DNA from: Perna viridis | Lineage: Eukaryota | Direction: 5' to 3' | Assembly (NCBI GenBank): GCA_037379345.1 | Contig: CM074519.1 | Span: 38,404,103-38,468,102 of the forward strand | Length of the DNA stretch: 64,000 nucleotides | Shown here: in pieces, positions 1 through 64,000 of the stretch | Position numbering within the stretch: the stretch's first letter is position 1 | How the letters are laid out: each line of letters starts with the position of its first letter | Program-made: the position numbers and the translations under genes | The notes under the pieces: model-generated | Seen by the model: only the letters and a program-made list of their open reading frames with translations | The model's database searches: none | What the model was told of the DNA's origin: nothing

Positions 1-13100: not shown

Positions 13101-16100
13101 AACCTGTTTACCGATTAATAAAATGTGATTTGTCACCAGAAGTGATAACGAGCACTCTAAGTTGATACCTAGTCAGGTTTCTGGTCAATCTCTTCACACA
13201 TTACCTACTGTGGGTATAATTTATCCAGAAATACAAGTATCCTAATTTCACATATTTTGGTGTGAAATGGACATATGGTCAGGGAAGTGGATTGTTCCTG
13301 CAGCCCACTTCTCGCTAGCTCTGTGATCGTTTTCACCTACAGTGAAATGTGTCAACTTTGATTTGGCGGTGTGTTTTATCTTTTTAATTACCAACAAGTG
13401 AACTAGATTTTTATGTAATAAATATGTTATGGTAGTAACGACCCCAGAGGAAAATGGTGTAAATACAAGAGATCTGAAGATAGACACACATGTTCTTCTT
13501 TTGTCTTTTTCAATTTTCAATTTATCACAATTTTTCATCAAAATTAAAATAAAAGAACTTTTACACTTCTGTTCAGTCATTCTCACACCTCGCTTTACGA
13601 TGTTAAGAGCATTATTTCTATTTCGAGATATCTAAATTTACCATCAATACAAAAATAAAGAACTTTTACACTCGTGCTCCAAGAATTTCACACTACAATT
13701 TATTACAATTGGAACCTAAAATTGATAAAATCATGGCCCTCTTCAAACCAATGTCTTTGAACAAAAATTATTATAACACCTTTAAATAATGGCTTGATCT
13801 AAAACTGATCATAAGGTGTTCGTTATCTTTCTGGCATCAGGGCGCATAATGCATAACCAAATTCGTATGAATGCGTTCTACAACTTTGTTTACAATCATA
13901 TGTAATTTGGTTTTTAATATTTGACCTGTTTCAATGCGACTTATTTTCAGTGTGTACAGTATTTCTTATCAAACCCAAGTGTACTATAGTCGAGTAACTA
14001 AAAGTTTCTCCATAATACAGAGAGTTTAGTGCTAAATATATGGTATCAGTCTCAAAATTATTTCGATATATGTGTATGTTCAAATAATTACGTATTATTG
14101 AAGTTGTACAATTTTATGAAATAGTCTTGGGTTCTGATGAGATTATTAATTAAGGGATAAAATTACATTGAAATAAAAATTCTATATTATTAATGTTCGA
14201 TAATAAGGTCCCCAGGTAGTACTTAAGTTTCTCCATCTGGTTATAAATGGTATGAATAGTTTTATGAATTCCCAATAGAACAACACAATATTTTTTTGTG
14301 TCAAGGGGCATGGTAAATTAAGTATTTCGTTTCCTGGTCATATGAGTGCACATTTTAGTAAGGATAATTGACAGCAGAGTTCGGGATGGAGTTATGACTT
14401 GTGATACGGTCATCAAAAACTCTGAAAAGAAAATTACAGGCGTTTTTATAATTAAACAACGAGTGAACATGGTGTGAAGTACACGGCTACTGAAATTATA
14501 CACCTTAATATGGCTACTAATTGTAGGCTGTGTTCTAAAACCTCCAAATAACTCTATTAACTCATGAGTTAAACCGGATCAAGTTTCTTCTTCGACATTT
14601 GATTTGTCTTTTAGACTCGTTGGTCACTACACTTATTCACCTTCTTTTGGAGACGTTGAATATCATAATTCATATCAGTTCGTGATGGCTTGTGATGTTT
14701 TATTTTTGTTTGCTTCAATTTAAAGGATTGAGTTTATAAAAGAAGCTCTAAATTGATTTGAAAACGTCAAAACAGACACTTTAAACTGAAAGATAAATTT
14801 CTTATCGAAAAATGCATGATATTTCTTTTTAACGGATTTGGCTAAGGCGAACGATGTCGACGATTAATAAATCATAAATATATAATATTTTAAACATATA
14901 AAGATTCTGAACACTTTCTAAAGATTCGAAATTTACTGATTTGTTTTGTTCGTGCATTATATTTACGACAACATTTCATAATAAAAGCAATAATAAAGAT
15001 AATTTAACGAACAGGAATTAAATTTTATTATTTTTCTGAAAGGCGTCTAATAAAATAATAACGTCTATTGAAGAAAGGCCAATCTATCTATATGTAGTAC
15101 ACGTTGACAGAAAACACACTTCGCCTTTTATTTAGATTGCGCAATACTACAAGACTTAACGTACCACATATCATTATCATTTAATGTTCTCCGTGATAAT
15201 AAATTATATCATGTAGTTGTGACTAACGCCGTAATGTACAGTATGTCCAAATTTGTCGCCGATTAGTCGGGTTGACCATCATGTTGAATGCCTGTTGATT
15301 TATGGACGGTAAAACTTGAAGATTTATTTAATAATCTGTTTATAAAATGAAGCAAAGCTTTCTTGAGCCTTATGTGAGACAGTTTCTTGTCGCTTGATTC
15401 GCAATATTTAAAGCTGAAAAAATGACGTGCATTAACAACAGTATGTTTTCTATAACCCAACAATATTTGCTGCAACTGATGAAATTTCGCATTTTTTATT
15501 GTTTTTTTTAATACACGTAAGATCATGATGGTTTATGAATGTGTCTTTGTCAAGTGAGTTGCTTGCACAAATCCTGTATTTTGTGGCAATGTTATCGGAA
15601 CAATAACTCTTGACATGTCCATATCTACCAACAATATCAGTGCAGTTTTAACGATTTCCAATGGCTTTATACTGTCTGAAGTTTTCTGTCTCCTAAGATG
15701 AAGCAACGAAAAGTTTGATCTGAAAACAAGATTTTATGGATCTCTCACTGGCTTGGTGTTATGTTGGATAGATACATCTGATATTTCTATCTTTTATTAC
15801 GTTACAATTGACTGAAGTATGCATCACTTTTCTAATCGAATGTTAAAAGTATTATGTGTCAGAATTACCATCTATTCAAAGAAAGTTGACATTTTTAATA
15901 TGAATAATTAAGTTCAAAATGGTTTTAATAATCCCAATCATTATTCAACAATGGAGAACTCAATTCTAGCGATCTCAGTCAATGTGAATATTGTGTCGAG
16001 TCTAGTTACGCAATGTTCTATCGACAGGACCAGTTTCAGGCAACCAGAATTGATGGATATTGTTCTTCCATACAAAAATGGCGCCAGGTCTAATAGAAAT

Positions 16101-19100
16101 CGTCGCTAATTTGTACTATCTTGATCAAATCTCCTATCTAAATTTTGCCGTGGATTTGTTAGGTTTTGTTTAAGTGAACAAACTGTTTTCCTCTCCCTGG
16201 GCTATTGTCACAACTGATCATTCAACTTTCATTTGATATTGTGTAAGTCATCCGGATTTAAATATCTAACGGGAAAGTTTGAGATGATTTTTTACATGAA
16301 AAATAAATCTTTAAACTTCCGTTATTTTACAATTCATTATAATATTTATTTATTTAGTTAAGACTATGTGATGATAGGTTTAGTTAAGATTATGTGATGA
16401 TAGGATTCACATCATGAAAGAAATCATTTTGTGCATTTAAAGTATAAACGTCATGGTGATGCACATTAAACACGAGGCCAATATGTTCACTTTGGGAGCA
16501 GCCATTTCATCTATATGGAGATAAATTGTTTTTTTTTATGATTTTTTTCTCGTTGAAATAACTTTATACATTTTTCACTGAAATCTTTTCATGATAAAAG
16601 TCAAATTCTTTTAATTTTCATGGAAAAGCCGTAGCACTTAAGGACAGCAAAGTTTAGCCTCGACATCGAGCTTAGCTTCCATTGATCACAAGCTTTTTTA
16701 AAAAAATTGGTAGAAATTCCTAGGATAAGAAAACAGTGTATGAAGTGGCTGAAAAACAAACCGTGCAGAAAAGAAATCACTAGAATTTTATGAATGAACC
16801 GTGTTATCAGAAACATATGTTAAAAGCTTCTATGTACATTAAGGCTAATGTAAGAAGCATAGAAATTGACACTAAACTTGTAGAGGGGAAGTCATTACTC
16901 AAATTCTAACATCAATATACTTAGAATCATTTGTTTCAATAATTGTTTAACAACTGAAACTAGTATTGTAAACTTTTCAAAATTTGAGAAACGTAAATTA
17001 AAAAAAAATCAACATATCATTGAAAAACAAACTTGTTCTACAAATTCATAGAAATAAGTTGAACGGTTCTTGCAAGTGCTTTATTTGTTTCCTATTTCTT
17101 TTTTCAGACGATCCTGAACTCAATGCACAAGTATCAGCCTCGTTTCCATTTAGTGCGGGCAAATGACATACTAAAGTTGCCGTACTCTGCCTTCAGAACA
17201 TACGTATTCAAAGAAACAGAGTTTATAGCGGTTACAGCTTACCAAAACGAAAAGGTAACGATTCCTTTAAGAATCTGTCAAGTCGGTAAAGATATTCAAA
17301 ATTGAATAATTAATAAATACTCCTCTTTTCCAGTAATATATTAGCTCGAAGAAATCAGCAAAGTGAAAAACAAATTCTATCAATTGATATGAAATAATAT
17401 GTAGTGGTATGATTAGACTTTCGACTACAAAACAACTTTTAAAGGTACAAGTTCAATATACCAATTTGTGTTTCATTCATCTTATATAAGTTTTGCTACT
17501 TAAGAAAATACATTTTTATAATATTTTATTGTAGATTACCCAGTTGAAAATAAATCATAATCCGTTCGCTAAAGGCTTTAGAGATACTGGCGGAGGAAAG
17601 AGAGAAAAGAAGTAAGTCACACACATAATTGTAGTTTGCTGTCACACAAGTAATGCAAAAACAGTTTTTTTTTTAATGCAAAACAATAAGCATTCTACCC
17701 AGTTGGTATTTTGTTTTACTTATATTATAATAGTATTTAAAGATCGATTAGAATCGAGTATAGTGTTGACACCAATATTCGATTTACCCCCTAATTCTTT
17801 ATTGGCATGATCTTAAATGAACCTGTATTTTTTAGTTTTCTTAGAGTTTATTTTCGGTTGTCGTTCAGTTTTTTTCTCACTGTTATTTTGATTTGGTCTT
17901 TTGTTCTTTGACTTCCGAGGTTCGGATACCATTCAAGTCGTTCTTCAATCAAATGTCTTTCTCTCTCTAAGAAAATATATTAAACGAATTCGAGGTGTTT
18001 CACATGCTAGTTTTTACAGCCAGACACAACACAGGACCACGCCCCTTGTTCAATAGGAATCCTCTACATAGTCCCTACTTTATAGACAGAGATGACAGTG
18101 TAAATTATTACATTTTGATAACAATGACGATTAACTACAACCATGAACACATAACATTGTGTAAAATTAATTACAAATTAACGCTTTTACTGGCTATTGA
18201 ATATATATCGAATCCAACATGACAGTTCATCGGTCTAACTGGGGAGGAAACTTGATGCTACAAATATTGTCCTTTATTAGTTTATTGTCTGATGATTGAT
18301 TTTTGTGTTGAATAATGGAAACTCAAATTTCTTGATAAGTTATTTTTGTCACTAATTAATTCCCTCTCGAATTAGTGTACTCAAATAACACAATGATTCG
18401 GCAAACATCTCACTAATACTTGTGAAATATTGCACATAGTTATAAGCCTCCTTCGGAAGGGTCGTATTCTAAACCGTTTAATGTAAATAATTTATATGTT
18501 AAAAATGAAATCCACCAAACGAACTTTTTAAAATGGTTATAAAAAAGAAACTAAAGCTGTTTAAATTTGATCAGAATATTCTTGAAAGTTTACACTATCT
18601 GAAAATTAAAAGTTTTTTTTATATATTTTGATTTGTTTTGCATGTATCCAATATGGAGTATATTCCAGACTTGGGAAATGAATAATTAATAATATTCAGA
18701 TTTTTAAATTATGAAAGTATAATTACAATTATTCTCTAATTGTATTTATGTTGATTGTTAGTTAAAATGATCGATACTAGAATAAATTATATAATAAAAT
18801 GCCCTCTTTTCAGTTTTTTTTAGGATAAAATAATTGAATTTTCAATCTTTTCCAGTTTTAAATGAATTTATCTATATCAACGGAAGTACTTATGCCATCT
18901 GGGGTCCGGGAGTCCTTATGCCATATGGGGTCCGAGAGTCCAAGACAAGATTTCATTTTACCTAAGTGAACCATTGAAAGAAATGAGATTATGATGTTAA
19001 TGTTTATATCCATTGAAGATAACATTTTCCCTCAGAATTTCATGAATGAAAGTATAGGGAACTGTCGTATCGTTAATATGGACCAAACAAACACTACTGG

Positions 19101-22100
19101 CATAGCTTACACACAGGCCTGTTGTCCTACATTAGTCATCTATCTAAAATCAAGTGAAACTTTGCATGTGTTTGATCAAGGATTAACAAAAGTCTATCTC
19201 TTTATTGTGACCACAAGTGTCTATATCAGTATAGATGTAGCGCCAACGAGGGTGACAGAAACTACATATGTTTATTCTAGTTTTGATGAAGACTCTCGAG
19301 AAATTCCGAAGTAACTAAGACATTCGATTGGTTCGACGCGTCGGGAGTCTGTATTTCAATTACTGGCACGGTGTTCTTTTCAAGTGGTTAGGTAAACAAA
19401 CTGCTCTCGTAATGATTAATCTTGTCCCCTTTACAACAATGTATCAAATGTTTTTTTCCTTTCAGACGTATGCTTTTACAACCAACTAACGCCAGTTCTC
19501 AACATCACGACAACTCCAATACGTACGACACACACAGTGACGACGATGATAATGAAGATGCAGATATTTGCGTCGATGACGACGTCGATGAAAATGTCGA
19601 CGATAAGGATTCAACGCCGAGTTTGCCAACAGTACAAGGTATGGATTTCTGGAGATTATCTTTCTCTTATAATTATGTAAACAAAAAGGCGGGGAATTAA
19701 ACACAGTTCGGCGCCTTTCAATATAAAACAAGCAAGTTGTATTCTTTAAATAAACACTTAGACTGTAGACGGCGGTACTTGAGAGAAAATGTTGACACTC
19801 AGTGAAACGATGAAGTGCATAACTTTTCCTGAATTATCCTTGTCAGTTTGACAACCCCCTTCATAATGAAAAATACTGAAAATATAAACCCAAGACCAAT
19901 TATGGCCACAACAGTTGTAAAACATTCCGACACTTGCCAGATTTCAGCAGATTTAAATTACTTTTTAATAATTTTATGTGATTATAACATAAAGCTACAC
20001 GAAAGTCTTTTATTGAGAAGTCTGGTATAATAAAATTTGATGGATGTGAAAATTTCTAAATTAAGTGTGAAGACATTATTGTAACCAAGCACCCATTAAT
20101 GTGTAAGCTATAGGGGAATTAGTGGTGTTTTATTAAATTATTTGGCTTATTATTATTTCATTGACGAAAACAAATTAATTTCTAAATGATTTCTTTAACT
20201 CTGGAGGTGGTAGAGTAATACCTTTATGAAATAGAAGCAAACTTTAAAACATTCCAGAAATGATTTAACTTTTCATAATAGTCTTTCACTTAATTTTCCA
20301 CTCCTAAACATTTTAGCTAAATTGACAATCCAGTCTTTAACTATTAATTTACTGTAAAAATATCTCATCAAGTTGGTATCTTTATAATACATTATCATAA
20401 CTAAACGACATGTGTGGCGCAGTGATTTCTCAGAGCGAATATGTTTTCTGACAATATCAGTGCATGAATGTCAGAGTCTCCACACTTTCTGACAAGACGA
20501 TTTTATCTCCGGATTCTTATCTCTGTCTACAACACCATAACATGCATTCCGGATTTACCCAGAACCGATTTGTCTGCTACTGTCTTGTTACCTACCTACT
20601 ATCTGTCGCGAGCTGCAGCAAATATCATTATACTCTATACTTAAAAACGCTCAAATGATGCCAGAATGACTCGCCAAAAACGCTGTATCTTTCAGTTTGT
20701 TTATTTGATAGATATTTAGATAAAGTATTTACAAGTTTTTAAAAAGATGAAAATATCTTCGCTCTTATCAAAGATTATCACTCCGATTTTTTGTCTCTCG
20801 TCTAAGATTTACTGCTGTTTCTCACAACTTCCTTGAAACGTTTATAACAAGTTAATATCCCAATTAAAACAAACATAGGTTGATAAAAGAAGAATTTCCC
20901 ACTTACTTCCCTTTATCTTTGCCTCAACTTGTACAAAACGACTTCTTATTAAAACAAGCAAATTCAAGAGACACTATCGAATATTTATTGAAAGCGCGAG
21001 AATATTAACCATGATAAAGGGATTAAGTTATGAGCACTGCTGTATTCATATAAGTGCTTCAAATAAAAACGTTCAATATACTTTAATCGGCGATAATTAG
21101 GCAAGGGGTGTATACAAGATCTTTACTAACTATCAGTTCGCATACAAAATTTAGAATTCGTGTTCTGTTATCAAAAACCAAACACGGTAAAGCCCTGTTT
21201 TTCCGGAACCTTGTAACGACATAGGTGTAAGATTTAACGATGAATGATGGAAGCTTATGTAATCTCATTTATTTATTAACTCTTTCTATCATATCGCTTG
21301 CAAACTTTTGACATTATTTAACACCATGCTTCAAAATAGGCATTTAAAAGTTTAATGTATATATCCAATAGTGATAGCTAATTCCGTGTATCTTTTGAGT
21401 TTACTTTTGTAATTGAGTGTCTTTGAGACTATCTAAAACCCGCGATTAGCTAAGTCTTTACATGATAAAACGAGTAAACTTAACGTTTAACTTGGTAAAT
21501 AGTCAACAAACAACTACAAAATCCGTTAATGGCTATGGTATATTTCTTTAAAAGTACTCTGACGAGTTTACTAGGGCTTCAAGGAAACTTTTCTACAGAT
21601 ATAAAGATTTAACACTTCGTTGATATTTGCGTTTTTAATTTCATAATAAAGAGCTACCTTTAAGAAAGGAACAACCTAATCAAGACATTTAAGTTATTGA
21701 CCTTAGCACTAAGCGCTTAATAAAATACCTCTCCAATTTCTTTTCAGAAAATCTTACGAAAATTGAAGAAATGAAAACAGAGGAGCATGAACGTGGGCAA
21801 GGGCAATTTAACACTGAATCACCCGATGCTAAAATGTCGGAAATAGATGATAAGGAATCCGAAGTCGACAAGAGAGAGCATTCAGTGATTTGTGAACGAG
21901 AAAAACACGAAATTGAAAAACGTGAACCAAAAGCATTATATAGACCACATGAGCTCGGAGATCGTGGAAAGGAATTTCCGAAGATTCAATTACCTTCTCC
22001 GACCATGGATAAAGTACTGGACTCTAGAAACTCTCACAGTGACACCTCAGACAATGACTCGAGAATAGAATCCCCCGAGAGAAGTAAATCACCTGCTAGT

Positions 22101-22805
22101 CCCGCTGTGACCCGTCATATGGGGTCCAGTCACAGTTTTCTCTCTAAAGACTTTTCTAGTCCGCCAAATGTGACCATAGTCCAACCTTCGCCATCTCATT
22201 CGATGTTCCCTTTCTTTTATCCATACTCGTCGTCATCATCCGGACTCCATCCGTACCAGTTAAATCCCATGTTATTACCAGGGAATCCGTCTCTACCTCC
22301 GGGACTTCAACTTCCGTTCATCCCATCGTCGAGACATTCGGAGATGGGTCATCTATCACCTAGTCACTCGCATGCTCTTTCAACGCTAAATCAACTGACT
22401 CTTCAAAATCATATGTTGTCCCAGAGTTATTCTAGTCTAAGTTCCGAGCTCAGTGGTAACAGCTCAGTATCCCCGACACAAAATACAACGGTCGGACCAA
22501 TTTTCCCATCACGCACTAGTCCCAGATACTCTCCGTATTCTCTTCAATCGTCAAAATCATTTGTGCAAAGTACATCGCCTGGTTCCGGAAACGGAAGTAG
22601 GAATGAACAAGAAGCAGTTGGTATAAGTCGACCGTCTCCGATTAGACCACGAAGCCCTCTTACTCATCAAATTCCTTTCAGTTCTCTTCAAAACTCAACA
22701 AATCCAAATAATGAACTGAGACATATGGAACGAATGTTAAATGTATTGGACAGAAAAAGACTAGACGCACAGGAAAGGGAGAGAGCCATGTCAGATGTTC
22801 ATTAA
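9829..22805 (+). CDS. Tbx2: T-box transcription factor Tbx2/3 (omb-like), six coding exons, 687 aa: join(9829..10169,12574..12841,17108..17254,17535..17611,19466..19638,21748..22805)
   Basis: Spliced frame is continuous (341+268+147+77+173+1058=2064 nt) with GT/AG at every junction. Complete T-box [34 protein letters not shown]...NPFAKGFRD. Tbx2/3-type features: MAYNPF N-terminus, [33 protein letters not shown] and C-terminal [14 protein letters not shown] (cf. vertebrate SELQSIQRLVSGLE). Start could be a downstream Met (MAMAYNPF). Confidence 0.95.
12574..12841 (+). CDS. Tbx2: Tbx2/3 coding exon 2 (T-box)
   Basis: Acceptor tttcag at 12573; [24 protein letters not shown]...[15 protein letters not shown]; donor T|GTAAGT at 12841/12842 (phase 0). 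Confidence 0.96.
13028..13821. promoter_or_regulatory. Cluster of T-box half-sites in intron 2 (candidate autoregulatory element)
   Basis: AGGTGTTC 13028, AGGTGTTA 13050, TCACACAT 13194, TGGTGTGA 13258, TGGTGTAA 13455, TCACACCT 13583, TAACACCT 13774, AGGTGTTC 13814. Confidence 0.45.
16353..16404. repeat. 26-bp tandem duplication (intron 2)
   Basis: TTTAGTTAAGA(C/T)TATGTGATGATAGG x2. Confidence 0.85.
17108..17254 (+). CDS. Tbx2: Tbx2/3 coding exon 3 (T-box)
   Basis: Polypyrimidine tract and cag at 17107; [49 protein letters not shown]; donor AAG|GTAACG (phase 0). Confidence 0.96.
17535..17611 (+). CDS. Tbx2: Tbx2/3 coding exon 4 (end of T-box, basic NLS-like stretch); absent from the ORF track
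   Basis: Acceptor ttgtag at 17534; [25 protein letters not shown]; donor AA|GTAAGT (phase 2). Confidence 0.95.
18889..18940. repeat. 26-bp tandem duplication (intron 4)
   Basis: CTTATGCCAT(C/A)TGGGGTCCG(G/A)GAGTC x2. Confidence 0.85.
19466..19638 (+). CDS. Tbx2: Tbx2/3 coding exon 5 (acidic linker)
   Basis: Acceptor tttcctttcag at 19465; phase fits exon 4 (AA+A=Lys); [15 protein letters not shown]...[18 protein letters not shown]...PTVQ; donor G|GTATGG (phase 1). Confidence 0.85.
21748..22805 (+). CDS. Tbx2: Tbx2/3 coding exon 6 (Ser/Pro-rich C-terminal region, stop TAA)
   Basis: Acceptor ttcttttcag at 21747; G+AA=Glu continues in frame into the 344-aa ORF 21771..22805; RYSPY and terminal amphipathic motif typical of Tbx2/3. 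Confidence 0.9.
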
Positions 22806-23800
22806 ACGAAAATCACATTGTTATACTTGTAATAATAATTTAATGAAGTGAAAGAAATATCAGGTTTGATCAAAAAACTACTTTATAATAAGGGATTAAA
22901 TTAGATACTTCAAAAAGTTTACAAACTGAAATAATGTTGTACAGTGCTCTCAATCAATTATTGATGGATTAATATAAATATAGTGCTATATATACTGGAA
23001 ATCCAATGTACTTTAATTTCCAATGTTTATTATGAACGAGGGTGTAACTATTTAGTCTATTTCTTTTTATTCTCAGGATTTGAGCTTGTCTTTCAGTTTT
23101 GCAGATTTGTGTAGATGTTAAATTGGTGCATTTCTATGTAGGAATCAAACAGCAGAGTACACTAGCATCAATTTTATTGTTTATAAATAAAAAAAAGAAA
23201 GTTTGGCAAACGTATTTGGTATCTTAACTCCTTGTTTTTACTAATTTCATTTCTCCCTTAAACAAATTATATGGTTTTAAATCGATTAAATGTTGTAACT
23301 AATACCAGTTTTTAGTATGGTTTGAATAATTATCTGCTATTTGCAATGTTAAAATGATATTTTGCATTCATTATTTATCAAGTCTTTAAATAATCATTTT
23401 GTTTATATGAATAAAAATACAATAAATTTTATATACATGAAGATCGAGTAAACAAAAATGAATTACTTACCATATTTTTATTTGATTTTTAGATAGAAAT
23501 GCACATAAATAAACTAACCCTGGTGTATTTATTGACCTACATTTATTTCTAGTCATTATAAATACGCAACTTTCTTTATGTATTTTTTATTCTAACAATG
23601 AGATGCGAATTTGAATGTGAAAATCGACTATTTCGTTCGAGAGAAAAATCATGATTAATTTCTTTGTAATAATAATTTTGGCTTATTAATGACATGTATA
23701 CGTGTATAATTATTTATTATATGATGTTGTGACTGTTTGTTTTGTTGTTATTGAATTTGTCATGCGCAGAAAGATAATCACGAAGAATAAATAAATTATC
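22806..23800 (+). other. Probable 3' UTR of Tbx2/3 with candidate polyadenylation signals
   Basis: AT-rich, repeat-free sequence after the stop; AATAAA at 23186-23191, several more around 23.4-23.5 kb, and 23786-23791. True end unknown. Confidence 0.4.
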
Positions 23801-26800
23801 TTCACTATGATTAGTCTTGTTATGATTTCGAACTTGGTGAAAATATGTCTATATGTTTAGTTATAGTGAGTAACAGTTCTTTTGGCTGATTTTTTGAGCT
23901 ACTGATAATGCCAGGGAAACAATTGAAATCTGCAATTCATAATTACAACAAATGAAATTTGAGATAAAATAACAAGACAGTAAAAAAAAGCCTTCAAAAT
24001 ATTTTACAGTTTTATGGACACCATTAATAAAGCTAGCTTTAAATTTGACAACATTTCACATTTTCAACATTTAAGCATGGGACCTTCCTTACAACAATTT
24101 TTTATTATTAAATTAAATGTTAAGTTTTAAAAAAAAATTACAGGAAATGTGATCAAGCTCTCGTTATACCGACAAAGTATTTTTTTTAATATCACAACCG
24201 AGAAAAAATAAGATAAAACTTTATATACCAATCCTAGTGATTTATGTACAAAACAAAGAAATAAGCAGACAAATAAAAAACGCAACGATTTATTATATAA
24301 TTTTCATAAAAAAATAAAGTATATTAATTACTTTTTTGTAAAACACGTGTCCAAATGCTGTGTATCGAGGAGCAAGACATTCGTGAAGTAAGATATCAGA
24401 GGTCTCGCCATGGTATGAAACCGTATATTCGAACTATTTAACCACAAGACGGTGGTACCTGCTGAGCACTATGAGATATCAGCACAATCATACATAACAT
24501 TATTTACAATATCATCAACGATGCATTGGACTATCTGAAAATTACAAAAATGACCAGGTAAAATTGAAACATAAAAAGACTATCTTAACTTGAGATGAAA
24601 ACGAACTAGTACTCAAAATTCGAATATCGACCAACAGGAACATTGTCAAAAACAAAAGTTAACATATAAAACCAGAAATATAGCATACAAAAGGAAAAAG
24701 ACAAATGTATGCATCGGAATAAAGCACTACCCAATAATTTCACGTGACTTATTTAAGTAATGAAAATTGGAACAACAAACCGGAAGTAAAACATAGAGGC
24801 CTATATGGTTCAATTAATCAGAAACCGAAAGGAGCTAAATAGCTTATACAAAGTTCCGTGTCTCAAGAGTTAACTTGCAAGAAAATGATTATAAAATCAA
24901 ATGCTGTGTGGAATGAATTATTAACTGACTAGCAAAAAAAATACGAATACAATAAATGGAATAAAAAAAAGTAAAGAGATGCAGTAGATGAAAGAATGCA
25001 TTAATAAACCTTATACTTTTGATAATAAACTTTTGAACTTTATGAAAAACTTCTACATTTTGTTCAGCATTTAGAAATTTTTTAGCCATACAATACATTT
25101 ACGGTAATAGGTATATGAAGTATCTTAAAAAATATTATTTTATTTTGTAACAGAGTATATTTGGGACGAAAGAGCATAAAATAGAAAGATTATTCGACAT
25201 GACCACAGGTGCAAGTTAGTCGTTTTTCATATTTACGGAATGCAATCCAATTTGGCAAGTTTTCAAAGGGACGTAACCCAACCACATTGGGGAAAGGTAG
25301 AAGAGTTAACATTTTTCTTTGAAACTTTAACTATATACACTTCGGTAACTAGCTAAATGCTTTAAAATAAATTATTTTAAAGTATACAAGTTACAATACG
25401 TCAACCACTTGAATTTGAAGTCTACTGCAGTCCATTGCTCCAATCGGGTAGTAAACTAGTCTGTCGGGTTGGAGAATTATTTCCCTTTGTTCAAAAGTTT
25501 ACAAAAAAAAAAAAAAAAAACGAAGACAAAGTCGGGAATATAAAAAAAAAGATATATATTAGTGGACTTTACAGGGTTGTGATTAAATAGATGTCACTGT
25601 TCATTTGCAATCGGGCATGTAATGTTTGCCCTAGTCGTGTATCAATGTAGGAAAGATTCGGGCATTTTATCAAATGTACCTGAATCTGAATTCCCTAAAT
25701 ATTAGTTGAGTTAGAAGACTACTAAAAGTTACTTCCCTTTTTCAGGTGCGGCTTATAAAATATTCTAAATAACTTTTCATGCACATTTACAAATATATTT
25801 TCCATTTGATAGTCTAGCTGAAGCAAGTCACATGGCCACCAACTAAACAAAAAATAATTAATAATCCAAGTCTTAATATTCAGTTAAGTTATCTTAAAAA
25901 GGACGTTTCACTCCATACAATTACCAGCGCGTCTGAGCACAAATGGACAGTTTTTTCACATACATAGAGAACCATTGTCAAACGGAAGAACACCAAACAC
26001 AAATAAATAACTAACATATTCATAGGGTTCAATCGTGATTTTAGGTACATGTATTACAAATACATGTGAAATGTTCCATTTTTAGATTTGGCATTTGTAT
26101 ATCTACAGCAGTAGCCTTTTGAATTACATGCTCACACTTAAAGGCATATGACTTTCGTATAAACTGTTCAATATTTGGAAAAGAAATTTTTGCCATATCA
26201 AACACGAAGGTTTATTTAAACAAGGTCCCATATGATACACAAAACTTCTCATAATATTGTAAAAATAATTACATAAAGACACAGAATATTTTGTCCGTTT
26301 TGAAGAACAGAAGCTGATAAACAGATTTGTAGAAGCAAAAAAAAAGAGACTTAATACTATGGAAGATTATAACATTTGTACTTCTATAACCTAAAATAAC
26401 TTATGCTTAAAATCATAGATCTTCAGAATAGTAACTAAGGACATTTCTAAACATCTTTACTGTGATGACACACTTTCATATTTTTTTTTTACAGAAATCC
26501 AAAACATCCTTCCCTTACTAATGCTTTTTTACCTCTTCAGTTTCTCGATTTTACAAAATGTATTTTTTTACAACTTTCTTTACAATCCCAATATGTTATT
26601 TTTAGGTTATTGATTAAGTATAAAGCTGTGTCAACATTGCAGAGTTCCTAGAAAGTTCTTCTAAGAAAGACGAAGACGTTAAATTGAGATATCATAACTG
26701 TTATATGATTTTGTTTTTTGTAAGACATGTACGATTTTCCGTGTGCGATGAAACATATTGGCAGTGGTCGTGCAAGCATCGCACGAATATTCATCTTTTG

Positions 26801-29362
26801 GGATATAATCAGTAGCGTTATGAAGGCCAAACCAGTGGAAGTTACAACGGTTTACCGGATAGGGAGGATAATCTATTTTGGATTGGTTTCTGTCAACAGC
26901 ATTTGCGGTCTAAAGTATTCAGTCAGCATATAGGTTTCATCAAAAACTTTCATGCTAGTATTAAGTAAAAGAAAATCAAGATGGCGGCTTTTGTCAACTT
27001 TATTTTATTTCTTTTTGTAATAATTTTATAATTTTAACAGTAAATCTCAGTGTCAAAGGACTTAAAGGTTTTCAAAAATTCGTACAAAAAGTTCTTTTGG
27101 ATACGACAGAGGCCTTAACCTTGAAACAGAATAAAATGCCTAAGTAATAGACATTTTCTAAATGCATCGGAATTTCATACTCAAGTATTTTTTCGGACCT
27201 AGGTTCTCCATAGATATATGACCATCTTGATTGCCTCGATAAATGTGAAGAGGCATTTTATCTGTCGCCTTAAATGATGTGATCAGAGGGTCTCACCTTT
27301 ACAAAGAGACAAACAGTTGTACAGTAATTTAGATAGTCCCCAACAAATTATCGAACGTCTCCAAAAAGGTTGAATATGAAAGTCAAATAAATCTACCTAA
27401 GTTAAACAAAGTCGACATATTTTTCCTTGTGAAAATTCGGAACTTGCAATTAAACAGTCATCGAAAGAGGACGTCTGAACGTCAAGAAGTCTCCAAACGT
27501 CGTATATAAATACGATACCTGTGAAACGTGGCGCGGAAATACAATTATTTTCCTATTTCGATAAGAACCGAGAGATACGATTGTGTCAAAATTCTAAGTC
27601 AAATGGGCGTTTGTTGATACGAGGATATAAAGGTATACTCGAATCGTTAGAAGTGTACTGTTAATGGGATTAAGAAATAAACATAGACACATTTCATGTC
27701 TAGTATTTTAATGTATGCAAGTATTAAGAAGGTAATTGGTTTATCTGAAATCGTAATAAGCTGTCTGAAACCCCTGCATTAAGAAAGCGCCGAATATCGA
27801 CTCGTCTCCATCACATGCTTCTCTTGATCCTAACATGTATTTGAAGGATTAATCTCAAAGCTTTCAAATATTCCAATCTTAAAACATTAAAGAATTTTAC
27901 CCACCTTTAAAGTTTTCGATAAAGTAAGCATATTTTGAAATTCAATATAATTGCGGTGCATCATTCCAAAGAAATGCATGTATACGTTGACCTTAGACAT
28001 TCATTGATATTGGTAAATTGAATAACAAGTTATTTACTGATTCATGGTTAAACAATGGTTTGAATTACCCGGTAGTATAGGACTGGTTAAAAGGTGGTAA
28101 AACGGATAAATCTCCGTGTTATCGTTCGTAAAACGATTGAAAAAAATCACTTTCATGGCATTATATGTAGTCTACAACTGTCTTGGTGAACAATTCAGCC
28201 GTTAAGAGAATATGAGCACATGTCTGCAACACATTTAGAATTTCACTGTGGTTAGATATAAAGAATTTTTCGGGAAGAAATATATCAAAGGAATCCACTC
28301 ATGATTACAACTGAAACCGAAATGGAATGATGATGTTCAATACATTTCAATCAGTATGAAATGAATAGTAAAACCAACACTCATCCTTTGACGGGAATAA
28401 TTCGATTACACTGCTTTTCAATTGTTTTAGAGCGTATGCGATAAATTTCCAGATAAATAGTAATGTCATTACGATATACAAAAAAGTGCAACGGAAAGAT
28501 ACAAATGTTCAAAATAGCTTCAATTAGTGTCTGTTTTATGAGATGGAGTTACTCTTTGTCACACTTTATTTGATATAAAGCTTTTTAAATCTTGTTATAC
28601 TCTCCTGTTGTCGATATTTTATATGACATTCGGAAGGCATCAAAGACCATTCCAGACTCCTCGGTAACAACCGCCATTTTGCAATATGCCGCCATATTCC
28701 CACCGAGACCTGTATAGATTATTGATAGGGATAAAATTATATTTAATTCGTTGAAATCATAAAACCATTTTCACTTATGGGTAGATTGTTACAGATATGC
28801 AATAACTTCGCGGCTTTGATATGATTTGTTCGGTGCATCGTCTCCATTTTATCGTAATGAAGCGTGAAATTTGCACTGTTCCGCAGATTCGTATCGCAAT
28901 CACTTTCTATAATTTCAACTACTTAAAGTTTTATATTCGCTCTCCTGTGGTGAATAATAACTTAACATGTTTCAAATTAACTTCAACAAAAATGGTAACA
29001 AGCAGTCACCAACATACACGAATAGAGATAACATGAGATCTTTGGCTCTGTTTAATACCTATACCTTGTAATTTTACTATTAATGTTCAAACTTTGTACA
29101 AAGAACGTGCTAATTTCACTCATTTAAAACCTGCACTTTAATCTACCTTTAAAAAACCACAATATCAATCTACCCCTCCTCTAGAATCCATTTATATCTG
29201 TTTTATGTTGCCGTGAAAGCTATCCTAGATTCTGACTCTAGCGTACCCTGCATTGAATAGTTCCTAAGTAAGAAACCAATTCATATGTTACATGTAGTAT
29301 GTCTAAAATTTCTGTATTAAACTGTACTTGTCATATGTTATAAGTAATAGTTGTTCATATAT

Positions 29363-29658
29363 AACAAAATATCGGAAGAATGGCTTAGAACTTAGAAGTT
29401 GTGGATTAGAACGTGGCCCCCAATGGACGAATGACAAAGTCAATTTCTTCTTGTACGATGAAACCTCAAAAGTCCTTCATATTGACATGTGATACAGGAG
29501 TTTCATAATGGCATAATCTGATGATGAAGGTTTGCAATTTTCATCGAATTCCATCAACGCATTTGGAAGAATTGCGGCTAAATGCTGGGGTTGGACGGAT
29601 GAACGAACGGACAGTATGATCACTATATACCTCTCGCTTTTAAGCGGGGCGAGGTATT
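29363..29658 (+). mobile_element. Helentron/HINE-like (DINE-1-type) non-autonomous element, degraded
   Basis: Degenerate (GGAC)n run GGACGGATGAACGAACGGAC, then CACTATATACC and terminal hairpin ATACCTCTCGC-TTTTAA-GCGGGGCGAGGTAT (29627-29657). 5' boundary approximate. Confidence 0.6.
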
Positions 29659-31119
29659 GTGAACATAATGTAGTAGTATGATCGGTGGACACAATTCTCC
29701 TCCTTCATCTCGTTAATTCACAAGGTCATGTCAATACCGAGAAGCAAGCAATTTATCATAAAGCGTATTTTAAAAGTACTAGCTTTGGAATACTATATAT
29801 TAACTATAATAATAGCAAAAGTCGAAAACTTTTGTGGTCATGAGCAAAGTGCAAATATAATACAGAAAATGTATTAGTCATGAAGATATTTTTTCCCTAA
29901 AATTCAAATCATTTTATGCATGTTCAAACAAAACTTGAAATTCATGTTAAATTGTGTAATTGCACACAATTGAACTGCTATGAATAATAAACTTTTACTT
30001 TAAAAATAAGTCAAAAAAAGTGTCTACTTTCTTATCTTTAAGTAGCTGTAATAGTCAATAATCATTTCATATTACTGCGATTTACTGAAATGATCGTCTG
30101 TTTTATCCAGCCAATTATAGTTCTGGGTATATCCAGTTTCCGCTTTGGCGGACGGCATTGGGTGCAGGCGATGCCCTGATAACGGTTATCACCATAAACA
30201 TATGAATTTTGATACAGTTTTAAATATTGTAAAATTAAGATAGATTGTAAATTTACAGATTTGTATTTAATCAGGATAACATGGCGAGAATCTGAGGCGA
30301 CATTAACAATCAACTACGGTCTGAATACACCAACCTATCTCCATATAGATTGTAACATGGAAAGTGTGAATTAAAAATATATCCAAAAGGCATAGATTAC
30401 AAACCTAAATGTTCAATAATTAGTCGCTAAGTTTAAATATTTTTTTGAAATTACTACAAAGTGAAAGCGATAAATTAAATAATCTAAAAGACTGATTCAT
30501 CATTTAAATTTTAGATAATATAAAGATTAGAATTGTTCAAAGGTGAAAGTTATTAACATAAACAGAGAACCTAAAAGACTCCTTGTAGTCTCAAAGCTAG
30601 AAACATTTCGTCTCGTTTAAACCTAAATATTACTTATACAGGCGTCACCGACTATCAGATGATTGCAGAATTTCAATATTCCTGATGAGATCAGCTCATC
30701 CAGCTAAAATAATACTATTAAATGCCTGGGTAGATTTATAATTCAATTTTTCACTTTCTAATTGACTAACACTGTCCATTCAATTCTAACTGTGACCAAT
30801 TGTTAATTCAAATTATTAATAAATATTTGAACCTTTAAACAAAACTTGAGGCAGTTTTTCTCACCTCGGCAGCAGTGGTTTATATAATACCGTAACCGAT
30901 TGTCTTGAGACAGATTGAATTTTAATACCATTTTGTACGCGTGAAATGTCGTTAAATTTTATAATTGTTAAAACTATAATCTGTTGACTTACATTAATAC
31001 AGTGTGGATATCCATGTCACCAGCAATGTACAGTAGAACAAAAGGCGGGTAGACACCGCAGGTTGTAGAACTACTATGGTCTTAGTTCTTACACTGTTGA
31101 GAAATTTTTAGAATTGTCG

Positions 31120-31269
31120 AGAAAGGGTAATCATGTCTCTTGTCTTTACCGTCATCAAGAAATGGTAATCGTGTCTCTTGCCTTTGCCATCATCAAGAAA
31201 GGGTAAGTATGTCTCTTGTCTTTGCCGTCATCAAGAAAGGGTAAGTATGTCTCTTGTCTTTACCGTCAT
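31120..31269. repeat. 38-bp minisatellite x4
   Basis: GAAAGGGTAA(T/G)(C/T)ATGTCTCTTGTCTTT(A/G)CCGTCATCAA starting at 31121, 31159, 31197, 31235. Confidence 0.9.
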
Positions 31270-33153
31270 TCAATACACAGATTTGTTATATACTTTGTCT
31301 CTCGTCATTAACTCATCCCAAACAAAAAATTGTTAGATCGAATGTTTTCATTTCTTTTTTTTGTAGCAAGTATCATTGGTGATAGTTTTTAGGTTTAAGG
31401 TACTTGTATATTCTACCATTTAGTTACTTTTGATTTGAGGATTTTTGTAGACGTAAAACTATAGAAAAGACGGAGATCAGATAGATTTAAACCAGCACAC
31501 ACAAACAAATATCCCTTTTGTAGACAATTCGTCGTGACAAGTACAACTTCATAGAATTGTTGTTCCATCCTGATCTGTGGAAACAGATCATTTATGTATT
31601 TTTTAAAAAATATTTTCATGCTTTTTTTCCATTATATATCACATTTTTAAGAATGCCCCATGGAACAGTATTTTAAATGATTTATACTTTCTTGGTTTTC
31701 TGGTTGCTGCATGTCTACTTGGACTAATCAGTGTCTTATTATGCAATATATATCTACATATTATATTACAGTGATGACAAGGAAATAACCAAATGACTTT
31801 ACTATTCCAACAAGACTAGACACAATAACGGATTGCGGTAAATATACAGAGGGTGTATATCAGCATTTTATGGCTCATCAACCCTCAAACAACACCGAAA
31901 GTAGTCTATTACCATCATGATTATGTGCAAAGATCATTACGCCAATTTATACCACACAAACAGTAAATCTGGTACAAGTTGTATACACATAAAAGTTAAT
32001 TTTATCTTCACTTTTCTATTGAGCTATGTCTATAAAAGTCGTTTTACACCCTTCTTTAAACACTCAAATTCATATTTAAAATCCATACAAAAGTCGTGTT
32101 TATTACGGCAAGGGTACTTGAGGCAGAAATTATCAAAATAGTGACCAGCCTGAGGATAAATATAGTCTCCTGTCGCCGAACTCTCTAGTTCTCAGACGCC
32201 CCTCTCCACTTAGTTTACTTATGTGTGTAAATTTAATACGCGAGGCGTCAGACTGGACCGAGAACGATCCAGCACTTAGAATGGCATTTACGAATTTTAA
32301 CACCTTAAGTATATTTCAAACTTTCTCTTCATTGCACATGTGATTTGTTCTGAATAAAATTAAAGTTTAAAGTAAATAGGATTCATTTCTCTATAAACAT
32401 TTGTTTAAGATTAACCATAAAAGAAAGGGCGGATCATCATACATACGATAGAATTTTAAAATCTTCACACCAAACTCGCCAAATATTAGGACTAATCCAA
32501 AATATGTGACGAAAGAACCGAAGGGACAACGACATCGAGACGGAGACTTTCCAAAAAACTATAACGTATTTATTGGTGGGATTTTATATATACATTGTAT
32601 TACTGCAAATAATTGTAAGAAAAAAATATATGTCAGTACCTCACAATAATATGCTTGGAAACTTGCAACCGCCTCCTAATTTACTACGTTTCACTCCGCT
32701 AGTTAACATGCAAAGCTTTAAAATATAATAGCGAATATACCCTCTGAGCAGGTGATTGAGCCAGATACGATGTTGTAAGACTTAACCTATACACGGAAAG
32801 ATCGCTTAGATTATGCAAGATGTGCTCACTAAGTAAAATTGAGGATGTAACTCACTTTTTAACAGAATATCCTTTTTATTATGATGTATGTAAAGAATTC
32901 TATTCATTTGTGAATATTACACATGCAAATGTTTTAAAGGCAATGATAATTTATTTAGATCTAAATGGTTACTAAACAACGAAGATCTATAAACCTCAAC
33001 GAATGTTTTAAGAAACTTGAAATTGTAATTTTATATTGTAATAGTATATACATTATGAATACATATATCATGTTAGTATTAATTCATGCTTATACTATCC
33101 TTGGATATATACAATTGTCTTGTGTTTATCATCGTAATTATTACGAAACCCAT

Positions 33154-33360
33154 GAGCGGATCTCGCACGACCGCCCCTTACGGGGATTCTGTTAGTAAAT
33201 GTCTGTTAGTAGTTGGAGGTAGCGGAGCCCAGCCTTCGGGATACCCGACCGAACAACTCAGAGTATGTCGTACTAGCGGCTGGGCTGTTCTGTTGACGCT
33301 CTGACCTACTCCCAGACCCCACGTGGGTCCAAGGGCGTTTACCCACTCTAACTGTTTGGA
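33154..33360 (+). other. GC-rich, highly self-complementary island (candidate structured RNA or TE leader)
   Basis: Several nested stems and one crossing helix; see findings. Confidence 0.4.
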
Positions 33361-34679
33361 AGTACGTCAACGTGAAGAGTGTAGGAAAATAAAGGTATTC
33401 CACTCTATTTATACGACTAGAAATCTCGGAAATTCATGGTGGTCACATGATCAAAACGAGACATCTCGGAAGAACCACATTAATTTCATTAAGCTTTATA
33501 AAAAAAACTCTTTGATGGCGTATTATTTCATATATAATCTACATATATCATTTCAAATATAAAATACAACAGAGCGTTCAAATAGCAATAATTTAAAAAT
33601 AGGGAGAAATGTATTAATAAATAAAGGCTTTCTTTAAGCATCGTGAAATACCCAAATAAATATATAACGGCGCCTTCAATTACAGACAAATCCGTAATGT
33701 TTAAGAACTGTAGTGTTGGGAAGTCGAGCCTTTATTGCTTCATTCATTGACCCGCGCCAAAATTACGGTATAAAATTCATTAACGCATATGTTGTCAGAG
33801 ATAACCTCATGTATTTATACAAACAATCTGATTGGCTATTACCAGTTTTGACTACAAATCTACTGGTTGCTTTCCGGTGTCATAAGTGGATTATCATATT
33901 GTGAAGCAGCCGCCGTAGTATATGATTGCTGCTTTCTTATGCGTAACAATCCTACAGAGACATATTTCTAACACTGGAATATACTACTTAAAATATCAAA
34001 GATAGTTTACACACGATAACAAGAAATTTGTCTGTTTTAATTCTCCTGTAATTGTCTGTTGATTGCCTTCAATGTCTTTCAATTTTGAACTTGGAATACT
34101 TATTTTACAGATAATTGAGATTACGGTTATTGTGCACGCTCCGAATACCGAGATATCTTGCGAACTTTTAAAAGTTTCCCCCTCCATTTTGGGCACATTT
34201 ATACATATCCATTTAGGAGAGTAAGCGACTTCAATGTCTTGTACAGATTTTTAAGTCTGATTTTTTTGCGACTGAATTATGTTTTTTCTTTATTTTATTC
34301 AGCATGAACAACCTTACAACTCCAATTTTAATGCAAACACGACACTTCCGTTTCCAAACTGTCTTCATCTTAAAAAAAAAATCTTTTCCCTGCACATGCC
34401 ACTTATCAATATGTTCATTGATTGAAAAAGTGTATTTTTGAAATATTTTCAGATGCTTGTTACCGTTTCAAAAAGACCTGTGCAGGGCTTTTTATTGTTG
34501 ATTAATTTTGAAAAAAAAAATTCTGAAAACAATATAAATGACATCGTCAAAACTTCGTTTTTGCGTTAAAATTATATTGTCCTCGCCTGAAAAAATAAAC
34601 AAGTGCGAGCGTTCACCCAAGTATTTCCCTTTGTTAATTGTATTAATTGTATTTTTTGTTCAACGTGTCAAAGTTTTCC

Positions 34680-34905
34680 TTTCCCCTTTCGTCTACTCCG
34701 GATTTGACTTTTTATTAGCATCTTGGTTCAGGTGTTTCTAGAAAAGCAGAGGACGCTTACCCTACCGGTGCACCTGGTCCATGCTCCCAGGTTTTAGTGG
34801 AGTCCGAGTACTCATTTACTTGTTTTTGTCTGTTTTCCATGTCTGGTCTTTGTCCCTGGATTACATTTTTTTCCGTTTGAATCTTGGTACTCTTCATTAC
34901 TCTTT
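34680..34905 (+). mobile_element. PLE-associated 3' tail repeat, copy C
   Basis: CAGGTGTTTCTAGAAAAGCAGAGGACGCTTACCCTACCGGTGCACCTGGTCCATGCTCCCAGG...GTCTGGTCTTTGTCCCTGGATTAC; internal deletion. Confidence 0.85.
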
Positions 34906-37429
34906 TTACTGGAAAATTCTTCACTATTAGTTACACAGAATGTTTAGAAGTCACGTATAATTTGTTTTGAATATTTTGTCTTTATTGTATTTTGAATACA
35001 TCAATTCAAAAATTATCGAAGCTTGAATTTATAAATTTTAAGGTTTACATTTCTTTATACGGTGTTTTTTTTTCTTCAAAGATTGAATTGAAAATCGTCA
35101 AAAACTTAAATTTGCAATTATGATTTAATCTATGATTAACATCTATTTATAAAATAGAAAATACTGTCTGAATCAGACAGTGTGTATCTGAAGACGTCTG
35201 ATATATAGGTTTGAATGGATTCAGCCACTTATATCGATTTAACTAATTATAATATCACTTTGATAATTTCTGTTACAACACGACTACTTCAGTAGATATA
35301 TAGATAGAAACTTATGTTGTCAGAAATTGACAAATCTCACGGCTTTGACGTTCAGGATTGTTGTCGCGTCGATAACTTCCGTAGATTTAGGATATTGATG
35401 TTACAATTAGCGTACTCTCCTATTTCAGAATTATCACGCTACAATTTCCACAAGTTTGACTTAATGTTACGTGTCAAGCTGGAGTTAAATACACAAACGA
35501 ATGCATGACATTACAACTGTTTTGCAAAATGATAGGATCTGAGTGATGAAAAACGTCCCTTATTATATTAGCTTGGTTGGTTATCAGTGGTGGGAATCTT
35601 ACTATCAAAAAATGTATTCAAATTAAACCATATTCTATTTCACTCATCAAAAACAATTTGGAAACATTATCCTATTCGTCTCTTATGAAATTGATTTTTT
35701 ATGATAAATGTTCATCAATTAGGTTTTGTTTCAATATGTGTTACTTCACAATCTGAAGAATGCCACTTCAGTGATATAGTAATAGCAATGTTTTTATACT
35801 TATTACATTAGCTGGCTGAAATAACCGCTTTCACGCAATGTTTGTACCCAACCGTCGGCAGTGACGCGTGTGCAGAGACATCTGTAGTGTCTTTGTTATA
35901 TTACTAACTGTTCTTTGATATCTCACTGCGAAGCTGTTGCTCATCAGTTATGTATTGTTTATCCATTTTGGGTCTTATTTGATTTTTTATAATGTCAAAG
36001 TTCATGCAATCTTTGAGGAAGTATTTTTTTCCCTGCTGATTGGAGACTTCACATCTCCAATGCAGATGGTACGTGTGCCACAAGTTTTTGTACTCATATT
36101 TCGGCGATTTTGTTTGTTTTTGTTTGTTTGTTTTTATCAAACTCTTATGTAAATTTTTTGAAATTTATTCATAATCATCATACAAGCTTCTTGAACTAAT
36201 GTTTGTCCTTTTCCTCCTTTTGATCCTTGTATCTTTGCTTTTGCTTTACATAGCCAATAATGTGTTGTACTGTGAACTTGAACGCTGTAATAATGTGTAG
36301 ACGGATGCTTCACGGTTTGTTCAATGTTTCACAGTTACAACTAAGTAATCAACTAACGGAGAGAAGAAGGCAGACCAGTGCTATTGTCGCAAGTTTTAAT
36401 TTTGATACATCAAGAAACATAACATTCTCACATTCTTTCTTCCAGAACAGAAGACCTGTCTCTGGATGTGTGAAAGTATTAGGTGACTGTACCTTTATCG
36501 CCGTGAGAATGTGTATTACCTTCTCACCTGTATTGAATTAGGACAATAACTGTAGACCAAGCATGTAACACTTTATTGCTGAAATCTGCTGGGTTTTCAC
36601 ACTTCTGCTTTATGTATGTAGATGATAAAAAATTATGAAAACTCATATATCTGAGATGTTTTGTATATGTGACATTGTCCGTGTAAAATCAGGCATGGCG
36701 GTATACATAAAATTTCGCTTTATCACTGAAATACATGACAATATAAGAAAGTACAATTTACTCTAATAATAGTGTTTAGAAAATAGAATGAAAAAATAAT
36801 GAAAAGTTGCATTCTTACTCGATTAACCGGGAAAAATAATGACGGGAATTTGAATAACTTTACGTCCGTCTTGCTTTATTATCTTAGATCAGCACTATTT
36901 TAAAATACAAATGATTGTTTCTAAGGTGCGTTGAATATATTCCAGCTTAATTCGACAAAGTTTTTGTTCTATTACTGTTATTACAGAACCCCCCTGATTC
37001 TTATATGAATCTGTATTTAGTAGCTTTGGCAGCGTGTTGCCACTGGAAAAAAACGATAAGAATTATATACCCTGAAAAAAAGTAATCCAGTGGAAAGCTA
37101 CTATCATTCTTGGATATTGCAAAGGATAATCACCTCATTGAGCATACACCGTCTTGCTACACAATTAACCATGGTAGGAGAAAGCGTATTATGTAATTGG
37201 TAAGGGGTAGAGCTCTACGCTTTTCCCTAGAAACCAAAACTGACAGAAACAGACACTGTACTATTGATGGAGGTTTGTACGGAACAACTAATGGATTCTC
37301 GTTTGGGTTCATAGGTGTTCTGTGGCAAAGAAAACAAAATGATAATCAGTAGTTTCACACATACTGACATTACATGGTAAAATGTGAAAATTCTGTTGCG
37401 AAAACATATAATGTATAAAGTCTAAAGGA

Positions 37430-37775
37430 TTATACAACGATACCGATAAAGATGTTTATACACTCTAATAAAATATATAATGAGCAAAATTTTCAGTCAA
37501 CTAATGACCGTCTTCAGCGTCTTGGAGTATGTATGAAAGTAAATGGTCTGTGAACACAACTCACTACCTAATCAGGTGAATGCCTGTGACGTATAAAATT
37601 TTATTGACAGTTAAGAAAGATCTTGAACTTTGTGTTATAGACACACGTTGTGTGCTGATCTTGAACACTGAACTACAGAACTAAAATATTTACAAACACT
37701 GTAATAAGAAACTACACCAAATAGGAAGAACCTAATGTTTTTTGTTAATTCCGTGTGGGTGTAAAACACAGAGTT
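37430..37775 (-). mobile_element. Penelope-like element 3' end / pseudo-LTR (C-terminal GIY-YIG endonuclease type)
   Basis: Minus strand 37773->37732 reads LCVLHPHGINKKH*, matching the L-x-T-L-x-P-x-G-L-N end of PLE GIY-YIG endonucleases; hammerhead motif ~215 nt downstream; abuts a (TG)11 microsatellite. Confidence 0.7.
37461..37529 (-). ncRNA. Minimal type I hammerhead ribozyme (PLE-type), probably decayed
   Basis: Minus strand: ACUCCAAGACG-CUGAAGA-C-GGUCA-UUAGU-UGACU-GAAA-AUUUUGC...UUAGAGUG. Core boxes CUGANGA/GAAA, 5-bp stem II, palindromic AAUU stem III, distal stem I ACUCCAA/UUAGAGU. Confidence 0.65.
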
Positions 37776-37780
37776 ACATA

Positions 37781-37802
37781 TGTGTGTGTGTGTGTGTGTG
37801 TG
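37781..37802. repeat. (TG)11 microsatellite
   Basis: Direct reading; borders the PLE remnant. Confidence 0.95.
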
Positions 37803-38460
37803 TTTTAGTAAGTTTTCTTATTTCAACTGGATTTTTTTTTCATTTTTTTTACCATTATTAATACAATGAACTTCAATGCTTCTATTCACATTTATGAGTA
37901 ACACTTATTTTCCGACTTAGTACAAATAAGTTTTGTATAATATTAAATCTGAAGACTCAAGTTTACAGCGATCTCTGATTTTTACATAGGTATAATGACC
38001 AACCCAAAAAGCACCAAGATTTATAACACGTGGACGATAAGATGATGGATTAGTTTGCACCAAACAAGTCCCTTCTTATATAAAACTCTGTGACACATAC
38101 TCTGATGTCTTCATACCAGTGAAGACCATGTCAGTCGGGTTCAATGGAAAGTTCACGGTTTCGTGGATTCTAATACTGAATTTATTAAGGAAAGTTTCTG
38201 ATTTTTAAACAAGAAATAGTCTTGTCAGGGACGGCTTACACTTTTTATATTTGTTTCTTTCGTGTAACCTGTCTGAAAAAAAATCAGATAGATTCGTATT
38301 CTAACCGTTATTTAATTTGGGATTAATACGTATCAATCGAAGGTATGAGGTCTGCTAAGTAGAGATGAGCAGCGATTAGAACCGGGTTCGAGGTCTAAAA
38401 ACGGCGACGTCAGAGACAAAAACAAAAACACTCATAGTTAAAAAGTAATCGTTAAAAAAA

Positions 38461-39645
38461 GACTTAATCGGGATGGTATGCCAACAATAACGAACAGCAA
38501 CGAATTGTATTACCGACCGCCGTGTATGCTTGTGAAACCTGGGATAATCTGACTTTTACCGAAATTCAGATGCTTGAACAAACGCAGCGTTACTTTGTTC
38601 GTTTTATTCTTGGCTTTGATAGACAGTCACCGACAGATTCGTGTATCTTCAATATTGGATTGTGGTCAATCGAGGGACTAATTGACAAGTTTAAATTACT
38701 TTTGTTTGGTAGATTTTGCAGAGTCAAACACAATACAACACATCAACAATTATTCTGTATCTGTTTAGGCCAGATTTTTACTGGAGATTGTAATGAAAAC
38801 TCATTGACATATGATATGATAAACATTTTTATTAAATACGATGTTATGTTTCCTGGAGTGTTTTCATGAGGATACTTTTATTCCCGACAAACGACTTTGG
38901 TAAAAAAAAAAAAATCATTAAACAGACAATAGACATTCAGGAAGAAACTCGATGGAAATCATCCATACAAAATTGTCCGGGACTTGATAGGTTTTACCGC
39001 ACTCACAACACGTTAACCGAGCATAGAATACTTCGTCTAACATCGGTGAATCCAGAACTAAATCAGCAACTGCTGGTCATGGACAAAATAGGATCTCTAG
39101 CTATTAAAGAGGGAATATGTACCATGTGTAATCGTTACCAACATGACATAGTGAAACATTTAATTCGAAACTGTGAACAACTTATTGATGAGAGAAACAC
39201 TATGTTCTATTATCTTATTGACATATTGCCAGTTTAGCAAACCGTAACGTTCTTCCTTCAGGACGAGGACGATATACTTGTATCCCTACTCGGTGGAATT
39301 ACTGACTTCATAGATACTCTAGAATCCAATGAGTGGAAACACCTGATGTACTCTTTGGCAGATCACGTTTATAAAATGTACCTCAAATTCAAACCTGTTT
39401 TAAGCAACCATAGATTCAATTTTGCTCACTGAAATGTCATATATATTTTTGTACTTGATTTTTTTTCTTTTTTTATAATATATGATTTAATTTGATGTAA
39501 ATTGTTGTTTTTTGGTTTTTTTTGTGTATATTGTTTACTAATTGTGTCCCTTTTGTATGTAAATTAGTGTTGTGCATATAAAAAATGTAACTCATCATTA
39601 TTGGTGGAAATAAAGAAAATCAATCAATCAATCAATCAATCAATC
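38461..39645 (+). mobile_element. 5'-truncated non-LTR retrotransposon (LINE) ORF2 3' end with (AATC)7 tail
   Basis: RIVLPTAVYACETW...MLEQTQRYFVRFILG...IDKFKLLLFGRF (post-RT region), zinc-knuckle CTMC...HLIRNC, LLGG, terminal stop 39430-39432; frameshifts and an internal stop at 39235-39237; AATAAA 39609-39614; (AATC)7 39618-39645. Clade not assignable by eye. Confidence 0.85.
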
Positions 39646-39825
39646 ATGCTTAAAAGTTGACGACGAATCAAATAACATATTGTTAAGGTAACATGGCTTT
39701 ATGTTTAAATATGTACATGACTATGAACATGAAAGGATAATTACAAATTATTATACAAAAATATATGCCATCTTGTGTGTTTATGCAAGTTATTGATTTT
39801 TAATGATGTCAGTTGATTTTTTTAA

Positions 39826-40017
39826 CCGGCGCACCTGGTACATGCTTCTAGTTTTTACTGGAGTCCGAGTGGCTCATTTACTTTTGTTACTTTGTATGTA
39901 TTATTTTAGTTACTTTATGTTCTATGTTTTGTTTGTCTGTTTTCCATGTCCGGTCTTTGTCCCTAGATTACGTTCTTTTGATTTCCGCTAGAATCTTGGT
40001 TCCCTTGACTATCCTTT
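39826..40017 (+). mobile_element. PLE-associated 3' tail repeat, copy D
   Basis: CCGGCGCACCTGG...GGAGTCCGAGTGGCTCATTTACTTTTG...AATCTTGGTTCCCTTGA. Confidence 0.85.
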
Positions 40018-40810
40018 AACAGAAAATACGCGAACAAAATATATCCTAGGAATATCAATAACTGATGACCACGTGGGTTTTGTCCAGAAGGAAAATATGA
40101 GGAATGAATTTTGACTTTCGTGGTATTTGGAAAAGAGGCACTTAATTATTTTCAACATCTATCAGTGTAGCATTTTCAGTCCTACCTAGACATTATACAG
40201 CCTTCCCCGAAGACATATAATAAACGACCAAATACGGAAAAAATGTGTTATTAAGATAGAAATTACTCTTAATAATGAAGTGACGATGTGGTGTAAATAT
40301 CAACGAGAGAACCACCCATGTAGGCTTTCATAGAGACACGAATGACGACTTAACAGTAGCACAACGCATGGTCCCATTGGCATTTAACACTTTTTAATTT
40401 TTTTTTTGTGTTATCCTGTTATAATGTTAACTATTTTGTCCCATTTGATAGGACTTTTTTGTTGTTACATGTGTCTAGGACGAGCGTGATATCTGTCCTA
40501 GTTTCTGAAAATATCAGACTAGAATTTACAGGAATTTAAAAAAAAAAGAATAAATAAAATGTCAAAAAAACTATCTTCATTAAAAGCAAAGGAAGTATTA
40601 ATTATAAATGCATAACTTGTTAATTAAAAAAAAATGCAAATGTGATACACTAAAAATATTTAGTGTGCACTATTCTTGATTGCGCATTTTCGAACAAGAT
40701 TTTGCTTCTTCAAGATAAAAATAAGAACTCGAAAATGGCGTTTGCTGTTATGTTAGTAGCGATAAGAACCAAAGTTTCCCTTCCCTCCTAATCTACACCG
40801 GAAGTGATAT

Positions 40811-40986
40811 TTTATTTGCAACTCGGCGGGTGTTTATAGAAAATCGGAGGACGCCTAACCTACCAATGCACCTGGTCCATGCTTCCAGTTTTTAGTAGAA
40901 TCCGAGTAGCTCATTTACTTTTGTTGCTTTGTATGTATTATTTTGGGTTTTTTGTTCTTTGTTGTGTTTGTTTGTTTTCAGGTCTT
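40811..40986 (+). mobile_element. PLE-associated 3' tail repeat, copy E (3'-truncated)
   Basis: GCAACTCGGCGGGTGTTTATAGAAAATCGGAGGACGCC...GCACCTGGTCCATGC...TCCGAGTAGCTCATTTACTTTTG. Confidence 0.8.
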
Positions 40987-41129
40987 AAAACGATTGATTA
41001 TTAGAATCAATAATAATGTTAATATATCAGTGCTAATTAAATGCTATTTAATCACCACTGGTATAGCCATGCCGCAATGGAGGGAGGTTTAGTGCGCTGT
41101 AAAACCTAGACTTAACCCACTATTTCGTT

Positions 41130-41375
41130 GTTCGTGATAACGACCATAAAACTTCTGTAGTGATGACTTTATTCTTGTAGCGACATAACCCTGTTCAAGA
41201 AACCTAATTGTAAGAAGTCTAGCACGGTACGAAAAGTCTTCCTAGTTACGGTAGGGTTAGGATAACGTATGCGTTGTGATATGAAAACTCCATACGCAGG
41301 TTTTGAGATGTTGCCACAGAAAGGAAAGTTTTCAATACGGAATGAAAAGTCATCGAGTTTGTCGTATAGTGAAAA
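41130..41375 (-). mobile_element. Penelope-like RT fragment (frameshifted)
   Basis: LYDKLDDFSFRIENFPFCGNISKPAYGVFISQRIRY then, after a frameshift, RARLLTIRFLEQGYVATRIKSSLQKFYGRYHE; homologous to the fragment at 650-890. Confidence 0.8.
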
Positions 41376-41659
41376 CATGAAAGTAATCATTTACTTATAA
41401 TTTAATAGCAGTACAGTCAAGACATGTGGATAAAACCTAGTAATCTCTTATCTATGACTTAGTAATGAGTTGATATTTTTTCTAAATAAACATTAGCAAT
41501 CTATGATTTGTTATTTAATCTAATAATTAATCATATGTTTTTTTAAATCTGAAATCTAATTAATAATCATTTGATAATAATACCCAGTAAACTTTGATTT
41601 GTTAACGAAACATGGTAACCAATAAATAGTGATTTTAATATATTACTCTATTATATTAC

Positions 41660-43170
41660 TCTGACTTTATCAATTCAGCTTGTAATCAGTGACTGGATTA
41701 TTTCAACCTGTCCTCAATGACTTGATCGATTCAGAGCTTAATCATTTCAGCTTGTAATCAATGACTAGTTAATTTAAGTTACTATTCTATGGCTTGATCA
41801 ATTCAGCGTGAAATCAATGACTTAGTCAATTCGACTTGTAATCAATGACTTGATCGATTCAGCTTGCAATCCAAGAATTGATCAATGCAGCTTGTAATCA
41901 ATGAATAGTTAATATTATTTACTACAATATGACTATGATCAATTCAGCGTGTAATCAATGACTTAGTTCAGCTTGTACCAAATGACTTGATCATATCAGC
42001 TTGTAATCAATGACGAATAATTCAGCTTGTAATCTATGACTTGGTAAATTTAGCTTGTAATAATGAGTAGATCAATTCAATTTGTAATCAAAGACTTGGT
42101 CAATTCAGTACTTCATCATTTCAGCTTGCAATCAATGAATAGTTGATATAAGTTATTACTCTATGACTTGATAAATTCAGCGTGTAATCAATGACTTGGT
42201 CAATTCAGCTTAAAACAAATGACTCGATCAATTCAGCTTGTAATCAGTGACTTGAATAATTCAGCTTGTAATCTATGACTTGGTCAATTTAGCTTGTAAT
42301 CAATTATCAGATCGATTCAGCTTGTAATCTATAAATTAATCAATTTAGCTTGTAATCAGTAAAGAGTAAATTTAAGTTACTATTCTTTGCCTTGATCAAT
42401 TCAGCGTGTAATCAATGTTTTGATCAATTAATTTGTAATCAATAGATTGATCAATTCAGCTTGTAACAAATGACTTGATCAGTTCAGCTTGTAATCCAAG
42501 AATTGATCAATGCAGCTTGTAATCAATGAATAGTTAATATTAGTTACTACAATATGACTATGATCAATTCAGCGTGTAATCAATGACTTAGTTCAGCTTG
42601 TACCAAATGACTTGATCATATCAGCTTGTAATCAATGACGAATAATTCAGCTTGTAATCTATGACTTGGTAAATTTAGCTTGTAATAATGAGTAGATCAA
42701 TTCAATTTGTAATCAAAGACTTGGTCAATTCAGTACTTCATCATTTCAGCTTGCAATCAATGAATAGTTGATATAAGTTATTACTCTATGACTTGATAAA
42801 TTCAGCGTGTAATCAATGACTTGGTCAATTCAGCTTAAAACAAAAGACTCGATCAATTCAGCTTGTAATCAGTGACTTGAATAATTCAGCTTGTAATCTA
42901 TGACTTGGTCAATTTAGCTTGTAATCAATTATCAGATCGATTCAGCTTGTAATCTATAAATTAATCAATTTAGCTTGTAATCAGTAAAGAGTAAATTTAA
43001 GTTACTATTCTTTGCCTTGATCAATTCAGCGTGTAATCAATGTTTTGATCAATTAATTTGTAATCAATAGATTGATCAATTCAGCTTGTAACAAATGACT
43101 TGATCAGTTCAGCTTGTAATCCATGTCTTGATTAATTTAGTTAAAACCAAGTAACCCATGACTTGATTAT
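41660..43170. repeat. 28-bp satellite domain 1 (TGACTTGATCAATTCAGCTTGTAATCAA) with a 625-bp higher-order duplication
   Basis: About 50 units; blocks 41871-42495 and 42496-43120 nearly identical. Confidence 0.95.
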
Positions 43171-43457
43171 TTACTAAGCAATCTTTGGTTTTATTTTCTT
43201 ATTAAAGATTTGTTTTTTAACCTAGAAATTAAAGACATGTTACTAAAACCTAAAAATCAACGAATTGATCATACACATAGTAATCAATGGTGTGCTTATA
43301 AAACGTAGTAGTCAATGAAATCTTGTAATTATTTTCACCAAGTAATTTATGACTTGGCCATATCCCCTTGTAATCATTGATTTATTGATAAAGCAGAATA
43401 AATTATGACTTGATTAATAATGTTAATAAAACCTAGTAACCAATATTTGTTTGTTAA

Positions 43458-43662
43458 AGAGGACACTTACCCTACCAGTGCATCTGGTCCATGCTTTCAG
43501 TTTTAATGCAGTCCTAGTTGCTCATTTACTTCTGTTACTTTGTATGTATTGTTTTGGTTATTTTGTATATGCTCTTTGTTGTGTGTCTGTTTTCCATGTC
43601 TGGTCTTTGTCCCTGGATTGCATTCTTTTGATTTCCGTCTTAGTTCTTTGTATTACTCTTTG
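43458..43662 (+). mobile_element. PLE-associated 3' tail repeat, copy F (inserted in the satellite)
   Basis: AGAGGACACTTACCCTACCAGTGCATCTGGTCCATGC...ATTACTCTTT. Confidence 0.85.
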
Positions 43663-43754
43663 TATCATCACAGTCTAATGATAAATGAATAAATTTTCCT
43701 ACAATTTCATTGTATGACCTAAGTATCTATATCTTATTAAAATACCAAAATAGC

Positions 43755-43870
43755 CGATGAGTTATTAACTCCTATTTCCCAACGATGTTAGAACTGTCAA
43801 ATTTGCGAAGCAAATTTTTTGTTGATCCATCCGCGGGAATTGAATTCGTAACGCTGTGATATTTATGGCA
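43755..43870 (-). mobile_element. tRNA-derived SINE fragment
   Basis: Minus strand has a B-box-like GAATTCAATTCCC followed by ACAAAAAATTTGC-TTC-GCAAATTT hairpin and TTCTAACATCGTTGGG; interrupts the satellite. Confidence 0.45.
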
Positions 43871-44379
43871 TATATAAATGGCGCATGAATATTATCTTTT
43901 GGTTAAATAATATGATTAAGAAGAAAGTGACTAGATAATATAACCTGGTAATCTTTTTAAATACAACATAGTAATCCATGCTTTGTTGGCATAGCATTCC
44001 AATCAATTATTCGTTAATATGAAATTTATGACTTATTCATATAAAGTAATTGTCTATTACTTGAACACATAACCTAGGAATCAATGAATTTTATATAACA
44101 TAGTTATTTATGACTTATTGAAACAATCAGGTCTCCAATGCTTTGTTGGAATGACTGGTTGATATCATTAAGTAATTTACACTGCAAAAAGTGCCATGCA
44201 TGAGAATCAAAAGGTCCGAATCAGATGTGATTATCACACGATTCAATTTACACATGAATATTGCATGATTATCATATAGTTTTAAGTAACATATTATTAT
44301 CGTATGACATTGAATTAGCACATGAGAGCAATATGTGATTATCATATGTGGTCTTTTTGGTTGTGTATGACTTGCTAAT

Positions 44380-45800
44380 GTTATCCAGTAATATAGGATA
44401 TGTTAATGTAACATGATAACCTATGAAATGCCGATGTAATATTGTTAAACATGGTATCTTGATGAAACGTTGTTACCAATGGAATGTTGATTTAATATTG
44501 TCATCCATGACATGTTGATGTAACATTGTAACCAATGATATTTTTATATAACTTTGTAACATATATAATATGTTAATGTAACGTTGTAACCAATGACTTG
44601 TTGATGTAACGTTGTAACCAATGACTTTTTGATGTAACGTTGTAACCAATGACTTTTTGATGTAACGTTGTAACCTACAAGTTGTTGATGTAACGTTGTA
44701 ATCTACAAGTTGTTGATGTAACGTTGTAACCAATGACTTGTTGATGTACCTTTGTAACATGTATGACATGTTGAACGTTGAACCCTATGAAATATTGTTG
44801 AAACATGGTAACACATGACATGCTTAACGTTGTAACCTGTGAAATGTTGATGAAACATTGTAACCCATGATATGTTGATTTAACATTGTAACCAATAATT
44901 TGACATGTTTAACCTCTGACTTTTTTATGTAACTTTGTAACCTTCATGGCGTGTAGATGTAACGTTGTAACTAATGACTTGTCGATGTAACATTGCCACC
45001 TATGAAATGTTGATTTAACGTTGTAAGCAATGGCATGTTGATGCAATGTTGTAATCAATGAATGATGGTAGATATAACGTTGTCACACATGAAATGTTGG
45101 TGAAACGATGTAACCTATGTAACTATATAACCTGTGACTTGTTGACGTAATGTTGTAATCTATGACATTTTGATGATACTATTTAATCTATAATATGTTG
45201 ATATGACTATATAACCTGTGACTTGTTGACGTAATGTTGTAATCTATGACATTTTGATGATACTATTTAATCTATAATATGTTGATATGACTATATAACC
45301 TGTGACTTGTTGACGTAATGTTGTAATCTATGACACTTTGATGATACTATTTAACCTATAATATGCTGATGTAACTTTATAACCAATGGCTTGTTGATGT
45401 ATCTTTATAACCTACGATTTGTTGATGTAACTTTATAACCTATGACTTGTTGATGTAACTTTATAACCTACAACTTGTTGATTTAACTTTATAACCTACG
45501 ACTTGTTGATGTAACTTTATAACCAATGACTTGTTGATGTATCTTTATAACCTACGACTTGTTGATGTAACGTAATAACCTATGACTTTTTGATGTAACT
45601 TTATAACTACGACTTGTTGATGTATAGTTATAACTACGACTTGATGATGTATAGTTATAACTACGACTTGTTGATGTAACTTAGTAACTTATGACTTGTT
45701 GATATATAGATGTAACTTATGACTTTTTGGTGTAGTAATTATTGTTATCTATAACATGTCGTCGAAGTAATATTGTAATTATATACTTGTTAATCGGATA
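44380..45800. repeat. 28-bp satellite domain 2 (TGACTTGTTGATGTAACGTTGTAACCAA) with an 84-bp higher-order repeat
   Basis: About 50 units; ACTATATAACC recurs at 45122, 45206, 45290 (84 = 3x28). Confidence 0.95.
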
Positions 45801-46415
45801 ATTGTATCTATAGTTTAGTCATACCTGACTTAATTATTACTTTAATTAATTAATTTTTAGCTATAATATTTCATTTATGACATTTTGCTTTTCATTTTAT
45901 GTTCTTGGTTTTGTTTTTGTTGTTTGCTTTGCTTTTAATTTTCTTAAAAGAAGTCCATTGCCTTCGTTATTTTAAGTCTGGATCAATGTTGTGTTTGTTT
46001 TTTTTCCTTTGCTTGTTTGGGTGATGTGAAATGTAAGGTAGAATTTGGCAAATATAATGTTTTAGAATTGCTAGAAACACCACTTTAACCCACTTGTGTC
46101 ATTCTGTGATAACTTTTCTAGTGTCCATGTTACTGATACTTATAAATCATATGTTGTTGTATTTTCGAGTTTCAATTTGTCAATAGAAAATTGTTGTTCT
46201 AAGCGTCTAGACATGTCGAGTATTTTATGAACTTTGAGTCTGAAAATACTTCAGAAAACAGAACTGCGCAATAATATCAAATACGAATTTTTAATTTGCT
46301 CTTTTTCCACAGTGTTGGTACCTATTTTTATCTGTATCCGTTTAAACGTCTTGACTTAGAACCGAATCCACTAATACATTTCTCTTATAATGTAATATAC
46401 ATTTAAAGTTTTAAA

Positions 46416-46572
46416 AGTCCGAGTTGTTCATTTGCTTTTGTTACTTTGTATGTATGATTTTGGTTACTTCATGTTCTTTGTTGTATGTGTCTGTTTTCCA
46501 TGTCTGGTCTTTGTCCCTGGATTACATTCTTTTGATTACCGCTATAACCTTGGTTCCCTTGATAAACTTTTC
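46416..46572 (+). mobile_element. PLE-associated 3' tail repeat, copy G (5'-truncated)
   Basis: AGTCCGAGTTGTTCATTTGCTTTTG...GATTACCGCTATAACCTTGGTTCCCTTGAT; very similar to copy H. Confidence 0.85.
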
Positions 46573-47907
46573 AATTGTTCTTTACATAAAACGTGTCCAT
46601 TGTTTTATACCTAGTATTATTTTCTCTACAGCGTCTATAACCAAAGTCAAAGCAGGCATTCATGTAAGTACTGAATGCTCTGTACAATAAATGTAACTTC
46701 CTTGAAGGGCCATTAATTAAAGATGCTTTTAACCTTCTGAAAAGAACAACTCAAAATATACGACGAAATTACTATTGTTATTAGCCGCTGTCGTTAAAAA
46801 GTTAAAATTGCAGAGGGTAGTGCAAAAGCAATTTAGAACTGAGTAGATACTTCAAAGAATAATTGGCTACAAGTGTTACAACTCTCTTGTCGCTCGACAC
46901 TTCATTCAAAACTCTTCATAATACTTGTGAATTATGAGGCCTTCAAAAAGGGGCACTCAATTGACATCATTAAATTTCTTATTGATTCACCATTCCGAAC
47001 GTTAAATTAGTGTTTTCTTTGTCTTGATCGATATTTCAGTCTGCTCTTTATTGTTCTTGTCTGAAATTGTTTTTCACTACTGAGGGCGAAGTCTCGAGGC
47101 CAAAATTACTGTAGTGATCCTAAGGGAGGACATGGTTGGTGGCTATGCATCTTATCTGACACTCAAGAGGGTGTGCTATATATCTATTGACTTAAATGAC
47201 ATATACTTTGCAAAATTATCATGCCTTGTTTTCTATAGACGCCTAATCAAATTAAAATGAAGACAAAATTTCATTATTGCATAACTGAATTTACCAATAT
47301 TTCCGGAAGTACAAAAGAAAAAATTTAATCAAAAACAAGGAAGCATGTCTCCGTAGAAACCGACAACTTATCTGCAATTAAAGTCTAGCACTTGGGGAAA
47401 TTTTAAAGGTTTATTAGACAAAGTATGCGTTGTTAATGTTATAATTGTAGTGCAACATCCGTGGCGATGCTCTATGAACTAAATAATAACCTTTGCAATA
47501 GTTTGGGTTTTTCATTAACACCGTTAATTCAAAGATTGCTTGTAGATACAATTGTGTTTATACCTGAAAGTTAATTATTAATAATTTGCTGTTTTCTTTT
47601 TCGTGCAGTAAGTTTTTAAAAAGCCACAGTCGTTCTACATATAATTCAAACTATTTCGTATATAAAGTTTATATAAAACTACCATTTCAAAACTATTGAA
47701 TTTGAACTTCCAAGGACTACGTAAACTAAGACCAACTAAAAGTGACCGGTACATGTATATTGTATATCAAAACAGAAAATTATTGCAACAAACATGCATT
47801 ACATGTAATGCTTGTAAGATATACGCAATTTGGCATTTGTTTATATATATATGACGATTGTTCACTACACTGCTCCATCGGATCAAATTAATACAGGGAG
47901 GACGACA

Positions 47908-47950
47908 TAGCCTTGCTGGCCGATTGGTCTAGGGCGTCGTTTCGATTTTA
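47908..47950 (+). mobile_element. tRNA-like SINE head fragment
   Basis: GCCTTGCTGGCCGATTGGTCTAGGGCGTCG resembles a tRNA D-arm/A-box; no intact T-arm or acceptor stem. Confidence 0.35.
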
Positions 47951-50900
47951 CATCTTCCGTGTATTGCTAATTAAAATAAGGACACAAGCAATGTTATTCA
48001 ATATATGTGGAACTAAGTAGTTGTTGGATGAAAAATGTTATACAATACTCCGCTAAAATTTCCTCGATGGATCGTCTTTGCTTGGTTATGTTCTACAGGG
48101 TTAAATATTTTTTATTTATCTTCCATCCTACAGGTTCATCAATTTCATTCATGGTTTTCTTTGATTAGGTCCTTATTAGTATGGAAGTGTTTGTAAATTC
48201 AGAACGACGTTAGAATAATCGTACAGTAAGCGGTTGAATTTTGAAGCTAATACTAACTATTTCGGATTTATCGTCGAGTTTTGTAATAACCAAGGTGATA
48301 ATAATTGGAATTCCCCCTTTAACTGAATAAAAGTAAGTTAGATTCTGAAATGTGTTTGCTGGCAATATATGCCGAAGTAATATATTGCAAAATTATCAAA
48401 AGTTACATCATTAAAAAACAAAAACAAAAACATAAAAAACATAAAAAAACAAACACACACAAAAAAAACCCCACAAAAACACAAAATAATGATAGATACA
48501 TCGTAATACTATTAAAGGAAAAAAAAAACTTAATACCTAAAACAAAACTGAAAAAAAATATATTAAAAGATTAAAGCAAAGACGGAAAAATGTAAACAGA
48601 TTTTGCAACATTAGCAAGTACAAACTAAGTCTTGTTTCAAATGACTTTTTATTGTGCGCATATCTTGTCCTACAATATGCTAATTTTATCAGAACCCCAA
48701 AACATCTCAAACAACTATTTTTTTTAAAAGAATATTGTTTTTGTTTTTATTCCAAACTTCATACAATAATAACATCACTCCTGACTATTGGGTCAAATCA
48801 AACACTTATGGGCAGGTGAAGAATTATTTTAATTTTTAATGTACATAATAATGTTCATGAAATTTTCTGTTTCTGTATAGTTATCAAATTCCAATTTCTT
48901 CCGCAGCCCTATAACCGCTTTCTGAATCACTATGTATCCCTCAGAGAGGTTCTGCTTTACAGGATGTGAAAAACAATCACATGGCAGGCTGATTCCGTTT
49001 GACAACACAAATTTGCATAAAGGGCAATGAGTGCTGCTTTAAAATAGCGAATACCCCCTCTGCGAAGGAGATTGCATATTAGTAAGTTTGTCTTTTTACA
49101 CTGTACATAGGGTCTGGTTATGTTTCAGAACTATCTTATGAAATTTGTCATTACGTAAATCGAAACTATCTTAGTTAAGACGTTGTTAAAACAGTCACTT
49201 TTAAAAATATTTTCAGAATAAGTATACTTTTACTGGAACGAAATTTTAAAACATAACCGTGAAATTGTAATGTTTAGAATAACTTGTTATTTCACAAAGA
49301 AACAAATTAATAACTTTGCTTTTGTATTTTACTTAAAAAAAAATAAGGAAAAAAAAACAAAAATAACAATCATACAAAAAGAAATGTAAATATCTGCCTG
49401 CATGAAGTTTTTTTCATGTGTAACACAAGAAATGACATTCAGTATTTATTAACGATTTCCCGATTATAAAGGTTTTAAAGTACAACTTTTGTATCACAAA
49501 CATTACGTATAATACCTAATTTAAATGGCTTTGTCGCACATTTCACTTCTCTACTCTATAATAAATATATCGGGTCGCTCACTAATAGTAGCGAGCACAG
49601 CTCAAGCAGCGGTTTTGACGTAGTGAGAGCGGGGTGCATGACGATGATGTGAATAAATCAAAGTGCTGAGGCACTGAGTCAAGGAAAACCTCATAAATAT
49701 TCATGTAACCAAATTGCAAGCTAAAAACAATAAAAAACGTAGTCATTTGAAAGAGAACCATCTGTTTTAATGAAATGCATATCAATACTTTGAAATTTCG
49801 GGTTGGAGATGCATGAAGTAGAAATGAATCCTGTAGACTAGGGGAGATAGGTTGACCAAGGACCTAATCTAAAGGGAGAAATGAGCAAAAAACTTCTCCT
49901 TGTTTGTGCTCTCTTTGACAGTGATTTGTAATAAATTAAATGAATAAATATGTCAATATTTTTGTTTTCAAACAGAATTTACTAAAGCTTGTCCTTGTCA
50001 TTGTTGTGTAGATTAGGCCCTGAGTTGAAAATGTCAAAACTATACACTTTTTTTACAATAAATAATTACCTTTTTCTAGGAATTTTTCAATTCAAACAAG
50101 GATACAAACTCATGTTATTAAAGCTACTATGCAGTTTTAAAATCTTTAAACTAAAAAAAAACTTTGGTTGTACCTCATATATTTTAGCAATTTAAGATTC
50201 CAATCAAGATGGAAAGTCAAGGATAAAGAGATGTAGTGAATACAGGAAATATTTTATCTTTCTGTATAACAAATGCACTTGGAATATATATCCATCTTTT
50301 CTACTTTCCAAAACAAAAAAGTTTACTAGTGAACCCATACCCCATGAGTACCACTTTTTACGATGAATCATAATTGTGCTTAAGCAGAGTGTTTTATACC
50401 TGTCTGCCTTCTATAATGTATGTGCATTCTTTCATTTTTTTTCTGCATGATTGTTTCACCGATATGTATTATATCAAAATACAAGTAACTCTTATGTTTT
50501 GCCAACAAGTAAGTGCTATGAAATCAGACTTCATATTCGTAGTTTTTATTAAGAGATGTTGACATGTACCAGCATTTGAGAATCATGAACTTTGTTTCAT
50601 GCCTAAATTGTGTCCCAGCACAAAAATAGTTCATTTTGCTTTTGCTTCCTTCTCACTACATCTAGTGAAACTTTAAAAGGGATTACCACTGAAAAGAAAT
50701 CAAGGAAAAGATGATAACAGTACCTTTGCAAAATGTTACAATATGTAAATGCATGAAAATATACATGTATTTTAGCCACATCATTGGAAGTACAGAAACC
50801 TCCTCTTGATGAGAAATATTCTTAATTCTTACATGTACATATAATTGCGTGCAAAATCAGGCAAAAATAGAGGTTGGGTGGTTAAAATAAAAATGTAATC

Positions 50901-51081
50901 AAATCGTTTTTAACGTATTTAGGAAATTTTTCAGCAGTAATGCCATAGGCTAGGACTCTTTATGCTCTAAAAGTTTGTTTGGCTACATATAAATACCTAA
51001 TTTTTACTAGATATCCGTCTTTTTGATAGAACAACTACTGAATGTGATAAATATGCCACATGGCTTCATTTCATCCCAGTC

Positions 51082-51181
51082 TAATTCAGATTAGATTTTA
51101 ATTGCTCCCCCTTTTTCCTTTGTCGCATGACTTCATGTGAAATAGAAAAATGGGGGAGCAATTAAGATCTAATTTTAATTA
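51082..51181. mobile_element. Foldback / MITE-like palindrome
   Basis: ATTAGATTTTAATTGCTCCCCCTTTTTC (51090-51117) inverted to GAAAAATGGGGGAGCAATTAAGATCTAAT (51145-51173); inner TCGCATGA/TCATGTGA; TA at both ends. Confidence 0.7.
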
Positions 51182-51397
51182 CATTGCTTTTCATTCTTAC
51201 CTTTGAAACAGACATTGTTTATGTTTCTGCTTTCGAAATCATATTAATTTAACAATTCCATGATTCAAATGTTTATTTTCTAGTTTAAATACTTCATATT
51301 GTTTGCTACATGTACATTTGCATGTTTATTCATGTACATGTGTACATGTACACATTGCTTGCATTTTAAATTCCTGGGATCAAATCAAATACACATG

Positions 51398-51421
51398 ATA
51401 TATATATATATATATATATAT
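51398..51421. repeat. (AT)12 microsatellite
   Basis: Direct reading. Confidence 0.9.
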
Positions 51422-52849
51422 GATTTACATGTATTTAACAGTACAATGTGTATAAAATATAGAACAACTTGAAAACTCTTAGCATATGTAAAAATACGTT
51501 TTATCAAAATTGTTCACAAAAATACCTGTAATTTACAAACACTAGAACACTTTCTCAAACCTTCTGGCAGAAGCGGATCCACACACTTTGAAAATGGGGG
51601 GTGGCAGCTTGGGTTTCTCAGAAAAAGGGGGTGCTAGGACATTATTTACCATTTTTTGTCAATTTTACACATGAAAATTATAATTTTCCCATAAAAAGGG
51701 TGCCGACTCCCTCCCCCCGCACCCTCACTGTAATCATAAACATTAAAACTATACTTACGTTTTTTGTACATCACAAAAACCCAGTTTTGCTGGCTACTTA
51801 CACTCAATATGGAAGACATTGATGACGTCAGATAGCCTCGAAGTGGTCCCATCAGTTGGCATGTGTAGTAGGTGGTGTCATTTTCAATAACGTCATTACA
51901 TGTAAATGGGAGTGTCATTATTAGCTTTTATCACTGAATCCAACAAAAAGTCCCCGGTAGGTTTAATTGTTAATGAATTCGACACTAATGACAATTTTTA
52001 CACTCACCTTTTAGATTAAATAAAATGGTGAAAGTCACCGTGAGGTAAAACACAGCAGAAACTGTGAAAAACAAACCATCTCATGTCGAGCTGTCAACAG
52101 CTTCTCTAATTTCTAATAAAGGGAATACCAGTATGGTGTTATACAGGAGAATGCCAATTACATATTCTGCAAGAACCGAGTTTAACATGTAATTTTTACG
52201 AACAGATTTTTCTTCTTTTTTTATCTAGGAAGTAATAAAAAAAATATGATTTGAAAATGTTACTGATCATGAATACAGACGAATACACGACAAGTTAAAT
52301 TCAATCCTATACAACTTGATATGACTTATGGGACATTGAGGTTGATTTGATTAAATCTAAATACAAAATAATGAATACTTTCGGAGACACATTTATCTCA
52401 GCTAATCATAAGTAGTTGAAACTGTTTAATATGCTGAACGAATATAAAATAGCCTAGCAAATATTTACACCTAGTAAAACAAATCCTACATGTATGTAAA
52501 AAGCAACCATTTTTGCATCATTTTTAAGTTTAGGTTTGTTAAGTGCATTAATTGTAAGTAATAAAATGTTCAAATAGTTTACTGCTGTTTTATTATTTGG
52601 TAACACTGAAACCTACATAAATTTTGTTTCTACAAAGGATGACTAGATATTCGAATGTGGAATCTGCCTTGTGGAAAAGGAGTTTAGTTTTATGCGATTC
52701 AGAAGGCCCCGAGTATTGCCACAAACAACCCATGAATCAATACTAACTGTAGCTAAATTATTGTAAAATGAAACTTTTTTTCGATCTTTTCTTCGATATT
52801 GTAATCTTTGCTGATCACCGAAAAGAGGGAAACTTTGGAAGTGTATCAG

Positions 52850-53150
52850 GGAAATTCGAAGGTCAAAATTTCTACATTTAAAATCTCGAAATTTTAAGTT
52901 GAAAATCAGAATTACGACTTCTTAATAGAATTTTCGAGTTTTTGAATATCGAAATTTCAACTTGATAAATGTCAGGAAAAACAACTTTTATAAACTCGAA
53001 ATCTTGACTTAAGACTTTAAAGTTCGAGTTGGAAGTAGAAATTTCGAGATATTTAAGATTTTTAAGTCAAAATATTGAAATGAAAAAGGTAAATATTTAG
53101 AGTAAGAAGACAAAATTTGCAGTGTTTAAAAATGTCGAAATGCACCCTAT
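52850..53150. repeat. Degenerate ~21-bp tandem repeat (TCGAAATTTCGAG / AAGTCAAAATT)
   Basis: Recurrent (T)CGAAATTT and GTCAAAAT motifs at roughly 20-22 bp spacing. Confidence 0.5.
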
Positions 53151-54136
53151 TTTAAGAAAAGGAAAGTTATTCTTAATAAATACATGCACTTTTGACAATT
53201 ATGTGTATTGAAATAGATCTGACCCGAACTGATAAAAGCAATGAAAAGACAAAAAAAATCTGAAAATTCCCATTCTTCTCTCTTTTACCATCAGACTACC
53301 GATTCTAATAAAATAGAATAGTACCTTTACTTCACTTTGTAATTGTAATCTCATAACCATTGTAACAGGTTCATCCTTATTCATATTTATGGTGATCGCA
53401 ATACCTTTATAGAAATTATAAGGATGTAACTCATACAAGTTGAAAATTAGAGTTGAGTCTAGCATCCTATATATTTCTAGCAAACTTTTCCCTTACAAAT
53501 ATCATAAGCCTCTTCAAAAGCTTATTGTTTACATGTCTCTCTGAAATAAAATTTTATTAAAGTCTTGTCTTGATTAGCATAAAAACTAATGATCAAATCA
53601 TTGCATAAATATTGCACACTCACAATGCCTGAAATAGAGAGGGGGCATTGAATTTCATACAACCTCACTTGAACGTTCACCGCTGCAGGTCAAATCCAAA
53701 TTCGAGCAACTTTTGAATAGAAATCTAGGGAGGAGGGTGATGTTCCTTGATTATTGGCAACATTCTTAAAATCAAATCTATGAACCATTCACTCATTCGG
53801 AAGCTTGAAAACTGAATGGTTTCTAACATTTCCTAGTATCTGTGTTTTCTTAATTGTAACCTCAGAGTTCATGAAATTCAATATTATTTCACCAGGGACA
53901 TATAATAAAAATATAATCCTGAGCTAGCAGTGGTAAAACTGCGCTTTGAATATACAATTACGAATTTTGTATAGATCTACATAAATCCCTCGTTGGTTGG
54001 GGGTGGTTGGGTAAGCTGGCCCATGCTCTAATATCTTTACTAAAAATGACATACATGTACTTCATATTTTATTTGAAAAAAACCACACATGTTCATATCT
54101 AGTACCTGTAAATAGAAGTGTTAGTAGCAGCGATAT

Positions 54137-54246
54137 CAGAGAGAGAGAGAGCACTGGATACCTCACTGTTCAGAGAGAGAGAGAGAGCACTGGATACCTC
54201 ACTGTTCAGAGAGAGAGAGAGAGCACTGGATACCTCACTGTTCAGA
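54137..54246. repeat. 34-36 bp tandem repeat x3 containing (AG)n
   Basis: CAG(AG)nCACTGGATACCTCACTGTT at 54137, 54171, 54207. Confidence 0.95.
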
Positions 54247-54332
54247 ATTTGGCATACTTATGTATATCCCCAATGACATCGTTAGATGTCTGTTACAAAT
54301 ATTGACGAGAAATGAGACAACAATTAAGACAT

Positions 54333-54482
54333 AAATTACGGAAATTACATTTTATCATTGTTTTAGCACGGGCTGGCCGTTTATGTCGCATTGTTTGACG
54401 TCGAGCGATAGCAAGGGGTTTAACAACAACATAAATGGCCAGCCCGTGGTAAAACGATGATAAAATGGAGTTTCCGTGATTT
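54333..54482. mobile_element. Long inverted repeat (foldback / non-autonomous DNA transposon part)
   Basis: ~54-bp arms AAATTACGGAAATTACATTTTATCATTGTTTTAGCACGGGCTGGCCGTTTATGT / ACATAAATGGCCAGCCCGTGGTAAAACGATGATAAAATGGAGTTTCCGTGATTT with about 6 mismatches. Confidence 0.75.
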
Positions 54483-57400
54483 TTTTTATTCTAATAGTAC
54501 TAGTTTCTTCATATTTTTAATAGACGCAGGCCATGTGTTGAACGAAATATTGGTCATGTGTTTATCACTTTTTTACCATGGCTGTGATCAAAGAGTTTTT
54601 GAAGCTCGTCATATTAGAATTCTAAATCAACTATCATAAATTCTAAGTCTAAGGTTCTTTACTTGTACACGAAAAAAAAAAAATAAGAAATCGGACAAGG
54701 AAAGTGAGATTTTTTCTCGTTTTTTTTCTTGATTTGTTTTGTTTCTGGTTTGTTTAGTGTTGCTTTATCTATCGTTTTAAGTTCGTATTTAAAACCAAAT
54801 GACCGGATGAAGATTCATTGATATAAATCTCATATCGTGTCATCAAAAGAGGAATTAAAATAGGAAAGTAAGAAGGTAATAAATGCCAAATATTGGCCTG
54901 ACACGCTTAATTCTGTCCTCGTTCTGTATAACCGCGGGTATATACAATCACTTCTTTAAGTAAATTGTTCAGTGTAGATGTGGAAGCAGATACGTTTTTT
55001 TTTAAATTCAGATCGTTGATGATATCTCTGGTTAGAATGTCTCGGTATTGAATTAAATGTGAATATCTTGAAATATATCAGTTTAATCTCATAAACTTTT
55101 GTAGACATACTATTGAGGTTATAGGAAGGTGTCAAAGTGAACGCAAGATTTATTTATCTCACCAGAAACTGTCAGTCGTGATACCCGGAGATATGTGTTT
55201 CCGGATTTTCATTCTCTCTTCCGTGATTCCTGGTTCGATCAGCGGTTGGTGTGGGTGTCGGGGAGGTTGTAGGGAGGGATGGAACACCTCGTCTTATGCC
55301 TTTCTTTATTTTCAAATGCTTAATCATTTTATCACTTTACCTTTTTATGATACGCGTATTGTTGTAATAATTTTTTTGCTTCATAAAAGAACTCAGAAAG
55401 TCGCATCACTGCAAGCAACAGGCTCATGTTAATTAGAAACAGTTTCTTGTACACAATTACCTTTCATACACAATACTCTCTGCTTTTGTAGCATGATTAT
55501 CCATTTCTCAAAACTGAAAAAAAAGTTTCCATAGTGGAATCTGATGATGAAAACTGCATGTGTTAAAAGCACTACGGCTGCGAGAAGCAGGAATAAACAT
55601 TGCGATTGTTCAAACTTTCCTACAGTTATCATCTTTCCTTTTGAATATATATAGGACCCCCCTTTTTCCTACCTCATTTTCACGTTCGGTATTGCTAAAT
55701 CTTATAATATTTGCATTTTTTGTTTTAATGGTATTAGCACGTGTTTTAAGGAAAATTTCATTAACAACCTGCACACGTTTCCTCACTGAAAGTGTCAGAA
55801 CATGACAATTCTTCTTTTTCTTCTTAATAAAAGTAAGACAGACGCATTCAAGGACTGGCGACCCCTCATTTCATAGGCTATCTTAGTACAAACACAGCTC
55901 GTTATTCAAAATGTTTTTACTCTGGACAAATAAATTATTTTGATACTGTGAGAACATTGTGGCGCCATAGTCTAAATAAGAAACACAGAAAATAAAAAAT
56001 TGCCACTTCATTTTGATGTCAAGTCTCACGATTTCACACCAAGACAAAAAGCCGTGAGGTGTCATCTGTCAGAACACTGTTACATGTCCATATTTCTTAC
56101 CCCTCTGTTTTAATTCATATCACTTTGATATCTTTCTAAACTGAAAGTAAAACACAAATCCTTGAAGTTACAGGGTATAATTTCTGTTGATAGATAAAAT
56201 CAAGTTTAACCCGTTATCATGCTACGATTAAAGCACAGATAAGTTTGTGAGGTAGTGGAACTTTTTTATTAATTGCTTCCAGTGGTTCAGTAAGAAACCC
56301 AAAGCGAGGACAAGACCTTGATTACAACACAAAAGATCGATAGTTTTCACACGGTCCATGATAATATTCTTAAACTTGCGTTGGTCCAAAACGTGGTTAC
56401 ATCGGTAGTGATACTAACTTTAAATCCCAATGATTTCTTTTTCGTTCACTTTTGAAAATTTATGCTTGGTCATAATTCTTAAATCTATGCTTTAAATGAA
56501 CCAAATAAATCTCGAATTAGCAAGCAATACCATAGTTTATAGAGCTTGGCTTTTTAGTACTGTATATAACAGGTGAATAAAAGTTTGAAATAGCGAATAT
56601 GTACCACTGCGCAGGAAATGTTGACTAGTCGTCAAATAATCCTCCCCCCCAAAAAAAAAGAGAGAAAAAAAAGAAAAAACAGAGTAAAAACATAATCAAA
56701 CTAAACAAAATATGAACACAATGTATGTGAAGAAAGACTGAAACATTAGCGTACTCTAGTAGTAGCAGTAACTTCCGTAATGTTAATAAAATTTCGACAA
56801 TATTTATAAATTCATGGTTTGAAATACCCTTGATTTTCCATATTTCACACAAATGAATACTGTTTAAAAGGAGAGACACACAACACGTTGGTTCACCTTA
56901 TGTAATGTCAAATCTCTAACATTCATTAATTCCTGTTTTTATTGTAATTGCAATTTTCTACGACGTCACCCCGAGTCATCCATTTGAAGATGATTAAATA
57001 TTTTCAATATTTTCATATGATCTTATATATCTGAAAGACTAAATTCATCTAATTGTCAACATTTATTAAATATTTTATTTAAGCGTTTAGACAGGCGTCA
57101 AAATGACCCGTATGATGTAGGTAGACCAATAAATTAAACATACATGCATTTGTCTATTTGTTAACCATAAGCGCCCCGAAGTTACAGATTTTACGATCCA
57201 TCAAATCATGATAATTAAAATTAGAATCCACTTCCGGGCGTTTGGTTGTCATATTATGGCGTCAAAAATAACACCCAAGACGAGAAAAAAGTGTGTCTAG
57301 TTTTCTATGAGCGACAAGATTATACTTCATCGACTCATCTGTGTTCACAAATTATCGAGGTTGTAGCCTGAGGTAAATATGTGGACCTTTGATCTGGCTT

Positions 57401-60400
57401 CAAAGACTTGCTAAAACCCAAGAGGGTCCGAGTATAGTCACTTGTACTTAGCTTCATAATGTAAAATAGCATAATATTGTCAAAATAGCAGAGTAACATG
57501 AACGATCATGGAGATTTATTCTCAGTAAGTGACGACTAGCATTGGTCACCTTTTTGTCTATGTGTTGGGGAAAAAATTCGTTTGTGCCCATGTACCAATA
57601 ATCTTGTAAAGTTTTATTTTAAGTTTCCTCGCCGATTTATCAGTTTTTGTAGACTAACGGCTAAACTTTTATTCCTTTGAAAGACTATTTACCAAGTCAA
57701 ACGTATTTGTTAAATTCTTATCATAAAAAGTCGGAGTTTTCATTAACACCAACAGGCAAGATTACAACTTCAATTAAATCGTCAAAAATCTTTGTGAACT
57801 CCATAATGGATGTTTTATACCAATGTTTGGTTTCAAAGTTTGAATCTTTTTATTTACTAATTAGTATCAAGAAAGTCACCAGCATAATCTATACACGACA
57901 CCTTTAATCCTTTTATCTATCTTGGTATAAAGGGGAGATAACGAAAGTGTGGCACATTTGACTGTTTTAATAGTATTTACTCTGCTGTCCTATCAGGCGT
58001 CAGACTTTCCCTAGTTTAGGTCTCTCTCTTTGATGTTGCAATCTTATCACACATTTATAAAGCGACAGTCTGTCAAAGATCTCTATTGGTGTACAGTTTT
58101 ATTTAATAGGTATGAATCTTCGACTGTAAATCACGGTAATCCTTCTATAAACCTAATTGGCGATATGTTAAAGCCTAGGACACGACGAATACACAATGGC
58201 TCGGTGTGTTGACACTGACGCCTGAGCACAGAGAAATGTTTGCTCTGTTGCTTCTGTGTACTGGCGACCGGTCGCTTTAACATGAAAGATGAAAGATTTG
58301 ACGAACTTTAGAAGTAATTGGGAAACAATCGTTAGTTGAGACTACAACAAAAGTATTCAACGACAATTGGAAATCAAAATATAATAAAAGAAAACAAAGA
58401 AAACAAATCCCAGATTCTTGAAAGCAATGGAAATACCAACCTAGGATTGCATGTATTTTTATAGGAAAAAGCAACGATCAAAAGGAAATAGGATTTAATT
58501 ATGTCATTGATATCGCTAATAACGATGGTGCTTTGTCATTGAAAATTAGGATTGTGGAATGTCTCATTCGCATGTACCCAACACAGCCTGGGAACAAGGT
58601 CACCATAGATTCACTGTCCACTTTAGGAAATCTATAAATGAGGAAAAGTCACGAATAAAGTTAACCTTTAAGACAAACTCAATGATTCTTCATTTTCATT
58701 CGTCAAATTTTCATTTAGGTGTAAACTGAGATTTCATCATATTCATTATGCATTTGCAAAACAATTACCAAGTTTCTCGAACATTTGTAACCAGGTAGAA
58801 AAAAATGATGCACAGTTTGTTATATCTACCTTACAATAAAAAACTGAAGCATTCATATTTAAAACTATGCAGCTGCCATCCGATGATTTTCAAACAAGAC
58901 GTGTCTAGCAGATTTTGTTAAGAACTAAAGTCACGGTTTTTAGAAAGAAAAAAATTTAAAAAAACCAAAAAAAAACAGGAAAGACATTATTAAAAATATA
59001 TATATCGTTTTTTTTTTTTCTTCTGTGATCTTTTTTTTTTGTTTACGTCTATTTAAGAAGTTAAAATTTTGAACATTTGCTATAATTACCCATTTTGTCA
59101 ACCTCCCTCCGTTGTCCACATTTTACAGAGTTGGGGGCGTATTTTGCTTGAACTTGTGTTATACCTTACCTTACATATAGAAACCATGAAACAGTATTTC
59201 GTTATCTAAGCTCTCTGGTTTTACCGGAGCTCCTACACTATAAAGTGAGATAATGTGAATTGTTCCTCTATTACTGTGAAGGACTCTTGTAAGTTACTGA
59301 ATCAACAGATGATTTGGGTTGTCACGCGTCAGAAACGTATCAAAACCCTATATCTAAATAACCTTAATAGACAAAAAATACAAATACAGATTAAAAATTG
59401 TCTTTTAATTGGTATGAAATTCCTTCAATTGAAAAACATCTGTCTATCAAATGTATGGAGTATTTGTCTTCGTGCTCATTATAACGGGTACCTTTTCACG
59501 TAAAGAGCCCTTCAGCACGCTTATTGTAAAATGCACAACAATGGAATGTCAAAATGAAGACACTGATTCTTTCGTGTCATTTTATTAAAAAAAAAAACAA
59601 TCTTAAGTTAGGTTATACAAAGAATATTGGAAACAAATGCTCCCACCACCATTTGTTTGTTCGGAAGAAATAAGTTTGATGAGAAAGAAACTTAAAAAAG
59701 GTAATGTCGGATCTTGATTGAAAATATCGACTTTAGTTACAAATTAGTAACTTGTAATATATCACACAGGCAATTAAAATCTCGTCTTCTATAGAAGATA
59801 TATCGCAAGGTAAACATTCATCCGCCAAAAACAAGATGGCGAACTTCCGATTACTACGCAATCTTTGAGTACCGCGTGATGATATCCGGCACTTCACCGT
59901 TTGATTTCGAAATTGACAATACAGAATATTTCATTTTTATCAGGATGATAGACACCTCAAAGAGATTTTATTAATTCAATCAGTAAATAGGTGTTGAGAT
60001 ATTCAGATCTAGGTGATAACTCCTTGTTTTTGGAATCTTTGATATGTCTAAAGTAAATTCTTCGGAGATGATACGTTATTAGCCGGTCACCAAAGAAAGG
60101 GGAGATATCAGAGAATTGTGGTATTTGAAAAATTTCAATTAAGAACCTTGATGTAAAACAAAAAGTCTATTAGTACGACGTTGAGCGAACAACTGATGTG
60201 AATTGTATTTTAACAAGTATTGGCAAAAAACATAGGTTGCATTTTTATATTTTAACGGATACGTTGAAGGTCCCATGAATAAAAAGAACTTAACTTTAAA
60301 ATAAAGTAAATCACGTTCAAAATAGTGATTTCATCTAACCGAAGAAACTTTAATATCTTTTGTCCACTTTGTGTGCATTCTCTTCCTTATTTCAGTTTTG

Positions 60401-60454
60401 ATGATATGATATTTCTAACGACGTTTTGTACAATTTCGGTAAGAGCATTTTATT

Positions 60455-60654
60455 GAGCAACCATTTCATTTCTAGAGGGGTAGGATCAAATTTTGTGTTC
60501 TGGGGTTTACTCTACCTGTCCTAAATTTACACAATTATTCATCACTAACCCTTCATCATCATCATACATTTTTATTTCAAATTTGACCCTAGCCCTCTCC
60601 CCCATAAAAATTTGACACTAGCCCTCCCCCCCCCCATCAAAATATTGGTCGCTC
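60455..60654. mobile_element. MITE-like element with short TIRs
   Basis: GAGCAACCA at the left end, TGGTCGCTC at the right end; G-run and C-run subterminal tracts; internal duplicated AAATTTGAC(C/A)CTAGCCCTC. Confidence 0.5.
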
Positions 60655-62526
60655 CTCTATTGTAAAGTGTAATTGGATGGTCATTAACAGACCGAAGAAA
60701 AAAGCTCACCACCGACTAATAACATCATTGTAAACATTAACTATAAAAAATAAAAAACATTTACTGAAATTCAAAGAAAAATCATTTATTCTCTTTTCTA
60801 AATTAAAAATTAGAATTACTTTCTAAATTCTATTCAGATTATGTAAAACTTTGAAATCTTATTGTCTATTATATGGTCTTGTACTTTGTAGTTTCTCCTT
60901 GGCAACCGTTTGTTTTTATTGTAGAATTGTGAAAATGTGCTCAGAGAACACTTCAAAGTTTTGTCCAATACTGAAAGTGAAAAAAAAGTAAGTGATAACT
61001 CATGCAAAAATATGTGAGTGCGTCAAGCCTAAAATATGCATTGGTAACTTGAACATGATATTCCTGTCAAAGGGGATTTAGAGATCATAACCTTTTTGAT
61101 ACTTTCATTCATGCCTTCCTTCTTAAATTTGGTTACTGAATAAAAGTCTTAAATATGCTTTCATTTGGCGTTATTTTTCTCACTTTATTATGTGTTTTTC
61201 AGTAAATTATAGCTTTTTATCTATTTTATTGTGTTGACAATGTAATAAAAGGAATTTTGTGTGTCTCATAAACTTCATAGCTTCACTTTGATGAAGAATT
61301 AATAAAGTGTCGTAAGCGTTTGATATAAAATGGTGTGAATAGTCGTATTAATATATTCGGCTCTAACTCCATCTGTTACCAAAGTAGCTTACGATTTTAT
61401 GTCATATAACTTGTATACAGGATGTAGAAAAGATTGTTTAGAACGGGTGGTTCATGTTTGTCTACTGTAAAACCGTGTCTAAATTAAGCGATGCTGTAAA
61501 TTGTCGAATAAATCGTGTTTTATAGTAAAGTATGCATTTTTATTGAATACAGTAACAAAACGCCTATCCTAACAGAACAAAATTTTCATTTTATATTAAG
61601 CAACTTCCACACATTAATACAAGTCCTTACCGCCCTTAATGCCAAAAAAAAAATGATCTAGTGATTTACATTAAAATCAGACATAAATAAATATTATAAT
61701 AAGCAAAAAATTCTGGTATTCAATAAACATTTAAGCAGGTCAGAAAAAAACCGGTTTTACACATTCTTTAAGCTTATTCTTTGAAATGGTCAAACAACAA
61801 TTGCTATGGTACACTGTAGAAGTCTGCATTGAAACAGTATGAGAAAAGTTGACTGATGCAGCTACTTGGAAAGTGCTTTTAATTTGTTCTAATTTATAGC
61901 TTATACAATGTATACAAAAACGTCCGATATTTAACAGACAATGCCTTAGTAAGGCATTTCTGGCGGGAAAGATTTTAATACATGCGCTAGTAGGAAAAAA
62001 AACATATGGCAAATCATAGACGCCACAGTGTATTAACTGTACAAAATTAATTCACATTTTATCAAAGTTTAATTTACAAGTTGTAACCCCAACTTAAAAG
62101 TTAATACTTAAATACATTTACCCCGGATCAAACGAGCAAATTGATTGATCACAAATCGATTAGTTTTCTGTGTTTGATTGACAAAATTTTTGTGTTTAAA
62201 ACAGAGAGCCCATTTTTACGTCTTAAATTTAAGACTTGGATTAAAATTCAGCAATCTAGGAGCCACGAGGATTAAATTCGCTAGATACAAAACTTGAAAA
62301 ATATATAATTCACACAAAATTGTATCGTCTCTGTTTGCTTACACAATCAGACCTCATTCATAATTTTATGTGACATTCTTTATATTATTTGTAATTGATG
62401 TCTTCCAGAGTTAAGACTTATTTCCCCAGGTCAATGTAGGTCATATCCAACGTATTGTGAAAATGTATTTTCCAAAACGACACTGTGAAAGTTCGCTACA
62501 AGAAAAGGTTATTTGAGACTATTCTT

Positions 62527-62738
62527 GAAAGAGTAATCAAGGGAACCAAGGTTATAGCGGTAATCAAAAGAATGTAACCCAGGGACAAAGACCAGACATG
62601 GAAAACAGACATACACAACAAAGAACATAAAGTAACTAAAATCATACATACAAAGTAACAAAAGCAAATGAGCAACTCGGACTCCACTAAAAATTGAGAG
62701 CATGGACCAGGTGCACCGGTAGGGTAAGCATCCTCTTG
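62527..62738 (-). mobile_element. PLE-associated 3' tail repeat, copy H
   Basis: Reverse complement CAAGAGGATGCTTACCCTACCGGTGCACCTGGTCCATGCTC...GGTTCCCTTGATTACTCTTTC. Confidence 0.85.
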
Positions 62739-64000
62739 AATTCTTGAATTCTTGATTTATTACTTTGTTAACAAAACTACATGGTCCAGATGCAGCAAAT
62801 AAGGCAAACAATATATTCATTTGAATCCAATTACAATATCACTTTTACAAATAACAGTTGTTAATAACAAAGTTACTATGAGAGTCAACATATATAATCG
62901 AAGAATCACAATGATAGAATTTGGCCTCATTGCAAATCATACGATAAATTTCTTAACTTAACTTGTCCATACCTGTCGTGGAGCAGTCAAATTTTATTTT
63001 ATTTTTTTCTGTGCGTTCCCGTAAGTTTCTTCCCTTCACATCTTAAAAAAAAAAGACCGATCTCCCCAAGTAATTCATGCTTCATATAAAACCCGGAATG
63101 ACACAAGAAAGAAAGAAAAAAAAGGTTACAGTGATAGAAACAACTTATAAATCACTGAAAGCTGGAGTTTTCTTCACAACAGTTATACCATATCATCAAA
63201 CAACAGTTATTCTAGCGATGTTGACGCCGTACCGCAATATGCTGCTATGTTTACGAAACAACTTTAGCACTTCGGGAAATATGCAAATTTATGGGTAGCG
63301 TAGAATAAATAATATATAAGGAAATAAGATTTAAGCTCTGAAAATACACAAAAAAAGACCGAAATTGTATTCATTTTGCAAGGTAAAGTGCTACGGTGGC
63401 GTTCCTTTAAGTTTCACTGTTGGGTTCTAATCTAAAAATCGTTTTTAAACCTTTTTATACATTGGTTCAGTACTATGTCCTTGGTATAATGTATTTATAA
63501 GCCCTACTACACTTAGCGTTTTTGATAAAACCAACATATCGCTAACCTCTCCACTTCCCTGATTTTATTCCTTTACACCTCAAAACAATATACAGATAAA
63601 CGACAATTAACGTCTTACTCCAAAAGAATGATTTATGAGAATGTACCGTGCAAATTGTGCATTATTTATGAGAAGAAAAACAAACTGCATATGAAATACT
63701 TAAAATATTTCACAGAAGTTGAGGTTCGTTCAAAAATATTTATTTAACTTCATAGTTACGGCGCTTTTGAATCTTTTCTTATAAGATATCAAGATTTTAA
63801 TCGTAAACAAGAAATCTATTGAAGTTATGTCTTGTTTTTGCTATCAATTTTAAAACAGACTAACCAATTTTTATCAGTCTCGATCTGAAACTAAACATTC
63901 AGAGGATTATGAACAATCATGATGATTAAGATACTTGTTAGTTGCTTTAGGGTAAACGAACAAGAAACAAAATTACGACTTTAGTGGCAAAACTGGCGAC

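Follow-up and report, generated by a model that had tools for sequence, protein, structure and literature searches.

A damaged SINE-like retroposon copy forms a GC-rich island in the genome of Perna viridis, and many insertions of its family lie behind a TATA-like motif

What is the compact, GC-rich island at positions 33154–33360 of a 64,000-nt stretch of the Perna viridis genome (assembly GCA_037379345.1, contig CM074519.1; this whole stretch is hereafter 'the window')? An earlier note, made from the sequence alone, had singled it out as an isolated island with nested stems and a pseudoknot on the plus strand, and had proposed a structured non-coding RNA (ncRNA), a decayed ribozyme, or a retroelement leader. 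Part of that description stands: the GC content is 56 per cent in the island and 32 per cent in the whole window, a window search found no second copy, there is no credible open reading frame (just two short ATG frames enter from the flank), and the arms of the named helices are all present where the note placed them. Upstream of the island there is a T-box transcription factor gene (window 9829–22805, plus strand, Pfam T-box), whose last large open frame is ~10 kb away. Elsewhere in the window, at 38468–39237 (plus strand), two overlapping frames resemble, by eye, a decayed C-terminus of a LINE ORF2.

The island as a truncated retroposon copy

The island turned out not to be isolated. A search of the genome (723 Mb in 46 contigs) gave 1237 first-look candidates, of which 40 were scored, and the other scored copies are 91–93 per cent identical over nearly the whole query. 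It represents one minus-strand copy, damaged at its 3' end, of a SINE-like retroposon ~265 nt long. The element's actual edges are 33157 and 33381; it is read on the minus strand from a sharp start at 33381 and ends at a broken edge at 33157. Its head is ~5 per cent away from the family majority. The copy and its surroundings comprise the following features:

33157–33381, minus strand: SINE-like retroposon copy, assigned to subfamily A, of which 225 of ~265 nt remain after loss of the 3' end
33382–33393, minus strand: probable remaining copy of the target-site duplication, with its extent set by the 11–12-bp family mode
33226–33286, minus strand: body hairpin closed by the 9-bp AGCCCAGCC/GGCTGGGCT stem (folds, alignment)
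33174–33185, minus strand: hairpin of subfamily A, with a GTAA loop of the GNRA type, absent from subfamily B
33157–33173, minus strand: 5' half of a LINE-type 3' recognition stem-loop (partner arm and (CAT)n tail deleted)
32790–33156, plus strand: older low-copy repeat, host to the insertion, with a microsatellite at its end (resumes at ~33382)

The older repeat is likely the 3' end of an old LINE. Since in homologues of the flanks it runs on beyond the far side of the element, a later deletion likely took the tail, one target-site duplication (the partner of the surviving copy), and ~10 host bases from the window copy. Two studies have public contigs that span the junction at the broken edge; one of these studies may have supplied the assembly itself. 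Because the tail is absent and a T stands at position 33304, where the linker of the head has a candidate catalytic C in most copies, the window copy is probably inert.

Comparison with other copies separates the proposed helices into those that belong to the family and those that do not. The interval 33154–33360 has no match in Rfam and folds no better than shuffled sequences (z = −1.22 on the plus strand and −1.44 on the minus strand), and the 10-bp outer stem is complete in none of the 78 other copies; it requires two private substitutions (33341 and 33334) and is therefore private to the window copy. For this interval and this stem, then, the energy is like that of shuffles and substitutions ignore the helix, an outcome that the earlier note had itself listed as counting against its proposal. 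The TGGAGGTAG/CTACTCCCA helix is kept in part of subfamily A (21 of 53 copies) but in just 1 of 25 copies of subfamily B, the CCCC/GGGG hairpin is a feature of subfamily A but is absent from B (0/25), and the GCGG arm at 33156–33159 spans the element's broken edge. Two helices are family-wide, the 9-bp AGCCCAGCC/GGCTGGGCT stem (complete in 46/78) and the GACCC/GGGTC hairpin (63/78). Two more survive in many copies, the TCAGAG/CTCTGA pairing (54/78) and the TCGGG/CCCGA hairpin (67/78).

On the plus strand, these last two are kept in the family majority through a G.U pair, and antisense folds of the family are also stable, as would be expected if a functional ncRNA or ribozyme were encoded on that strand. 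We consider such a product very improbable. The outer stem is missing from all other copies, the z-score of the interval is −1.2, and no HDV-like order is found on the plus strand from any start. Moreover, one raw RNA run contains a single read at 96 per cent or higher over 32800–33800 and none in the flanks. An independent, unannotated ncRNA gene is incompatible with the copy number and with the hallmarks of insertion. The suggested link to Penelope (PLE) is opposed by target duplications, the (CAT)n tail, and the LINE-type 3' end, and the Penelope-like element/retrozyme class was rejected because Rfam scans of the island and of intact copies show no hammerhead and the RNA run has no going-back joints indicative of circles. 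Of the other readings on offer, the structured retroelement leader was right as to the retroelement, but the island derives from a whole short retroposon and not from a leader fragment; the decayed ribozyme pointed in the right direction, but to the wrong strand and the wrong helices.

A SINE-like family with two subfamilies

Copies of the family are interspersed and sharp-ended, have variable target duplications and a tandem-repeat tail, and share their 3' end with a LINE; the family is therefore a non-autonomous, SINE-like non-LTR retroposon. Its exact 17-base head occurs 257 times genome-wide (control: 0). Target duplications are present in 20 of 30 copies, compared to 16 of 870 cross-pairs, in 41 of 58 copies with unique flanks, and in 31 of 60 unselected heads (mode 11; family length 11–12 bp). 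The 58-copy set derives from 72 matches, 65 of them with intact starts, after removal of 7 with duplicated flanks or representing second tandem units; the 60 unselected heads were taken in genome order from the 257-head list, with most of the already-sampled ones skipped. When these 60 heads were followed downstream over ~700 bases, 47 proved to be complete SINEs and the other 13 break at scattered places. In the flanks of 30 copies, the 3' end consists of A- and C-runs followed by (CAT)n.

Two subfamilies, A and B, have nt 1–168 in common and differ in their last ~100 nt. ARAGORN predicts no tRNA gene in six loci, and intact copies match no Rfam family and no small-RNA head. With no small-RNA-derived head, the family is not a canonical SINE with a tRNA, 5S, or 7SL head and polymerase III transcription. 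One 20-base pattern gave no matches to relatives from other species in metagenome contigs. A ~460-bp element with inverted ends sits within the SINE body at two loci (L103 and L115), and one B copy (L242) is itself inserted in such an element.

The body hairpin contains an AGUA/GAA internal loop that we take, by eye, to be loop-E-like, and on the minus strand G.U changes between the subfamilies leave its inner stem intact. Fold z-scores are −3.9 for one B copy and −1.2 for one A copy, and for nt 1–168 the mean of 27 copies is −2.8 in the sense and −2.1 in the antisense orientation. At non-CpG sites, substitutions affect 3.5 per cent of paired and 4.3 per cent of unpaired positions (p = 0.04), a difference too weak to use.

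The 3' tail and a likely partner LINE

The last ~50 nt of the SINE match, at up to 82–84 per cent, the 3' end of an I-group LINE that was found through an RNase H search and whose long 3' UTR ends in (TTAG)n. The RNase H domain is recognized by Pfam, and the reverse transcriptase (RT) and zinc-knuckle motifs were read by eye; from this domain layout and the bivalve literature, this LINE is probably Nimb-type. The same tail stem-loop folds in subfamily A, in the LINE, and in a third, (TAG)n-ended tail, and it is held by different base pairs in A, B, the LINE, and the (TAG)n-ended fragment; the row for L168 was left out of the tail comparison because its coordinates were wrong. In the alignment of A with B, three of the four pairs with two-sided change fall in the 3' tail, and none in the head. 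Being kept with different base pairs across four tails, the stem-loop has the pattern that would be expected of a recognition signal. The third tail variant was seen at L254 (1595–1665) and L100, and its parent element was not found.

Among the best matches examined (20 of 40 for the A tail, 30 of 40 for the B tail, 30 of 72 for RNase H, and 60 of 257 for the heads), none is a LINE ending in (CAT)n, and the (TTAG)n LINE may therefore be only a relative of the true partner. The SINE head, which in an LP-SINE or an internally deleted LINE (SIDE) would recur at the 5' end of an autonomous LINE, was likewise unmatched on the 5' ends of three LINE families in best-candidate searches. Two other candidate partners were rejected. 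Among DUF6451-bearing RTEs, 50 loci have no nucleotide match to the SINE, a different tail, and no TATA signature; a young I-group LINE with a 1247-aa ORF2 and a (CAAT)n tail has an unrelated 3' end and the TATA-like motif at 1 of ~11 junctions.

These searches also brought up several other elements. Copies of the young I-group LINE (L221–L232, e.g. L227 from ~1301), many of them on contig C15, have intact 491-aa and 1247-aa frames, a C-run start, and an HDV-like leader with a long P4. In a young RTE family (L062–L080; L067, 1287–1520), an HDV-like P1 begins at the element's first base and J1/2 is ~170 nt long. Another RNase H-bearing LINE family (L126–L142) combines a very short 3' UTR with a (GAA)n tail. 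Upstream of a truncated LINE at L154 lies an intronless frame of 294 aa (6255–7139, plus strand), in which a methyltransferase-like motif is seen by eye. At L153 (~2722–2750) and L239 (~2920), an extra 20–35 bases separate the target duplication from the LINE 5' start, possibly through 5' transduction or template jumps.

SINE and LINE-type units repeatedly occupy the same site. Four units (SINE copies and LINE-type 3' fragments) with one duplicated sequence between them make up L100, and at L254 a B copy and a LINE-type fragment, likewise with one duplication between them, lie at a host site also used by two LINE copies (L162 and L163). SINE copies stand directly behind a LINE tail at L170, L284, L310, and L334. 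TSD-(unit-TSD)n arrays were observed at L100 (~290–950, minus strand), L098, L091, L254, L259, and L270, with SINE subfamilies mixed with short LINE-type 3' fragments at one site in L100 and L254.

The head: HDV-like order and promoter-like motifs

The 5' portion of the element carries two overlapping sets of signals, both read on the minus strand:

33292–33381, minus strand: head with a predicted HDV-like order (P1, 33376–33381/33344–33349; P2, 33365–33371/33292–33298)
Further parts of the head, minus strand: 2-bp P3; L3, 33353–33361; GG, 33342–33343; P4, 33308–33336; linker, 33299–33304
33376–33381, minus strand: Inr-like start CACTCT, coinciding with the 5' strand of the HDV-like P1
33349–33353, minus strand: DPE-like AGTTA, occupying +28 to +32 as counted from the A of the Inr-like motif

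Beginning at nucleotide 1, the HDV-like order is found in 38 of 79 copies, compared to 17 and 27 of 3000 shuffles, with a descriptor that was tuned after the sequence had been seen until it recovered both controls. The controls are the leaders of the RTE family and of the young I-group LINE; three earlier descriptors missed the former. Full HDV features are present in 5/5 RTE leaders and 6/7 young I-group LINE leaders, in both cases with three pairs in P3, G in L3, and a CNAA linker, and the RTE leader matches the Rfam family drz-agam-2-2 (E = 0.014).

The head might be an HDV-like ribozyme of variant but active form, which would release the element from host read-through transcripts and in this way set its uniform 5' end, as the L1Tc/NARTc leader does. 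Several observations agree with this idea in addition to the excess over shuffles and the mean head z-scores of the 27 copies. Of 79 copies, 74 retain the candidate catalytic C, and the lengths of L3 (9) and of the linker (6) equal those of the C-starting leader of another I-group LINE. Active ribozymes starting with C1 are described for the L1Tc/ingi clade in the available part of PMC4035085, the authors of which consider earlier screens too strict. The core of the ribozyme, however, is missing: G at L3 position 6 (the equivalent of G25) occurs in 0/79 copies, a three-pair P3 in just 4/79, and the CNAA linker in just 4/79 (the C being followed by CAG), and no copy of 79 combines all three, whereas the controls pass. 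There is no Rfam match to the head, while the RTE leader has one. In P1–P4 no two-sided change was detected in 28 rows, although the columns barely vary between the subfamilies. An 8-bp helix competes with P3, and six copies are without the 3' strand of P3. On the present tests we therefore do not count the head among HDV-like ribozymes, as it lacks the L3 G, the third P3 pair, and the CNAA linker, and cleavage by the head in its present form seems unlikely. Descent of the head from an HDV-like ribozyme leader is a somewhat better than even prospect. Judged by eye, a hammerhead reading of the CTGA-CTGA segment fails, since stem II does not form and the four bases are a subfamily indel.

The other set of signals, two short motifs, would point to transcription by polymerase II. 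The start fits YANWYY in 62 of 79 copies, which we take to be an Inr-like motif, and the site at +28 to +32 fits RGWYV in 60 of 79, presumably as a DPE-like motif. In six of the 79 copies, four bases that overlap this site are missing. An identical Inr/DPE-like spacing is present in two of the three 5' ends examined of the tail-sharing LINE.

In one raw RNA run, 190 of 10.35 million reads fall on one family copy and its flanks; they come in both orientations and mostly continue into other sequence. Neither sharp or shared read ends nor a discrete transcript start were seen in this run. The reads fit passive inclusion in host transcripts and scarcely address a rare discrete RNA.

A TATA-like motif upstream of insertions

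The flank of the window copy carries a further feature upstream of the element's start:

33406–33413, minus strand: TATA-like motif TATAAATA, starting exactly at −32 from the element

We scored matches to TATAWAW with at most one mismatch, starting at −35 to −29 in unique flanks. The motif precedes 44 of the 58 unique-flank copies (control windows: mean 6.3, maximum 10), 14 of 22 full subfamily B copies, and 35 of the 60 unselected copies (control: mean 7.4, maximum 14), the remaining 25 being without it. Perfect motifs were found at 16 of the 60 unselected heads versus 0.9 in the control, and genome-wide at 62 of 257 heads versus ~1.5 per cent of control windows (the 62 are 68 pattern rows after merging of overlaps, and six of them share one flank). 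In 28 copies, the motif starts at −32.5 ± 1.0 relative to the element and at −21.2 ± 1.1 relative to the duplication, a spread that cannot distinguish which cut is measured. A 5'-truncated copy (L117) has the motif, by eye, at −30.

The RTE family of the same genome has the motif at 5 of 24 insertions, one of them perfect. For the tail-sharing LINE, three of six independent junctions with a defined duplication carry it (L151, L153, and L174) and three do not (L167, L171, and the L177 group). Among the LINE junctions scored, that of L234 was judged spurious and dropped. We conclude that insertion is probably motif-guided. Given unique flanks and copies that mostly seem neutral, the motif more likely reflects target choice than later selection. 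A motif of this kind was not found in the literature searched, which covers only part of the field; a paper on mosquito SINEs is said possibly to mention TATA motifs upstream.

Who reads the motif? The logo TATAWAW with its sharp peak at −32, the greater frequency of perfect motifs in the element's orientation (22/58) than in the reverse (13/58), and the Inr-like motif at the start of the head would all suit a host TATA-binding protein (TBP) or pre-initiation complex that guides integration and so creates a composite promoter at each new copy. A TATA box, however, usually starts at −31/−30 relative to the A of the Inr, and here the motif begins 33 bases before that A, ~2 beyond the usual distance. 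Many of the matches, moreover, are near-symmetric TATATA runs, and the TAAAAA of LINE and SINE tails seems equally usable. Upstream patterns that are read by an element's own protein have precedents: in the accessible text of PMC5814959 such a target pattern is described for L1Tc, and in that of PMC6007223 a remote target motif, a T-stretch at about −10, for RTE. Guidance by host factors consequently strikes us as rather doubtful. We give equally little credence to a fuller version, in which a polymerase II SINE lineage homes to TATA boxes via TBP and a promoter built at each insertion replaces an ancestral HDV-like ribozyme as the means of securing the 5' end.

A proposed mechanism and its significance

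The explanation that we prefer, with good though not full confidence, is a non-coding retroposon family that likely uses the RT and endonuclease of an I-group (probably Nimb-type) LINE, is likely transcribed by polymerase II from a promoter within its head, and likely inserts through a protein that recognizes a TATA-like motif lying ~21 bases ahead of the first cut. A source copy would be transcribed from the Inr/DPE-like head, which would give the uniform 5' end. The LINE protein would then bind both the tail stem-loop of the transcript and the TA-rich motif in the target, nick the DNA two helical turns downstream of the motif, and reverse transcribe in place, leaving the 11–12-bp duplication. 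The motif and the first duplication would survive the insertion, and the TAAAAA of the new tail would mimic the motif; in this way the reuse of sites and the growth of arrays could be accounted for.

Regarded thus, the family is a large and clean data set on target choice by I-group LINE machinery, in which the TATA-like motif stands two helical turns ahead of the cut with a precision of ~1 base. The tandem arrays of bivalve SINEs would be explained as reuse of a single site. If, on the other hand, TBP guides insertion, this would be a non-LTR element that targets polymerase II core promoters and is able to disturb or create them. With the two intact leaders of the same genome as controls, the head can also serve to test whether decay can reduce a LINE-type ribozyme leader to a pure promoter. 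In our opinion, the TATA-like target rule is the part most worth following.

Comparison with known systems

The closest known systems are the LP-SINEs of gastropods and bivalves and the Pr77-type elements. As described in the accessible portion of PMC4758252, LP-SINEs are also short, flanked by duplications, and equipped with a tandem-repeat tail and a head that is not derived from a small RNA, and for them, too, polymerase II transcription and a link to Nimb LINEs have been proposed. Their head, however, is Nimb-17-like (Fig. S2 of PMC4758252), whereas the head of the present family differs by eye and has no homology to the 5' ~70 bp of Nimb-17/I-3_DR in that by-eye comparison. LP-SINEs carry the promoter head of a LINE, whereas no LINE with the present head was found in the best-candidate searches. 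The word 'TATA' does not occur in the main text of PMC4758252 as available.

The Meta and V SINEs of bivalves, which are mobilized by Nimb LINEs, likewise have LINE-derived tails (35–61 bp at 72–95 per cent identity), swap modules, and form TSD-(SINE-TSD)n arrays, but they have a tRNA head, which the present family lacks (PMC11481361, accessible part). No central domain was detected by Rfam, which is without the known Meta/V-type domains, and strings from the family had no match in the supplementary files of PMC11481361; the family may already be in some bivalve repeat library.

In RTE-related SINEs, too, a motif precedes the first cut by a constant helical distance, but there it is a T-stretch ~10 bases upstream, whereas here it is TATAWAW ~21 bases upstream (PMC6007223, in the portion available). 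The local RTE family matches the SINE family in neither sequence nor motif.

A further parallel is with NARTc, RIME, and SIDER, the Pr77-bearing elements of the L1Tc/ingi clade, which, in the available text of PMC3185411, PMC4035085, and PMC5814959, are likewise non-autonomous partners of an RNase H-bearing LINE. The Pr77 leader combines a DPE-type promoter and a C1-starting HDV-like fold in one stretch, as does the head here. It is, however, common to the LINE and its partners, and its cleavage has been demonstrated, whereas the core ribozyme residues are missing from the present head (PMC3185411 and PMC4035085, same limitation). Insertion sites of the L1Tc clade are likewise preceded by a conserved pattern, GAxxAxGa...TATG in their case and TATA-like in ours (PMC5814959, accessible text).

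Follow-up and report, generated by a model that had tools for sequence, protein, structure and literature searches.

Naiad-type Penelope-like elements (PLEs), the most abundant PLEs in many invertebrates, have been reported to lack the canonical hammerhead that every other endonuclease-bearing PLE clade has (PMC8557442), and this absence raises the question of which cis-acting RNA Naiads use. The question is posed in concrete form by a 64,000-nt stretch of the Perna viridis genome (hereafter the window), in which a preliminary description had pointed out a repeated tail able to fold into a compact RNA structure and had ascribed it to a Naiad-type PLE. That ascription proved correct, the repeat being the 3′ UTR, which doubles as pseudo-LTR (pLTR), of such an element. 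Naiad PLEs are defined by a permuted domain order, with an N-terminal GIY-YIG endonuclease and a C-terminal RT (PMC8557442). One copy of the element (L048) contains an 868-aa open frame with a GIY-YIG-like N-terminus (..YLCNLCGLKYVGETQERLNKRMCGHRSG..) and the RT at its C-terminal end, and Pfam placed GIY-YIG at ~70-275 and RVT_1 at ~640-900 in four motif-bearing homologues (P0027, P0064, P0004 and P0039). Pieces of the ORF gave no Pfam match; the domains were resolved with the whole ORF and homologues. In long copies, the RT ORF carries the motifs PADKA.., PKLHK.., GIPMGTNCAP and FRYIDDVL and stops ~50 nt 5′ of the first helix (P1) of the structure described below. Its RT homologues, which include proteins named from Pinctada imbricata, are 40-76% identical.

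The copies behave as those of a Naiad element do. They are frequently 5′-truncated, and occur as partial tandems (window 260-760, L049, L059, L052) and as inverted pairs (L007 and L034). The motif also lies upstream of the full-length ORF, i.e., in the pseudo-LTR position, in L059, L052 and L049, so that, owing to partial-tandem insertion, the 3′ tail is also the pseudo-LTR before full-length ORFs. Domain order, 5′ truncation, pLTR tandems, inverted copies and the absence of a hammerhead were thus all found, as for a Naiad-type PLE. In first-look counts, a 300-nt tail query matched 5,777 times across the genome, the RT >27,000 times and the motif model ~118,000 times. At G000:C3:46044164-46061316, six motif matches are spaced by exactly 3,409 bp, forming a head-to-tail array of full-length Naiad units.

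The structured part of the tail has the strand order P1-P2-PAL-hairpin-ss-P2′-PK′-P3-P1′. P1 is a long closing helix, and P2 a sequence-invariant helix, CGGGUGY/GCACCUG, with a conserved G.U. The loop of P2 contains two self-complementary segments, PAL1 (8-10 nt) and PAL2 (6 nt). PAL1 is followed by a 4-bp hairpin, the loop of which pairs over 5 bp with bases immediately 3′ of P2 to give an H-type pseudoknot. The fold is completed by a single strand of invariant sequence, ACCCUUCC, and by a further hairpin, P3. The helices, palindrome, hairpins and GGAC/GTCC contact that had been proposed for 34725-34812 are all present there, within a motif copy at 34711-34819 (+; covariance-model hit, 87.6 bits). 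In this copy, the P1 5′ strand (34714-34726) is mutated to ATTAGCATCTTGG (family ATGAGCAACTCGG) and followed by a 2-nt insertion, and the 5′ strand of P2, the sequence-conserved helix with its conserved G.U, reads CAGGTGT (34729-34735; family CGGGTGY). PAL1 is a 10-nt perfect palindrome, TTTCTAGAAA (34735-34744), with the 8-nt core TTCTAGAA at 34736-43. The hairpin (34744-34758) consists of AAGC (34744-47), the loop AGAGGAC (34748-54) and GCTT (34755-58), the 3′ five bases of the loop being the 5′ strand of the pseudoknot (GGAC, 34751-54). Then come the conserved single strand ACCCT and PAL2 (ACCGGT), which occupy 34759-34769 and include the ‘template-like’ segment CTTACCCTACC, the P2 3′ strand GCACCTG (34770-34776), and the pseudoknot 3′ strand GTCC(A) (34777-34781), of which GTCC at 34777-80 is the partner of the loop GGAC. 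P3 (34783-34803) is made up of GCTCC, a U-rich loop and GGAGT, with CTCC/GGAG at 34784-87/34799-802, and the P1 3′ strand (34804-34815) has lost 1 nt, reading CCGAGTACTCAT where the family has CCGAGTTGCTCAT. All of these features lie on the + strand. The copy is decayed, its P1 (GCATCTTGG+TT / CCGAGTACTC) being broken by substitutions, the 2-nt insertion and the 1-nt deletion, and its predicted structure is no more stable than those of shuffled sequences (z=+0.54). For L033:418-516:-, an intact member of this family, folding gave the architecture that had been proposed, at -36.6 kcal/mol (z=-2.4); 4/200 shuffles scored as well. The main support for the predicted fold is comparative, not thermodynamic.

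Six covariance-model hits and two tail-only copies were found in the window, in keeping with the eight tails counted earlier, and the core 16-mer occurs six times against 0.04 expected. The copy to which the 34711-34819 motif belongs (34655-34906, +; blastn to the family reference) is 5′-truncated and retains the last RT codons and the 3′ UTR/pLTR, with ~45 nt of the tail deleted; the family 3′ end is ...CTTGATTACTCTTT. The whole motif is likewise present (40811-40918, 88.7 bits) in a copy at 40770-40979 (+), the tail of which is shortened. Two copies, at 43458-43637 (+) and 62530-62736 (-), are 5′-truncated at the first base of the hairpin loop and one, at 39825-40011 (+), at PAL2, while that at 46416-46563 (+) retains the P1 3′ strand and tail only. 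The remaining two form a tandem/pLTR arrangement: an RT C-terminal fragment (..LQKFYGRHYELVDRYGVSI..) with a tail devoid of the motif (511-760, -) and, directly downstream, a copy in which an internal deletion joins the P1 5′ strand to GCTTACC (260-463, -). The window has other contents as well. Two adjoining ORFs of 115 and 123 aa (38522-39237, +; ..YACETW.., C-terminal CX2C..H..C motif), located ~600 nt upstream of the 39825 PLE tail, resemble the C-terminal part of a non-LTR (LINE) RT and gave no Pfam hit. A 28-bp tandem repeat (AACGTTGTAACCAATGAC..-like) forms large arrays, which show higher-order structure, at 41660-43150, where a 625-bp duplication is included, and at 44338-45663; short arrays of 58-bp and 38-bp units are found at 1739-2116 and 31117-31268, respectively.

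For comparison across lineages, we used the DNA around RT homologues together with metagenome contigs scanned with a degenerate core pattern. In 17 loci from many lineages, the motif was located 26-156 nt after the RT stop, the RTs of motif-bearing lineages being 55-76% identical to that of the family in the window. Across five lineages, mean identity was ~65% in the motif (65.5%), compared with 27% before it and ~35% after it (35.5%). This contradicts the prospect, raised in the preliminary description, of a core no more conserved than the rest of the tail. Representatives of 11 lineages, chosen after the hits were known, were aligned with MAFFT (unfitted), and from this alignment RNAalifold recovered P1, P2, the hairpin and P3, with 15/29 pairs showing compensatory changes. 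With the pseudoknot and palindromes added to this structure for pair counting, 96.1% of cells were paired as compared with 80.5 ± 1.1% after shuffling (0/500 shuffles reached the observed value), and the covariation score was 0.568, against 0.246 for shuffled alignments and 0.07-0.14 with slid partners. Double changes were found in 11/12 pairs of P1, 3/5 pairs of P3 and 5/5 pairs of the pseudoknot, which was 100% paired. P2, at 98.7% paired, was never double-changed; like the single strand, it is conserved in sequence and does not co-vary. Hence the covariation expected in P1 and in the GGAC/GTCC pseudoknot was found across families, whereas P2, for which it had also been expected, is instead conserved in sequence. 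The same trend was seen on all 141 hits, mostly decayed copies, in an alignment whose underlying model has neither pseudoknot nor palindrome.

At least 12 sequence variants of the pseudoknot were recovered, i.e., GGAC/GTCC, AGACT/AGTCT, GGAAC/GTTCC, GAGTT/AACTC, GAGAT/ATCTC and GAACT/AGTTC, as well as GATCT/AGATC, GACAT/ATGTC, ATGAC/GTCAT, GGAAT/ATTCC, GGTAT/GTACC and AGAC/GTCT. The fold contains many G.U pairs, including one in P2 shared by 10/11 lineages; because a G.U pair becomes A.C on the opposite strand, the fold belongs to the sense strand. The comparative evidence indicates that the fold as proposed (P1, P2, AAGC/GCTT hairpin, loop-downstream pseudoknot and CTCC/GGAG hairpin) is real and under selection. 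Taken together, these comparisons show that the Naiad 3′ UTR/pLTR carries a conserved sense-strand RNA domain of ~100 nt with a pseudoknot established by covariation.

The specificity of the search was gauged on bacterial genomes, in which the core pattern made 24 chance matches; 22 of these failed the covariance model (≤17 bits), and the two that passed lie on animal-like contigs and carry further variants. Viral contigs gave no motif matches. The two contigs filed as bacterial are L187 (RAYO01000111.1, 407 nt), which also has an RT C-terminus and is near-identical to a Pinctada copy, and L184 (CBDDTI010000093.1; motif at 5931-6035), and both are probably animal DNA contamination. By the covariance model, the motif is absent from two loci with RT homologues, L054 (40% identical) and L058 (61%). 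The 3′ UTR of the latter (L058:3223-3560) has two ~60-nt direct repeats that resemble remnants of the P2 and P1 3′ strands (..ACCTGGTCCATGTTGTACTCAT..).

A palindrome (TTCTAGAAA) had formed part of the initial proposal. It is present and, beyond what had been proposed, PAL1 co-varies across lineages while staying palindromic. PAL1 is always a perfect palindrome of 8-10 nt, usually reaching 10 nt, with a sequence that differs by lineage. Eleven variants were found at this one position, namely TTCTAGAA, CCTGCAGG, CACTAGTG, TGCATGCA, CGCATGCG, CACATGTG, CTTATAAG, CGTCGACG, CTTTAAAG, CATGCATG and GGCTAGCC, with six central tetramers (CTAG, TGCA, CATG, TATA, TCGA and TTAA), all of them self-complementary. 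Departures from the palindrome are limited to decayed copies, each being a single mismatch seen once. Among the 11 lineages, 4/4 core pairs of PAL1 were double-changed and 97.6% were paired, i.e., self-complementarity is kept by covariation, as in a palindromic, DIS-like RNA dimerization site. Since a hairpin cannot use the central bases of PAL1, the constraint demands pairing between two motif copies, and we take the comparison to imply that PAL1 would pair in this way. PAL2, located just 5′ of the P2 3′ strand, behaves likewise (TCCGGA, ACCGGT, TCGCGA, CCCGGG), its support consisting of only 3-4 variants. RNAcofold favored dimers by 6-14 kcal/mol, as it would for almost any pair of identical structured RNAs.

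PAL1 resembles the HIV-1 DIS and the Ty1 PAL sequences in being a short perfect palindrome that varies by lineage and yet remains self-complementary, which implies RNA-RNA pairing of two copies. The HIV-1 and Ty1 sites, however, belong to the 5′ leaders of LTR elements whose RNA dimers are packaged into particles, whereas PLEs have neither Gag nor particles. Moreover, PAL1 sits in a multiloop and not in a hairpin loop, and its pairing is predicted from sequence comparison.

We then considered whether the motif belongs to a described RNA family. Rfam returned no match to the motif at gathering score (window and 40 loci) or at E≤10 (three copies, decayed and intact). No described structural family was thus matched, no Rfam family exists for the motif, and no description of it was found in the literature searched. 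A hammerhead was rejected: the CUGANGA...GAAA...UH core is absent, there was no Rfam hammerhead hit even at E≤10, and the CUGA-like strings that follow P2 lack conservation, changing along with the pseudoknot. Nor did the gathering-score search detect a hammerhead anywhere else in the window. Twister, including its permuted form, likewise gave no Rfam hit at E≤10 with decayed or intact copies. The string CCUGGUCCAUGCUCCCAGG...AGUGGAG resembles the rice twister, but the hairpin CCUGG/CCAGG that this reading calls for is confined to the mutated copy in the window, other lineages lacking it, and the competing P3 and pseudoknot pairings co-vary. HDV-like, pistol, hatchet and twister-sister ribozymes had no Rfam hits, and the strand order differs from those of HDV (P1-P2-P3-P1′-P4-P2′) and pistol. 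The earlier statement that the fold follows no hammerhead, HDV, twister or pistol layout is therefore upheld. ARAGORN detected nothing tRNA-like in the motif.

SECIS elements deserve separate mention, as those of selenoprotein-encoding Naiads (Craig et al. 2021) are, like the motif, structured RNAs directly after the stop of a Naiad ORF. The Rfam SECIS_1 model found such elements, as a positive control, at L054:3174-3241 and at L053:5143-5206 and 14136-14199 (-), i.e., directly after the stop in the 40%-identical L054 and in a Pinctada locus. It never matched the motif. The AUGA/GA kink-turn quartet is absent from the motif, the AUGA-bearing AUGAGCAAC is fully Watson-Crick paired with GUUGCUCAU in P1 of the intact copy, and the ORFs have no conserved in-frame UGA. 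The SECIS_1 match in L054, a locus without the pseudoknot motif, overlaps the stop of a Naiad-like ORF 40% identical to the family in the window, and fits the published selenoprotein-encoding Naiads.

What, then, might the motif do? The reading that we favor, as a plausible but still tentative account built on the comparative pattern, is that of an RT-recognition handle combined with a two-copy pairing module. P2, the single strand and the base of the hairpin make up an invariant core, the shape of which P1, P3 and the pseudoknot would maintain; by this handle the element's RT, a relative of telomerase RT, would pick its own RNA for target-primed reverse transcription. The palindromes would pair two motif copies, either on two RNAs or as the 5′ and 3′ pLTR copies of one more-than-unit transcript; with templates held together, template switches would be favored, giving the tandem/pLTR insertions typical of PLEs. 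A precedent is provided by R2, the protein of which recognizes a structured, pseudoknotted 3′ UTR. The R2 and stringent-type LINE elements share with the motif a conserved 3′ UTR fold (pseudoknotted in R2), target-primed reverse transcription and low sequence conservation outside the fold. The motif differs from them in its unrelated sequence and fold, in its palindromes and in its GIY-YIG PLE host, and also in its distance of 125-190 nt from the 3′ end of the element. This last feature speaks against the handle, as it places the motif off the priming site. Many genomic copies do not have the motif, which is expected from 5′ truncation and is no proof that the motif is needed.

The main alternative, more doubtful and drawn by analogy, is that the motif would be a new class of self-cleaving ribozyme that replaces the hammerhead in Naiad pLTRs, gaining activity once two copies pair through their palindromes and then cutting more-than-unit transcripts to unit length. 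The motif occupies the same place, pLTR or 3′ UTR, as the hammerheads of canonical PLEs, which Naiads lack (PMC8557442). Canonical PLE hammerheads, located in pLTRs, are active only as dimers via a palindromic helix III (PMC4209133), and PAL1 offers a parallel. The minimal type-I hammerheads of PLEs (Cervera & de la Pena 2014) and the motif are alike in several further respects: both are small structured RNAs in the pLTR/3′ region, both occur once per repeat so that tandems carry two, both have a palindromic segment for two-copy pairing, and both display abundant compensatory changes within families. We file the motif as a putative cis-acting structured retroelement RNA with a two-copy pairing feature like that of PLE hammerheads. 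The two differ in that the motif has no CUGANGA...GAAA...UH core or Rfam hit, in its topology (closing helix, invariant helix, H-type pseudoknot and extra hairpin) and in that cleavage is only hypothesized for the motif. An invariant unpaired core, co-varying helices and a pseudoknot are a make-up typical of small ribozymes; conserved structured RNAs in retroelement UTRs are, however, mostly protein-binding sites, and no Rfam ribozyme family was matched even at E≤10. In addition, the 5′ ends of 3-4 independent truncated copies coincide exactly with the opening base of the hairpin loop, between AAGC and AGAGGAC (window 43458, window 62736 (-), L033:3149 and L034:2285), as would those of run-off cDNAs from a cleaved RNA, and 7 of ~30 incidental copies start ≤10 nt from this base. 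The shared 5′ start could mark the point at which the RNA is cleaved or at which the RT is brought to a hard stop; the cluster is a small post hoc sample that RT stalling could explain.

It is less probable still that the motif acts independently of the RT in stability, processing or localization, i.e., as an xrRNA-like exonuclease stall, a 3′-end signal or a translation/export element, the palindromes then serving RNA-RNA hitchhiking as in oskar or bicoid. Its location in a 3′ UTR and its pseudoknot-plus-junction architecture would suit such a role, as would the many copies whose 5′ ends fall within the 5′ half of the motif (the second-family loci being biased by selection). On the other hand, neither Rfam xrRNA nor other cis-regulatory families were matched, the variable distance of 26-156 nt from stop to motif argues against control of readthrough or termination, and nothing specific indicates a role of this kind.

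Conservation at the DNA level, with the RNA fold as incidental, is very improbable. It would posit pLTR promoter or transcription factor sites (E-box CACCTG, ETS-like TTCCGG) or a site of the GIY-YIG nuclease, and there is some basis for this in that the promoter of PLEs is carried by the pLTR (PMC8557442), that P2 and the single strand show sequence conservation in place of covariation, and that palindromes are typical of protein-binding DNA sites. It leaves unexplained, however, the compensatory changes in P1, P3 and the pseudoknot, the strand-specific G.U pairs and the presence of 11 different palindromes at one position, and the most successful family, that of the Perna viridis genome, has ACCCTACCGGT and no GGAA/TTCC core.

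Lastly, the single strand had been compared to a telomerase template, a resemblance that did not hold across lineages: ACCCTACC is replaced by ACCCTTCC, ACTCTTCC, ACTCGTCC or ACTCCTCC, and what is conserved is A-C-y-C-n-n-CCGG, which is not a telomere repeat. A telomerase-RNA-like template/pseudoknot domain, in which the single strand would be copied as template, is accordingly rejected as scarcely credible, for although PLE RTs are the sister group of TERT (PMC8557442), CTTACCCTACC is 2 nt away from CUAACCCUAAC, and the closing helix, single strand and pseudoknot loosely recall the t/PK domain, no telomere-complementary strand is conserved, half of the segment is the palindrome PAL2, there is no similarity to the triple-helix pseudoknot, and genomic copies show no added repeats of the template-like sequence or other sign of templating.

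With the RT handle and pairing module as our preferred reading, the motif is a candidate cis-acting RNA of Naiads, located where a hammerhead would be, and by analogy it may replace the ribozyme found at that position in related elements. Its covariance model is a sensitive marker for the annotation of Naiad tails, and flagged animal contamination in two ‘bacterial’ assemblies. Were the motif to cleave, it would constitute a new ribozyme class, with ~10^5 copies per genome placing it among the most abundant of any animal, and it would serve Naiads in the role proposed for dimeric hammerheads in other PLEs. The motif thus bears on how PLE RTs recognize their templates, on how PLEs come to insert as tandems and pseudo-LTRs, and on a possible new class of ribozyme.
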